The position numbers and the translations under genes were made by a program. DNA of 64,000 nt. It comes from Alphaproteobacteria bacterium. Lineage in GTDB: Bacteria > Pseudomonadota > Alphaproteobacteria > SHVV01. The notes beneath the pieces are model-generated. The model was not told the DNA's origin and searched no databases. It saw only the letters and a program-made list of their open reading frames with translations. Each line of letters opens with the position of its first letter. Position 1 is the stretch's first letter. Where the stretch lies: NCBI GenBank assembly GCA_965261735.1, contig OZ253470.1, positions 1,696,001 through 1,760,000 on the forward strand. The letters run 5' to 3'. This document shows, piece by piece, positions 1 to 64,000 of the stretch.

Positions 1-286
1 CCCGGTGTTCTGGCGGCACTTGCGGCAGCGCAGGACGCCAGGGCGGTTTTCAAAGTGGAACGGCTCTCCCGCCGTGCCGCAGTGCGGGCAGGCAAAGCCG
101 TCTCCCCAGCGGGCTTTCTCCAGGTAGGCGGCGCAGGCCGCATCATCGGGGAAAAGTCGCTGGAACTCGGGTAGCGAATGCGGGAATGGGAGATCGGCGC
201 GGTCGAGAACATCCATGGCGCGCTCCCCTATATCCGGGTTGCGCCCATTCTAGTCCTAGTGGGTGAGTGTAAACCGGATAGGCAAG
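1..286 (-). mobile_element. IS1595-family element A, copy 1 (left end and 5' part of transposase, ATG at 216; runs off window)
   Basis: Near-identical to 58588-58873; ends in TIR CCGGATAGGCAAG at 274-286 followed by GAACGAAC; truncates paralogue copy 1. Confidence 0.93.
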
Positions 287-705
287 GAACGAACTGGCTC
301 CACGGCACCCCGTCCCGGTTGGCGAGGAGTTCGGGCCGCAAATGTTTGCAGCCGGCGGCATTTATCAGCGCCGGTAGGTAATCCAACGCACCCTGCGCAA
401 AGCGAAAGTCGCGTAGATAGCTCGTCTCGGCGGGGCGTGCGCGCTTGAGCGCACGCAAGGCTAAACAGTACCCGGCTTTCGTTTGGTAGACCCAGTGGGA
501 ATCTTCGTCGCTGTTTTCGTATTGGTAGCCCTCATCGGTCCATTTCAAGTAGGCGACGCAATTACCGATGGGCTGCGCATCGAGCGAGCCCCACTCGCCC
601 GGATAGGCGGCCGCACCCGTGCCGATCATGCGGCGGCCGAACTTGTGGAAGCGCGCCCGCTTGCCCTCGGGAAACGGGCGCGCGAGCGCCGCGTCGATCT
701 CGTCG

Positions 706-2139
706 GATCGTGTCCCGCGGAGTGGTGTAAGAGCGTTGCGCTCTACGCGGCTCCCGGCGGGTAGGGCCGGGACGTTCAGGCTGCCACGGTGGGCAGCGTG
801 ATGGGGACACCATCGCTCAGCGGAGCGATGGATTCCAGCGTCATGTATCTCCTTGAGACGGCCCACTCGTCGTTCTGCTCGAGAAGGATGGCGCCGACGA
901 GCCGTGTGATGGCGGCTTCGTTGGGAAAGATACCGACGACGTTGGTGCGACGCTTGACCTCGGCATGGAGCCGTTCGATCGGGTTTGTGGAGTGCAATTT
1001 CTGGCGGTGCTCCCTGGGGAAGCTCATGTAGGCGAGGACGTCGTGCTCGGCTTCGTCCATGAGAACTGCCAGCTTGGGCACCTTGGGCCTGAGCTGGTCG
1101 GCGACCTGGCGCCACTGGACCTTCGCGCTGTCGGCGTCCTCCTGGGCGAAGGCGGAGACGACGCGCCGGCCCTGGCGGCCGGCATGGGCCAGCAGGTTGC
1201 GGGCGAAGTGCACGCGGCAGCGCTGCCATGTGGCGCCGAGGATCCGGGTCGCGGCGGCCTTCAGGCCCTTGTGGTCGTCGGAGATCACCAGCTTCACGCC
1301 GCGCAGCCCGCGCCGGGCCAGCGAGCGCAGGAACTCGGTCCAGAAGGTCTCGGCCTCCGACGCGCCGATCGCCACGCCCAGGACCTCGCGGCGGCCTTGG
1401 TCGTTGACGGCCACAGCCACGGTCACCGCGACCGAGACGATGCGTCCGGTCTGGCGCACCTTCACGTAGGTGGCGTCGAGCCACAGATAGGGCCAGTCGC
1501 CCTCCAGCGGTCGATCGAGGAAGCCGGTGACCTTATCGTCGATCTCGCCGCACAGCCTGGAGACCTGGCTCTTGGAGGCGCCCGACATCCCCATCGCCTG
1601 AACCAGATCGTCGACCGAGCGGGTCGACACCCCCTGGATGTAGGCCTCCTGGATCACCGCAGCCAGCGCCTTCTCGGCCATCCGCCGCGGCTCCAGGAAG
1701 CCCGGGAAGTAGCTTCCCTTCCTCAGCTTCGGGATCTTCAGCTCGACCGTGCCGGCCCGCGTCTCCCAGGACCGGTCGCGGTAGCCGTTGCGATGGGTGA
1801 TACGATCCGCCGAGCGCTCGCCGTGCCCGGCGCCGGTCAGGCCCTCAACCTCCAGTGCCATCAGCCGCTCGGCCGTGAAGCCGATCATCTCGCAAAGCAG
1901 ATCGGCATCGGAGCTCTTCTCCAAAAGCGCGCGCAGGGTCATCATGTCCTGGGTCATCGTGGTTCTCCTTCGGGTCAGGTTGGTTTGCACTAGCCTAACC
2001 CTAAACCGGAACCGCGATGGCCTCCGCTGTGGATAGCCGGCTTGCCTACGCCAGACTCTCGGCGGTCGCTACGGCAAGCCGCCTACCCACAGCTAACAGA
2101 GGCTCCAACAACTCCTACACCACGTCCTGGGACACGACC
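706..2139 (-). mobile_element. IS256-family element A, copy 1
   Basis: Imperfect TIRs GATCGTGTCCCG..GTGGTGTA / TACACCAC..GGGACACGACC; 8-bp TSD TCTCGTCG at 698-705 and 2140-2147. Confidence 0.95.
776..1957 (-). CDS. IS256 (Mutator-type) DDE transposase
   Basis: [31 protein letters not shown] motifs; AGGAGA RBS before ATG 1957; lacks 5 aa present in copy 2. Confidence 0.93.
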
Positions 2140-2370
2140 TCTCGTCGAGGCTTTCAAGCCCAAGCTCGGGCGCCCACCATACGGGGTAGGTCTCGCCGGC
2201 CCGCGCGCCGCCGGAGGCCGCGACGGCGGCGAGAACCAAGCCAAGGGCTAGCGCCCATTCGGCTGCGTTGCTCATCAGGCGTCTCCGATTGTTTGGAGCA
2301 GGACATCTCTACCATGACGCTCGATTGGGGCAAAAGGTGGGCTGGTTGACCTTTGCGGCAACAGTCTCGC

Positions 2371-3120
2371 CTAAGCCCGCCCGAGGCGCGCAACCGCCAA
2401 GTACGGGTGTGGCACGCCCTTCCGGTTGGCGATGATCACCGTCGGCAGAAACTTGCAGCCAGCAGCATCCACCAGCGGCGGAAGGTAGTCCAACACATTC
2501 TTCGTAAAGCCGAAGTCGCGCAGATAGCTCTTAGTGGCGGGGCGTGCCCGCTTCAGCGCTCGCAGGGCGTAGCAGTACGCCGCCTTTATTTGGGGCTTAC
2601 ATACTTAACTTGACAGGCGGCAATCCTGCGCTCGCGTCAGTCGGTACGAACGTAACACAACAGCCCAAGACCGGAAAAACCACTCTTCGGCGACCGCATT
2701 GCAGCTAAGACGGGGGCCACGGCAGCCGGCGAACCTGCCCGTCAAGCTAAGTATGTAAGCCCCCTTTATTTCATAGACCCAATAGGAATCTTCGTCGGTG
2801 TTTTCGAATTGGTACCCCTCGTCGGTCCATTTCAGGTAGGCGACGCAGTTGTCGATGGGCTGCGCATCGAGCGAGCCCCACTCGCCCAAATAGGCGGTCT
2901 CGCCTTCGCCGACCATGTGGCGGCCGAACTTGTGGAACACCGCGCGCTTGCCCTCGGGAAACCGGCGGGCGAGCGCCGCGTCAATCTCGTCGAGGTTTTC
3001 AAGCCCAAGCTCGGGCGCCCACCACACTGGGTAGGTTTCACCGCCGCTGGCGCCACCGAGCGCCGCCCCGCCGCCGAGAAACAAGCCTAGAGCCGCTGCC
3101 CATCCGGCTGCTTTGCTCAC
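2371..3120 (-). pseudogene. Secreted-protein paralogue copy 2, interrupted by MITE and C-terminally truncated
   Basis: GTG 3120 ...WWAPELGLENLDEID...YWVYEIK | MITE | AAYCYALRALKRARP...ANRKGVP; homology is lost near 2412, TAG at 2371-2373. Confidence 0.88.
2592..2763. mobile_element. 172-bp MITE with IS1595-type ends
   Basis: 23-bp TIR GGGGCTTACATACTTA(A/G)CTTGAC with 1 mismatch; 8-bp TSD CTTTATTT at 2584-2591 and 2764-2771; no transposase. Confidence 0.93.
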
Positions 3121-3337
3121 CAAGGTTCCCCGCCTGTTTGGACCAGGATATCTACCATGACGTGCGATTGGGGCGAAAGAAAGGCCTGCCGTGCAGCACC
3201 GGAAGGTGGCGGCGGCGGAATCGCATCGCACGCAGCCGAGCGAGGACCGTAACCGATGGGGTGGACGCCCCTCCCGACGGCATCGCGATGTGCCAGGTTG
3301 GCGGTGTTGTTAACGCCAAGCGAGGAAGGGGGCGTCC

Positions 3338-4360
3338 ATGGAACAGGTTCACATGATCGGGATCGATCTGGCGAAGAACAGCTTTCAGCTGCACGGTGCG
3401 CGGGCGGATGGGTTGGTTGCGTTCCGCAAGAAGCTGAGCCGGGCGAAGCTGTTGGACTTTGTGGCTGCGCAGCCACGCTGCACGGTGGCGATGGAGGCGT
3501 GCGGCGGCGCGCACCATTGGGGCCGGGAGATCGGCAGTCTCGGCCATGCGGTGCGACTGGTCCCACCGATCTACGTCAAAGCGTACGTCAAGCGGCAAAA
3601 GAACGACGCGTCGGATGCGGAGGCGATCTGCGAGGCGTCGTCGCGGCCGACCATGCGCTTTGTGGCTGTGAAGACGGAGGAACAGCAGGCTCGGGGCATG
3701 CTGTTCCGGACGCGCGATCTTCTGGTGCGCCAGCGCACCCAGACGATTAATGCGCTGCGCGGCCATCTGGCGGAGTTCGGTGTCATTGCCCCACAGGGGC
3801 CGGCTCATGTCGGCCGGCTGACCTCGGCGCTTGAGGGACCGGCTTCGAGGTTGCCGGAAGCGGTCCGCGAGCTGGCCGGCCTTCTGCTTGAGCAGATCGC
3901 CGGCCTCGATGCGAAGATTGCGGGCCTGGAGAGGGAGGTCCACGTGAGAGCACGGCAGGATGAGGAGGCGAGGCGCCTGATGAGCGTGCCGGGGATCGGG
4001 CCGATCAGCGCGATGGCAATCCAGGCCTTCGCACCGCCAATGGAGAGTTTCCGGCGCGGCCGCGACTTCTCCGCTTGGCTCGGCCTCGTGCCGCGCCAGC
4101 ACACGACCGGCGGCAAGCCGAAGCTGGGCAAGATATCGAAGATGGGCCAGCGCGATCTGAGACGGCTGCTGATCACAGGCGCGATGACTGTGGTCCGCTG
4201 GGCGGTTCGGCGCGGCGTGACGACGGACCCCTGGCTGGCCGGGATGCTGGCGCGCAAGCCGAGGATGCTCGTCGCGGTGGCGCTGGCCAACAGGATGGCG
4301 CGCATCGTCTGGGCGCTACTGACGAAGAAGGAGAGCTACCGGGCTCCCGCCACCGCCTGA
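3338..4360 (+). CDS. IS110-family DEDD recombinase/transposase
   Basis: IGIDLAK, AMEACG, KNDASDAEAI, GLVPRQHTTGGK, VALANRMARI motifs. Confidence 0.96.
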   Translation: MEQVHMIGIDLAKNSFQLHGARADGLVAFRKKLSRAKLLDFVAAQPRCTVAMEACGGAHHWGREIGSLGHAVRLVPPIYVKAYVKRQKNDASDAEAICEASSRPTMRFVAVKTEEQQARGMLFRTRDLLVRQRTQTINALRGHLAEFGVIAPQGPAHVGRLTSALEGPASRLPEAVRELAGLLLEQIAGLDAKIAGLEREVHVRARQDEEARRLMSVPGIGPISAMAIQAFAPPMESFRRGRDFSAWLGLVPRQHTTGGKPKLGKISKMGQRDLRRLLITGAMTVVRWAVRRGVTTDPWLAGMLARKPRMLVAVALANRMARIVWALLTKKESYRAPATA

Positions 4361-4610
4361 GAGAACGGCGAAGTGCGGGAAGCCGTCGGGGATGTGGGCA
4401 GGACGGAGGACAGGTAAGGGCAAAGGTCAACGAGACCGGGTTGGGAAAACCAGCATCCGAACGGAGAGCTTTCAAGCTCGCGTAACCGATTTGGACCCAA
4501 TCCGCGTATCTCCATACGGGCCCGCGGCGTGTCATCTGCCGCATAGAGAGGCCGGACACACGACAGCACCTGACCGCATGCACCGAGCCGACCAAAAACT
4601 GCTTGCATCA
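4361..4610 (+). ncRNA. Putative bridge/seek RNA of the IS1111-type element
   Basis: Stem 4437-4445/4496-4504 encloses hairpin 4466-4479 and CGTAACCG (matches left flank); ACACACG at 4556-4562 matches the IS right end; exact RNA ends unknown. Confidence 0.75.
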
Positions 4611-4728
4611 ACGGGGGCGTCCACACACGGGCGGTGCGGGAGATGTTCGAGAAGGCGCTGAAGCAGGAGCCGTTCTTCGTCCACCCGACGTGCAAGAAGC
4701 CCTTGAAGACCCTGCACAGCCGCGGCCG

Positions 4729-5622
4729 TTAATAGTAGCTGAGAATCTCGGGGTTAAGGCACGACCTGCTGTTGTCCCCGCGATAGCCATGTGCGTCGAT
4801 CACCCGGAGCACGGCGCCCCGCCGGTCGAGCGTCAGAAAGAACAGAACCGTTGTCGGCAGGCCCCTGGGTTTGCCAAGAAAGAATCCGAGGAAATCCCGC
4901 CTTACCAGTAGATCGTCCAACCCATCCCCGTTGAAGTCGCCGCGGCCGATGATGGAAAAAGCATCCTCATCGTATTTTTCCGTCATCTCGGACGAGCTCC
5001 ACGCCTCGTAGACGAAATGCTCCGGGTCGCGAACGACCAGGTTGACAAAGTGCTTCGGCGGTCCGAAGGCGGGATGGACGAATTGGCTCCACGGCACGCC
5101 GTCCCGGTTAGCCAAGAGTTCGGCCCTCAGGAACTTGCAGCCGGCCGCATCTAGCAGCGCCGGGAGGTAATCCAATACGTCCTGCGTGAAACCGAAGTCG
5201 CGCAGATAGCTCGTCGCGGCCGGGCTTGCGGGCTTCATCGCACGTAGCGCCAAACAGTACGCGGCCTTCAATCGGTAGACCCAGTAGGAATCTTCGTCGC
5301 TGTTTTCGAAGCGGTACCCCTGATCGGTCCATTTCAGGTAGGCGAGGCAGTTGTCGATGGGCTGCGCATCGAGCGAGCCCCACTCGCCCAAATAGGCGGT
5401 CTCGCCTTCGCCGACCATGTGATGGCCGAACTTGTGGAACACCGCCCGTTTGCCCTCGGGGAAAGGCTCGGCGAGCTTGGCGTCGATCTCGTCGAGGCTT
5501 TCAAGCCCAAGCTCGGGCGCCCACCACGCGGGATAGGGGCCCTCGGCCTGCGCGGCGCCGGAGGCAGCCACGGGGGCGAGAACCATGCCAAGGGCTAGCG
5601 CCCATCCGGCCGCGTTGTTCAT
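4729..5622 (-). CDS. Secreted hypothetical protein, intact paralogue copy 3 (297 aa)
   Basis: Signal peptide ending AQA; four Cys; GDFNGDGLDDL FG-GAP/VCBS-like Ca-binding loop near C-terminus. Confidence 0.85.
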   Translation of the reverse strand: MNNAAGWALALGMVLAPVAASGAAQAEGPYPAWWAPELGLESLDEIDAKLAEPFPEGKRAVFHKFGHHMVGEGETAYLGEWGSLDAQPIDNCLAYLKWTDQGYRFENSDEDSYWVYRLKAAYCLALRAMKPASPAATSYLRDFGFTQDVLDYLPALLDAAGCKFLRAELLANRDGVPWSQFVHPAFGPPKHFVNLVVRDPEHFVYEAWSSSEMTEKYDEDAFSIIGRGDFNGDGLDDLLVRRDFLGFFLGKPRGLPTTVLFFLTLDRRGAVLRVIDAHGYRGDNSRSCLNPEILSYY

Positions 5623-5744
5623 CAGACGTCTCCGATTGTTTGGAACATCTACCATGACGTGCAATTCAGCCGAAAGAAAGGCGCGGGTAATGGCGCGACT
5701 GGGGCAAAGGCGGCGCTACCTCCGCCCCGCGTTCTGCAGCGCCC

Positions 5745-7037
5745 TCAGTCGGCGAAGGGGTCGCGCACCAGGATGGTGTCGTCGCGCTCGGGGCTGGTGG
5801 ACAGCAGCGCCACCGGGGCCTCGATCAGCTCCTCGATGCGGCGGATGTACTTGACTGCGGTCGCCGGCAGGTGGGCCCAGCTGCGCGCGCCGCGGGTGCT
5901 GTCGGGCCATCCTTCGAGGGTCTCGAACTCGGGCTCGACGGCGGCCTGGCGCGCGGCCCCGGCGGGCAGGTAGTCGATGCGCTCGCCGTCGAGACGGTAG
6001 GAGGTGCAGACGTTGAGCTCGGCCATACCGTCGAGCACGTCGAGCTTGGTCAGCGCGATGCCGTCGATGCCGCCGACCTTGACCGCCTGGCGCACGAGTA
6101 CCGCATCGAACCAGCCGCAGCGCCGCGGCCTTCCCGTGACCGTCCCGAACTCGAGGCCGCGCTCGCCCAAGCCTCGCCCGACCTCGTCGTGCAGCTCGGT
6201 CGGGAACGGGCCGGCGCCGACGCGCGTCGTGTAGGCCTTGGTGATGCCGAGTACGTAGCCGACCGCGGCGACGCCGAGGCCGCTGCCGACCGCGGCCTGG
6301 CCGGCCATCGTGTTGGAGGCGGTAACGTACGGGTAGGTGCCGTGGTCGACGTCGAGCATCGCCCCTTGCGCGCCCTCGAACAGGATGCGCCGGCCCTCGC
6401 GCTTCGCCTTATCGAGCCGGCGCCACACCGGCTCGGCATAGGGGAGCAGCTCGGGCGCCACCGCTTTGAGCGCCGCGATCAGCTCCACCTTGTCGATGGT
6501 CGGCTGGTCGAGGCCGCGGCGCAACGCGTTGTGGTGCGCGAGCAGGGCATCGACCTTGGCCTCGAGGCCGGGACCGTCAGCGAGGTCGCAGACGCGCACC
6601 GCGCGCCGCGCCGTCTTGTCCTCGTAGGCCGGCCCGATGCCGCGCCGCGTGGTCCCGATCGGCACCGCGCCCTTGGCCTCTTCGCGCAAGCCGTCGAGCT
6701 CGCGGTGGAGCGGCAGGATCAACGCCGCGTTCTCGGCGATGCGCAGGTTGGTGGGCGAGACGGCGACGCCGGCCTCGCGTAGGCTGCGAATCTCGTCGAG
6801 CAGCGCCCACGGGTCGATGACCACCCCGTTGCCGATGACCGACAGCTTGTCCGGGCGTACGACCCCGGCGGGCAGGAGGCTGAGCTTGTAGGTCGCGCCG
6901 TCGATGACCAGCGTGTGGCCGGCGTTGTGGCCGCCCTGGAAGCGGACCACGACGTCGGCCCGCTCGCTCAACCAGTCGACGATCTTGCCCTTGCCCTCAT
7001 CGCCCCACTGGGCGCCGACGACCACCACGTTCGCCAT
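5745..7037 (-). CDS. purA: Adenylosuccinate synthetase
   Basis: [36 protein letters not shown]. Confidence 0.98.
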
Positions 7038-7053
7038 GTCCTTCGCCCCGCGC

Positions 7054-8199
7054 TCAGTCGAGCGGCTCGATCGCGCCGTCGCGAAGGAGGTGGCTGCAGC
7101 CGAGCCGGCGCGCTTCGGCCGCATCGCCACCAACGCCACCGGCCTCGAGGCCGTGCAGGGTGCGCCAGCCCTTCCCGCGCAGCCTTGCGCCAGCCGTGCG
7201 CTCGGTACCAAAGGGCAGGTAGAGCAGCGCCGCGGGCTCGCGCGGTGCGGCCGCCCGCAGGAGCGAATCGAGATAGAGGGTGAAGCCGGCGGCCCGCTCG
7301 CCCGACTCGAGCAGGTAACGCCCGCCGCGCCCGAGCTCGCCGCGGATGCCCTTGGCGAAGAGCGTGAACGACAGGCCCGTGTGGTACTCGAAGCCGCGGA
7401 ACTCGGCCGGATCGATAGTGATGCCAACGCCGGGCACCGCCACCGACGCGAGCTCGACCACCTCGGCGAGCTCGGCCCACAGGGCCGCCGCCGGAGCCGG
7501 TAAGTCGAGTCGATCGAGGCGCGAGAACACCTCCGCCGCCGGCCCGGCCGCCGCCAGGAGCGCGCTCAACAGCGAGTCCTTGGTGATTCCGAGGTCGGCC
7601 AGCGCCGCGGCGTCCTTGCGGTCGAGGGCGTGGCGCGCGGCCTCGGCCGTCGCCGCGTCGAGGCCCAACCCCTCGCATACCGCGGGAACCAGGTTGGGCA
7701 GGGTCATGTCGATGGAGAGATCGGCAACACCGACCTCACCGAGGGCCTCGGCCGCGAGCACGATGAGCTCGGCGTTGCCGGCGACCGGCGGCGCCCCGAC
7801 CAGCTCGACTCCGACCTGGCCGAACTCGCGCTCCGGGCGCAGCTGGCTCGCGCGCACGCGCAGCACGCGCCCGGCGTAGGCGAGGCGGGCGGGGCGCGGC
7901 GCGCCGGCGAGCCGTGTCGCGGCGATGCGCGCGACCTGTAGGGTCATGTCGGGGCGCACGCCCATCATGCGCTGCGATATGGGGTCCATGAGCCGGAACA
8001 TCGACGCCGCCACCGCCTTGCCGGGGCCCGTCAGCAGGGTCTCCTCGAACTCGACCAGCGGCGGCTTCACGGGCTCGTAGCCGTAGCTCGCGAAGCGGCG
8101 CATCAGGGTGGCGCTGATCTCGGCCTCGAAGCCCGCGAGCGGCGGCAGATCGTCGCGCAGGCCGGCCGGCAGCAGGCCGCTATCGGGATAGCCGTTCAT
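7054..8199 (-). CDS. hisZ: ATP phosphoribosyltransferase regulatory subunit
   Basis: [33 protein letters not shown]; upstream of purA. Confidence 0.93.
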
Positions 8200-8257
8200 C
8201 GCGTTCGAGTGTAGCCGAGTTGACTCGGCTTTCGCTACGGGCCGGCGCCGCTCCGGC

Positions 8258-9838
8258 CTAGCAGCAACGCAGCGACTTGACCTCGCGCACGTGCTCGATG
8301 CCGCGGACCGCGGCGAGCACCTCCTCGGGCAGCTCGTCGTCGACCTCGACGAGCGCGATGGCGTTGCCGCCGCGCACGCCGCGCCCGAGATGGAAGCTCG
8401 CGATATTGACGCCGGCATCGCCTAGCGCGGCGCCGAGGCGGCCAATGAAGCCGGGCCGGTCCTCGTTGTTGACGAACAGCATGTGGGGCGCCAGCTCGGC
8501 CTCGATCGAGATGCTGTCGACCTCGACGATGCGCGGATGCTCGTCGGCGAACAGCGTGCCGGCCACGACGCGCGTCCCCGACTCGGTGATGACCGACAGC
8601 CGGATCAGGCTCTGGTAGTTGCCGGCGCGCTCGCGGCTGACCTCGGACACGTCGATGCCGCGCTCCTTGGCGATCAGCGGCGCGTTGACCACGTTGACCG
8701 ACTCGAGCTGCGGCGACAGCAGTCCCTGGAGGACGAGTGCGCCGAGCGGGCGGACGTTGAGGGTGGCGACGTGACCCTCGAACTCGATGGTCGCAACCGT
8801 GATGGAGCTGTCCGTGATTTGGCCCATGAAGCTGCCGAGCTGGAAGGCGAGATCCTGGTAGGGCTTGAGCTTGGGCGCGTCCTCGGCGCTCACCGGCGGC
8901 ATGTTGATGGCGTTGGTCACGGCGCCGTCCAGCAGGTAGTCGGACATCTGCTCGGCGATCTGGATCGCCACCTTCTCCTGCGCTTCCGTGGTGGCGGCGC
9001 CGAGGTGGGGTGTCGCCACGAATTGGGCGAGCCCGAACAGCACGTTGTCGCGAGCCGGCTCGTTTACGAACACGTCGAATGCGGCCCCCGCCAGCTGGCC
9101 GGACTCGAGCGCGGCCTTGACGTCGTCCTCGACGACGAGGCCGCCGCGCGCGCAGTTGATGAGAAACGCGCCGCGCTTCATCTTGGCGAGCGCCGCGCCA
9201 TCGATGATGGCGCGTGTCTGGTCGGTGAGCGGGGTGTGCAGCGTGAGGAAATCGGCGCGCGCGAGCAGCTCGTCGAGCTCGACCTTGTCGACGCCCAGTT
9301 CCTCGGCGCGCTCGCCCGAGAGGTAGGGGTCGTAGGCGACGACGCGCATCTTCAGCGCGAGCGCGCGCTCGGCGACGATCGAGCCGATATTGCCGACGCC
9401 GACGATGCCGAGCGTCTTGCCGTACAGCTCGACTCCCATGAAGCGCGACTTCTCCCACTTGCCGGCCTGGGTCGAGGTGTTGGCGGCCGGGATCTGTCGC
9501 GCCAGCGCGAGCAGCAGCGCGATCGTGTGCTCGGCCGTGGTGATGGCGTTGCCGAAGGGCGCGTTCATGACCACCATGCCATGCTGGGTCGCCGCTGCGA
9601 CGTCGATGTTGTCGACGCCGATACCGGCGCGTCCGATGACCTTGAGCCTGGTGGCGGCGGCCAGGACCTCGGCCGTGACCTTGGTCGCCGAACGCACCGC
9701 GAGGCCGTCGTAGCCGCCGATACAGGCGAGGAGGTCGTCAGGACTCAGTCCTGGCTTCTCATCCACGTCGATGCCGCGGTCGCGCAAGATCGCGCTCGCC
9801 TTCGCGCTCAGCTCATCGGAAACCAGAACACTGACCAT
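8258..9838 (-). CDS. serA: D-3-phosphoglycerate dehydrogenase
   Basis: GRAGIGVDNID, GVGNIG, NCARGG, TPHLGA, C-terminal ACT domain. Confidence 0.97.
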   Translation of the reverse strand: MVSVLVSDELSAKASAILRDRGIDVDEKPGLSPDDLLACIGGYDGLAVRSATKVTAEVLAAATRLKVIGRAGIGVDNIDVAAATQHGMVVMNAPFGNAITTAEHTIALLLALARQIPAANTSTQAGKWEKSRFMGVELYGKTLGIVGVGNIGSIVAERALALKMRVVAYDPYLSGERAEELGVDKVELDELLARADFLTLHTPLTDQTRAIIDGAALAKMKRGAFLINCARGGLVVEDDVKAALESGQLAGAAFDVFVNEPARDNVLFGLAQFVATPHLGAATTEAQEKVAIQIAEQMSDYLLDGAVTNAINMPPVSAEDAPKLKPYQDLAFQLGSFMGQITDSSITVATIEFEGHVATLNVRPLGALVLQGLLSPQLESVNVVNAPLIAKERGIDVSEVSRERAGNYQSLIRLSVITESGTRVVAGTLFADEHPRIVEVDSISIEAELAPHMLFVNNEDRPGFIGRLGAALGDAGVNIASFHLGRGVRGGNAIALVEVDDELPEEVLAAVRGIEHVREVKSLRCC

Positions 9839-9858
9839 CAGGCCATCCTCGCCATTGT

Positions 9859-11019
9859 CTATTCCGCCGCGGCCGCCCGCGCTTCGCCGTAGCCCCATTC
9901 GAGCCACGGCAGCAGGGCTTCGACGTCGTCCCGCTCCACCGTCGCGCCGCCCCAAATCCGCAGGCTCGGTGGCGCATCGCGGTGGTTGGCGATGTCGTAG
10001 GCCACGCCCTCGTCCTCGAGGCGAGCCGCGAGCCGCTTCACGACCGCGCGCTGGTCGGCCTCGTCGAGGCCGGTGAACCACTCGTCGACGAACTTGAGGC
10101 AGATCGAGGTCGACGACCGCGTCGCCGGCTCGGCGGCCAGGAAATCAACCCAAGAGCGCGCCTCCACCCACCGCGCCACGGCGGCCAGGTTGGCGGCGCT
10201 GCGCGCGACCATCTCGGCATGGCCGCCGATGCTCTCGGCCCAGCGCAGCGCGTCGAGCACGTCCTCGACGCACAGCAGCGAGGGCGTGTTGATGGTCTGG
10301 CCGGCGAACAGGCCCTCGTTGAGCTTGCCGCCCTTGGTGAGGCGGAAGACCTTGGGCAGCGGCCACGGCGGCGTGTAGGACTCGAGCCGGGCGACCGCGC
10401 GCGGGCTCAAGATCAGCATCCCGTGCGCGGCCTCGCCGCCGAGCACCTTCTGCCACGAGTAGGTGGCGACGTCGAGCTGCGGCCACGGCAGGTCCATGGC
10501 GAACACCGCCGAGGTCGCGTCGCACAGGGTCAGGCCCTCGCGGTCGGGCTCGATCCAGTCGGCGTTCGGCACCCTGACGCCCGATGTCGTGCCGTTCCAG
10601 GTGAAGACCACGTCACGATCGCCGTCGACGCCCGAGAGGTCGGGGAGCGCACCGTAGGGCGCCCGGAAGAACCGGGCATCGTCGAGCTTGAGTTCGTCGG
10701 CCACGTCGGCGAGCCAGCCGAGGCCGAAGCTGTCCCAGGCGAGGACGTCGACGCCACGGGCGCCGAGCAGCGACCATATCGCCATCTCGAAGGCGCCGGT
10801 ATCCGAGCCCGGCACGAGGCCGATGCGGTAGTCGGGCGGGAGGCCGAGGAGCGCGCGGCTGCGCTCCAGCACCTCGGTGAGCTTGTCGAGGCCGGCCGGG
10901 GCGCGGTGAGAGCGCCCGAGGCACGCCGCTTCGAGGGCGGCCGGCGACCAACCGGGGCGTTTGGCGCAGGGACCGGATGAAAAATGCGGCCTCTCGGGCC
11001 GCGCGGAAGGCGTCAACAC
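9859..11019 (-). CDS. serC: Phosphoserine aminotransferase (alphaproteobacterial type)
   Basis: [28 protein letters not shown]; GTG/TTG start after AGGGAGA. Confidence 0.95.
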
Positions 11020-11020
11020 A

Positions 11021-11100
11021 CTCTCCCTTGCAGAAGAGACGCGGCCCGTTGGGGGGCCGTGGCCCGCCGCGGATACTAGGGGCTGCCGGTTAAATGTCAA
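11021..11100 (-). promoter_or_regulatory. serC sigma70 promoter and structured 5' leader
   Basis: TTGACA-16-TAGTAT (11100-11073) followed by hairpins CGGCCC/GGGCCG and TCTCTT/AAGGGAGA, the second covering the RBS. Confidence 0.6.
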
Positions 11101-11198
11101 TTACGATGGGCGTTGGCGGGCGCGGTCTCGCGGTTGACAGGCGCACGCCGGCATGGCTCCGTCTCGCGGACCCGCCTGCTCGAGACGGACCGACCTCG

Positions 11199-12332
11199 AT
11201 GATCCCCTGCCAGCGCCACCTGTTCGATATCCCCGCGGAGGTCGCGTATCTCAACTGCGCCTACCTGTCGCCGCTGCCCAATGCGGTGCGCGAGGCGGGG
11301 ATCACCGGCGTGCGCCGCAAGGCGAGCCCATGGGAGCTGCTGCCGGAGCATTTTTTCGATGAGTCGGAGGCGGCGCGCGGGCTGTTCGCGGCGCTCCTCG
11401 GCGCGACCGCCGACGATGTGGCGATTCAGCCCTCCGTCAGCTACGGGCTCGCGATCGCGGGACGCAATCTCGCGCTCGATGCGGGCGACTCAATACTCGT
11501 GCTGGCCGAGCAGTTCCCCTCCAATGTCTATCCCTGGCGCGAGCTCGCGCGCGATCGCGAGGCGCGCATCGTCAGCGTGCCCGTGCCCGTGGAAGGCTCG
11601 TGGACCGATGCCATCCTCGGGCTGCTCGACGAGCGTGTCCGCATCGCGGCCCTACCGCACTGCCACTGGATCGACGGCGGCCTGATCGACCTCGAGGCGG
11701 TCGGCGCGCGCTGCCGCGACGTCGGCGCGGCATTGGTGGTGGACGCCACGCAGTCGCTCGGCGCGCTGCCGTTCGATGTCACGGCGGTCCAACCCGACTT
11801 TCTCGTCGCTGCCACCTACAAGTGGTTGTTCGGTCCCTACAGCCTCGGCTTCCTCTATGTCGCGCCACGCCATCAGGACGGCCGGCCGCTCGAGCACAAT
11901 TGGATCGCGCGCGCGGGCGCCGAGGACTTCGCCCGCCTGATCGACTACCGCGACGCCTTCCAGCCGGGCGCGCGGCGCTTCGACGTCGGCGAGCGCTCGA
12001 ACTTCACGCTGATGCCGATGGCCTGCGCCGCCCTGCGCCAGGTGCACGATTGGGGCGTGCCCGAGATCGCGGCAACGCTTCGCGCCCTCACCGACCGGAT
12101 CGCGGCGCGGGCGGAGGCGCTGGGGTGGAGCGCGCTGCCGCCCGGGTTGCGCGCCCCCCACTATCTCGGGCTCAGCCACGCCGGCGGGGTCCCGCCCGGG
12201 CTCGCCGAGCGCCTGGCGGCCGAGCACATCTACGTCAGTGTCCGCGGCGCCGCGATGCGGGTCACTCCCCACCTCTACAACAACGACCCCGACCTCGACC
12301 GTCTGTTCGCGGTGCTGGGGGCTGAAGCGTAA
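11199..12332 (+). CDS. Aminotransferase class V PLP enzyme (cysteine desulfurase/kynureninase-like)
   Basis: YLNCAY, EQFPSN, VDATQSLG, TYKWLFGP, RVTPHLYN. Confidence 0.9.
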   Translation: MIPCQRHLFDIPAEVAYLNCAYLSPLPNAVREAGITGVRRKASPWELLPEHFFDESEAARGLFAALLGATADDVAIQPSVSYGLAIAGRNLALDAGDSILVLAEQFPSNVYPWRELARDREARIVSVPVPVEGSWTDAILGLLDERVRIAALPHCHWIDGGLIDLEAVGARCRDVGAALVVDATQSLGALPFDVTAVQPDFLVAATYKWLFGPYSLGFLYVAPRHQDGRPLEHNWIARAGAEDFARLIDYRDAFQPGARRFDVGERSNFTLMPMACAALRQVHDWGVPEIAATLRALTDRIAARAEALGWSALPPGLRAPHYLGLSHAGGVPPGLAERLAAEHIYVSVRGAAMRVTPHLYNNDPDLDRLFAVLGAEA

Positions 12333-12355
12333 GGGCGGGCAGAGTAGTAGGGAGT

Positions 12356-12788
12356 TTAGCCTCCCAAGGAACCACCCATTGCCGCAGTATGAACTTCAAG
12401 AAACTGTTTGGCCAACATTGTGCCGATCATTTCCTCAAGCTTCGATACGTCTATCTTCCCGTCGGCATACGCTCGATCGGCGGCCTCCAGCGCTTCATAA
12501 TAGGGGCGTTTATCGGTCGCGATCTGCGCTGGGATCGTGCTTTCCCCGGGTAGTCTGTAGCCTACTCTAATGCACAGGGCCGCATAGGAAACGGCGCGCG
12601 CGGTTCGTCCGTTGGCTTTGCGATATCTCCATCGCGTGCGGGCGATACACGCCATCGACAAGGTCAAGAACCGAGTCGAATTGGTGCAGCGCATTCCGCG
12701 CCTCCAGACGTGCTATTTGTTCGCGGTCGGTGGGCAGTTCGGCACGGCGAGGTACGCTCTCGCGTTCAAACTCAGGTTTCTTCGCCAT
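12356..12788 (-). pseudogene. Fic-domain toxin remnant with internal deletion(s) and frameshift
   Basis: N-terminal EARNALHQFD is in one frame and ANGRTARAVSY (half of HPFxxGNGRxxR) in another; HPF is missing. Confidence 0.8.
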
Positions 12789-12909
12789 CTTCCTCGGCTA
12801 ATGCGTCCGCTTCCCGATCAATCGTTTCGCGCGTGATGTCTTCGTTTTCGATCTTCGTGTTGCCATACGCGAAACTTCGCCGCTGCTCCTCCTGTTCCTC
12901 CGGCGTCAT
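12772..12909 (-). CDS. Small Fic antitoxin-like protein (45 aa; not in ORF track)
   Basis: MTPEEQEEQRRSFAYGNTKIENEDITRETID...; NTKIEN resembles the inhibitory (S/T)xxxE(G/N) motif; overlaps the Fic start and has an ATGA overlap with the upstream gene. Confidence 0.7.
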   Translation of the reverse strand: MTPEEQEEQRRSFAYGNTKIENEDITRETIDREADALAEEDGEET

Positions 12910-13844
12910 CCGAACTGGCCGAGGATCCAGCCCTCGATGCGGCGCACGTTCCTGTCGTCGGGGTCGCCCGGCGGGCGCCGGCCGAGGACGACGTTGAGCA
13001 TGCCGAGCACGCCGACGGTGGCATCGAACCTGTCCTCGCCGTCCACACCCGTGTGGAAGCCTCGATCGAGCAGCGCGACGAGGTCGCTATCCAGGGCGAC
13101 GCCCGCGTCGCGCGCCCACGCCGCGAGAACCTGCCCCTTGGCCGCACGATCCTCGCTCACGCGTTTGCTCCAGCGCTTCCGGTCCGCGCGCAGGCCGAGG
13201 TGGCCGTAGAACTCCCCGGGGTAGGATTCGGCCACGACGACGCGGCCGGGCGCGAATTCGATTGCGCCGGTAAACGGCCACAGGACGAGGTCCTGGTCCC
13301 CGGCCCGAAGCGCCGGCGCCAGCAGGTCGCGCCAGCCGATGATCGCCGACTTGCCGACCTGCTTGGGTCCGAGCGTCCAGAACAGCGGCGCGGCCGCGGG
13401 CCGCGTGCTCGTCGGGTGGTCGCAGCGGCGCATCAGCTCTGCCGTATCGGCGAGCCCGAGCGCCGCGACGAGCTGGCGTCGGTTGGTGCCGCCCGGGCGG
13501 TCGGGGAAGAAGGGCCGGCGCGGGTTGACTTCCTTCGGTGTTCCGGCGACGTCGTAGAAGCGGCTCCATCGGCCACGGCCGAGCCGGGGCAGGGCGCGGG
13601 CGAAATCGGCGATACCGATCAGGCGCGCATGGGCCGCAGGCAGGCCGAGCGGGAAATCGAAGCCGGCGAAGACGGCGCCGGACGGCCCGGCGAGCGCGCG
13701 CATCCGCTCGAACAGGGTCGCGAGTGGGCCCACAGGCTCGGGTGCCCCGACGCGCCAGCGCCCGCGCACGAAGTGGGCCCGGCACATCCAGCGCCGGCGC
13801 GCATCGACGCTCCAGTCGGCATGAACGACGAGGCCGGGGCGCAT
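12906..13844 (-). CDS. DUF429-like predicted RNase H-fold nuclease
   Basis: HADWS, GFDFPLG, ESYP, EDRFDA, EGWILG motifs. Confidence 0.75.
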   Translation of the reverse strand: MRPGLVVHADWSVDARRRWMCRAHFVRGRWRVGAPEPVGPLATLFERMRALAGPSGAVFAGFDFPLGLPAAHARLIGIADFARALPRLGRGRWSRFYDVAGTPKEVNPRRPFFPDRPGGTNRRQLVAALGLADTAELMRRCDHPTSTRPAAAPLFWTLGPKQVGKSAIIGWRDLLAPALRAGDQDLVLWPFTGAIEFAPGRVVVAESYPGEFYGHLGLRADRKRWSKRVSEDRAAKGQVLAAWARDAGVALDSDLVALLDRGFHTGVDGEDRFDATVGVLGMLNVVLGRRPPGDPDDRNVRRIEGWILGQFG

Positions 13845-13866
13845 CGTAGCCAGCGGCGCCCGCGCT

Positions 13867-15579
13867 TTAGCGCTCGGTGAGCTTGAGCTCGATACGGCGG
13901 TTGCGGCGATAGGCGATCTCGTCGTCGCGGGGATCGAGCGGCTGAAACTCGGCGAAGCCGGCGGCGGCGATGCGCTCGGACGGAATGCCCTCGCTGATCA
14001 GGAAGCGGGTGACCGAGATCGCGCGCGCCGTCGACAGCTCCCAGTTGGACGGAAACTGGAAGGTGCTGATGGGTATCTTGTCGGTGTGGCCGTCGATGCG
14101 CAGGACCCAGGGAATGTCGGCGGGAATGCGGGCCGCGATCTCGAGCAGGGTCCGCGCCAGCGCGGCGAGCTGTATTTGTCCCTCGGCGCCGAGCTCGGCC
14201 GAGCCTGACGCGAACAGGACCTCGGACTGGAAGACGAAGCGGTCGCCGACGATGGTGATGTCGCGGCGCTCGCCGAGCACCTCGCGCAGCCGGCCGAAGA
14301 ACTCCGAGCGATAGCGCGACAGCTCCTCCACCTTTCGCGCGAGCGCGAGGTTCAGGCGGCGCCCGAGATCGACGATCGTGGACTTCTGCTCGGCATCGAG
14401 CGCTTCCGACACTTCGAGCGCGGCCTCGAGCCGCTGCAGCTGCTGGCGCAGGGTCTGGACCTGCTGGTTGAGGACGCTGATTTGGTCGTTGGCGCGCGCC
14501 GACAGGTCCCTCTCGGCGGCGAGATCGGCCTGCACCTCGGCGGCGCGCTCGCGCAACTCGGCGAGGCCGATCTCGCGCTCCTCGATGGTTTTTTGCGCGA
14601 GCAGGGTGCGCTCGCGCTCGTCGTCGAGCCGCGCCTCGAGCTCGGCCGAGCGGTCGCGCGCCGCCGCCGCGGCATCGCGGCTGTCGTCGAGAGCGCCGGC
14701 GAGCCGGCCGACCTCGGCCTCGAGATCGCGGCGGAGCAGGCGTAGGCTGTCGACGTCCGCCTTCAGGCTTACCAGCTCCCGCAACTGAAGCTCGACCGTC
14801 GCTTTGTCGGCCTCGATCGTGCGCTCGGCCTCCTTTAGGCTCTCTTCGAGCCGGGCGCGGATGTCGCGCAGCGCTGCCACGTCCTGCTTTAGCCGAGCGA
14901 GCTCGAGCACCTGCACCTCGATGGTTTCCCTGTCGGCGGTGATCGTGCGCTGAGCCTCGTTGAGGCTCTCCTCGAGCCTGTTGCGGAGGTCGCGGAGTTC
15001 GGCGACGTCGTTGCGCAGCCGCGCCAGGGTGCCGACCTGAAGCTCGATCGTCTCGCGATCGGCGGCGATGGTGCGCTGGGCTTCGCTCAAGCCGGCCTCG
15101 GCACCTTCGGCGCGGGCCGTCATGTCGTCGAGGTCGAGCACGAGTTCATCGAGGCGCAGCGACATTCGGACGCGCTCCGCCTCCTCGGCGGCGAGCTGTT
15201 CGCCCGCCTGGCTCAGCTTGGTCTCGGCGGTCTCGGCGCGCGCCGTCATTTGCCGGTACTCGAGCGACAGTTCGTCGAACCGGACCGTGAGCGCATCCCG
15301 GGCGACCGCCGAGTCCTGTAGGGAGGCCGAGAGCTGGGCGATGTTGAGCCGCATTTCGGTGTTGGCCTGACGCTCCAGCGAGAGCAGGTCGCCGAGCTCG
15401 CTCACCTGCCGGGTGAGCCGGGCCAGCGCCTCGTCGCGCCCCGACAGCGCCTGGCTCAAGAAGAACTGCGCCAGCATGAAGACGACCAACAGAAAGATGA
15501 TCGCCAGCAAAAGGGTGCTGAGGGCGTCGACGAAGCCCGGCCAGATATCGTTGCTGCGCTGGGTGCGGGCGCGCGCCAT
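13867..15579 (-). CDS. MotB/OmpA-like peptidoglycan-binding membrane protein with long coiled coil
   Basis: WPGFVDALSTLL TM segment with conserved Asp; C-terminal DGHTD..NWELSTARA..NRRIEL. Confidence 0.9.
   Translation of the reverse strand: MARARTQRSNDIWPGFVDALSTLLLAIIFLLVVFMLAQFFLSQALSGRDEALARLTRQVSELGDLLSLERQANTEMRLNIAQLSASLQDSAVARDALTVRFDELSLEYRQMTARAETAETKLSQAGEQLAAEEAERVRMSLRLDELVLDLDDMTARAEGAEAGLSEAQRTIAADRETIELQVGTLARLRNDVAELRDLRNRLEESLNEAQRTITADRETIEVQVLELARLKQDVAALRDIRARLEESLKEAERTIEADKATVELQLRELVSLKADVDSLRLLRRDLEAEVGRLAGALDDSRDAAAAARDRSAELEARLDDERERTLLAQKTIEEREIGLAELRERAAEVQADLAAERDLSARANDQISVLNQQVQTLRQQLQRLEAALEVSEALDAEQKSTIVDLGRRLNLALARKVEELSRYRSEFFGRLREVLGERRDITIVGDRFVFQSEVLFASGSAELGAEGQIQLAALARTLLEIAARIPADIPWVLRIDGHTDKIPISTFQFPSNWELSTARAISVTRFLISEGIPSERIAAAGFAEFQPLDPRDDEIAYRRNRRIELKLTER
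14713..15090 (-). repeat. Three 126-bp (42-aa) tandem coding repeats
   Basis: LSEAQRTIAADRETIELQ / LNEAQRTITADRETIEVQ / LKEAERTIEADKATVELQ begin at 15090, 14964 and 14838. Confidence 0.85.
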
Positions 15580-15600
15580 GGGGTCGGCCGCGCGTCGCGG

Positions 15601-16743
15601 CTAGTCGCGCCCCCCGGCGACGCCGGCGACGGTGCGGGCGAGCAGCCTGATCTCGCTGCGAATATCGTCCGCGAGTTGCACCCGGCCCTGCGCCGACTCC
15701 TCGAGCAGGCGCATGACGTAAACATCGAGGTTGCGCAGGTGGGCGCGGCTCGCATGATCGAGGCCGGCATCGGAGGCCCGCTCGGTCGCCTCGGCGAGCC
15801 GCTGCAGCACCGGCTTCACCTCCATTTGGGTCTCGACCAGCTTGACCATGAGATCCTGCTCGGCCCGCATTTGGTCGGTCAGGGTAGCTAGCCGGTCGGC
15901 GAGCGCCATCAACGTGGCGTTGGCCGACACGCGGCCATCCTCGCCCCGCGAGAGGGCGCGCTGCAGGTTCTCGACACTATCGGCGGTCTGTTCGAGCAGG
16001 GCGCTGATATAGGCCGGCACCGACTGATCGCCTTCGCCGATCGCGCCGCTCGACAACCGCGTGATGCTCGACAGCCATTCCTCGAGATCGTTGTAGAAAC
16101 GATTTTGCGCCTGACCGGCCTGGAGATCGAGGAACCCCAGGACCAGCGACCCGGAAAGCCCGAACAACGACGACGAAAAGGCGGTTCCCATTCCCGACAA
16201 CGGCGCCTCGAGCCCGCTCAGCAGGTTGGCGAATAGGGTCTCGAAGTCGCCGGCCCCGACCGACAGGTCGCCGATCGTCGCACTGACCGCTGCCACGGTC
16301 TCGAGCAGACCCCAAAACGTGCCGAGCAGCCCGAGGAAGATGAGCAGGCCGATGAGGTAGCGCGAAATATCGCGCGCTTCGTCGAGGCGCGAGCTGATGC
16401 TGTCGAGCAGGCTGCGCAGCGACTGGGCCGACAACGACATGCGCGCGCCGCCGCGCTCGCCGAGCATGGACGCCATTGGCGCCACCAGCACCGGCGGCTG
16501 CTGTATCGAGAGCCCGGGCTCGTTGCGGCGGTACGTTTCGATCCACTCGACTTCGGGCCGGAGCTTGAGGACCTGACGGAAGGCATAGGCGATGCCGAGC
16601 ACCATGACGCCAAGGATCACGCCGTTGAGCTCCGGACGGGCGAGAAACGCCCGCTCCAGCGACTGGTAAAGGACGGCCGCCAGGATCACCACCGCGACGA
16701 CGAACACGATCATGCGTGTGAGATATCGCTGCGGTTGCGTCAT
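15601..16743 (-). CDS. MotA/TolQ/ExbB-like membrane protein with helical tail
   Basis: LGLLGTFWGL and GMGTAFSSSLFG channel helices; directly upstream of the MotB-like gene. Confidence 0.88.
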   Translation of the reverse strand: MTQPQRYLTRMIVFVVAVVILAAVLYQSLERAFLARPELNGVILGVMVLGIAYAFRQVLKLRPEVEWIETYRRNEPGLSIQQPPVLVAPMASMLGERGGARMSLSAQSLRSLLDSISSRLDEARDISRYLIGLLIFLGLLGTFWGLLETVAAVSATIGDLSVGAGDFETLFANLLSGLEAPLSGMGTAFSSSLFGLSGSLVLGFLDLQAGQAQNRFYNDLEEWLSSITRLSSGAIGEGDQSVPAYISALLEQTADSVENLQRALSRGEDGRVSANATLMALADRLATLTDQMRAEQDLMVKLVETQMEVKPVLQRLAEATERASDAGLDHASRAHLRNLDVYVMRLLEESAQGRVQLADDIRSEIRLLARTVAGVAGGRD

Positions 16744-16809
16744 CGCCCTGTCTCTACGCCGGCGCGAGCGGCGTTGCCATGGGAGCCGGGTCGCACGCGG
16801 CGTGCGTTC

Positions 16810-17940
16810 TTACTTGGAGAGGTAGACGACGTCCACCCGCTCCTGCGGGCCGTCGTCGTTCGCGGCACCGAGAGCCCGGACATCGATGCGCGTGCTCTTT
16901 ACGCCTCGCTCGATGAGGAAGGTGCGCACCGCGAGGGCGCGCTGCAGGGACAACCGTCGTGTCGCGCTGACCGCCCCGCCTGACGTTCCGGCGAAGGCCT
17001 TGAGCTGAAGGCGGCCGCTATCGGCGCCCATGCGCCCGGCAAGGTCGGTCAGATTATTTTTGGCGGCAACGCTGATATCGGTCTCGGCGCCGCTGAAGGT
17101 GACCTGCAAAGCAACGCGGTCGGGAATGAGCTGGGCCGACGGAGTCCGCGCCGCCACCGCGACCGGCGCGCTTGGCGGTGGCGACTTGGCGGCGGGTGGC
17201 GTGACGCTCGGCGGCGGCGGCGGCGGCGCGACGGGCTTCGGGGTCGGTGCCGCGACCAATGGCGCGCGCACGATCTTGGGGCGCGGTGCGGGCGGCGGCG
17301 CGGCGCGCTTGGTGGTCGCCGGCGTCACGGCCGGGGGCGGGCTGAGCGCGGCCGTGGCCACCACGGGCTTCGGCGCGGCGGGCGCCCGCGCCTCGGGCGC
17401 CGGCTGTACTGCCGGTGCCACCACCGCAGCGGCCGTTCTGCGCGGCTCCGGCGCCATCTCACCGCTCGCAACCTCGGCGGGGAACAACACGGCGGGGACG
17501 CGCGGCACGGGTGGGCGCGCCGGCGTCGCCTCGGGTGTTGCCGATTTCTCTTCGGCCGGAGGCGCCGGCGAATCGGTCGTCGGTGTGCGCGTTGTCGGGG
17601 GTCGACGCTTGGCGGCGCCAGGTTGTGGCCGCGGTTGCGGCGCGACCTCGGGATAGCGGGGGCCGCCGCTCGGTAGGGTCTGCACGCGGATACGGGGTCG
17701 GCCGGGCGTCGCTTCCGCCGGCGCTAGCGCGGTCACGTCGACCTCCACCGCCGGGAGCCCACTCCCCCCAACAAAGACGGTGCCGTCCGTCGCGCTCGTC
17801 CGGTTAGTCGCAGAGACGGTTTCCTGGGCGTTGGCCGGGCTCGGAGCGACAGCCATCAGCGTCGCCGCAGCTGCGCCGAACAGGGTCGCACAGGGCCGGC
17901 CAAACCAGCCCCAGCGGAGCCGCGCTATCCTCAACGGCAC
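16810..17940 (-). CDS. Secreted Pro/Ala-rich protein with C-terminal OmpA-like domain
   Basis: Signal peptide ending ANA; long Pro-rich linker; RRLSLQRALAVR..RIDVRALG..ERVDV. Confidence 0.82.
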   Translation of the reverse strand: MPLRIARLRWGWFGRPCATLFGAAAATLMAVAPSPANAQETVSATNRTSATDGTVFVGGSGLPAVEVDVTALAPAEATPGRPRIRVQTLPSGGPRYPEVAPQPRPQPGAAKRRPPTTRTPTTDSPAPPAEEKSATPEATPARPPVPRVPAVLFPAEVASGEMAPEPRRTAAAVVAPAVQPAPEARAPAAPKPVVATAALSPPPAVTPATTKRAAPPPAPRPKIVRAPLVAAPTPKPVAPPPPPPSVTPPAAKSPPPSAPVAVAARTPSAQLIPDRVALQVTFSGAETDISVAAKNNLTDLAGRMGADSGRLQLKAFAGTSGGAVSATRRLSLQRALAVRTFLIERGVKSTRIDVRALGAANDDGPQERVDVVYLSK

Positions 17941-18025
17941 ATTCCTCGCCTTTTTGGACGCCCACACGCTCCAGCAAAATAGCTTAGGGACCATCCCAGG
18001 ACAACCGGTTTGGCTGGCGAAACCC

Positions 18026-18826
18026 TTACTGCGAGGGCGTTGCGGCGCGCAGCAGTTCACCCAGCGGCGCCACGAGGCTGTCGTTGGCGGCCAGGATATC
18101 GCCGCTCGCGAGCATGGCGTCACCGCCGCTCGTCTCGCTGACATAGCCGCCGGCCTCGCGGACGATCACGATGCCGGCGGCGATGTCCCAGGGGTTGAGA
18201 TTGGTTTCCCAGAAACCGTCGTAGCGCCCGGCGCCGACGTAGGCGAGGTCGAGGGCCGCCGCGCCAAAGCGCCGCAGGCCCGCGGCGCCCGCCATGACCG
18301 CCTCGAGCCGGGCCAGGAACGCGTCGTGCTCGGGGCGGCCGAGATGGGGAATGCCGGTCGCGAAGACCGCCTCTTCGAGGCGCCGGCGCGCCGAGACGCG
18401 CAGGCGCCGACCGTTGAGGTACGCGCCCGCTCCGCGCTCGGCCCAGAACAGCTCGTCGCGCAGCGGATCGAACACCGTGCCCGCGACCAGCTCGCCGTCG
18501 CGCTCGAGGGCGATCGACAGGCAGAAGTGGGGGATGCCGTGCAGGTAGTTGGTGGTGCCGTCGAGGGGATCGATGAGCCAACGGTGGCGCCCGTCACCGG
18601 CGATCTCGCCGCGCTTCTCGCAGAGAAAGCCGTAGCCCGGCCGGGCGCGCTCCAACTCGCGCAGCAGCACCTGCTCGGAGCGCCGATCGGCGGCGGTGAC
18701 GAAATCGGCTGGGCCTTTGAGCGATACCTGGAGTTGCTCGACCTCGCCGAAATCCCGGATCAGGCCGCGCGCCGCCTTCGTCGCGGCGCCCGCCATGACG
18801 TTGATGAGCGCCGACCTCAAGGCCAT
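18026..18826 (-). CDS. suhB: Inositol monophosphatase family protein
   Basis: DFVTAAD, WLIDPLDGTTNY, WDIAAG. Confidence 0.93.
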   Translation of the reverse strand: MALRSALINVMAGAATKAARGLIRDFGEVEQLQVSLKGPADFVTAADRRSEQVLLRELERARPGYGFLCEKRGEIAGDGRHRWLIDPLDGTTNYLHGIPHFCLSIALERDGELVAGTVFDPLRDELFWAERGAGAYLNGRRLRVSARRRLEEAVFATGIPHLGRPEHDAFLARLEAVMAGAAGLRRFGAAALDLAYVGAGRYDGFWETNLNPWDIAAGIVIVREAGGYVSETSGGDAMLASGDILAANDSLVAPLGELLRAATPSQ

Positions 18827-18846
18827 GATGCGCCCAGCACCCTGGC

Positions 18847-19413
18847 TCAGGCGTCGGCGCGCTTGGCGTAGGTGGCGTCGGCGGTGTTGACGACGACGCG
18901 GTCGCCCGCGGCAATGAACGGCGGCACCATGACGCGCACGCCGTTCTCGAGCAGCGCCGGCTTGTAGGAGGCGGCCGCCGTTTGACCCTTGACCACCGGC
19001 TCGGTCTCGGTCACCGCCATGACCACCGTGTCGGGAAGCTGAACCCCGAGCGGCTCGCCCTCGTAGCCCTCGACGGTAACGATCATGCTGTCCTGCAGGA
19101 ACGCGGCGGCCTCGCCGATGAGATCGCTCGACAGCGTAATCTGCTCGTAGGTCTCGGTGTCCATGAAGCTCAACATGTCGCCATCGGCATAGAGAAACTG
19201 GTGCGACTTCTGATCGAGGCGCACGCGCTCGACGTCCTCCGAGGCCCGGAAGCGCTCGTTGAGCTTGCTCCCGTCGCGCACGTTCCTGAGCTCGACCTGC
19301 AGGTAGGCGCCGCCCTTGCCGGGCTGAGTATGCTGAATCTTGACCGCCACCCAGAGCTTGTTCTGGTGCTCGATCACCATGCCGGGACGAACGGCGTTGC
19401 CGCTGATCTTCAT
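18847..19413 (-). CDS. efp: Elongation factor P
   Basis: [25 protein letters not shown]. Confidence 0.97.
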
Positions 19414-19511
19414 GGGCGTCACATCACGGAGATTTGGTTTGGTTACCGGGGTTTCGGCGCGCCGAGCGCCATTTCCAGCGTGTTGACAACGGCTCGGCAG
19501 ACGCGGCGCGG

Positions 19512-19540
19512 ATTCTATCACCTCACCCGGGGCGAATCAA
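19512..19540 (-). promoter_or_regulatory. sigma70-like promoter of the efp operon
   Basis: TTGATT-17-TAGAAT. Confidence 0.55.
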
Positions 19541-19634
19541 ACGCGGCGCTTGCCGGGCGCCCGCATTCGACGCTAGAACATCCGGCTGGAGCGGGCCCCA
19601 CGGCGGGCGCCCGGCCCCTGGAGGGGAGGAAGGC

Positions 19635-19994
19635 ATGACCATTGAGCGTCTCGAGCCGCGCCTCGGCGCGGGTCCACACATGAGCCGCATCGTCGTGCAC
19701 GGCGACACGATTTATCTTGCCGGCCAGGTCGCGCAGGACCGCTCGGTCGGCGTGCGCGAGCAGACCGAGCAGATCCTCGCCAACATCGACCGCCAGCTGG
19801 CTACGGTCGGCAGCTCGCATTCCAAGGTGCTGTCGGCCGTCATCTGGCTCACCGATATGTCGAAGTTCGAGGAGCTGAACGAGGCCTGGAACGCGTGGGT
19901 CGATCCCGGCAACCTGCCGGTCCGCGCCTGCGTCAACGCCCAGCTCGCGCACCCCGACCCCAAGGTCGAGATCATGGTTATCGCCGCCAAGTAG
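19635..19994 (+). CDS. RidA/Rid family protein
   Basis: IYLAGQV, WNAWV..PVRACV, KVEIMVIAA; GGAGG RBS. Confidence 0.92.
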   Translation: MTIERLEPRLGAGPHMSRIVVHGDTIYLAGQVAQDRSVGVREQTEQILANIDRQLATVGSSHSKVLSAVIWLTDMSKFEELNEAWNAWVDPGNLPVRACVNAQLAHPDPKVEIMVIAAK

Positions 19995-20009
19995 CGGCGG
20001 CGCGGTCGT

Positions 20010-20684
20010 TCAGTCGCGCTCGGCGAGCGCCTCCTCGATCGCCGCGGTGAAGGCGGCGACGGCGGCCGCGGGTCCTTCGCGGTGCTCCCACACGGCGCCG
20101 ATCACGGCGAGGAAATCAGCGCCTGCGACGACCAGCGGCCGGCAGTTGGCGGGCGTAATGCCGCCGATGGCGACGCACGGTATTACCGTCGCCTCGCTCC
20201 ACCGGCGCAGGAGCTCCGGCGTGGCTCGTGTCGCCGGCTCTTTGCTGGTGCTCCCGTAAAAGGCGCCGAAGGCCACGTAGTCGGCGCCAGCTTCGCCTGC
20301 CTCCATGGCGAGGTGGAGCGAGTCGTGGCAGGTCACGCCGACGATCCCGTCGGCGCCGACCGCGGCCCGCGCCGCGGCGACATCCGCGTCCTCCTGGCCG
20401 ATATGGACGCCGTCGGCGCCGGTTGCCGCCGCGAGATCGGGCCGGTCGTTGATCAGGAGGGCGACATCGCGTTCGTGGCAGGCCGGGCGTAGCAAGTCGG
20501 CCGCCCGGCGAACCTCGTCGTCGGCCGCCCCCTTGAGCCGGAGCTGCACGCAGGCGACGTCATCGGCGTCGAGCGCTTCGCGCAGCGTCTCGGCGAAGAC
20601 CGCGGGCTCGAACGCCGGCGGCGTAATCAGGTAGAGCCGGCAGGCGGGCACGTCCTCGTCAGGTCCCGCCGGCCGACGCGCCAT
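20010..20684 (-). CDS. thiE: Thiamine-phosphate synthase
   Basis: LYLIT, QLRLK, INDR, GVHIGQED, VAIGGI. Confidence 0.94.
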   Translation of the reverse strand: MARRPAGPDEDVPACRLYLITPPAFEPAVFAETLREALDADDVACVQLRLKGAADDEVRRAADLLRPACHERDVALLINDRPDLAAATGADGVHIGQEDADVAAARAAVGADGIVGVTCHDSLHLAMEAGEAGADYVAFGAFYGSTSKEPATRATPELLRRWSEATVIPCVAIGGITPANCRPLVVAGADFLAVIGAVWEHREGPAAAVAAFTAAIEEALAERD

Positions 20685-20691
20685 GCCGGCC

Positions 20692-21723
20692 TCACGCGGC
20701 GGCGAGCTCATCCTCCATGCCTGGCTCGTAGCGGCCGTAGCGCGCGGCGCCATTGAGCTTGGCGCGATGCCGTAACGCCGCCTGCGCCGCCGCGACGTTG
20801 GCCGCGTCGCCGCGCCAGGCGGCGAGCACCGACGCCTGCAGCGCCCGCCCGTAGGAGAAGCTGAGCTGCCACGGCAGGTTGTCGGCGGCCGTGTTCATGG
20901 CGTTGAGATGGCGCGTGGCCTCCGCCTCGCTTTGGCCGCCGGACAGGAAGACGATGCCGGGCACCGCCGCCGGAACGACGCGCAGGAAAGTCGAAACGGT
21001 GGCCGCGGCGACCTCCTCGACGCCCGCCTTTAGTGGCGCGCCGGCCCCGGAGGTGATCATGTTGGGCTTGAGGAGCATACCCTCGAGAGCGACGCGGTGG
21101 ACGAAGAGCGCATCGAAAACGGCCTGCAGTGTGGCCGCGGTGATGTCGCGCGAGCGCCCGATGTCGTGGTCGCCATCCATCAGCACCTCGGGCTCGACGA
21201 TCGGCACCAGCCCGGCTTCCTGCGACAGCGCGGCGTAACGGGCCAGCGCATGGGCGTTGGCGTCGATGCAGTAGGCGCTCGGGATGCCGGCTCCGATCGT
21301 GATGACCGCGCGCCATTTGGTAAAGCGGCCACCGAGATCGCGATACTCAGCCAGTCGATCGCGCAGCCCGTCGAGCCCCTCGGTCATCTTTTCACCGGGC
21401 GCGCCGGCGAGGTCCTTGGCCCCCTTGTCGACCTTGATGCCGGGTAGGATGCCCTTGGCCGAGAGCAGCTCGGGGAACGGCGTCCCGTCGGAGGCCTTCT
21501 GGCGGATGGTCTCGTCGTACAGGATGACGCCGCTGATCTGCGCCTCGACACCCGGCGCCGTAAAGAGCAGTTCGCGGTAGGCGCGCCGGTTGTCCTCGGT
21601 CGAGGGAACGTCGATCCCGGCCAGCCGTTTCTCGATCGTGCCGGTGCTCTCGTCGGCGGCGAGGATGCCCTTGCCCTCAGCTACCAACGCGCGTGCCGTC
21701 GAGTCAAGCCCTTGAGCCGTCAT
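20692..21723 (-). CDS. Class I fructose-bisphosphate aldolase
   Basis: GILAADES, KWRAV, VPIVEPEV, LLKPNM, FLSGGQ, FSYGRALQ. Confidence 0.96.
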   Translation of the reverse strand: MTAQGLDSTARALVAEGKGILAADESTGTIEKRLAGIDVPSTEDNRRAYRELLFTAPGVEAQISGVILYDETIRQKASDGTPFPELLSAKGILPGIKVDKGAKDLAGAPGEKMTEGLDGLRDRLAEYRDLGGRFTKWRAVITIGAGIPSAYCIDANAHALARYAALSQEAGLVPIVEPEVLMDGDHDIGRSRDITAATLQAVFDALFVHRVALEGMLLKPNMITSGAGAPLKAGVEEVAAATVSTFLRVVPAAVPGIVFLSGGQSEAEATRHLNAMNTAADNLPWQLSFSYGRALQASVLAAWRGDAANVAAAQAALRHRAKLNGAARYGRYEPGMEDELAAA

Positions 21724-21801
21724 GATCGGACCTCCCTTCGCTCGGCCGGTGGCGCGAACGCGAGCCTCCTCCATATCGCAGCGCGCAGGGCCATTGCAAC
21801 G

Positions 21802-22308
21802 TCAAGTCGCAACGTGGGTGCTGCGCCGGCGGCTCCGCTGGAGCCACGCCGTGCAGGCGGCCCGCGCATCGCCGTGGTCGAGGAGGTCGAGGGCCCGCGC
21901 CGCGCGGGTATACAGGCGCGCGCCCGCGCTTTCGGCTGCTCCCGCAACCTGCTGCCGTGGCCCCGGCCGGCCGGTGAACAGCAGGTCGCGCCAGCCGGCG
22001 CGCAGTGCGGCATAAGCGATCGCGGAATCGTCGCCGCAGTCGAGGACGACCGCGTCGATGGCGCCGGCTTGCGGCCACTCGGCGAGCGCCGCCTCGACGA
22101 GCTGGCCCAGATACAGGGGCCCCGCGTAGGCGTGCGCGCCCGGCGCGGTGAGTAACGTCGCCGTGGTGCCGAGGGCGGCCGCGGCCGCCGCCGCGGCGCG
22201 CGCGTGGGCGACAGTGTGAAAGACGATGGGACGGCCCGCGAGGAGGCGGTGCCGGTCGGCCGGCGCAGCCGGCGCCTTCTGTGGTCGAGGGGCGGCGCGC
22301 CTAGCCAA
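21802..22308 (-). CDS. Conserved hypothetical protein between gap and the aldolase
   Basis: Fills the intergenic gap; LLTAPGAHAYAG and LDCGDD..A..ALRAG motifs; start (TTG 22308) uncertain. Confidence 0.65.
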   Translation of the reverse strand: MARRAAPRPQKAPAAPADRHRLLAGRPIVFHTVAHARAAAAAAAALGTTATLLTAPGAHAYAGPLYLGQLVEAALAEWPQAGAIDAVVLDCGDDSAIAYAALRAGWRDLLFTGRPGPRQQVAGAAESAGARLYTRAARALDLLDHGDARAACTAWLQRSRRRSTHVAT

Positions 22309-23308
22309 GCTTCCCGACGGCGACGGCGACGTCGACCATGCGGTTGGCGAAGCCCCACTCGTTGTCGTACCACGACACCACCCGGCACAGGCGGCCGACG
22401 ACGACATGCGTCTGCGTGAGATCGAAGATCGAGCTTGCGGGGTTGTGGTTGAAGTCGACCGAGACCAGGGGCTCGTCGTTGGTAACGAGGATGCCCTTGA
22501 GGCGGCCGCGGGCGGCGCGCACGATCGCCGCGTTGATCTCCTCGACGCTGGTCTTGCGCTTGGCGGTGAAGGCGAAGTCGACGAGCGAGACGTTGGCGGT
22601 CGGCACCCGCACCGCGGTGCCGTCCAGGAGGCCGGCGAGCTCCGGTAGTACCAAGCCGACGGCGCGCGCCGCCCCGGTCGAGGTCGGGATCATCGACTGC
22701 GCCGCACCGCGCGCCCTCCTGAGATCGCCGTGCAGCGTGTCGAGCACCGGCTGATCGCCGGTATAGGAGTGAATCGTAGTCATGAAGCCCTGGGCGATGC
22801 CGACCGCCTGGTTGAGCACGTGGGCCACGGGCACGAGACAGTTGGTGGTGCAGGAGCCGTTCGAGATCACGCGCTGCGACTTGCGCAGCTTGCCGTGATT
22901 GACGCCGTGGACGACGGTGAGGTCGGCGTCGGCGACTGGAGCGGAAACGAGAACCCGCTTGGCGCCTGCCGCGAGGTGCTGGGCCGCGGCCTCGCGCTTG
23001 GTGAAGAGGCCCGTGCACTCGAGGGCGACGTCCACGCCGAGCGTGCGCCACGGCAGCTTCCCCGGATCGCGCTCGGCCGTCACCTTGATCGCGCCGGTAC
23101 CGAGGTCGATGGCGTCCTTGCGGGCCTTCACCGTCCCCCGGAAGGGGCCATGGCTGGAGTCGTGGCGCAGCAGGTGGGCGTTGGTCGCGACCGGACCGAG
23201 ATCGTTGATGGCAACGACCTTGAAGTCGCGGCGCCGCGCTTCGTGGCCGGCGCGCACCACGAGCCTGCCGATGCGCCCGAAGCCGTTGATTGCGACCCTA
23301 GTCACCAT
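22301..23308 (-). CDS. gap: Glyceraldehyde-3-phosphate dehydrogenase type I
   Basis: INGFGRIGR, SCTTNCL, SWYDNEWG. Confidence 0.96.
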   Translation of the reverse strand: MVTRVAINGFGRIGRLVVRAGHEARRRDFKVVAINDLGPVATNAHLLRHDSSHGPFRGTVKARKDAIDLGTGAIKVTAERDPGKLPWRTLGVDVALECTGLFTKREAAAQHLAAGAKRVLVSAPVADADLTVVHGVNHGKLRKSQRVISNGSCTTNCLVPVAHVLNQAVGIAQGFMTTIHSYTGDQPVLDTLHGDLRRARGAAQSMIPTSTGAARAVGLVLPELAGLLDGTAVRVPTANVSLVDFAFTAKRKTSVEEINAAIVRAARGRLKGILVTNDEPLVSVDFNHNPASSIFDLTQTHVVVGRLCRVVSWYDNEWGFANRMVDVAVAVGKLG

Positions 23309-23319
23309 GTCCCCCTCCG

Positions 23320-25407
23320 CTAACCCTGGGCGCGGCGGTGGGCCAGGCGCTCGCGCGCTGCCGCGGCCACCGCCTCCGCCGTGATTCCGAAATGGGCGTA
23401 CAGCTCCCCGCCGGGTGCCGACGCGCCGAACCCAGTCATGCCGATAAAGGCACCATCCTCGCCGACATACCGGGCCCAGCCCAGTGGCGAGGCCGCCTCG
23501 ACGGCGACGCGCACCGTGTCCGGCGCCAACGTCTCCCGCCGATACCCCTCGTCCTGGGTATCGAACAGCTCCTGGCACGGCATCGACACCACGCGGGTTC
23601 CAATTCCCCCGGCGTGCAGCCGCTCGCGCGCGGCGAGCGCGATCTGCACCTCCGAGCCGGTCGCGATCAGGGTCACCTGCGCCGCGCCCTCGGCAGCGGC
23701 GATCTCGTACGCGCCGCGGGCGCACCGATTGTCCTCGGTATGGGCGCTTCGCATCGGGGGCACGCCCTGGCGCGTGAGCGCCAGCACCGTCGGCCGGTCG
23801 CGCGCCGCGAGCGCGAGCATCCAGCACTCGGCCGTTTCCACCCCATCGGCGGGGCGCATGACCAGCAGCCCGGGGATTGCGCGCAAGGCCGCCAGATGCT
23901 CCACGGGCTGATGGGTCGGGCCGTCCTCGCCCAGGCCAATGGAATCGTGCGTCAGGACGTAGATGACGCCGAGGCCCATGAGCGCCGCCAGCCTCAGCGC
24001 CGGACGCATGTAATCGGAAAACACGAGGAAGGTGCCCCCGTACGGGATAATGCCGCCGTGCAGCGCGAGTCCGTTCATGACCGCCGCCATCGCGTGCTCG
24101 CGCACCCCGTAGTGCACGTAGCGCCCGCCATAGTCGCCGGCCCGTACAACGCCGAGGTCGGCGGTCATCGTGTTGTTCGAGTCGGTGAGGTCGGCCGAGC
24201 CGCCGAGGGTTTCCGGTACCGCCGCGTTGACGACCTCGAGGACCATGTTGGAGGCCTTGCGCGTGGCCCATTTCTGGGGGCCGTCCGCGGCCCTTTCGAG
24301 GAGGTCGCGCTTGCATTGCGCCAGCGCGGCAGCCGCGCCGTCAGCGGCCTGGCCCGCGAGGCGGCGCTCGAAGTCAGCGCGCAGGCGCGGATCGAGCGCC
24401 GCGAGCCGAGCCTCCCAGGCGTCGCCGGCGGCACGCCCGCGCGCGCCGATCGCGCGCCATGCGGCAAGGATGGGCGGCGGAACCTCGAACGGCGGCGCCG
24501 ACCAGCCGAGCCGTTCGCGCGCCGCCGCGACCTCGCTCGCGCCGAGAGCCGCGCCGTGCGTGGCCGCGGTGCCCTGCTTGTTCGGTGCCCCGAACCCGAT
24601 GACGGTACGGCATGCAATGAACGAGGGCCGATCGCTCGCCTCGGCCGCGGCCAACGCCGCCGCCGCCGCGTTCGGGTCGTGGCCGTCGATGGCGGTGGTG
24701 TCCCAGCCGCTGGCGGCGAAGCGCGTGAGCGCATCGTCGCCCGTCGCCAGCGACGTCGGGCCGTCGATCGAGATCGCATTGTCGTCGAAGAGCACGGTCA
24801 GACGGTCGAGCCGGAGATGGCCAGCCAGCGACACCGCCTCATGGCTGATTCCCTCCATCAGGCACCCGTCCCCGGCGATGACGTAGGTGCGATGGCCGGC
24901 GACCTCGTCGCCGAACCGCGCCGCGAGGTGGCGCTCGGCGAGCGCCATGCCGACCGCGTTGCCGAGCCCCTGGCCTAGGGGACCCGTAGTGGTCTCGATA
25001 CCGGTGGCGGCGCCGTACTCGGGGTGTCCCGGCGTACGGCTGCCGAGCTGGCGAAACCGCTTGATCTCGCCGATCGTCATGTCGGCGTAGCCGGTCAGGT
25101 GGAGGAGCGCATAGAGCAGCATCGAGCCGTGCCCCGCCGACAGCACGAAGCGGTCGCGCGCCGGCCAGTCAGGCCGCGCCGGATCGAAGCTGAGGAAGCG
25201 CGAGAACAGCACCGTCGCCACGTCGGCCATGCCCATCGGCATGCCGGGATGGCCCGACTGCGCCGCCTCGACCGCATCCATGGCGAGGGTGCGAATGGCG
25301 TTAGCGAGGTCGCGATGCGACACCTGTTGCGCGTCCTCAGCCGCGCGCGCGTGTCCGGCGCGGGCGGTGGCGGAGGGTTCCCGGCGCAGCGTCATCGCGG
25401 GGTTCAT
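23320..25407 (-). CDS. tkt: Transketolase
   Basis: [41 protein letters not shown]. Confidence 0.97.
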
Positions 25408-25735
25408 GGCTTCGTCATCGCAGGTTCATGGCTTTCCGCCGGCGCCGGAGGGACCGGCGCCGATGACGCTCCAGCGCTCGCGTCACGCCGCCCCGGCCGC
25501 CTGGATGTGCCCTAAAATGCCGCGGCAAGATGACCGGCAATGGGCGCGCCGTCAACCTGCTAGTTGACCTCCTTAAGACCCCGCGCAGGTCCGGCTGCGG
25601 CGGTTGACGGGGTTGTCGAACGGACCCTATTCTTTGGGCGCGCGACGATGCTCGAGGTCCTCGCGACGTGAGTTTCCGCCTGCGGCGGCACACGCTGAAT
25701 CCGCTGCGTGATCGAAGGGACGAGTCGGGCCGGTC

Positions 25736-26035
25736 GTGAAAGCCGAACCATTGGCAAACATCGATGCCGCGAGCGCACGCCTCGAACAGGCGTTGGCCCG
25801 GCTCGAGGCCGCGATGGCGCAGGTCAGCGAGAGGGCGGGCCGCGCCGCCACGCTGGAGACGGAGCGCTCGCAGCTCGGTGACGAGTTCCGCACGATGCGC
25901 GCCGACCACGCGGCGATGAGCAAGCGCCTCGGCGCCGTCGAGACCGAGTACCGCGAACTCGAGAAGATCATCGACAACGTCGCGGCACGCCTCGATTCGA
26001 CGATCGGCCAGCTCAAGGCTCTGGCGGACGGCTGA
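25736..26035 (+). CDS. Small coiled-coil protein upstream of zapA (DUF4164/ZapB-like)
   Basis: Heptad coiled coil; typical position before zapA. Confidence 0.75.
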   Translation: MKAEPLANIDAASARLEQALARLEAAMAQVSERAGRAATLETERSQLGDEFRTMRADHAAMSKRLGAVETEYRELEKIIDNVAARLDSTIGQLKALADG

Positions 26036-26036
26036 C

Positions 26037-26387
26037 ATGCCGAGAGTCGACGTCAAGATCAACGGACACGCTTATCAGGTCGCGTGCAAGGAGGGCGAGG
26101 AGTCGCACCTCGCCGACCTCGCCGAATACGTCGACCGGCGCGTGTCGGAGCTGATCGATACCGTCGGCCCGGCGAGCGAGACCCGGCTTATGTTGATGGC
26201 CGGCCTGGTGATCGCCGACGAGCTGTCGGAGACGCTCGACAAGGTGGAGGCGCTCGAAGCTTCCGTCACCGATGCCCGCGAGCGCCGCGAGTCCGACAGC
26301 GCGGCCGTGGCCGAGAAGGCGGGGCGTGCGATCGACGTCCTGGCGCAGCGCCTGGAAGCTATTGCGGCACGCCTCGAGAGTGCTTAA
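26037..26387 (+). CDS. zapA: Cell division protein ZapA
   Basis: INGHAYQVACKEGEE, LMAGLVIADEL. Confidence 0.9.
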   Translation: MPRVDVKINGHAYQVACKEGEESHLADLAEYVDRRVSELIDTVGPASETRLMLMAGLVIADELSETLDKVEALEASVTDARERRESDSAAVAEKAGRAIDVLAQRLEAIAARLESA

Positions 26388-26395
26388 CTTAAGAG

Positions 26396-26562
26396 GCGGG
26401 CGGGCACTGCCCGGTACGACGGCCTGTACATCCCTGCGGCCAATATCGATCCAAACGGGAGCTGTCCCTGCCGGAGTCGAGGCTTTGGTATATGGCGCCC
26501 ACCTGCAACTGCAGGCCACGGCGGATCGTTTCGGACCGACGGCCATGGCGGTCCCGCCCACT
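26396..26562 (+). ncRNA. ssrS: 6S RNA
   Basis: Canonical zapA-ssrS-ygfA position; closing stem GCGGGCACTGCC/GGCGGTCCCGC; GGGAGCTGTCCCTG and GCGCCCACCT motifs; promoter TTGCGG-17-TAACTT at 26362-26390; ends approximate. Confidence 0.85.
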
Positions 26563-26574
26563 ACACCCCCTTTG

Positions 26575-27150
26575 ATGATGACCCTCGCCGAAGTGAAGAG
26601 TGCGCTTCGCGGCCGCAGCGCCGAGCGGCGTCGTGCGGCGAATGCCGACGCCGGGGCCGCGCACGCGGTGGCGACGCTTTTCATGGCGGCGCACGCGCCC
26701 GTGGCGGGCGCGGTGGTCGCGGGCTATTGGCCGCTGCGCGACGAGCTCGACCCGCGGCCGCTCATGGAGCGGCTCGCGGACGCCGGCTGCGCGCTCGCGC
26801 TGCCGGTCGTGGTGGCGCGCGGCGAGGCACTCGCGTTTCGCACCTGGACGCCGGGGGCGGCGCTGGTGCCCGGCGTCTTCGGAACCTCGGTGCCGCCCGC
26901 GACGGCGCCGCTCGTGCGCCCCGAGGTGCTTCTCGTGCCTCTCCTCGCGTTCGACGCCGCGGGCTACCGGCTCGGTTACGGCGGCGGCTACTACGACCGC
27001 ACCCTGCGCGCGCTGCGGCGCGGGCCCGGGCCTGCGTTAGCGGTCGGCATGGCCTACGCCGACCAGGAGGTGGCAAGCGTCCCCCACGGCGCGCGCGACG
27101 AGCGCCTCGACGGGGTGGTCACAGAGGCGCAAGCGAGGAGCTTCCGGTGA
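26575..27150 (+). CDS. ygfA: 5-formyltetrahydrofolate cyclo-ligase
   Basis: VPLLAFD..GYRLGYGGGYYDRTL. Confidence 0.94.
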   Translation: MMTLAEVKSALRGRSAERRRAANADAGAAHAVATLFMAAHAPVAGAVVAGYWPLRDELDPRPLMERLADAGCALALPVVVARGEALAFRTWTPGAALVPGVFGTSVPPATAPLVRPEVLLVPLLAFDAAGYRLGYGGGYYDRTLRALRRGPGPALAVGMAYADQEVASVPHGARDERLDGVVTEAQARSFR

Positions 27151-27965
27151 GGCTGCTGTTCCTCGGCGACATCGTCGGCCGCGCCGGGCGCAGCGCCGTG
27201 TGCGATGGGCTGCCGGGCTTTCGCGAGCGTTTGGCGCTCGACTTCGTCGTCGCCAACGGCGAGAACGCAGCCGGCGGATTCGGCATCACCGCCGCGATCT
27301 GCCAAGAACTCTACGCGGCCGGTGTCGATGTCATCACCACCGGCAATCACGTCTGGGCGCAGCGCGAGATCATTTCCTATATCGATAGCGACCCGCGCCT
27401 GCTGCGCCCGCACAACTTCCCCAAGGGGACGCCGGGCCGGGGCGCCAAGGTCTACGACCTCGCAGGCGGCCGCAAGGTCCTGGTGATCAACGTGTTGGGC
27501 CGCATCTTCATGGATCCGCTCGATGATCCTTTCGCCGCCGTCGAGGCGGAGCTCGACAAGGTGCGCCTCGGCGGCACCGTGGCCGCTATCCTCATCGACG
27601 CCCACTGCGAGGCCACGAGCGAGAAGGCCGCGCTCGGGGTCGCATCGGACGGGCGCGTGTCCATGGTGGTGGGCTCGCACAGCCACGTGCCCAGCGCCGA
27701 TGGGCGCATCCTGCCGGGCGGCACCGCCTATCAGTCCGACGCCGGGATGTGCGGCGACTACGACTCCATCATCGGCATGGAGAAGGACGAGCCGCTCGCC
27801 CGGTTCGTGCGCAAGATGTCGGGCGGCCGTTTCACCCCGGCGCTCGGCGAGGCCACCGTGTGCGGCACCTACGTCGAGACCGACGACAAGAGCGGCCTCG
27901 CGACCTTCATCGCGCCCCTGCGCCACGGCGGCCACCTCAAGCCCGCCTGGCCGCTGCAGAACTAG
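27147..27965 (+). CDS. ymdB: YmdB-like metallophosphoesterase
   Basis: FLGDIVG, NGENAAGGFG, TGNH, HCEATSEK, GSHSHV. Confidence 0.92.
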   Translation: MRLLFLGDIVGRAGRSAVCDGLPGFRERLALDFVVANGENAAGGFGITAAICQELYAAGVDVITTGNHVWAQREIISYIDSDPRLLRPHNFPKGTPGRGAKVYDLAGGRKVLVINVLGRIFMDPLDDPFAAVEAELDKVRLGGTVAAILIDAHCEATSEKAALGVASDGRVSMVVGSHSHVPSADGRILPGGTAYQSDAGMCGDYDSIIGMEKDEPLARFVRKMSGGRFTPALGEATVCGTYVETDDKSGLATFIAPLRHGGHLKPAWPLQN

Positions 27966-27989
27966 CACCGGGCCGCGCCAGGCTTCTCG

Positions 27990-28622
27990 ACCGGCCGGAT
28001 GGCACTGTGGTGATGCCGTCGTGGACCGACGACGATGACCGGCCCTTCGACGCGACGCAGACCCGGGCTGCCGCCGATCTTGGGGTCGTTGCCGATGCGT
28101 TTTGGAAGCTCCCGCGCGTCCGCCGGAGCGCCCACCCTTTCGCCTTCGCCGCGAGCGGGCCGAAGGCGGCACAGATCCTCTCCGATCCGCTCGCGCTGCC
28201 GCCACATCAGCACGCTAGCCCGGCGGGGAAGGTCATGGATCACGACGGCCGGATCCTGTTGATCGGCGTGAACCACGATGCCAACACCACGCTGCATCTG
28301 GCCGAGCTATTGGCGGGCGTTCCTTACGGAATACCCAAGCACGTCACCGTGCTCGAGGACGATAGGCCGGCGCGAATCGACTACCTCGAGAACGACCACT
28401 GTTGTCGGCTGTTCGAACTCGCGGATGTCTGGATGACGCAAAACGGCCTTCAATCGGAAGGTGTTGTTGGCCACGCCCCGTCCAAGCTGATGCGCTCGCG
28501 CGACCTGGTCGATACGGCGCTTTCCCAGCTGGTGCGCAATCCCTTCACTTTCCTTCACCCCGAGAGAGTCCGGTTGCGAAGCGTGCGCGCGTGCCTGGAG
28601 AAGCGTCCTGGACCGAGAGTGA
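27990..28622 (+). pseudogene. AAC(3)-IV-like aminoglycoside N-acetyltransferase remnant
   Basis: GTVVMPSW, RSAHPFAFAA, HDANTTLHLAE, DYLENDHCC; 5' end missing; extra C at 28556-28561 shifts the GCEAC tail out of frame. Confidence 0.85.
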
Positions 28623-28657
28623 TATCAACGCCGTCCCCATCCCGGCGGAGCGGCACG

Positions 28658-29506
28658 TTAGGACAAGTGCGCGAGATCGTCGGCGGACAGGGTCAGGCGC
28701 GCCGCGGCGACGTTCTCCTCGAGGTGGGCGAGCGAGGACGTACCCGGAATCGGCAGCATCACGGGCGAGTGCGCGAGCAGCCAGGCGATCGCGACCTGGG
28801 CCGGCGTCGCATCATGGCGAACCGCCACCTCGCCGAGGGCGCCCTGGCCGCTCGCGTGCTGGCCGCCCTCGAGCGGAAACCAGGGCAGGAACGCCAGGCC
28901 CTCACGCTCACACTCGCTGAGTACGTCCGCGGACTTGCGCAGGCCTAGGCTGAAGCGGTTCTGCACGGACACGATGGCCGCGAGGCTGCGCGCGCGGCGC
29001 AGCTCCGCGACGCTCACGTTGGACAGGCCGATGTGACGGATCTTGCCCTCGGCCTGGAGGTCGACGAGCGTGCCGACCGAATCCTCGAAGGGTACGCGAG
29101 GGTCGGGCGAGTGGAGCTGATAGAGATCGATGCGCTCGAGCCTGAGGCGCTGCAAGCTCCCCTCACAGACGGCGCGCAGGTGCTCCGGGCGGCCGTCAGG
29201 GTCCCAGGCTCCGGGCCGCGGCCGCGTCAGCCCGCCCTTGGTCGCGATCACCAGGCCCTCGGGATAGGGGTAGAGGGTTTCCGCGATCAGTCGCTCGCTG
29301 ACCTCGGGCCCATAGGAATCGGCGGTGTCGATGAGCGTGATGCCGAGCTCGAGCGTTCGCCGCAACACGCGGCCCGCCTCGGCCGCATCGCGCGGCTCAC
29401 CCCACACATCGGGTCCGGTGATCCGCATGGCGCCGAACCCGAGCCGGTCGATGACCAGATCACCACCGATGGTCAGCGCGCCCGCAGGGCCTTCATGTTG
29501 CGGCAT
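28658..29506 (-). CDS. Aldo/keto reductase
   Basis: LGFGAM, IDTADSYG, IATKGG, IDLYQLH, IPGT. Confidence 0.93.
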   Translation of the reverse strand: MPQHEGPAGALTIGGDLVIDRLGFGAMRITGPDVWGEPRDAAEAGRVLRRTLELGITLIDTADSYGPEVSERLIAETLYPYPEGLVIATKGGLTRPRPGAWDPDGRPEHLRAVCEGSLQRLRLERIDLYQLHSPDPRVPFEDSVGTLVDLQAEGKIRHIGLSNVSVAELRRARSLAAIVSVQNRFSLGLRKSADVLSECEREGLAFLPWFPLEGGQHASGQGALGEVAVRHDATPAQVAIAWLLAHSPVMLPIPGTSSLAHLEENVAAARLTLSADDLAHLS

Positions 29507-29780
29507 GTCGACTCCGATGTTGTGGGCTGGCGAGCCCCCGTTGGGTTCAATCGATCCCCATCAAACCAGATTGGTCACGCCATACCAAGAGGTCGATGTG
29601 GGTCTCGCCGGATCGCTTCGCCCGGGTTCGTCCCGGCCGCAGAGGACGCAGCCCCCGCCGCCGCGCCTCAATGTTGCCATAAAGGATTGGTAGTTGTGAG
29701 GCGTGCGGCCGCACACAATATCTGGTACTAATTCGCCGGACATTCCCCATATCGCGCAAGGAACGTCGTCACGGCATCAC

Positions 29781-30530
29781 ATGGCGGGTCACTCCCAGTT
29801 CAAGAATATCATGCACCGCAAGGGCGCGCAGGACGCCAAGCGGGCCAAGCTGTTCGCCAAGCTCATTCGCGAGCTCACGGTGGCGGCGCGATCCGGCCAG
29901 GCCGACCCATTGGCCAACCCCCGCCTGCGCACCGCGATCGCGGCGGCGCGCGCGGCCAACATGCCCGGTGACAACATCGAGCGCGCCATCGCGCGCGGCT
30001 CCGGCGGCGGCGAGGGCACAGCCTACGAGGAGGTGCGCTATGAGGGCTACGGGGCTGGCGGCGTCGCCGTCATCGTCGAGGCTCTGACCGACAACCGCAA
30101 CCGCACCGCGGCCGCGGTGCGGACCGCGTTCAGCAAGCATGGCGGCACACTGGCCGAGAGCAACAGCGTCACCTTTCAGTTCGCTCGCGTCGGCTCGATC
30201 CACTTCGCTGCGGGCGCGGCGGACGCCGACGACATGTTGGAGGCCGCTATCGAAGCCGGCGCCGAGGATTGCGCCTCCGACGCCACTGGTCACGACATCA
30301 CCTGCGAGCCGGCCGACTTCAACGACGTGCGCGATGCCCTTGCCGAGCGCTTCGGTGCGCCCGAGCGGGCCGAGCTGATGTGGAAGCCGAACGCGACGGT
30401 GCCGCTCACCGAGGATCAGGCGCCGACCCTGCTCAAGATGCTCGAGGTCCTCGACGACAGCGACGACGTTCAGCAGGTCGCCGCCAACTTCGACGTCGAT
30501 GAGGCGGTCCTCGAGCGCCTCGGCGCCTAA
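29781..30530 (+). CDS. yebC: YebC/PmpR family protein
   Basis: [27 protein letters not shown]. Confidence 0.96.
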
Positions 30531-30537
30531 CGACAAC

Positions 30538-31056
30538 ATGCGGATCATCGGACTCGATCCCGGCCTGCGCACGACCGGCTGGGGCGTCATCGCCGTCGCC
30601 GGCAATCATCTGCGCCACGTGGCCAATGGTGCGGTGAAGACCTCGGCGGCGGCATCCCTGGCCGAGCGCTTATGCGAAATCCACGACGGCCTAAGCGCGG
30701 TGTGCGCCGAGCACGCCCCAGAAGAGGCGGCGGTCGAGGAGACCTTCGTCAACCGCAATCCGGCCTCGGCGCTGAAGCTCGGCCAGGCCCGCGGCGTCGT
30801 GCTCCTGGTGCCAGCCCGGGCCGGCCTTGCCGTCCACGAGTACGCCGCGAACCTGGTCAAGAAGACGGTGGTCGGCACCGGCCATGCCGACAAGGCTCAG
30901 ATCAACGCCATGGTCCGGGTGCTGCTTCCGGGCTGCGCCGTCGCTGGCGCCGACGCCGCCGATGCGCTCGCCGTGGCGATCTGCCATGCCCATCACCGTA
31001 ACGCGCGCACGCTCGCGGCGGCCGCCGCCGCCGCCGCCGCGGGAGCGGCCGCGTGA
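30538..31056 (+). CDS. ruvC: Holliday junction resolvase
   Basis: [22 protein letters not shown]. Confidence 0.96.
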
Positions 31057-31649
31057 TAGCCAAGTTGACCGGGCGCCGCGACGCCATCGACGAGGACTCG
31101 GTGATCGTCGACGTTGGTGGCGTCGGCTATCACGTGTTCTGCTCGGCGCGCACGCTGGCCGCGCTGCCGCCCGCCGGCGCGCTCGTCAGCCTCACGGTCG
31201 AGACCCACGTGCGCGAGGACCACATCCATCTCTATGGCTTCGCCAGTACCGACGAGCGCGACTGGTTCCGCCTCCTGCAGAACATACAGGGCGTTGGCGC
31301 GAGGCTCGCGCTGCGCCTGCTCGCGGTGCTCGCCGTGGGCGAGCTCATCGAGACGATCGCGAGCCAGGACCACGCGCGGCTTACGCAGGCCAACGGCGTC
31401 GGTGCCAAGCTCGCGCGCCGCATCATCGGCGAGCTCAAGGACCGGGTGCCGAGCGTGGGCGCCCCCGCGGCGACGGCCGCCGTCGCCGCGCTCGGCGGAC
31501 CCACGGGCGATGCGGTATCGGCGCTCGTCAATCTCGGCTACGGGCGCAGCGAGGCGTTCGGCGCGGTGGCGGCGGCGCAGCGCGACCTCGGCCATGAGGT
31601 CGGGATCGAGGCGCTGATCCGCGGCGGCCTACGGGAGCTCGCCGGTTGA
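31053..31649 (+). CDS. ruvA: Holliday junction branch migration protein
   Basis: DVGGVGY, VRED..LYGF, HhH motifs. Confidence 0.95.
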
Positions 31650-32713
31650 GCGAGGAGCGCCTGGTGGCGGCCGACGCGCAAGGCGATGACGGGCCGGAAC
31701 TGAGCCTGCGCCCGCGCAGTCTCGACGATTTCGTCGGCCAGCGCACGGTGTGCGCCAATCTGCGCGTATTCATCGAGGCCGCCCGGGCGCGCGGCGAGGC
31801 CCTCGACCACGTGCTGTTTGCCGGTCCCCCCGGGCTCGGCAAGACAACGCTCGCGCAAATCACCGCGCGCGAGCTCGGCGTCAATTTCCGAGCCACCTCC
31901 GGGCCCGTGATTGCCCGCCCCGGCGACCTCGCCGCCCTGCTCACCAACCTGCAGGAGCGTGACGCCCTGTTCATCGACGAGATCCACCGCCTGAGCCCGA
32001 TCGTCGAGGAAATCCTGTACCCGGCGATGGAGGACTTCCAGCTCGACCTCATCATCGGCGAAGGGCCAGCGGCGCGCTCGGTGCGCATCGACCTTCCGCG
32101 CTTCACCCTGATCGGCGCGACCACGCGCTCGGGCCTGCTGACGACGCCGCTCCGCGACCGCTTCGGCATACCGGCGCGGCTCGATTTCTACGAGCCCGAC
32201 GATCTCCAGACGATCGTCTCGCGCGCCGCCACCGTGCTCGACGTCGCGCTTACCGCCGCCGGCGCCGCCGAGATCGCGCGCCGTGCGCGCGGCTCGCCCC
32301 GGGTCGCCGGGCGCCTGCTGCGGCGCGTGCGCGACTACGCGGCGGTCGCCGGCCTGGCCACCATCGATGCGGCTGAGGCCGACGGCGCGCTCGACCGCCT
32401 CGAGGTCGACGGCCGTGGACTCGATGCCATGGACAGGCGCTATCTCATCCTCATCGCCGAGGCCTATGGCGGCGGACCGGTCGGCATCGACACGCTGTCG
32501 GCGGCACTGTCGGAGCCGCGCGACGCCATCGAGGACATCATCGAGCCGTTCCTCATACAGCGCGGGCTGGTGCAGCGAACGCCGCGTGGCCGCCTGCTTA
32601 CGGCCGGCGCGTTCGAGCATCTCGGCGTTGCCATGCCGCCCGCAGCGACGCGCCAGTTCGAGCTTTTGGCGAGCGCAGGGGCCGGGCGCGCCACGCCCGA
32701 GACAGCGGACTGA
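31646..32713 (+). CDS. ruvB: Holliday junction DNA helicase
   Basis: [21 protein letters not shown]. Confidence 0.97.
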
Positions 32714-32775
32714 CATGACGACGCGACGCGAGAGGCGTATCGCCAGGATCATCGTGATTACCAAGGGAGGGGTCC

Positions 32776-33986
<1,211 letters not shown>

Positions 33987-33990
33987 GCCC

Positions 33991-34881
33991 GTGCGCGACG
34001 CGGTGACCATATCGGCTGCGCTGCACGTCGTCGTCCTGACCGTCTCGTACTTCGGCCTGCCCGCCCTGTTCGATGCCGGGCCGCCGGCCGACGTCATCAT
34101 TCCCGTCGAGGTCGTGACGATCGCCGCCGAGACGACCCCGGTGCCCGTCGAGCCGCCGGCCGAGAAGAAGCCGGAGGTGCCGCCGCCCGTGGCCAAGCCC
34201 GAGCCGGCCCCGCCGGAGAAGAAACAACCCCCACCGGAGCCCGCGGCCGCACCGCCCGAGCCGGTGCCCGAACCGGAGACGGTGGTCGCCGCGTTGCCGC
34301 CGGAGTCCGAGGCCAAGCCGGAGCCGCCACCCAAGCCTGCAGCCAAGCCGCAACCGCCCAAGCGCCGGCCGGCGCTGCGCCGGCCGCCCAAGCCGCTGCC
34401 CAAGCCGGCCAAGCCGGAATCGTTCGATTCCGCCCGCATCAGTGCGCTTATCGACAAGAGCCGGGAGCGCAAGCCGCAGGTGCTGAAACCGCCGCCAACG
34501 GCCGCGGCGCCGGCACCCACGGCCGCCGCCGTCGCCCCGCCGAGCCCGATCGAGACCGCCCTCACGGTCAGCGAAAAAGACTTCATCCGCCTCAAGTTTC
34601 GCGACTGCTGGAGTATTCCGAGCGGCGCCAAGGACTTCGAGGGGATGGAGGTCACCGTCCGCATCTACCTCAACCGCGACGGATCGCTTAGCGACGAGCC
34701 GAAAGTCGTCGACCAGGCCGAGCGCCGCCGCGCCGCCGCCGACGTTTTTTACCGCGTCTTCGTTGAAAGCGCCGTGCGGGCCGTGCGCAAATGCGATCCA
34801 CTAGAAATGCCACCACGGATGAGCTATGAAAAATGGCGCGAAATAGAGTTCACCTTCTCGCCCCGGGACATGCTGGGCTGA
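33991..34881 (+). CDS. tolA: TolA (TM + Pro-rich linker + TonB-C-like domain)
   Basis: SAALH TM motif; lies between tolR and tolB. Confidence 0.85.
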
Positions 34882-36230
34882 TGCGCGCCGTACTTCTCAT
34901 GAAGCGATCGCGCGCGCGTGCGGCCGTGGCCGCGATCGTCCTCCTTGTCGCGAGCCTCGCTGCCGGCTCCGCACATGCCGTGCTCAAGATCGACATCACG
35001 AGCGGCAACGTCGATCCGCTACCCGTCGCGGTGACTGATTTTCTCGGCGAGGACGCGCGCGCCGCGCGCACGGGCGCCGACATCGCCCGAGTCATAAGCG
35101 CCAACCTCGAGCGCTCGGGCCTGTTTCACCCGATCGATCCCGGCGCGTTCATCCAGAGCCCGGAGGCGATGCGCGTGCAGCCGCGTTTCGGTGACTGGCG
35201 TATCATCGACGCCCAGGCCCTGGTCACCGGTCGGGTCGAGCTCGCCGACGACGGCCAGCTGCGGGTCGAATTCCGCTTGTGGGACGTGTTCGCCGAGCAG
35301 CAGATGACGGGCTTTCGCTACGCCACCACGCCCGAGAACTGGCGCCGCATCGCCCACATCGTCTCCGATTCCATCTACAAGCGGCTGACCGGCGAGGACG
35401 GTTATTTCGACTCGCGGATCGTTTATGTCGCTGAGACCGGGCCGCAGACGCGGCGCATCAAGCGCCTCGCCATCATGGACCAGGACGGCGAGCATCACCG
35501 CTTCCTGACCGATGGCCGACACCTGGTCCTGACCCCGCGATTCTCGCCGACGCGCCAGGAGATCACTTACCTGTCCTACTTCAACGACCGGCCCCGGGTG
35601 TACATCCTCGATATCGACAGTGGTCAGCAGGAGGTGCTCGGCGACTTCCCGGGCATGACGTTCGCCCCGCGCTTCTCGCCCGATGGTGAGCGCGTCATCA
35701 TGAGCCTGGCCGAGGAGGGCAACTCGGACATCTTCACGATGGACGTGCGCACGCAGCTGATCGAGCGGCTGACCAACCATCCCGCGATCGACACCTCGCC
35801 CTCCTATGCGCCCGACGGCAGCAGTGTCGTGTTCAACTCCGATCGCGGCGGCAGCCAGCAGCTCTACGTGATGGATGCAGACGGCCGCAGCATCCGGCGC
35901 ATAAGCTTTGGTGATGGTCGGTACGCGACCCCGGTGTGGTCGCCCCGCGGCGATCTCATAGCCTTCACCAAGATGCGGCGGGGGCGGTTCTTCATAGGTG
36001 TCATGCGTCCCGACGGCAGCGGCGAGCGGCTGCTCACCGAGAGCTTTCTCGATGAGGGACCGACCTGGGCGCCCAACGGTCGTGTCCTGATGTTCTTCCG
36101 GCAAACGCCGACCACCTCCGCGAGTGGCTCGGTGCGCCTGTACTCGATCGATCTCACCGGCTACAACGAGCGTCCGCAGATCACGCCGACGGACGCCTCG
36201 GACCCGGCGTGGTCGCCTTTGTCCCCTTGA
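34881..36230 (+). CDS. tolB: Tol-Pal beta-propeller protein
   Basis: GYFDSRI and repeated PxFSPDG/PxWSP blades. Confidence 0.96.
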
Positions 36231-36392
36231 TTCAACGAGTTCGCCGCTCTATAGTCGCTCGGGGTCCAAATCAGATAGAGTGCGCGCTAGAGCAATTCGT
36301 TGTGGCCAGCAACTGCGCGGTAATCGTGCGCCACTTTTCCTTTCGTTATTTCGATCATCATTACTCGCTTTCCTTTGAACGGAGAATCTTCG

Positions 36393-36929
36393 ATGCGCCT
36401 TAGGTTATTCTCCTCGTTTGCCGCCCTCCTGCTTTTAGCCGCGTGCGAAACGGCAGGCACGGGAGAGGGCGAAGCCGGCGGCTCCGGCGAAGGGACCACC
36501 ACGACCACGACGCCAGTGGCTTCGCAGCCCGCGCCCGCGCAGGCGACGCAGCCAGCGCCAGCGGGTCCGACGCCGGGTAGTGCCGAGCACCTGGTGGCCG
36601 AGGTGGGCGATCGCGTGTTCTTCGATTTCGACAAGTATGACCTCAAGCCCGGTGCCCGCGACACGCTGCGCGAGCAGGCGAACTGGCTGAAGCAGTTCCC
36701 TTCCGTGACCGTGACCATCGAGGGCCATTGCGACGAACGCGGGACGCGCGAGTACAACTTGGCGTTGGGCGAGCGGCGCGCCGCCTCCGTCAAGGACTAC
36801 CTCGCCGGCCTCGGCATTTCCACGAGCCGCATCGCCACCATCTCCTACGGCAAGGAGCGGCCCGAGGCAGAGGGCCATATCGAATCTGCGTGGTCGCAGA
36901 ACCGTCGCGGAGTGATGGTCGTCAACTAG
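36393..36929 (+). CDS. pal: Peptidoglycan-associated lipoprotein
   Basis: LAAC lipobox, EGHCDERGTREYNLALGERRA. Confidence 0.96.
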   Translation: MRLRLFSSFAALLLLAACETAGTGEGEAGGSGEGTTTTTTPVASQPAPAQATQPAPAGPTPGSAEHLVAEVGDRVFFDFDKYDLKPGARDTLREQANWLKQFPSVTVTIEGHCDERGTREYNLALGERRAASVKDYLAGLGISTSRIATISYGKERPEAEGHIESAWSQNRRGVMVVN

Positions 36930-37073
36930 GCGGTCCGGGCTGGGTTGCGGCTGAGGTCGCGCCAGGCGCTGCCGGCGCCGGCCCGTGTTCTTAATCTCGC
37001 CAAATTGTGCGTGCATACTCGGCGCCGGACGCCCCAGGAGTCGTCTGCGCGAAACCGGCAGGAGAGACACGCC

Positions 37074-38021
37074 ATGAGATGGCGGCACGTGCTCGGACTC
37101 GCGGCGGTGGTCGGACTGGCGGCCATAGCCGGACCCGATAGGAGCGCAGCCCAGAGCAACGAGGTGCGCGCGCTCATCCTTCAGGTCGAACAACTCCGGC
37201 GCCAGCTCAACGATTTGCAGCGCGAATACTATCGCCGCCCGTCGACAGGCACAGCGGCAGCCACCAGTGGACCGGGTGCGGGCGCGGCACCTCCCGCGGT
37301 GGCCGAAAACCTGCTGGAGCGGCAGGAGAAGCTGCGCGCCAACTTCGAGAGCCGCGTCGGTCACCTGACGGGGATGGTGGAAAAGCTGGTCTTCGACATG
37401 GCTCAGATAAAAAAGAGGCTCGACAAGCTGGTGAGCGACGCCGATTTCAGACTCGGCGAGATCGAACAATCGGTCAGCGCTTTACACCAAAGCCTCGCCG
37501 GTGGGTCGGTCATCGCAGGTGCCGTGGAGGATGCGCCGGCGGCGTCGGCCTCGGGGCAGGCCGTGTCTGCGGCCGGCGCACCGACCACGGTCGCTGCGGC
37601 GACGCCCCCCGCGCCGACCGGCGTGCTGCCCGAAGGCACGGTGCAAGAGCGCTTCGACCACGCGTTCTCGCTCATCCGCCAGCTCGACTTCGAGGCCGCC
37701 GAACGGGCGTTCAAGGAGTTTCTCGAAACCCACCCCGACCATGAGCTGGCCGGCAATGGCCACTTCTGGCTCGGCAGGACCTACTTTGTGCGCCGCAGCT
37801 ACCCCGATGCCGCGGCCGCCTTCCTCGATGGCTACAACAAGGCGCCCGCGGGCCAGAAGGCGGCCGACAATCTGCTCAATCTCGGCATGGCGCTGAGGCA
37901 GATGGGACAGAACGAGGAGGCGTGCACGACCTTCGCGGAGCTCATCGAGAAGTTCGACGAGGCGCCGGCGCGGATCAAGTCGCGCGCCGAGAGCGAGGGT
38001 CAACAAGCCGGATGCACCTGA
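37074..38021 (+). CDS. cpoB: Tol-Pal coiled-coil/TPR protein
   Basis: Signal peptide, coiled coil and TPRs; follows pal. Confidence 0.88.
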   Translation: MRWRHVLGLAAVVGLAAIAGPDRSAAQSNEVRALILQVEQLRRQLNDLQREYYRRPSTGTAAATSGPGAGAAPPAVAENLLERQEKLRANFESRVGHLTGMVEKLVFDMAQIKKRLDKLVSDADFRLGEIEQSVSALHQSLAGGSVIAGAVEDAPAASASGQAVSAAGAPTTVAAATPPAPTGVLPEGTVQERFDHAFSLIRQLDFEAAERAFKEFLETHPDHELAGNGHFWLGRTYFVRRSYPDAAAAFLDGYNKAPAGQKAADNLLNLGMALRQMGQNEEACTTFAELIEKFDEAPARIKSRAESEGQQAGCT

Positions 38022-39380
38022 GTGGCCGCGCGCGAGCCCGCCGCAGCCCCTCCACTGACGCCCGAGGCGTTCGCCGCCCTCATCGCCCCGTTGGGGCCCT
38101 TCACCCAGGCCCACATCGCCGTCGCCACGTCGGGCGGGCCCGATAGCCTCGCGCTGTGCCGCCTCGCGCACGCCTGGGCCCGCGCCCAGGGGCACCGCAT
38201 CACGGCGCTGACCGTCGATCACGGACTGCAGCCAGGGAGCACACGGGAGGCGCGCCAAACCGGCCGTTGGCTGAGCTCGCACGGCATCGCGCACCACGTC
38301 CTGCGCTGGCGCGGAGCCAAGCCGGAACACGGCATCCAGGCTGCAGCGCGCGACGCCCGCTACCGCCTCCTCCTCGACTGGTGCCGCGCCCACGGCGCGG
38401 TCCACCTCCTGCTCGGCCACCAACGAGAAGACCAGGCCGAGACCGTGCTGATGCGGCTCGCACAGGGTAGCGGCGGTGACGGGCTCGCGGCCATGGCTCG
38501 CGTCAGCGAGCGCGCTGGCGTGCGCCTTCTGCGGCCCTGCCTCGGTGTGCCCCGGGCACGCCTCGTCGCGACACTGGTAGCGCTCGGGCAGCAGTGGCTC
38601 GATGATCCTTCCAACGTCGATATCGCCCACGCACGGGTTCGTATGCGGCGCGCGATGGCAACGCTACGGGCCGCCGGGATTACGGCGCCGCGGCTGGCCG
38701 CCGCCGCGCGCCGCGCAGGCGGGGCTCGCGCCGAACTCGAAGAGGCGACGTGCGCACTGCTCGGCCGCGCGGCCGCGCTGTATCCGTCCGGTTATTGCCT
38801 TCTCGATCCGGCCGGCTTCGCCGCCGCCCCGGCGGCCATCGCCCGGCGCGCGCTCGCGCGAATCCTCATGTGCGTCGGCGGCGCCCCCTATCCGCCGCGC
38901 GGGCACCGGCTCGAGCGCCTCTTCGCGGCGCTCCGCGGCGGCAGCCTGGGCGGTGGGCGGACGCTGCTCGGCTGCCGCGTCGTCCCCATCCGCGGGGCGC
39001 TCCTGTTTTGTCGCGAGGCGCGGTCGACCGCCCGAACGATCGCCATCGCGCCGGGCGAGGAGGTGTTGTGGGACGGCCGCTTCGTCGTTCGAGCGCGCGC
39101 TAGCGGCGCCGTCGCGGCGCCCGCTCGCCCCATCCTCATCGTTCGCACCCTGGGGCGCGAGGGTTGGGCCGAGATCGCAGGCGCCGCGACGGGGGCGCGA
39201 TCGTTACTCGTACCGGCGCCGGCGCGCGCGACCCTGCCGGCGTTGTGGCGCGGCCGTCGCGTCGCGGCGGTCCCGCCGCTCGACTACCGGGCCGAGGACC
39301 TGCTCGGCGATTACGGGGCGATCAGCGCTCATTTCAGGCCGGCGCAGGCCCTGGGACCGGCGCCGTTTTCGGTTGTTTGA
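38022..39380 (+). CDS. tilS: tRNA(Ile)-lysidine synthetase
   Basis: SGGPDS, VDHGL, ARDARY, HQREDQAET, DPSN. Confidence 0.94.
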   Translation: MAAREPAAAPPLTPEAFAALIAPLGPFTQAHIAVATSGGPDSLALCRLAHAWARAQGHRITALTVDHGLQPGSTREARQTGRWLSSHGIAHHVLRWRGAKPEHGIQAAARDARYRLLLDWCRAHGAVHLLLGHQREDQAETVLMRLAQGSGGDGLAAMARVSERAGVRLLRPCLGVPRARLVATLVALGQQWLDDPSNVDIAHARVRMRRAMATLRAAGITAPRLAAAARRAGGARAELEEATCALLGRAAALYPSGYCLLDPAGFAAAPAAIARRALARILMCVGGAPYPPRGHRLERLFAALRGGSLGGGRTLLGCRVVPIRGALLFCREARSTARTIAIAPGEEVLWDGRFVVRARASGAVAAPARPILIVRTLGREGWAEIAGAATGARSLLVPAPARATLPALWRGRRVAAVPPLDYRAEDLLGDYGAISAHFRPAQALGPAPFSVV

Positions 39381-39400
39381 AGGCCGCGACATCCCATTTA
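39372..39400 (+). promoter_or_regulatory. Possible RpoH-type promoter of ftsH
   Basis: GTTG-17-CCCATTTA. Confidence 0.4.
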
Positions 39401-39436
39401 ATGTCTACGGTCGCCACTAATGTCTACGGTCGCCAC
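39399..39436. repeat. Perfect 19-bp tandem duplication
   Basis: TAATGTCTACGGTCGCCAC x2. Confidence 0.95.
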
Positions 39437-39521
39437 GATAGATTACGTGGGTCCGCGGTTTCTGGTGTAACCTAGGGATTGGGAGGTGCGCCGCGTGCGC
39501 CCCCGAGAAGAGGCTGGAGGT

Positions 39522-41444
39522 TTGAACAACTTCGGAAAAAATCTGGCGCTGTGGGTCATTGTTGTCCTGCTGCTGATCGCGCTGTTCAACCTGTTCCAGA
39601 GTTCCAACGGGCGCGGGCCCGTGCCGAATCTCGCGTTTACGGACTTCCTGGCCGAGGTCGAGCAGGGCGAGATCCACGACGTCACGATCAAGGGCAACGC
39701 CATCTCCGGCCACTACAACGACGGCCGCCCGTTCACGAGCTACGCACCCAATGATCCCAATCTGGTGCAGCGGCTGACGCAGCGCGGCGTCAGCATCAGC
39801 GCGGCGCCGGTCGACGACAACGTCCCCTCGCTGTTCGGCATCCTCGTGTCCTGGTTCCCGATGCTGCTGCTGATTGGGGTATGGATCTTCTTCATGCGCC
39901 AGATGCAGTCGGGCGGCAGCAAGGCCATGGGCTTCGGCAAGTCCAAGGCGCGCCTGCTCACCGAGCGCCAGGGCCGGGTCACCTTCGACGACGTAGCCGG
40001 CATCGACGAGGCCAAGGAGGAACTCGAGGAGATCGTCGAGTTCCTCAAAGACCCGGCCAAGTTCCAGCGCCTCGGCGGCAGGATCCCCAAGGGCGCCCTG
40101 CTCATCGGGCCGCCCGGCTCGGGCAAGACTTTGCTCGCGCGCGCCATCGCCGGCGAGGCCAACGTTCCCTTTTTCACCATCTCGGGCTCGGACTTCGTCG
40201 AGATGTTCGTGGGCGTGGGCGCGAGCCGCGTACGCGACATGTTCGATCAGGCCAAGAAGAACGCCCCGTGCATCGTTTTCATCGACGAGATCGACGCCGT
40301 CGGGCGTCACCGCGGCGCCGGGCTCGGCGGCGGCAACGACGAGCGCGAGCAGACCTTGAACCAGCTCCTCGTCGAAATGGACGGCTTCGAGACCAACGAA
40401 GGCGTGATCCTCGTGGCCGCCACCAACCGGCCGGACGTGCTCGACCCGGCCCTGCTCAGACCCGGCCGGTTCGACCGCCAGGTGGTGGTATCGAACCCCG
40501 ACATTCTCGGGCGCGAGAAGATTCTCAAGGTGCACATGCGCAAGGTGCCGCTCGGGCCCGACGTCGAACCCCGCGTCATCGCCCGCGGCACGCCCGGCTT
40601 TTCAGGGGCCGACCTCGCCAACCTCGTGAACGAGGCGGCACTGCTGGCGGCGCGCAAGGGCAAGCGCCTCGTCACCATGTCCGAGTTCGAGGAGTCCAAG
40701 GACAAGGTGATGATGGGGGCCGAGCGCCGCTCGCTCGTCATGACGGACGAGGAAAAGCGCCTCACCGCCTACCACGAAGCCGGCCACACGTTGGTCGCGG
40801 TCCACGTGCCGGGCCACGATCCGTTGCACAAGGTGACGATCATTCCACGCGGCCGCGCCCTCGGCCTGACCATGGCGCTGCCCGAGAAGGACCGCTACGG
40901 CTTCTCCAAGCACGAGCTCATCGCCAAGCTCACTATGATGTTCGGCGGCCGCGTCGCCGAGGAGATCATCTTCGGCGCCGAACACGTCACCACGGGCGGC
41001 GCCGACGACATCCGCCAGGCTACGGGGCTCGCCCGGCGCATGGTGACCGAGTGGGGCATGAGCGAAAAGCTCGGGCCCCTGCGCTACAACGAGAACGAGG
41101 AGGAGGTCTTCCTCGGCCACTCGGTCACCCAGCGCAAAAACGTTTCCGACGCGACGGCGAAGACGATCGACGACGAGGTGCGCCGCTTCATCGACGAAGC
41201 CGAGGAGCGGGCCCGCGCGATCCTGACCGAGCACCTCGACGAGCTGCACACGCTGGCCTCTGGGTTACTCGAATACGAAACCCTCAACGGCGACGAGATT
41301 CGGGCGGTACTGCGGGGCGAGCCGATCAGCAAGCATGAAGACCAGCCGGCACCGGAGGACCGCGGTGAGCACTCGTCGGTGCCTTCGAGCGGAGGCAAGA
41401 ACTCGCCCGGCGACCTCAGTCCGGAACCGCAGCCCGGTTCCTGA
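39522..41444 (+). CDS. ftsH: ATP-dependent zinc metalloprotease
   Basis: [26 protein letters not shown]; TTG start after GGAGG. Confidence 0.98.
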
Positions 41445-41459
41445 CCCCTCGCCCGGAAA

Positions 41460-42599
41460 GTGAGCGGCACGGCACCGCGCGCCTCGTTGCCGCCGCGCCT
41501 GCCGGCGGCCGCGCGCCTCTATCTCGAGCCCGTCGGTATACAGCCGGCCGATGATGTCGCGGAGGACATCGAGCGCGGCGAGGCGATGCGGCTCGCGGGT
41601 GGCCCGCTTGCGTTCGCCGATGTCGCGCTGACGGCGCGGCTACCCGACGGCGGCCTCGCTCGGGCGCGCGCATCGCTCGCCGCTTTGCGCGGCTGGGCGG
41701 CAGGCCAGCCGGAAACGGTGGCGGCGCGCGCCCATGCTCTTCTCGATAATCTAAGTACGCCGCGCGCGACCATCGCGGGGCTCGCATTTTCGCGCCCCCT
41801 CGTCATGGGCGTCATCAACGTCACGCCCGACAGCTTCGCCGATGGCGGCCTTCATTTCGAGCCCGCTGCCGCCATCCGCCACGGGCACCGCCTCATCGAG
41901 GAGGGTGCCGATATCCTCGATATCGGCGGCGAATCGACGCGCCCGGGAGCCGAGCCCGCCGGCGAAGCCGAGGAGCGGCGCCGGGTGCTGCCCGTGGTCG
42001 CCGGGCTCGCGGGATCGGCCGTGCCGCTCTCCATCGATACCCGGCGCGCGCGCATCATGGTGGCCGCCCTGGAAACGGGCGCGCGCATCATCAACGATAT
42101 CAGCGCCCTCACCTTCGATCCGGGGAGCCTGGAGGTTGCCGCCACGAGCGGTGCGCCCGTCATTCTCATGCACAGCCAGGGCGATCCCAAGACGATGCAG
42201 CAGGCGCCGTCCTATGACGACGCGGCGCTCGATGTCTTTGACTACCTCGCCGCGCGGGTGGCGACTTGTACGACCGCCGGCGTGCCGCGCGACCGGCTCA
42301 TCGTCGATCCCGGCATCGGCTTCGGTAAGACCGTGAGCCATAACGTCGAGATCCTGCGCGGGCTCAGCCTGTACCACGGGATCGGTACGCCGCTGCTGGT
42401 GGGCGTCTCGCGCAAGAGCTTTATCGCACGCCTGAGTCGCGGCGAGCCCGAAGGCGCGCGCCTGCCGGGTTCGCTGGCGGCGGCATTGGCGGCGGTCTCG
42501 GCTGGCGCGCAGATCGTGCGCGTCCACGACGTTGGCGAAACCCGGCAGGCGCTCGCGGTCGCGCGCGCTCTCGCCCACGGGCCGGCGGCGCCGCCCTAG
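41460..42599 (+). CDS. folP: Dihydropteroate synthase with N-terminal extension
   Basis: MGVINVTPDSF, GGESTRPGA, DPGIGFGK, SRKS, RVHDV. Confidence 0.95.
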   Translation: MSGTAPRASLPPRLPAAARLYLEPVGIQPADDVAEDIERGEAMRLAGGPLAFADVALTARLPDGGLARARASLAALRGWAAGQPETVAARAHALLDNLSTPRATIAGLAFSRPLVMGVINVTPDSFADGGLHFEPAAAIRHGHRLIEEGADILDIGGESTRPGAEPAGEAEERRRVLPVVAGLAGSAVPLSIDTRRARIMVAALETGARIINDISALTFDPGSLEVAATSGAPVILMHSQGDPKTMQQAPSYDDAALDVFDYLAARVATCTTAGVPRDRLIVDPGIGFGKTVSHNVEILRGLSLYHGIGTPLLVGVSRKSFIARLSRGEPEGARLPGSLAAALAAVSAGAQIVRVHDVGETRQALAVARALAHGPAAPP

Positions 42600-42610
42600 A
42601 TAAAACGGAA

Positions 42611-43636
42611 CCTGCTTATCCCTGAAAGTCATCCGGCGATGAGGAGGCGATAGGGCATGGGCTGGTTTCGTGCGGCGCTATGGACGAAACGCGGGATCAT
42701 TGTCTGGAGTTGATAGCGCCGGTTGTAGCGCCAGGCGAAGCTGGCGAGATAGCGTCCGGCATGGTCGGGGCCGAGCTTGCGATAAGTCCCGGTGATCGCG
42801 CTCTTGATGTTGCCGAGCGTCGTGTTCACCCATTTGAACGATGCCATGCGGGCCGCCTGGCGGCCCGACCCGGTGCGGATCGCCTGGTGGCTGCAGGCGG
42901 CTTCTTCGAGTGCGCTCCAGCAGCCCAGGCGGTCCGTCACAACCGCCGCGCCGGGGGCCAGCCAGTGCTTGGCGCCGCGCGCGATCTCGCGCTTGCGGAA
43001 GCCCTTGACCGGCGCCAGCTTCAGCTTGCGCGGGCGCCCCTCGGGACTGGTCGAGACCGCCGCCACGAAGGGCGTTTTGCCCGCCGCGCCGCGGCCCCGC
43101 TTGCCGCCGGAGCGCACCCCGCCGAGATAGGCGTCGTCCATCTCGACCCGCCCCGTAAGCGCCGTCTCCCCCTCGCGCCGCGCCATCACCGCCATGATCT
43201 TGTGCTTCACGGCCCAGGCCGTCGGCTGCTTGACCCCGAGACGGCGGCCGAGTTCCACCGACGAGATGCCGTTCTTCGCCGTCACGATCAGGTGGATGGC
43301 GGCAAACCAGACTGTCAGCGGCAGCTTGGTCGCGTGGAAGATCGTGCCCGCCGTGGGCGATGTCTGCTTCTTGCACCGGTTGCATTGATAGAGACCCCGA
43401 CCCGCCAACACGCAATGCTCCCGATGGCCGCAGCAGGGGCAGACGAAGCCGCCCGGCCAGCGCAGCCGGACCAGCGCCGCGCGGCACTGCTCCTTGGTGC
43501 CGAAGGCCTCCCGAAACGCCTCGTCGTTCAGACCACGCACGCGCGATGCAACCTTGAACCCCATAACCGTGACCCCCTCATACAGAACATATTGAGAACA
43601 TACATCCCCATAGGCGGAGTGTCACGGATAAGCAGG
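42611..43636 (-). mobile_element. IS1595-family element C (complete)
   Basis: TIR CCTGCTTATCC(C/G)TGA; 8-bp TSD AAACGGAA at 42603-42610 and 43637-43644. Confidence 0.95.
42629..43564 (-). CDS. IS1595-family transposase
   Basis: Zn ribbon CPCC..CNRC, VEMDDAYLGG, YLASFAWRYNRR. Confidence 0.93.
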   Translation of the reverse strand: MGFKVASRVRGLNDEAFREAFGTKEQCRAALVRLRWPGGFVCPCCGHREHCVLAGRGLYQCNRCKKQTSPTAGTIFHATKLPLTVWFAAIHLIVTAKNGISSVELGRRLGVKQPTAWAVKHKIMAVMARREGETALTGRVEMDDAYLGGVRSGGKRGRGAAGKTPFVAAVSTSPEGRPRKLKLAPVKGFRKREIARGAKHWLAPGAAVVTDRLGCWSALEEAACSHQAIRTGSGRQAARMASFKWVNTTLGNIKSAITGTYRKLGPDHAGRYLASFAWRYNRRYQLQTMIPRFVHSAARNQPMPYRLLIAG

Positions 43637-43722
43637 AAACGGAATAATCCTGCGACAGCGGCCACACAGGCGTTGCGATTCACGGTACTTTTAGGGTCTT
43701 GAAGCACACTGGGGGCAAAGGG

Positions 43723-45087
43723 GTGGCCAACACTCGGATCTATTTCGGCACCGATGGTATTCGTGGGCTAGCCAACAGCGAACCCATGACCGCGGAGACG
43801 GCGCTCAAGGTCGGCGTCGCCGCGGGCAGCCAGTTTACCCGAGGCGCACACCGCCACCGCGTGGTCATTGGAAAGGACACGAGGCTTTCCGGCTATCTGC
43901 TCGAGCCGGCACTGACCGCCGGGTTCATTTCGGTCGGTATGGATGTGATCCTGGTCGGTCCGATGCCGACGCCCGGCGTCGCCATGTTGACGCGCAGCCT
44001 GCGCGCCGATCTTGGGGTCATGATCTCGGCCTCGCACAATCCTTATGAGGACAATGGAATCAAGCTCTTCGGGCCCGACGGTTACAAGTTGTCCGACGAC
44101 GTCGAAGTGGCCATCGAGGCGCGCATGCGCGGCGATGTGCACACGCGCGCCACGCCGGGGAAGCTGGGGCGGGCGCAGCGGCTCGATGACGCGGTCGGTC
44201 GCTATATCGAGTTCGCCAAGAACACCTTTCCGCGTGGCCAGACCCTCGAAGACCTCAAGATCGTGGTCGATTGCGCCAACGGTGCGGCCTACCGGTTCGC
44301 TCCCCCCGTACTGTGGGAGCTCGGGGCCACCGTCATCGCCCTCGGCGACGAGCCCGACGGCTTCAACATCAACAAGGATTGCGGCTCGCTGACGCCGCAG
44401 GCCATGCAGAGAATGGTGCTCGAGCAGGGGGCCGACGTCGGAATCGCGCTCGATGGCGATGCCGACCGCCTCGTCATGGCTGACGAACACGGCGAGCTGA
44501 TGGATGGAGACCAGCTGATGGCGCTGGTCGCGGCGTACTGGCAGCGCTCGGAGCGTCTTCGCGGCGGTGGCATCGTCGCGACGGTGATGTCGAACCTGGG
44601 GCTCGAGCGCTATCTCGCCGGCCTCGGCCTCGATCTCGCGCGAACGCCGGTCGGGGACCGCTACGTGGTCGACTACATGCGGGGCCACGGCTACAACGTG
44701 GGCGGCGAACAATCGGGCCACATTATCCTCAGCGACTTCGCCACGACGGGCGACGGCCTGATTGCCGCGCTGCAGATACTCGCCGTGATCGCCGCCGCGG
44801 GACGTCCGGTGAGCGAAGTCGGCCGCGTGTTCGAGCCGCTGCCGCAAACCCTGCGCAGCGTCCGTATCGGCAACGGGGGCCCCGGCGCGGCCAAGCCGCT
44901 GCACAAGGCGAGCGTGAAAAAGGCCGTGCGCGAGGGCGAGAGCCGACTCGGCGATCACGGGCGCGTCCTGGTGCGCGAATCGGGCACCGAGCTGGTCATT
45001 CGCGTCATGGCCGAGGGCGAGGACGCGGCCCTCGTCGCTGATGTGGTGGCCGACATCGTCGGCGCGCTCGAGCAGGCCGCCGGATGA
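43723..45087 (+). CDS. glmM: Phosphoglucosamine mutase
   Basis: [27 protein letters not shown]. Confidence 0.97.
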
Positions 45088-45091
45088 GGTC

Positions 45092-45904
45092 ATGACGGGA
45101 GACTCGGGGGCGCCCGGCCGTGTCCTCCTCGTCGCCGGTTCCGATTCCGGCGGTGGTGCCGGAATCCAGGCCGACATCAAGACCGTCACCGCACTCGGCG
45201 GCTATGCGGCCACCGCGATCACGGCGCTGACCGCGCAGGACACCAACGCCGTACATGAGATCTTCGCGGTCCCGGCGGCGTTCGTTGCCCGCCAGATGGA
45301 GGTCGTGCTCGCCGACATCGGCGCCGACTGCATCAAGACCGGCATGCTGCACAACGCCGAGGTCATTACCGCGGTGGCCGACACGCTCGAGCGCGCGGCC
45401 GGCGATGTTCCGCTCGTCGTCGATCCCGTCATGGCGGCGAAGGGCGGGCACTTGCTGCTCGAGCCGGAGGCGAGCCAGGCGCTCAAGGCGCGGCTCTTTC
45501 TGCGCGCGACCATCGTCACGCCCAACATCGAGGAGGCGACGTTCCTGACCGGCGTGTCCATCGCCTCGCGCGAGGACATGACGCATGCCGCCGCTATGCT
45601 GCTAACGCTTGGACCTCAAGCCACGCTCGTCAAGGGCGGTCACCTTCCCGGCGATACCCTCTACGACGTGCTCGCCGGCGAGGACGGAATCGAGGTGTTC
45701 GAATCGCGGCGCATCGAGACACGCCACAACCACGGTACCGGATGCGCTCTGGCATCGGCCATCGCTATCGGGCTGGCGCAAGGCGCGAACGTGCGCGCTG
45801 CGGTGGTTCGTGCGCGCGCCTTCGTCCGCGCCGCGCTCGCCCACCCGCCGGGCTTCGGAGCCGGTCACGGCCCGCTCGATTTCACGCATACGGTGAGGCG
45901 GTAA
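45092..45904 (+). CDS. thiD: HMP/HMP-P kinase
   Basis: AGSDSGGGAGIQADIK, DPVM, HGTGC. Confidence 0.96.
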   Translation: MTGDSGAPGRVLLVAGSDSGGGAGIQADIKTVTALGGYAATAITALTAQDTNAVHEIFAVPAAFVARQMEVVLADIGADCIKTGMLHNAEVITAVADTLERAAGDVPLVVDPVMAAKGGHLLLEPEASQALKARLFLRATIVTPNIEEATFLTGVSIASREDMTHAAAMLLTLGPQATLVKGGHLPGDTLYDVLAGEDGIEVFESRRIETRHNHGTGCALASAIAIGLAQGANVRAAVVRARAFVRAALAHPPGFGAGHGPLDFTHTVRR

Positions 45905-46016
45905 CCGAGCGCGGCGCCGCCCCGCCGCGGAGGCTGGGCGGGTCGGCAAGTTAAGAAAGCGGGTATAAGTTCACACGAAACTGGGGCGGCGCGCAGCCGG
46001 CTGGGGGGCTCGTAGA

Positions 46017-47708
46017 ATGAGGCGGTTCGGAAGCGCGCTAGCCTTGAGCCTGGTTCTCGTGCTTGGGCTAGCCGCGGTGCAGGCCCAGGAGGTGCAGGTC
46101 GGGGTGACGGCGGCGGTCAACCCGGCGATCACGGGTAAGCCGCCGATCTCTGACAAGCGCGCGCTACTGGTCGGCACCAACGTCTTCCATGACGAACTCA
46201 TCGTGACCGAGGCCACGGGCCAGGCGCAGATGCTGTTCCTCGACGAATCGGCGCTGACCATCGGGCCCAACTCGGAAGTGGTGCTCGACGAGTACGTTTA
46301 CGACCCCGAGCAGAAGACGGGCCGGCTCGTGCTCAACGCGACCAAGGGCGTGTTCCGGCTGGTCGGCGGGCGTACCACCAAGAAGACGCCGGTGGTGCTG
46401 AACACGCCGACGGCGACGATCGGCATCCGCGGCGGCATCAGCATCATCAACGTGGCCGCGAACGGGGCGACGGACGCGACGTTCCTGTTCGGCGATTCGA
46501 TGTCGGTGACCAGCGGCGGCGTAACCAAGCAGGCGCTGCGGCCGGGCTATACGATCAGCGTGGCGGCACCGGACGCGGCACGCTCGGACCCCGCGCCGAC
46601 GACACCGGAGACGCTGAACGCGGCGCTCGGCTCGCTCGAGGGCTCGGGCGCGGCGACCGATGACGAGGGCGTCCCCCAGGACGAGGACGTGGCCGCGAGC
46701 GGCGTGGGCGAGCTCGGCTCTGACAATGATCCCGATGCGGTGGCCCCGGGCGGCGCAGGTTCGCCGGGCGACGCGGTGGCCGCGGCGGGCGCGACCGATA
46801 AGGCCGAGGGCACCGGCGACATCGACGAGACCAGCCAGTTGATCGTGACCGAGGAGATCGCGGGCGGCATCACCATCAGCGGCACCCTGGGAGGCCGCAT
46901 CAAGCACGCCACCAACCCGCTGCTCGGCACCGATGACACCAGCCCCTCGTTCAACCTCGCCTTCGCCGGCGCGACCGTCTCGAACGGCATTTTCGACGTC
47001 GAGATCGCGAGCCGCTTCACGGCACCGATTAAGGCCGGGAGCTTCACGGTCACAGCGACCGAGCAGCCCTTCGGCTCGGGCGTCCTGACCGGCAACGGCT
47101 TCCTCACCAGCGATCAGGAGTTCGTCATCTACGAGCTCACCGACCAGGGCGACGGCCACAAGATCGTCGGTTGGGCCGGCGTGCCGACGACGATCTTCCC
47201 GACGACCGGCGCCACCTTCTACAACTTCCGCCGCGACTTCGTGATGGACTCGGACGTCCCCTTCGTCTCCAAGGCTTCCGGCGGCAGCAGCATCAGCAAT
47301 CTCGACACGGCCGAGGCCGACGCGGCGATCTTTTGGGATACCAGCGGGTCGTCCTCCGCGCTGCGCCCGTTCGGTGCCCGCTTCGGCGGCCTCAGCGGCG
47401 AGGGCGCCAGCCAACAGTCGGTGATCAGCCTTTTCATCGGCGAAGTCAAGACCCTCAGTGGGGAGACCTTTATCCAAGGGCGTATGAGTGGCTCGTCGCG
47501 CGTCAGCGGCGAGGCGCGGAGTCATTTCCTTACCGCTCCTTTTGCCACCTCACATGATTGTGCCTCGCCGACAAACGACTTCTACGGCGGCACCTCGCCC
47601 GACTACTTCGTATTGGAGGGCGACCCCAACGTCATTGACCGGCTCGGTACCTCGGAAGTGCTGTCGCAACCAAACAGCATCGCGCTGGCCACCACCAACA
47701 CTCTCGGT
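46017..47708 (+). pseudogene. Secreted FecR-domain protein with long Gly/Ser/Thr-rich extension, truncated by IS
   Basis: Signal peptide; FLDES.LTIGPNS and TPTATIGIRG FecR motifs; ORF runs into the IS end and stops at 47747. Confidence 0.82.
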
Positions 47709-49354
47709 GGGTGTGGGTCTGGTATGGGTCTGGTATGGAGAATCTAAGTCATTGATTTAGTGCGTTTTTGTGTCGAGACGAACGGCCGAAAACGGCTATT
47801 CGTGACAATGGGCCGCTCCAAGGCAGGATTTTGTCACGACGGCAGGGTCGAGCAGGGGAAGGTGGGAACGCTCCGCACCGCCAGAAGCGGTACGATGCCG
47901 TGTCTCGAAACCCAACATCGGGAGCATTCCCATGGCAGTATCCCGCCTCCGGCGCCTTCGTCCATCGATCTTTCCGGCCTGCCTCCTCGGGTCGTCGAGG
48001 CGGCCGCCCGGGTGCTCGCACTGTGTCGCGAGGAGCTTCGTTCCGAGCCGCGCCCCGAGGCGCCCGAGGAGGTCGAGTTGCGGGTGCGTGAGGCCACGAA
48101 CGAGTTCGCTCGCGATGTCATGGGCGCCGTCATCGAGAACCGGGACGATGGCGCTTCCCGGATCGAGCGGGACGGGCAGAGCTGGTTCCGGGTCGCGGTG
48201 ACGCCGAAGACGATCATGACCTCGCTCGCCTACCGGCGAGCGCGTTACCGCAGCGGCGCGAGCGGGGCATCGCCGGTGGCCGGTCGACGAGAGCCTGGGC
48301 CTCGTCGACGATTACCTGACGCGGCCGGCGGCCGAACTCGGTCTGCTGATGATGGGTCGCTGCACGGCCCGGGAAGCGGCGGCGTTCTTTGCGAAGACCG
48401 GCGCCATGACGCCGTCGGTGAGCGCCTGACCCTGAGCATTCACGAATGCTGGGAGAGCCTCGGCCCGGAGACGCTGGGCAGCATCCGTGAGGCCGAGGGC
48501 ATACCGCAGGACGCGACCACCGCCTCGGTCTCCCTCGACGGCGTCATGGTGCCGCTGAGACCCGGCGAGGACGGTCGCGCCAAGGCCTCCTGGCGCGAGG
48601 CCGCCTGCGGCACGGTCTCCTTCCACGACGCCGAGGGCAAGCGCCTGAAGACCCTCTATCTCGGCCCCATGCCGGAGAGCGGCAAGCTCACGCTGAAGGC
48701 GCAGCTTGCAAGCGAAGTCGCACACATCAGGCGAGCACGCCCCGAGATCGGGATCGTCGCTATCGCCGATGGCGCCGCCGACAACTGGACCTTCCTGGAG
48801 ACCCTGTCGCCCGAAACCGAGGTGATCGACTTCTGGCATGCTTGCGAACATCTGCAAACCGCGTCCGACCATGCCGTGGCGCCCGGCTGGTTCGAGAAGT
48901 ACCGCGAGATCCTCCGTCACGATCCCCGTGGCGTCGCCAAGGTGATCCGGGCGCTGCGCCACCTTCGCGATGCCGCCGCTGCGCCGGACCGGGCCGAGAC
49001 CGAGCGGGAACTCGCCTTCTTCCGCAAGCATCGCCATCGCATGCGCTACCACGCCCTGAAGGAAGAGGGCATCGCCATCGGCTCAGGCGTGGTCGAGGCT
49101 GCCAACAAGATCCCTGGTGACACAGCGCATGAAGCGCTCCGGCATGCGCTGGCGGATCGTCGGCGGACAGGCTGTTCTGACCTTCCGCGCCCTGATCAAA
49201 TCCGGCCGCTTCGAGCGCGCATGGAAGGCCCTGATCAGCGCAACCGACACACCGGCCAACGACAACATCAGTCCACGTGCAGCAGCCATGGCAATCGCTG
49301 CCTGAACTCAACGAACCAAGCCGCAGACATCACTGCCATGCGAGACTCGCACCC
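47709..49354 (+). mobile_element. ISKra4/ISLre2-like element, degenerate
   Basis: Imperfect 19-bp TIRs GGGTGTGGGTCTGGTATGG / CCATGCGAGACTCGCACCC (15/19); no TSD; 11-bp tandem duplication and IHF-consensus site (AATCAAtgacTTA, minus strand) in left end. Confidence 0.8.
47895..49305 (+). pseudogene. Frameshifted ISKra4-like transposase
   Basis: SLDGVM, IADGA..NW, DFWHACEHL, IGSGVVEA, RMKRSGMRW; frame changes near 48280, 48420 and 49112. Confidence 0.82.
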
Positions 49355-49855
49355 GGTGCATCGGCGTTTGGGAAAGGTCGCTGACGCCCGGCAAATACTA
49401 CATCAACCAGCGCGCCTTCACGGTCACGATGGTGGATACCCGCGTCCAGACCTGGGAGTACAAGGGCGGCTATCGCAGACGGATCATCGATCTTAGCGTG
49501 AACCAGAAGGGCGATATCGCCCAATCCGAGCGGTCGGAAACGATCAGCGTCCCCAGTAGCGCTGTTGGTGATGCGTTGCTGGTCAAGGTCGAGGGGTGGG
49601 ACGTCCGCCAAGAGCTTCGCGTTCTGGTTCAGGTCACGCCCGAGAATGCGCCCTATGTCGTTGCCTCTGTCGGAACTCTCGAGGACGTTGAAACGCGCAT
49701 CCTCACCCCCGCCATCCGTTCCGTGGTCCGGAACGTATTGGGCAGCACGATCCATCTGTCGAGACCGGTCACGGACAGCGAGGGCAATACCTTGCTGGAC
49801 AGCAGCGGTAATCCGAGATTCGAGACGGTCAGGCGTCCTACGGTGGTCATCAATG
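49355..49855 (+). pseudogene. Internal fragment of an SPFH/band-7-like protein
   Basis: GVWERSLTPGKYYIN...VQVTPENAP.VVASVG...ILTPAIRSVVRN; bounded by an IS on each side. Confidence 0.65.
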
Positions 49856-50960
49856 CTTGCCTATCCGGTTTACACCCACACCCACTAGGGCTAGAATGGG
49901 CGCAACCCGGATATAGGGGAGCGCGCCATGGATGTTCTCGACCGCGCCGATCTCCCATTCCCGCATTCGCTACCCGAGTTCCAGCGACTTTTCCCCGATG
50001 ATGCGGCCTGCGCCGCCTACCTGGAGAAAGCCCGCTGGGGAGACGGCTTTGCCTGCCCGCACTGCGGCACGGCGGGAGAGCCGTTCCACTTTGAAAACCG
50101 CCCTGGCGTCCTGCGCTGCCGCAAGTGCCGCCAGAACACCGGGCTGACGGTGGGAACAGTGATGGAGCGTAGCCACACTCCGCTGAACGTCTGGTTCTGG
50201 GCCGCTTATCTGGTCGCCAGTCAGACGCCCGGCATGTCCGCCGTGCAGTTTCAGCGGCAACTTGGTCTTTCGCGCTACGAGACGGCCTTTCAAATTCTCC
50301 ACAAGCTCCGCTCGGGCATGGTGCGGCCCAACCAAGACAGGATCGGTGGACAGCCCAAGAACCATGTTGAGGTGGACGAAACCTGGGTTGGCGGGCGAAC
50401 GCGTGGGGAAGGCCGTGGTGTTCACCACAAGGTTCCCGTCTCCTGTGCCATCGAGGTGCGTCATCGAAAGCCGGGCACCAAGCTCGACAACCGGAAAGAC
50501 GGACGCTATGCCGGACGCGTTCGGCTCGCCGTCGTGCTCGACCGTAGCGCCGAGTCGCTCTGTGGGTTCGTCGAGAGCACCGTCGCGCCGCGATCGCTGA
50601 TCGTTACTGACGATTGGAGCGGCTATGCTGGCCTCGGTAAGCGCGGCTATGAGCACTTCGCTGTTGCCGAGTGTGGTGATCCAGAGGTTGCCGAGCAATA
50701 CCTGCCGATCATCCATCTGGTTTTCGCCAACCTGAAGACGTGGCTGATCGGTATCCACCACGGCGTTAGCCACCAGCACCTACAAGCCTACCTCAACGAG
50801 TTCACCTTCCGCTTCAACAGGCGGTTCTACCCGTTCAACGCCTTCCGCTCATTGCTCGGCATCGCGGGCGACACCTCTGCTCCAACCTATGCCGAGCTTT
50901 ACTCGGGAGAGTGGCGGCACCCTACATGTAGCGGTCATGGGCGTTAACCGGACAGGCAAG
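49856..50960 (+). mobile_element. IS1595-family element A, copy 2
   Basis: TIR CTTGCCT(A/G)TCCGGTT; flanks CATCAATG / CCTTGAGG do not match. Confidence 0.95.
49928..50947 (+). CDS. IS1595-family transposase
   Basis: CPHC..CRKC, VEVDETWVGG, VTDDW, YLNEFTFRFNRR. Confidence 0.94.
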   Translation: MDVLDRADLPFPHSLPEFQRLFPDDAACAAYLEKARWGDGFACPHCGTAGEPFHFENRPGVLRCRKCRQNTGLTVGTVMERSHTPLNVWFWAAYLVASQTPGMSAVQFQRQLGLSRYETAFQILHKLRSGMVRPNQDRIGGQPKNHVEVDETWVGGRTRGEGRGVHHKVPVSCAIEVRHRKPGTKLDNRKDGRYAGRVRLAVVLDRSAESLCGFVESTVAPRSLIVTDDWSGYAGLGKRGYEHFAVAECGDPEVAEQYLPIIHLVFANLKTWLIGIHHGVSHQHLQAYLNEFTFRFNRRFYPFNAFRSLLGIAGDTSAPTYAELYSGEWRHPTCSGHGR

Positions 50961-50987
50961 CCTTGAGGCTGGTTAGGTGCAAGTAGA

Positions 50988-52381
50988 GGTTGTGTCTCGA
51001 AAGTGGTGGAAATTGGTTTTGGCGCCTCTCCGAGCGGGTTGAGTTTTGCGGCGGTCAGGCTGCGCGGTCAAGGGTTTCGTCGGCGATTAGCTGATCGAGG
51101 GTTTCCCATCCATCGACTTTGCGCATCTGGATTTGGCCGGAAGCGAGGAGTGCCCAGAGGAGCATCGGCACTGTTTCGGGACACGGCAGCACGGTCTGTG
51201 TTTTGATCCGGCGCTTGAACTCCTCGTTGAGACGCTCAATGGCGTTGGTCGTTCGGGCTGATTTCCATTGGCTCTTGGACAGGCGCGTGAAGGTAAAGAG
51301 CTTGTCGCCCGCTTCTGCGAGGCTGTCCGCGACGGCCCTGCATTTCAGCCGCCACTTGCGGACAAACGCCTTGCGGCGGGTTTCCACCTCGGAGGCAGTG
51401 TCGGCATAGATCATATCGCGGTAATCTTCGCTCAGCTCGTCATGCATGTGTTTGGGAGCATGACCCAGAAGGTTGCGGTGCTTGTGCACGGTGCAGCGTT
51501 GAACGGGAAGGTCATCGCCCCAAAGCGCCGACAGAGCCGCCTCCAGTCCCGGCGCGCCATCGACGATGACAAACCCGGGCCGTTTCAGTCCACGCGCATC
51601 AAGGTCGTCGAGGAACTGGCGCCACGCCGCCTGGCTTTCTCCGCCCATATTCCCGATCGAAAGCAAGACCTTCTGGCCATCCCGGCGCACCCCTATAGCC
51701 GCGAGAACCGAGATGTTGGTGGCCTTGCGGTCCAGTCGGGTCTTGATCACAGTGCCGTCAAGGATCAGCCGAACGATATCCTCATCCGCGAGGCCACGGC
51801 TGCACCAGGCGTCCCAATCGACCTTCACCTTGCGCCACGCCCGGCTCACAACGTCCTTGCTCACAGCACCCCGGAAGAGCCCGAACAGCGCGCGTTTCAC
51901 CCGCCGCGTGTTGGTTCCGGACAGATACACCGAAGCGATCAGCGCCTCGGCCTTTCTGGTCAGCCGCTGGTAGCGCGGCAGCGCCCGCGAACGCCATTCC
52001 GACGCCCGACCGTCTTCCTCAACGATCCGCGCACGCGGCACGCTCACCCTCTCGGTCCCGAATGTCCCCGTCAGTTGCCGCTCCCGGTGCCCGTTCCGAT
52101 ACCCTTGCCGAAGCGCGTCCTCTCGACCGTATCGGCAGCGCCCGAGAAACTGCGCAAGTTCCTCCTCAAAAACGGCCTCGATCGTGGATCTGATGTTCTC
52201 CCGCAGCCGGTCCTCGAGCGGATCATAGCCGGCGTCATTGGCCAGTAGCGAAAGCGCGGAAGTCTCGGTAGTGTTCTTCATGGCGTGATCTCCTTGGCGG
52301 TGCTAGCCGCCGATTGGGTGGTTGTCTTGTCACCCGGAGATTACGCCATCCTCAAATTTCCACCACTTTCGAGACACAGCC
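50988..52381 (-). mobile_element. IS256-family element B (complete)
   Basis: 27-bp TIR GG(T/C)TGTGTCTCGAAAGTGGTGGAAATT; 8-bp TSD CAAGTAGA at 50980-50987 and 52382-52389. Confidence 0.96.
51055..52281 (-). CDS. IS256-family transposase
   Basis: YRNGHR, ILDGT, VDG, QRCTVHKHRN, TTNAIERLN. Confidence 0.94.
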   Translation of the reverse strand: MKNTTETSALSLLANDAGYDPLEDRLRENIRSTIEAVFEEELAQFLGRCRYGREDALRQGYRNGHRERQLTGTFGTERVSVPRARIVEEDGRASEWRSRALPRYQRLTRKAEALIASVYLSGTNTRRVKRALFGLFRGAVSKDVVSRAWRKVKVDWDAWCSRGLADEDIVRLILDGTVIKTRLDRKATNISVLAAIGVRRDGQKVLLSIGNMGGESQAAWRQFLDDLDARGLKRPGFVIVDGAPGLEAALSALWGDDLPVQRCTVHKHRNLLGHAPKHMHDELSEDYRDMIYADTASEVETRRKAFVRKWRLKCRAVADSLAEAGDKLFTFTRLSKSQWKSARTTNAIERLNEEFKRRIKTQTVLPCPETVPMLLWALLASGQIQMRKVDGWETLDQLIADETLDRAA

Positions 52382-52714
52382 CAAGTAGATAGCAAAGACC
52401 CACTTGCGGAGAGGGATATGCGACTTGTGCATCACTGTCCCGGTCTTGACCGAGAAGTAGCCGCGACAGTCCGAGCACCGATAGGGCATGTTGTTATGGC
52501 CGGCCTCGTGGGTGTGTGTGCTCCCACAGTGGGGGCAATGCCTACCGCTTGGCCAGACACGGGCCTCAAACCACTCGCGCGCGCTTCCCTCGGTGGGAAA
52601 CATGTCGCAAAGCTGCACTAGAGTGATGCCTTCACGGTCTGATTTTCCTGGAGATTGATGGGCCATTGATCTCGTCTCCCTATGCTCTGAATATAGGGAT
52701 TCATGGGCCCCATG

Positions 52715-54295
52715 TCAATACAAGCTTATAAGCCCCTTTTTTTGCCAGCGGCGGTCGACGGAGGAGGGGATGCGCATCGCCTCGCGGTACTTGGCCACCG
52801 TACGCCTGGCGATTTCGATGCTGGCGCTGTGCAAGATTTCGACAATCTTATCGTCCGACAGAACCGCCCCGGGTGATTCGTTGTCGATGAGGTCACGGAT
52901 GCGATGGCGCACGGATTCGGCGGAGTGGGCCTCGCCGCCGGCCGATGAGGGGATCGCGGAGGTAAAGAAGTACTTCATCGGATAGATGCCGCGCGGCGTG
53001 GCGATGTACTTGTTGGAGGTGACGCGGCTCACGGTGCTCTCGTGCATCTCGATGACCTGCGCGATGTCGCGCAAGTTCAGCGGCCGCAGGTGATCGACGC
53101 CGTGGGTGAGGAATCTGTCCTGCTGCGCCACCAACTCGGTCGCGACCTTGAGGATCGTGTTGGCGCGCTGGTCGAGCGACTTGAGGAGCCAGCTCGCGGA
53201 CTGGAACTGTTCGGTAATGTAGGTCTTGTCCGCCTGGCTCTTGGCGAGGCCGTTGATGCGCCCGTAGTAGGTGTGGTTGACTAGGAATCTGGGCAGGGTG
53301 TCGCTATTGAGCTCGATATGCCAACCGCCGTCGGTCGCGGGCCGTACGAACACGTCGGGCGTTACCGTCTGAATCGTCTCGTTGTGGAACGCGAGCCCGG
53401 GTTTGGGGTTGAGAGTGCGGATCTCGGCCAGCATGTCGTCGATGTCGTCGGTATCGACGCCGCACAGCTTGACCAGCGCGTTCGTGTCCCGGTGGGCGAC
53501 CAGGTCGAGATGCTCGAGGAGCGTCGCCATTGCCGGATCGAGGCGGTCGCGGTCCTTCAGCTGCAGCGCCAAGCACTCCGCGAGGTTGCGCGCGAGCACC
53601 CCGGGCGGGTCGAACTCCTGCAGCTTTGCCAGCGTGTCTTCGACCCGGGTCAGCTCGCAGCCGACGCGCTCGGCGATCGACTCGAGGTCGCCGGTGAGAT
53701 AGCCGGCGTCGTCGAGCAGGTCGATCAGATTGGCGCCGATCAGCCGGTCGACCGGATCGACGACGTCGACATTGAGCTGGCCGGTCAGATGCTCCCTGAG
53801 GCTGATGGCGCGGCTCAGGCTCTGCTCGAAGCCGCCGTCGTCGAAGGTATGCGAGCCGCCGCGCCCCGCCGGTTGACCGCCCGCGTAGTTTGCGTCGTAT
53901 CCGGCTTCGGGACTGGCCGGGGCGGCCACCGGCTCTTCGCCTCCGTAGGCGGTCGCGTAGTCGACGTCGAGCGGCGCGTCATTGTCGGCCGGCATCGTTT
54001 CGCGATCCGAGAGCTGGGCGCTGTCAGGCGGCGTCACCTCGGCGTCGCCGGCCGCGCGGTCCCCGGCCTCGCCGCCGCCTTCTGATCCCGCCGCTGCTTC
54101 CTCGCCGCCGCCGGGCTCGGCCTCGTCACGCTCGGGCTCCTGGTGCTCGAGCAGCGGGTTACGCTCCAGCTCCTGCTCGACGTAGGCGGCGAGTTCGAGG
54201 TTAGACAGTTGCAGCAGCTTGATCGCCTGCTGCAACTGCGGCGTCATGACCAGCGTCTGGCTCTGTCGCAGCTCCTGCTTGGGGGTCAGCGCCAT
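52715..54295 (-). CDS. rpoN: RNA polymerase sigma-54 factor
   Basis: MTPQLQQAIKLLQL, HESTVSR, ARRTVAKYRE; last 6 codons and stop are IS-derived. Confidence 0.97.
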   Translation of the reverse strand: MALTPKQELRQSQTLVMTPQLQQAIKLLQLSNLELAAYVEQELERNPLLEHQEPERDEAEPGGGEEAAAGSEGGGEAGDRAAGDAEVTPPDSAQLSDRETMPADNDAPLDVDYATAYGGEEPVAAPASPEAGYDANYAGGQPAGRGGSHTFDDGGFEQSLSRAISLREHLTGQLNVDVVDPVDRLIGANLIDLLDDAGYLTGDLESIAERVGCELTRVEDTLAKLQEFDPPGVLARNLAECLALQLKDRDRLDPAMATLLEHLDLVAHRDTNALVKLCGVDTDDIDDMLAEIRTLNPKPGLAFHNETIQTVTPDVFVRPATDGGWHIELNSDTLPRFLVNHTYYGRINGLAKSQADKTYITEQFQSASWLLKSLDQRANTILKVATELVAQQDRFLTHGVDHLRPLNLRDIAQVIEMHESTVSRVTSNKYIATPRGIYPMKYFFTSAIPSSAGGEAHSAESVRHRIRDLIDNESPGAVLSDDKIVEILHSASIEIARRTVAKYREAMRIPSSVDRRWQKKGLISLY

Positions 54296-54307
54296 GACGG
54301 TGGCCGT

Positions 54308-55054
54308 TTAAAGCCTGAAGCGATCCCCCAGATAGACGCGCCGAACGTCCTCATGGGTGACGATCTCCGAGGGCACGCCCTCCATGAGCACGCGACCCTC
54401 GTGGAGGATGTACGCGCGGTCGATAATGTCCAGGGTTTCGCGCACGTTGTGATCGGTGATCAGCACGCCGATGCCGCGGTCCTTCAAGTGCGAGACGAGG
54501 TCGCGGATGCCGCCGACAGCGATCGGGTCGATCCCCGAGAGGGGCTCGTCGAGCAGCATGAAGCTGGGCCGCGACGCCAGCGCGCGGGCGATTTCGACTC
54601 GCCGGCGCTCGCCGCCCGAAAGGCTGAGCACCGGAGTCGTTCGAAGATGGCTGATGGAAAACTCGCCGAGCAGATCCTCGAGCATGACCTCGCGCTTGTC
54701 GCGCACCGGCTCGACCACCTCGAGCACCGCCCGAATGTTGTTCTCTACCGAGAGGCCGCGGAAGATCGAGGCTTCCTGCGGCAAGTAACCGATCCCGAGG
54801 CGGGCGCGACGGTACATCGGCAGATCGGTCACATCGTGCCCATCGAGCGCGATGCGCCCGTAGTCGGGCATGATCAGTCCGGTGATGATATAGAAGCACG
54901 TCGTTTTTCCGGCACCATTTGGGCCCAACAATCCAACCGCCTCGCCCCGATTGACGGACACGCTCACGTCGCGCAAGACAGGGCGCTTGCGAAAGCGCTT
55001 GCCGAGATTCTGGGCCGTCAGGCCACGATTGTCAGCCACCAGCTGAGGCCCCAT
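54308..55054 (-). CDS. lptB: LPS export ABC ATPase
   Basis: [30 protein letters not shown]. Confidence 0.96.
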
Positions 55055-55157
55055 GGACGACTCGTCGCTCGGCTCGCCTAACTTGGTACGGTTATTGCTG
55101 CTAAGCATTAACAAATCGTTGAGAAGTTGGGTGTGGCGCGTTCACCATTCGCCCCGT

Positions 55158-55712
55158 TTACTTGCTTTGTTTCTGGCCCGGAACGAAGCGTCCGCGTACG
55201 CGGCCCTGCGCTCCGCCCGCGGGAGCACCCTCGATCCTGCTCTCGCCGGTGACAAGGTTCAACACCAATCGCGCTCCGCGAATGACGTTCTTATCGCGCG
55301 TCAGAACGACCGAGCCGATCAAAGTGATGCTTTCCGAGTCGACGTCGTAGACGCCGTGGTCGCCCTGCGCCGTCTCCTGGGGTGAGGAGACGAAGACATT
55401 GCCGGTCGCGTCGATGCGTGAAATGCGGGGCGGCGTCGAACCTTCCGCCTGGGCGTAGTGAACCGTGACCTCATCCGCAGTGAGCCGCAGCGTACCTTGG
55501 GCGGCGGCGACGCTACCGCGAAACACGGCTGTCTTCTGGTCCTGCTTGACCTCGAGGCTGTCCGCCGTGATCTCGATGGGAAGGCCTCGGTTGCCGAGGC
55601 TGGGCCCGGTTTGCGCGTGCCCCGCCGCGGCGCCGAGCGCGAGGGCGGCCAACACGACGAGGGCGTGGCGAACAGCTCCCGTGGCGAGCGGTGCTTCGCG
55701 TAGTCTCCCCAC
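55158..55712 (-). CDS. lptA: LPS transport periplasmic protein
   Basis: PIEITAD, F.G.V...QG OstA-type pattern; synteny. Confidence 0.9.
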   Translation of the reverse strand: MGRLREAPLATGAVRHALVVLAALALGAAAGHAQTGPSLGNRGLPIEITADSLEVKQDQKTAVFRGSVAAAQGTLRLTADEVTVHYAQAEGSTPPRISRIDATGNVFVSSPQETAQGDHGVYDVDSESITLIGSVVLTRDKNVIRGARLVLNLVTGESRIEGAPAGGAQGRVRGRFVPGQKQSK

Positions 55713-55714
55713 CG

Positions 55715-56380
55715 CTAGCCTCCGGGGCGCATGACGAGCCTCACGCCGCCCTCGAAGAGGAGGTGCGTTCCCTTATCCCGGGCGCGAAAGCTCTGGGCCT
55801 CGATGGTGCCGAATGGACCCTGCCCGCGCACCGGTGAGGGGCCGACGATGGTGCCCTCGGCAAGGTCGACGAGCGCCGATGCCGTGTTGAGCTCATAGCC
55901 CTGGTTGGAGAACACGTCGACCCGGCCCGAGAGGGCCAACGTCTGGCGGTCGCGCTGATAGGTGCCGGTATCGGCCATCACCGTCACCCAGGCGCCGCTC
56001 TCGAGGGTCATGTCGGCCTGTAGCTGGCGCAGCCGGAAGCGCTCGGAGTCGGCATCGTCCTGTTGCGCGACCTCGGCCGTCACGGTGTAGGGCCGGTCGG
56101 CCCCGTCGCTGCCGACATAGCGCACCCGCTGCAAGCCGGGCGCGTCGTCGTCGCCGGATCGCAATCCGGCGAGCAGGATGCGGTAGCCATCGCCGCGCTC
56201 GTACAGGCCCGGCCAAGCCACGACCACGCCGACGAGGACGGCCGCCGCCAACGGCAGAATGAGCTTCATGGCGCCGACGAAGCGGCTGTAGTTGGCGCCG
56301 ACCCGCGCGACGACCGCATCCGCGCGGTTGACATCGAGCCGGAACCTGCGGCCGGCGCTCGCCGTCGGCGACGCGTTCAT
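55715..56380 (-). CDS. lptC: LPS export protein LptC
   Basis: YSRFV..MK.ILP TM followed by beta-jellyroll-like region; between kdsD and lptA. Confidence 0.85.
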   Translation of the reverse strand: MNASPTASAGRRFRLDVNRADAVVARVGANYSRFVGAMKLILPLAAAVLVGVVVAWPGLYERGDGYRILLAGLRSGDDDAPGLQRVRYVGSDGADRPYTVTAEVAQQDDADSERFRLRQLQADMTLESGAWVTVMADTGTYQRDRQTLALSGRVDVFSNQGYELNTASALVDLAEGTIVGPSPVRGQGPFGTIEAQSFRARDKGTHLLFEGGVRLVMRPGG

Positions 56381-57408
56381 GCCGCTCCCGCGCGCAGGCA
56401 GTCATGGATGTGAAGGACGCCGACCGGCTTGCCCGCCTCGGTCACCATCAGGCTCGTGATTGATCGCGCGTTCATGAGCCCCAGCGCCTCGGCCACCAGG
56501 GCCTGCGGCCGGATCGTCAGCGGCTCGCGTGTCATCACCTCGGCGGCGCTCTGGCGCAGCAGGCCATCGTGCATGTGACGCCTGAGATCGCCGTCGGTGA
56601 TGATACCGGCTAGGCTTCCATCCGGCTCGAGGACGCCGACGCAGCCGAAGCTCTTTTCCGTCATCACCAGGAGGGCCTCGGTCATGGCGGCTTCCGGCGC
56701 CAGCAGCGGCAGCGCCGCGCCGGTGTGCATGATGTCCGCGACCTTGATGACGGCCGAGCGGCCGAGCCGGCCGCCGGGATGCAGGATCCGAAAATCGTCG
56801 GGCGTGAAATCCGCACGCTCCAGGAGCGCCATGGCGAGCGCATCGCCGAGCGCCAGCGCCGCCGTCGTCGAGGTCGTTGGCGTGAGGCCCATGGGGCAGG
56901 CCTCGGGTGTCGGCGGCAACACGAGTGCCACGTCGGCGGCGTCGGCGAGAAAGCGGCCGGGCCGGTCGGGCGTCCCGTGCGGTCCTACGATGGCGATCAT
57001 CGGCACCGCGAATCGCTTGCAATAGGCGACGATGTCGGCGAGTTCGGGGGTCTTGCCCGAGTTCGACAGCACGAGCACGGTGTCGCCCTTGTGCGCGATC
57101 ATGCCGAGATCGCCGTGGCTCGCTTCTCCGGGGTGAACGAAGAGTGCCGGCGTTCCCACCGAGGCCATGGTGGCCGCGATCTTGCGGCCGATGTGTCCGC
57201 TCTTGCCCATGCCGGTGACGACCACGCGGCCGGAAATGGCCGCGAGGATGTCGACGGCATCCGTGAAGGCCTCGCCGAGAGAATCGGCGAGCGCGTTGAG
57301 GGCCTCCGCCTCCAGGGCGAGGACGCGGCGCGCCGTATCGAGGTCGGCGCGTGCCTGCGCCGATCCCGCATCGCCGACCGCCTTCGCCTGCGGTGTCGAA
57401 ACGGACAT
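56377..57408 (-). CDS. kdsD: Arabinose-5-phosphate isomerase (KpsF/GutQ)
   Basis: GMGKSGHIGRK, EASHGDLG, HPGG, CBS pair. Confidence 0.95.
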   Translation of the reverse strand: MSVSTPQAKAVGDAGSAQARADLDTARRVLALEAEALNALADSLGEAFTDAVDILAAISGRVVVTGMGKSGHIGRKIAATMASVGTPALFVHPGEASHGDLGMIAHKGDTVLVLSNSGKTPELADIVAYCKRFAVPMIAIVGPHGTPDRPGRFLADAADVALVLPPTPEACPMGLTPTTSTTAALALGDALAMALLERADFTPDDFRILHPGGRLGRSAVIKVADIMHTGAALPLLAPEAAMTEALLVMTEKSFGCVGVLEPDGSLAGIITDGDLRRHMHDGLLRQSAAEVMTREPLTIRPQALVAEALGLMNARSITSLMVTEAGKPVGVLHIHDCLRAGAA

Positions 57409-57768
57409 GTTCAGGATCCCGAGCGCCCTCAGCCCGCCATCAGGACCGCGCGGCGCGCTTTCGCGACCGCTGTGTCCCGCTCTACTGACACACCAAGTAT
57501 GGGCGCTAAGGGACTGGAAATCAAATGACTGGGACGCTCCTTCGGTGATTTCGATAAGCTTCGTTCTCTCCCCTTGAAATACCCTCGTTGACTCTTATGT
57601 CAATACGCGATGAGATCAGCGACCTAGTTTTGCGGCGGCTCCTGTTCCGGGTCCCGCCATTTGTCCCTGGAGCGCCCGAGGAACGAGTGCTGATGGCCGC
57701 TCCCGACATTTGGCAGATGCTGACCGGACCGTGGAGCGACGTCAGTGAAGAATATCGTTGGAACCAAC

Positions 57769-58873
57769 CTTGCCTATCCGGTTAACGCCCATGACCGCTA
57801 CATGTAGGGTGCCGCCACTCTCCCGAGTAAAGCTCGGCATAGGTTGGAGCAGAGGTGTCGCCCGCGATGCCGAGCAATGAGCGGAAGGCGTTGAACGGGT
57901 AGAACCGCCTGTTGAAGCGGAAGGTGAACTCGTTGAGGTAGGCTTGTAGGTGCTGGTGGCTAACGCCGTGGTGGATACCGATCAGCCACGTCTTCAGGTT
58001 GGCGAAAACCAGATGGATGATCGGCAGGTATTGCTCGGCAACCTCTGGATCACCACACTCGGCAACAGCGAAGTGCTCATAGCCGCGCTTACCGAGGCCA
58101 GCATAGCCGCTCCAATCGTCAGTAACGATCAGCGATCGCGGCGCGACGGTGCTCTCGACGAACCCACAGAGCGACTCGGCGCTACGGTCGAGCACGACGG
58201 CGAGCCGAACGCGTCCGGCATAGCGTCCGTCTTTCCGGTTGTCGAGCTTGGTGCCCGGCTTTCGATGACGCACCTCGATGGCACAGGAGACGGGAACCTT
58301 GTGGTGAACACCACGGCCTTCCCCACGCGTTCGCCCGCCAACCCAGGTTTCGTCCACCTCAACATGGTTCTTGGGCTGTCCACCGATCCTGTCTTGGTTG
58401 GGCCGCACCATGCCCGAGCGGAGCTTGTGGAGAATTTGAAAGGCCGTCTCGTAGCGCGAAAGACCAAGTTGCCGCTGAAACTGCACGGCGGACATGCCGG
58501 GCGTCTGACTGGCGACCAGATAAGCGGCCCAGAACCAGACGTTCAGCGGAGTGTGGCTACGCTCCATCACTGTTCCCACCGTCAGCCCGGTGTTCTGGCG
58601 GCACTTGCGGCAGCGCAGGACGCCAGGGCGGTTTTCAAAGTGGAACGGCTCTCCCGCCGTGCCGCAGTGCGGGCAGGCAAAGCCGTCTCCCCAGCGGGCT
58701 TTCTCCAGGTAGGCGGCGCAGGCCGCATCATCGGGGAAAAGTCGCTGGAACTCGGGTAGCGAATGCGGGAATGGGAGATCGGCGCGGTCGAGAACATCCA
58801 TGGCGCGCTCCCCTATATCCGGGTTGCGCCCATTCTAGCCCTAGTGGGTGTGGGTGTAACCCGGATAGGCAAG
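57769..58873 (-). mobile_element. IS1595-family element A, copy 3 (complete)
   Basis: TIR CTTGCCTATCCGG; 8-bp TSD GAACCAAC at 57761-57768 and 58874-58881. Confidence 0.96.
57782..58801 (-). CDS. IS1595-family transposase
   Basis: Protein identical to 49928-50947. Confidence 0.94.
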   Translation of the reverse strand: MDVLDRADLPFPHSLPEFQRLFPDDAACAAYLEKARWGDGFACPHCGTAGEPFHFENRPGVLRCRKCRQNTGLTVGTVMERSHTPLNVWFWAAYLVASQTPGMSAVQFQRQLGLSRYETAFQILHKLRSGMVRPNQDRIGGQPKNHVEVDETWVGGRTRGEGRGVHHKVPVSCAIEVRHRKPGTKLDNRKDGRYAGRVRLAVVLDRSAESLCGFVESTVAPRSLIVTDDWSGYAGLGKRGYEHFAVAECGDPEVAEQYLPIIHLVFANLKTWLIGIHHGVSHQHLQAYLNEFTFRFNRRFYPFNAFRSLLGIAGDTSAPTYAELYSGEWRHPTCSGHGR

Positions 58874-59184
58874 GAACCAACTCCGCGCCTATTTCGATTT
58901 CTTCACGGAAGGTCGGCTAATTCACATCGGTCGATCCGGCTACATGCGCCCTCTCGACAAGCGTAGAGAAGAGGTTTGGGAAATACGGAGCCCGCGGCCG
59001 CGGCCAAGCCTCCGGGTGTTCGGAAGATTCGCGGAGCGTGACGTGTTCGTCGCGACAAATTGGGCGGAGCGCAAACTTCTTAAGGGTAGAGGGTCCCGCG
59101 AATGGCGAGATGAGATCGAGAGGTGTAAATCGGAGTGGCGGACTCTGTTTCCGGCGCACGACCCCCTCAGAGGAGATAGCGTTC

Positions 59185-59616
59185 ATGATTACGTCTCGGG
59201 AAACGTCACTGATGACGGCAATCTCAAATAGCGATCCCTTACGCCCCGCGCATTTCGCGTATTTTCGCGAACGGACGCGTAATAACCTATACGACCTTGT
59301 TCTAAGTACCTTTGTTCGTGGCTCCAAAGAAAACGGCCTCAAGAAGGCCGATTTGGCCAGACGTTTGAAGAAAAGGCCGGAACAGATCACTCGGTGGCTA
59401 TCCGGGCCTGGGAACTGGACGCTGGACACAGCTACGGACCTCTTGCTTGCAATGGGGGTAGAGCTCGAATTTTCCGGGAATCAGTTAAATTCAAGGCCGG
59501 CGCGCAACTACGCGCACCCCTTGGTGATCGAAATGGGCAAAGTCAGCTCCAAACCGGCGGTGCCAAGTAGTAGCGGCTCACGCCCGCTCCTGCTGGCGTC
59601 CATCGAACTAACCTGA
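59185..59616 (+). CDS. Xre/HigA-like HTH protein with C-terminal extension
   Basis: GLKKADLARRLKKRPEQITRWLSGPGNWTLDT HTH; AGGAG before ATG 59185 (alternative start 59212); overlaps both neighbours. Confidence 0.85.
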   Translation: MITSRETSLMTAISNSDPLRPAHFAYFRERTRNNLYDLVLSTFVRGSKENGLKKADLARRLKKRPEQITRWLSGPGNWTLDTATDLLLAMGVELEFSGNQLNSRPARNYAHPLVIEMGKVSSKPAVPSSSGSRPLLLASIELT

Positions 59617-60026
59617 TGGAGCAGCCGCGCGTCAGGCTCGTTGCGGCCGTAGTGTGCGATGAAGTTCGGCTTGAAGCCAACGGCAAGACATTCCTGATAG
59701 GTGTCTATTCAGGCGGCATCAGCGTTCCGGACCTACCCGCCACAATTAAGGTCAGCGCCTGGCTTTTGGCAGAGGCGCCAGAGGTTGGCGAGATACCCTT
59801 CGATGTTGAGTGTAGGGCTCCCGGGGGAACGCTCAAGGGAACCGGGACTTTGTCGGTCGTAGAATCGACCGAAAAGAATGAAACGGCCGGATTTGCCCTC
59901 AAGCCCTTTTCACTGACGATCGAGCGTGAGGGTTACATCGATCTCGCAATAAGGCAATACGATGACGAATGGACGATAGTGAAAAGGATAGCTGTCACTA
60001 CGGATCTGAATCGAAACCAAACTTAG
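59616..60026 (+). CDS. Small beta-rich protein, DUF6941-like
   Basis: VCDEVRLEANGKTFLIGVY N-terminal motif; TGATG coupling to the HTH gene. Confidence 0.72.
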   Translation: MEQPRVRLVAAVVCDEVRLEANGKTFLIGVYSGGISVPDLPATIKVSAWLLAEAPEVGEIPFDVECRAPGGTLKGTGTLSVVESTEKNETAGFALKPFSLTIEREGYIDLAIRQYDDEWTIVKRIAVTTDLNRNQT

Positions 60027-60062
60027 TTTTCTTTCACCCTCCGTCTCGTACCCAATAAGCGC

Positions 60063-60689
60063 TCAATGCTCGAAAATGTCGCTGCCGGCCCAGCCCGCGA
60101 GATCGAGCTCCGCGCGTGCCGGCAGGAACCCAAAGCATGCCTCGGCGAGCTCGCGACGGCCCTCGCGCACCAGCATCTCGTCGAGGCGCTCCCACAGGCT
60201 GTGCAGGTGGAGCACGTCCTCGGCCGCGTAGCGCACCTGCTCGTCGGTGAGTTGGGCAGCGCCCCAATCCGAGGACTGCTGCCCCTTGGCGAGATCCACG
60301 CCCAGGAGCTCGCGGCACAGGTCCTTGAGGCCGTGGCGGTCGGTGTAGGTGCGCGCAAGCTTGGACGCGATCTTGGTGCAGCGGACGGGCACGCAGGCGA
60401 TGCCGAGGTAGCGCCGGATCACCGCGATGTCGAAGCGCCCGAAGTGAAACAACTTGGTGATCCCGGGATCCGCCAGCAGGGCCTTGAGATTCGGTGCCGC
60501 GTAATCGGCGCCGCCCCCCGCCGCGGGCGGAAAATGCACGACGTGGGCGATGCCGTCGCCCGTCGACAGCTGCAACACGCACAACCGGTCGCGCTGCGGA
60601 TGGAGTCCGAGGGTTTCGCTGTCGATGGCGACGACGGGCGCACCGGCGAAACCCGCCGGCAAGTCGTTGCGGTGAAGTTCGACCGTCAC
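60063..60689 (-). CDS. rnd: Ribonuclease D-like 3'-5' exonuclease
   Basis: AIDSET, FHFGRFD, QQSSDWG, YAAEDV. Confidence 0.92.
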   Translation of the reverse strand: MTVELHRNDLPAGFAGAPVVAIDSETLGLHPQRDRLCVLQLSTGDGIAHVVHFPPAAGGGADYAAPNLKALLADPGITKLFHFGRFDIAVIRRYLGIACVPVRCTKIASKLARTYTDRHGLKDLCRELLGVDLAKGQQSSDWGAAQLTDEQVRYAAEDVLHLHSLWERLDEMLVREGRRELAEACFGFLPARAELDLAGWAGSDIFEH

Positions 60690-60742
60690 CGCGCCGCCGC
60701 CGGCCGTGCGGGCCCCGCGCGTCGGGCGCGCCCGCGGCGGAA

Positions 60743-60829
60743 TGGTGCCCAGGAGAAGACTCGAACTTCCACGACCTTGCGGTCACTAGCACCTGAAGCT
60801 AGCGCGTCTGCCAATTCCGCCACCTGGGC
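60743..60829 (-). tRNA. tRNA-Leu(CAG)
   Basis: GCCCAGG..TTCAGGT..long variable arm..GTTCGAGTC..CCTGGGCACCA; 87 nt with encoded CCA. Confidence 0.97.
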
Positions 60830-60989
60830 GTTTCGGGATGAAGGTCGTTAGCCCCTGAGACAAACGATGTCAACCGGGCATGCGCGGCGCGGGTGGCGCG
60901 CTAGCCGCGCCCGCAACCACGGCTTGGCCGCAGGCCGGCCCTCGTTCTATCATGCGAGGCGATCGTGGGCCCCGGGGGACGCGCAATCC

Positions 60990-61955
60990 ATGGCACAGCG
61001 CCTCGTTACCGTTTTCGGCGGATCGGGATTTCTCGGGCGCCACGTCGTGCAGCACCTAGCGCACGGCGGCGCGCGCGTCCGCGTTGCGGTGCGCGACCCG
61101 GAGGCGGCGGCTCACCTTCGTCCCATGGGCGACGTCGGTCAGATCGTCGGCATCCAGGCCAACCTGCGCGACGACGACTCGGTCGCGGCGGCCGTGGCCG
61201 GCGCGCACGCCGTCATTAACCTCGTCGGCATTCTCTTCGAGTCCGGGCGCCAGACCTTCGATGCGGTGCACGCGCGCGGTGTCGGGCGTGTCGCTGTGGC
61301 GGCCAAGGCCGCGGGCGCCGAGCACTTCGTGCACATCTCGGCCATCGGGGCCGATGCCGGCGCACCCTCGCGCTACGGGCGCACCAAGGCCGCGGGCGAG
61401 GCGGCCGTGCGGGCGGCGTTCCCTGCGGCCACGATCGTGCGGCCGAGCATCCTGTTCGGCGCCGAGGATCACTTCTTCAACCGTTTCGCCACACTCGCAC
61501 GCCTGCTGCCGGTCCTGCCGCTCTATGGCCGCGGGCTCGCCGATGCCGGGGCCACGCGCTTTCAGCCGGTTTACGCCGGCGACGTCGGGTTGGCGATTGC
61601 ACGCATCCTCGATGGCCCGGCCACGGCCGGCGCCACCTACGAATTCGGCGGCCCGCAAGTGTATAGCTTTCGCGAGCTGATGGAGTTCGTGCTGCACGCG
61701 ACGGGACGGCGCTGCCTGCTCGTGCCCATTCCCTTCGCGGTCGGCCGGCTGCAGGCGGCGTTCCTCGAGTGGCTGCCCAATCCGCCGCTCACGCGCGACC
61801 AGCTCAAGGAGCTGGGGCGCGACAACGTGGTCGCCGCGGGCGCCCTTTCGCTCGCCGATCTCGGCGTCACGCCGAGCGCGATCGAAGCCATCGTGCCCAC
61901 CTACCTGCGCCGTCATCGGCGCGCCGGCCGCGGCCTCGAGGGCGCCTCGGCGTGA
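60990..61955 (+). CDS. Complex I NDUFA9-like NAD-dependent epimerase
   Basis: VFGGSGFLG, INLVGIL, YGRTK, RPS, FQPVY. Confidence 0.92.
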   Translation: MAQRLVTVFGGSGFLGRHVVQHLAHGGARVRVAVRDPEAAAHLRPMGDVGQIVGIQANLRDDDSVAAAVAGAHAVINLVGILFESGRQTFDAVHARGVGRVAVAAKAAGAEHFVHISAIGADAGAPSRYGRTKAAGEAAVRAAFPAATIVRPSILFGAEDHFFNRFATLARLLPVLPLYGRGLADAGATRFQPVYAGDVGLAIARILDGPATAGATYEFGGPQVYSFRELMEFVLHATGRRCLLVPIPFAVGRLQAAFLEWLPNPPLTRDQLKELGRDNVVAAGALSLADLGVTPSAIEAIVPTYLRRHRRAGRGLEGASA

Positions 61956-61962
61956 GGGCACC

Positions 61963-62775
61963 CTAGGCGTACACCCACGTCAGGATCGCGACGCCGACCA
62001 CCACCCGGTAGACGACGAAGGGGGTAAAGCGCGCACGCCGAAGCCAGCGCATCATCGCGGCGATGGCGAGCAGGGCCGCGACAAGGGCGAACAGCGCGGC
62101 GAGAAGTGCCTCGAGGCCGAGAGCCGCATCGCCGGCGCGCACGATCTCGACGGTGCTCGGCACGGCGCTGGCGAGGATGGTCGGAATACTGAGCAGGAGC
62201 GAGAATCGCGCGGCTTCCGTTCGCTCGTAGCCCAGCATGCGCGCCGCCGTCATGGTGATGCCGGCGCGGCTGGTGCCGGGGACGAGCGCCAACACTTGGG
62301 CAAGGCCGATGGCAACGGCGCCGCCGACCCGCAGGTGTTCGAGCCGGCGGATCGTCATGCCGAGGCGATCGGCGGCCAACAGGACGAGGCCAAAGCCCGC
62401 CATGCTCCAGCCGATCATCTCGATACTGCGTAGGCCCGCCAGCGCGCCGCTCTCGTAGCCGAAGCGCAGCAGGAGCGCGCCCGCGACCACCACTGGTACG
62501 GTCCCGATGATGACGTTGACCACGAGCTGCGTCTGCGCTCCGGCTCGCCCGCGCATGAGGTCGGCCAAGCCGAGGAACATCGCCACCACGTCGCGGCGGA
62601 AGAAGATCAACACCGCGCCGAGGGTGCCGACATGCACGGCGACGTCGATGGCGAGGCCCTGGTCGGGCCAGCCGGTCAGCGTCGGGATCATGCGCAAGTG
62701 GGCCGACGAACTGATCGGCAGGAACTCGGTGATGCCCTGGACGATGGCGATGAGGATGAGTTGCAGCGTGGTCAC
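61963..62775 (-). CDS. uppP: Undecaprenyl-diphosphatase
   Basis: QGITEFLPISSSAH, PGTSRAG, FSLLLSIP. Confidence 0.96.
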   Translation of the reverse strand: MTTLQLILIAIVQGITEFLPISSSAHLRMIPTLTGWPDQGLAIDVAVHVGTLGAVLIFFRRDVVAMFLGLADLMRGRAGAQTQLVVNVIIGTVPVVVAGALLLRFGYESGALAGLRSIEMIGWSMAGFGLVLLAADRLGMTIRRLEHLRVGGAVAIGLAQVLALVPGTSRAGITMTAARMLGYERTEAARFSLLLSIPTILASAVPSTVEIVRAGDAALGLEALLAALFALVAALLAIAAMMRWLRRARFTPFVVYRVVVGVAILTWVYA

Positions 62776-62873
62776 TGGCCTGTGCGCGTTACCGCCGCCG
62801 TGGGCGCGGCGCTTATAGCACCGCCCTCGCGCGGCCCCAAGTCCGCTGCGATGTGCGACCTCGGCCGCGAATA

Positions 62874-63290
62874 CTATGCCTTGGGCTGATCGCGTGCCGC
62901 GGCGTCGTCCCGCTGGTGCCGGCGTTCAAGGGCTGTCGACGCCACCAGAAGACCTATGCTGAGGCAGCCCACTAGCGCAGCCACACCCACGATAGGAAGG
63001 AGCCACTGCGCCGATTCCTGGCCGATAAACCATCCCAGCAGCGCGACACCAGGAGCGAGGAAAAGGACGATCAGTCCGTATACTCTTAGATCACGAGCCA
63101 GGTGTTTGCTTCCGCCCTCGCCCAGCGACGATAGTTCGTCCATGAGTGCCCGATCGATAGGTTGGCCGTTTTATATCGTGCGGCGCAGCGTGTCGTGTTG
63201 AAGCTCCCGTTTGCGGATACTATTCCAGGTGGCCGCCACGACGGCAGCGGCAATAAATGTCCAAAACCCCAAAGCCGCCAGTCCTATTCC
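62874..63290 (-). pseudogene. Small membrane protein (DUF6249-like) with in-frame stop and IS256 at its 5' end
   Basis: ..QHDTLRRTI-TAA(63171-63173)-NGQPIDRALMDE.. is one continuous frame with three hydrophobic segments. Confidence 0.65.
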
Positions 63291-64000
63291 GATCGTGTCC
63301 CGCGGAGTGGTGTAAGAGCGTTGCGCTCTACGCGGCTCCCGGCGGGTAGGGCCGGGACGTTCAGGCTGCCACGGTGGGCAGCGTGATGGGGACACCATCG
63401 CTCAGCGGAGCGATGGATTCCAGCGTCATGTATCTCCTTGAGACGGCCCACTCGTCGTTCTGCTCGAGAAGGATGGCGCCGACGAGCCGTGTGATGGCGG
63501 CTTCGTTGGGAAAGATACCGACGACGTTGGTGCGACGCTTGACCTCGGCATGGAGCCGTTCGATCGGGTTTGTGGAGTGCAATTTCTGGCGGTGCTCCCT
63601 GGGGAAGCTCATGTAGGCGAGGACGTCGTGCTCGGCTTCGTCCATGAGAACTGCCAGCTTGGGCACCTTGGGCCTGAGCTGGTCGGCGACCTGGCGCCAC
63701 TGGACCTTCGCGCTGTCGGCGTCCTCCTGGGCGAAGGCGGTGGCGACGAAGGCGGAGACGACGCGCCGGCCCTGGCGGCCGGCATGGGCCAGCAGGTTGC
63801 GGGCGAAGTGCACGCGGCAGCGCTGCCATGTGGCGCCGAGGATCCGGGTCGCGGCGGCCTTCAGGCCCTTGTGGGCGTCGGAGATCACCAGCTTCACGCC
63901 GCGCAGCCCGCGCCGGGCCAGCGAGCGCAGGAACTCGGTCCAGAAGGTCTCGGCCTCCGACGCGCCGATCGCCACGCCCAGGACCTCGCGGCGGCCTTGG
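63291..64000 (-). mobile_element. IS256-family element A, copy 2 (partial, runs off window)
   Basis: Near-identical to 706-1400; starts with the same TIR GATCGTGTCCCGCGG; transposase stop at 63361. Confidence 0.95.

Follow-up and report, generated by a model that had tools for sequence, protein, structure and literature searches.

RNA-guided insertion sequences of the IS110/IS1111 type were described in 2024. The IS1111 elements ISEc11, ISPa11, ISKpn4 and ISPst6 encode a seekRNA in the non-coding region 3' of the transposase gene. [quoted passage not shown] 2024, PMC11187229). For ISEc11, an 82-nt RNA carrying the target matches alone was sufficient for movement, and the same paper calls the role of the long form of the RNA unestablished (PMC11187229). 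The bridge RNA of IS621, which belongs to the IS110 group, is encoded at the left end of the element and contains a target loop and a donor loop, each of which reads the bottom strand on the left side and the top strand on the right side (Durrant et al. 2024, PMC11208160; Hiraizumi et al. 2024, PMC11208158). A bridge RNA was predicted in the right end of 93% of IS1111 elements, and donor-complementary loops were reported in the IS1111 elements that Durrant et al. inspected (PMC11208160). ISPpu9/Ssr9-like elements, which we liken to ours by their description, also have a small RNA gene 3' of an IS110-family transposase gene; extra copies of the RNA occur without a transposase, and insertion is into specific repeats (PMC12288879).

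Here we describe an insertion sequence of this kind in a 64,000-nucleotide stretch of DNA, referred to below as the window. The 3' non-coding region of the element very probably encodes a seekRNA or bridge RNA with the same orientation as the transposase gene, and the element itself is an intact member of the IS1111 type. It resembles the elements of Siddiquee et al. in having a long non-coding region 3' of a transposase of approximately 340 aa, subterminal inverted repeats with short terminal extensions, a top-strand-complementary segment located 5' of the bottom-strand one with an overlap at the insertion point, a GL-P----(S/T)G motif (with T in the window element), and close relatives that appear to have been redirected naturally through changes in their guides (PMC11187229). 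It differs from them in its sequences and in its new predicted target, CGTAAC-CG-TTCGGATGC. With the IS621 bridge RNA it shares the arrangement of a target loop and a putative donor loop, in each of which the left side is read from the bottom strand and the right side from the top strand (PMC11208160, PMC11208158), and its recombinase, like that of IS621, has a DEDD RuvC-like domain and a Tnp domain. Unlike in IS621, the region for the RNA follows the transposase gene at the right end, and the guide strands of each loop come in the opposite order, with the top-strand reader in the 5' position. The core is CG rather than CT as in IS621, the subterminal repeats are 11 bp rather than 2-3 bp long, and we recognised no handshake-guide pattern in it. 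The element is a clear but ordinary case of the RNA-guided IS110/IS1111 system and leaves the known picture unchanged. It provides a fully readable, intact example of an RNA-guided IS1111 element in which the core, the ends, the guide segments and a predicted target are all defined.

An IS1111-type element with defined ends

The element occupies positions 3256-4629 of the window on the forward strand (1374 bp with the CG core, at 4628-4629, included once), and 14 copies with exactly these ends are 99.4-100% identical. The ends are fixed by an empty paralogous site (G000:C1, approximately position 778772) at which both flanks are joined through a single CG. The occupied site has a CG on either side of the element, compared with one CG at the empty site, and there is no further duplication of the target. 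The left target half and core, CGTAAC-CG, are located at 3248-3255. The element then begins with a terminal extension, ATGGG (3256-3260), which lies outside the inverted repeat and starts the putative right donor half ATGGGG; its ATGG is kept in nearly all relatives. The left subterminal inverted repeat, GTGGACGCCCC (3261-3271), is a perfect reverse complement, over 11 bp, of the right repeat, GGGGCGTCCAC (4614-4624). The right terminal extension ACA and the core CG follow (4625-4629), a boundary read from the copies, the empty site and the relatives, and beyond it lies the right target half at the window insertion, GGCGGTGCG (4630-4638).

The transposase/recombinase gene (3338-4360, forward strand) encodes a protein of 340 aa that matches PF01548 (E = 5.9e-15) and PF02371 (E = 4e-22) and scores 319 bits with NF033542, "IS110 family RNA-guided transposase", for which the cut-off is 140. 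Its relatives among PDB structures are the transposases of ISCro4 and IS621, and 8wt6 is matched at E = 6.9e-10. Its motif GLVPRQHTTG is aligned to GLTPRRYESG of ISCro4, which places a threonine at the position of the nucleophilic serine of IS621 and ISCro4. A GL-P----S(T)G motif is the definition given for the IS1111 C-terminal domain (PMC11187229). Non-coding DNA amounts to 269 nt on the 3' side of the gene (4361-4629), where the putative guide RNA gene is located, compared with 82 nt on the 5' side (3256-3337), a layout typical of IS1111 elements (PMC11187229). The DEDD and Transposase_20 protein, the subterminal repeats, the longer downstream non-coding region, the GL-P----S(T)G motif and the lack of any extra duplication mark 3256-4629 as an intact IS110-family element of the IS1111 type. 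Transposases of this group have about 330-350 aa and its subterminal inverted repeats measure 7-17 bp, ranges into which the 340 aa and 11 bp of the window element fall.

In the mechanism that we propose, the 340-aa DEDD/Tnp_20 recombinase would be loaded with the guide RNA and would position the two ends, joined in the excised element as ...ACA-CG-ATGGGG..., at the target CGTAAC-CG-TTCGGATGC. Strand exchange at CG would then leave an element with CG on both sides and no other duplication. By analogy with ISEc11, ISPa11, ISKpn4 and IS621, the RNA is likely to be made, to be bound by the recombinase and to be needed for movement.

Target loop, insertion sites and natural retargeting

The non-coding region contains two stem-loops, each with an internal loop. 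In the first of these, the target loop, the 5' strand carries the right target guide GCATCCGAA together with the complement of the core, CG (4453-4463), and pairs with the top strand CG-TTCGGATGC, an assignment based on the flanks of the copies, the relatives and contigs from RNA libraries. The 3' strand carries the left target guide CGTAAC and the core CG (4481-4488). An initial, sequence-only reading of this DNA had noted that CGTAACCG at 4481-4488 is identical to the left flank at 3248-3255. The identity in fact extends to 10 nt (4481-4490 and 3248-3257), and the AT that follows the left guide corresponds to the first two bases of the element. This 10-mer, CGTAACCGAT, is found nowhere else in the window; its two occurrences compare with 0.05 expected, and none of 100 shuffles gave two matches. 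The two strands of the loop read opposite DNA strands of the target, and both pairings overlap on the CG core.

The core complement is the CG at 4462-4463, and therefore the target predicted to be preferred is CGTAAC-CG-TTCGGATGC. The sequence-only reading had proposed CGTAAC-CG-GATGC. Its left half and core are retained here, while GATGC is replaced by TTCGGATGC; the segment GCATCCG (4453-4459) is present as it had described, but the CG within it (4458-4459) is not the core complement.

The guide loops are identical in all 14 genomic copies, and the flanks of these copies provide a record of where the element has inserted. The sequence-only reading had predicted that other insertion sites would carry the guide sequence, and it is indeed retained in the left flanks of the 14 copies, of which 12 are distinct. 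Near the core, the guide bases A, A and C are present in 12, 11 and 12 of the 12 flanks, respectively, and the core CG in all 12; further out, G is present in 10 and C in seven. Over the six bases to the left of the core, one flank matches CGTAAC at three positions, three flanks at four, six flanks at five and two flanks at all six, and only 3.5% of random genomic CG sites have at least four of these six matches. The left-flank match to the guide is thus strong and the right-flank match is weak. The 13 distinct right flanks match TTCGGATGC at 3-6 of nine positions, with at least four matches in 8/13 compared with 16.5% of background sites. T(+2), G(+4) and G(+5) are over-represented in these flanks, and the right flank starts with TTCG in six of the 14 copies (5/13 distinct right flanks). 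At the window insertion itself, 8/8 left-arm positions match the guide compared with 3/9 on the right, in agreement with the suggestion that this insertion had tolerated right-arm mismatches. The perfect site, TAACCGTTCGG, is absent genome-wide.

To compare guides with targets more widely, we assembled a set of 73 elements with 66 distinct insertion contexts and 44 guide classes. The regular expressions used to find the ends failed on 10 of 81 sequences (L031, L038-L041, L056, L069, L071, L103 and L104), which were excluded from the counts; among the remaining 71, four in which the assumed right-end core differs from the left one (L043, L044, L098 and L102) were retained. Guides were scored against flanks as the best of five registers, for cognate and non-cognate pairs alike. 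Left guides matched their own flanks at 5.98 of seven positions, compared with 2.40 for non-cognate flanks (sd 1.21, 4146 pairs), and right guides matched their own flanks at 6.14 of nine positions, compared with 3.92 (sd 0.97).

The same covariation is visible within this genome, which contains five copies of a sister family, B, that are 80-82% identical. The family B left guide, CAAAAATG, equals its flank, CAAAAATG (the guide segment being CAAAAATGAT and the flank CAAAAATG|AT). Its right guide reverse-complements to TGTACCACG, and the flank reads TG|TACCACG. The family B left donor guide, ACAGATG, is likewise identical to the right end, ACAGATG. In copy B5, a one-base change is found in the guide and in the flank alike (CAAAATTG). 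We interpret families A, B and B5, from their sequences, as natural reprogramming of the guides. The 44 guide classes, carried on one conserved scaffold in uncultured bacteria, form a natural series that could be used to test which guide positions matter.

A further explanation for the guide-flank matches is that they arose by chance, or remain from target DNA that the element took up, and play no part in guiding. The right flank of the window copy, with its 3/9 matches, would fit this explanation, as would the folding of the single sequence, which is only weakly better than that of shuffled sequences. It is, however, scarcely credible. The 10-mer CGTAACCGAT is present twice where 0.05 occurrences are expected, the two sides of the target loop address opposite strands of the DNA and share the core, just as published systems do, and guides and flanks change together across the 44 guide classes and families A, B and B5, which already contradicts it. 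Covariation of guides with targets in homologues, the absence of which the sequence-only reading had named as a refutation, argues for a seekRNA or bridge RNA, as do the flanks of the 14 copies and the compensatory changes in the stems described below.

Comparative fold of the probable guide RNA and its putative donor loop

The single-sequence fold of 4361-4629 is modestly better than that of shuffles (z = -2.40), and its global form departs from the comparative structure in the second half. We therefore used the comparative structure, and because of this low z-score the evidence for structure comes from comparison rather than from folding energy. Across 51 distinct homologous sequences, 23 base pairs persist in 99.1% of cells, nine of them with compensatory changes; these values were reached by none of 500 shuffles, and when the 3' partners were slid by 1-3 columns pairing fell to 22-45%.

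From this comparison, the core of the guide RNA spans about 4437-4562. The helices and guide segments that the sequence-only reading had listed are all present at the positions given. Stem P1 pairs 4438-4445 with 4496-4503, and this copy has an additional pair, C4437-G4504, giving the stem CGGGTTGGG (4437-4445) / CCCAATCCG (4496-4504) with one G:U. Five of the eight P1 pairs are changed on both sides among the homologues, and 99.3% of cells are paired. Three P1 pairs are G:U in 15, 11 and 21 of the 51 sequences, and these are readable only on the forward strand. Hairpin P2, GAGCT-TTCA-AGCTC (4466-4479), closes the target loop, and its pair 4467/4478 has two-sided changes in 25/51 sequences. 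The second stem-loop, P3/P4 (4519-4553), closes the putative donor loop through the pairings GGCC (4519-4522/4550-4553) and GCGGC/GCCGC (4524-4528/4538-4542). P3 and P4 are paired in 98.5% and 99.6% of cells, respectively, and are mostly invariant. A longer form of the RNA, from about 4392 to 4608, may be closed by a long-range stem between 4392-4399 and 4601-4608, the 3' arm of which lies inside the conserved motif GCTTGCAT. This tentative stem was suggested by RNAalifold on the 51 sequences, with 42-51 of 51 sequences paired per column and changes that are mostly one-sided. A search of 3000-4900 against Rfam with E up to 1 gave no matches, and Rfam 15 may or may not hold a bridge RNA model.

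The putative donor loop has two candidate guide strands. The 3' strand, ACACA followed by the core CG (4556-4562), is identical to the right end of the element (4623-4629). In relatives, this left donor guide takes 10 distinct 7-mer forms; it makes 15 distinct pairs with the right end, of which 11 agree at 7/7 positions and the other four at 6/7. The 5' strand, CTCCAT (4510-4515), could pair with the left end, ATGGGG, through one G:U. Both CTCCAT and the left end are nearly invariant among relatives, hence there is no covariation signal; some relatives have ACACCAT against ATGGAG or ATGGGG, in which position 5 is mismatched. Three of the four guide segments, the two target guides and the left donor guide, therefore both match their DNA partners and covary with them. 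The right donor guide does not track the core in relatives: the reading of ACG (4516-4518) as a bulged A plus a core complement was rejected, since relatives have ACA with CG cores and ACG with TG cores. A by-eye comparison of families A and B for IS621-like handshake guides next to the core complements showed no consistent pairing with either partner.

It could be argued that the RNA is a target seeker only, in which the first stem-loop is functional and the second (4505-4562) serves as a scaffold, signals processing or binds a protein; its resemblance to the right end would then have another cause, such as the same protein surface reading both. The sufficiency of the short ISEc11 seekRNA for movement favours this (PMC11187229), as do the absence of covariation between CTCCAT and the left end, its mismatch in the ACACCAT relatives, and the near invariance of P3 and P4, which leaves little covariation support for them. 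We nevertheless consider a target seeker alone unlikely. The 10 forms of 4556-4562 that track the right end are difficult to account for unless there is base pairing or direct copying, and donor-complementary loops have been reported in inspected IS1111 elements (Durrant et al., PMC11208160). We favour an RNA with both a target loop and a donor loop, in which CTCCAT would pair with the left end ATGGGG. A donor loop is not mentioned in the sections of Siddiquee et al. considered here (PMC11187229), and the covariation of the 3' strand of the second loop with the right end speaks, on comparative grounds, for a donor-reading segment in elements of the IS1111 type.

Possible transcription of the guide region and insertion without a perfect target

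Metatranscriptome libraries contain contigs that cover 4288-4575 (run X1) and 4443-4575 (run X2) with full or almost full identity. Transcription of the guide region is hinted at by these assembled contigs, which carry no strand, ends or level and could include DNA carry-over from a 14-copy element. Both contigs, from one study, stop at 4575, which may reflect breaks in the assembly graph. Other insertions in these RNA-library runs are preceded by ...GTAACCG and followed by TTCGG..., and in two insertions TTCGG comes after 4629.

A scan of 3150-4750 for promoters detected no sigma-70-like site, and two terminator-like sites in the same interval are at chance level. The GCTTGCAT motif could be the -35 box of a promoter formed at the circle junction; the candidate, TTGCAT-N17/18-CACGAT, was identified by eye and is weak, with 3/6 matches in the second hexamer.

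IS200/IS605 elements use DNA guides that pair with DNA. A similar arrangement here, in which the guide molecule is single-stranded DNA of the top strand of the element instead of a transcript, would also be consistent with the empty promoter scan and with the covariation, which does not separate RNA from single-stranded DNA of the same strand, as G:T wobbles are tolerated too. IS621 has also been described as mainly excising a single-stranded circle (2026 preprint 10.64898/2026.08.31.748434). We regard a DNA guide as very improbable, given that the NCBI model NF033542 calls the protein family RNA-guided and that RNA-library contigs cover the region, although the latter is weak evidence. An RNA guide remains our preferred reading.

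The element has spread in this genome without a perfect target. Its insertions retain AACCG, from the left arm and the core, and their right arms match poorly, so that these insertions are dominated by the left arm. One possibility, which we put forward tentatively and with more doubt than confidence, is that IS1111-type guide RNAs work in nature through a short seed made up of the left arm and the core, the right arm being largely dispensable. IS621 reportedly undergoes "half-match" insertion, and a left-arm seed, if correct, would be a natural counterpart of this. Copies in imperfect sites would also be poorly excisable under such a scheme and would accumulate. The same clade includes elements with guides directed against sibling elements, at either their guide-RNA region or their end repeat. 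This would represent RNA-guided insertion of one element into another.

The element, its ends and its core

The ORF at 3338-4360 (forward strand) encodes a 340-amino acid protein which contains both IS110-family transposase Pfam domains (PF01548 and PF02371) and scores 319 bits against the NCBIfam model NF033542, "IS110 family RNA-guided transposase" (cut-off 140). Among proteins of solved structure, the ISCro4 and IS621 transposases are closest to it in sequence. In the alignment to these, GLVPRQHTTG falls on GLTPRRYESG, placing Thr where the S-G motif has Ser, a variant listed for IS1111 transposases by Siddiquee et al. (PMC11187229). There are 14 full copies of the element (family A) in the genome, a single contig of 5.03 Mb, with identities of 99.4% to 100%. 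All 14 end in GGGGGCGTCCACACACG and all start with ATGGGGTGGACG, except for one that starts with ATGGGATGGACG.

An empty paralogue of the insertion site was identified on the minus strand around position 778772 of the genome contig and reads ...GAGGAGCGCAACCG|GGCGGTGCGGG..., uniting both flanks of the window copy by a single CG. This single CG places the element at 3256-4629 (counting one CG) and indicates that CG is the core common to target and donor. A perfect 11 bp inverted repeat (3261-3271 and 4614-4624) lies inside the element ends, beyond which the left end extends by ATGGG and the right end by ACA. The transposase gene is followed by 269 nt of non-coding DNA and preceded by 82 nt, which is the IS1111 layout (cf. 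PMC11187229, PMC11208160). The element sits between two of a series of tandem paralogous ORFs on the minus strand (2093-2275, 2605-3231 and 4729-5664; common N-terminal stretch ...ETYPVWWAPELGLE(S/N)LDE...), 24 nt upstream of the GTG start of the ORF at 2605-3231. Flanks like those of the window copy occur at two other genomic places, both empty.

Structure of the 3' non-coding region

A single-sequence fold of the non-coding region gave a z-score of only -2.40, and comparative analysis was therefore used instead. Genome contigs were scanned with the transposase protein, which matched 595 stretches, 537 of them encoding a relative. The best 80 of the 537 were taken (66% to 99% identity), mostly from metagenome-assembled genomes with labels such as Alphaproteobacteria, Longimicrobiales and Binatia. 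Among 81 sequences (the window copy and the 80 loci), 71 could be delimited on both sides by simple patterns for the conserved ends, and in 67 of these 71 the two bases at the assumed right-end core are the same as the two that precede the left end. Together with two copies of a sister family from the window's genome, these made up 73 elements with 51 distinct 3' regions, a 155-nt stretch of which was aligned and analysed using RNAalifold.

RNAalifold recovered the structure proposed in the sequence-only reading: stem P1 (4438-4445 with 4496-4503), a two-pair extension (4450-4451 with 4493-4494), hairpin P2 (4466-4469 with 4476-4479), P3 (4519-4522 with 4550-4553) and P4 (4524-4528 with 4538-4542). 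Standard pairs occupy 99.1% of 1173 cells (23 pairs in 51 sequences), with two-sided changes at 9 of the 23 pairs (52 cells). None of 500 shuffles reached any observed pairing measure, and a shift of the partner strands by 1-3 columns reduced pairing to 22% to 45%. P3 and P4 are near-invariant and each adds little support. Three P1 pairs are G:U in 15, 11 and 21 of the 51 sequences, which fits a structure read on the forward strand only.

On the full non-coding region, the prediction adds a long-range stem (4392-4399 with 4601-4608), with 42 to 51 of the 51 sequences paired per column and mostly one-sided changes, which is proposed tentatively. The sequence GCTTGCAT (4599-4608), kept in nearly all relatives, lies within the 3' arm of this possible closing stem and is also a candidate -35 box for a promoter created by the joined ends. 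A scan found no promoter-like site in or near the element, and the region has no match in Rfam.

Guides, insertion sites and natural reprogramming

All of the strings on which the sequence-only reading based its guide programme (4361-4610) are present where it placed them. The identity that it described between the target loop (loop 1; left guide 4481-4488) and the left junction is real and extends over 10 nt (CGTAACCGAT, 4481-4490 and 3248-3257), a 10-mer found nowhere else in the window (0.05 expected). The 14 copies do not differ in their guide loops; the sole change within 4425-4579 is G4519A in one copy, and a covariance model gives an identical score at 15 loci (13 full copies and two partial). 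From -8 to -1, the 12 distinct left flanks have C (7/12), G (10/12), T (5/12), A (12/12), A (11/12), C (12/12), C (12/12) and G (12/12), compared to CGTAACCG in the guide. In the six bases preceding the core, agreement with CGTAAC ranges from three to six positions, with at least four matches in 11 of 12 flanks, compared to 3.5% of 200,000 random genomic CG sites.

The right arm required a correction. The predicted target CG-GATGC took the wrong CG as core complement, which the data put at 4462-4463, within the right guide (4453-4463). Reverse-complemented, 4453-4464 gives CCGTTCGGATGC; the 5' loop strand thus reads the core followed by TTCGGATGC. Right flanks start with TTCG in 6 of 14 copies (5 of 13 distinct flanks), with GTTCG in two and with GTTGA in one, and the distinct flanks have T at +2 (11/13), G at +4 (9/13) and G at +5 (8/13). 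The arm matches at three to six of nine positions, and at least four match in 8 of 13 distinct flanks versus 16.5% of background sites, indicating that the right arm is enriched, though far more weakly than the left. The window copy matches at 8/8 positions on the left and 3/9 on the right, bearing out the right-arm mismatches noted from the sequence. With its right-arm register corrected, the original observation is confirmed and its interpretation as a seekRNA or bridge RNA is supported.

No site containing TAACCGTTCGG was found in the whole genome. An element whose guide set is fixed has thus reached 12-13 sites without a full match at any of them, which goes slightly beyond the seekRNA and bridge RNA literature as far as the papers cited here describe it. 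A 2026 preprint on IS621 (10.64898/2026.08.31.748434) reports that a half-match to the bridge RNA suffices for excision and that half-match substrates explain about half of off-target insertions; the partial-match insertions in this genome may be a parallel from nature. A 34-kb stretch of the genome contig (3602209-3635946) contains four of the copies. Three have a common 30-nt left flank, and two of these, in opposite orientation, also have a common right flank while that of the third differs, which suggests duplication or recombination between copies. The copy at 3602209-3603581 has 1373 nt and a transposase matched in two pieces, and is thus probably frameshifted.

Sister family B has five copies in the genome, 80% to 82% identical to family A. 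Its scaffold aligns base for base with that of family A, but all four guide segments have diverged, and in parallel with the corresponding DNA. The left guide CAAAAATG(AT) corresponds to the flank CAAAAATG|AT, the reverse-complemented right guide TG-TACCACG to the flank TG|TACCACG, and the left donor guide ACAGATG to the right end ACAGATG. One copy (B5) lies at a different site, and CAAAATTG and TGACCC each occur in both its guide and its flank.

Covariation was measured across the 73 elements, representing 66 distinct insertion contexts and 44 guide classes. Left guides match their own flanks at a mean of 5.98 of 7 positions (18 at 7, 35 at 6, eight at 5, four at 4 and one at 3), compared to 2.40 (sd 1.21) for 4146 non-cognate pairs. 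Right guides match at 6.14 of 9 positions, compared to 3.92 (sd 0.97). For cognate and non-cognate pairs alike, the score is the best over five registers, since a one-base gap is positioned arbitrarily in the alignment. In the probable donor loop (loop 2), the 3' strand (left donor guide, 4556-4562) takes 10 different 7-nt forms among relatives. Of its 15 distinct pairs with the right end plus core, 11 are identical at 7/7 positions and four at 6/7; three of these four are elements whose assumed cores disagree. The clean covariation of this putative donor-reading segment with the right end goes slightly beyond the IS1111 account in the published sources cited here. The 5' strand (right donor guide, CTCCAT at 4510-4515) and the left end ATGG[GA][GA] hardly vary, making covariation uninformative for this pair; relatives with ACACCAT would have a one-position mismatch to the left end.

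Three relatives from other genomes sit inside sibling elements at sites matched by their own guides. One (L032:1487-1500) is located in the non-coding DNA of a family-B-like element, immediately upstream of its stem P1 (flanks GGGCAAACG|GTCAATCGAGACGGGAT), and the others (L058 and L100) lie within another element's right inverted repeat (CACCGGGGGCG|TCCATAGACG).

RNA-library contigs and known systems

Part of the element was found in 20 public runs, 11 of which are recorded as RNA, and contigs were compared from four metatranscriptome runs (two studies). These contigs cover most of the element, including 4288-4575 (run X1, two differences) and 4443-4575 (run X2, identical). Contigs leaving the element read TTCGGG... 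and TTCGGT... after 4629, and those before 3256 read ...(C)GTAACCG in four further contexts; these extra junctions agree with the guide-predicted target. As the element is multi-copy, the contigs may come from DNA carry-over, and they carry neither strand nor ends, so this coverage is no proof of transcription. Contigs from two RNA libraries, both of one study, stop at 4575, which could be an RNA 3' end or a break in the assembly graph.

For four IS1111 elements, Siddiquee et al. found that movement depends on the 3' non-coding RNA, which co-purifies with the transposase, that the top-strand match lies 5' of the bottom-strand match with an overlap at the insertion point, and that close relatives are redirected naturally; an 82-nt form suffices, and the role of the 145-170-nt form was left open (PMC11187229). 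In IS621, for which Durrant et al. defined a target loop and a donor loop, the bottom-strand reader is the 5' one of each loop; the same authors predicted a right-end bridge RNA for 93% of IS1111 elements (PMC11208160). Relative to these accounts, the window element conforms to the IS1111 group in every feature tested, and its departures from IS621 are those already known for that group. It serves well as a worked example and brings a useful series of natural guides, but specialists would not be surprised by it.

The genome is rich in IS1111-type elements. With E-values up to 0.01, the covariance model yields 40 matches that fall into three or more groups by score (153-160 bits, 16 matches; 143-152 bits, six; about 66.5 bits, 10), and NF033542 has 52 matches, 36 of them above cut-off. 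Three guide-RNA matches on the genome contig (4368740-4368896 on the forward strand, 1967417-1967573 and 2960518-2960674; 151, 125 and 107 bits) have no transposase beside them among the NF033542 matches listed, and may be orphan guide-RNA genes or element remnants. The first of these is a fragment confined to the non-coding region (77% identical).
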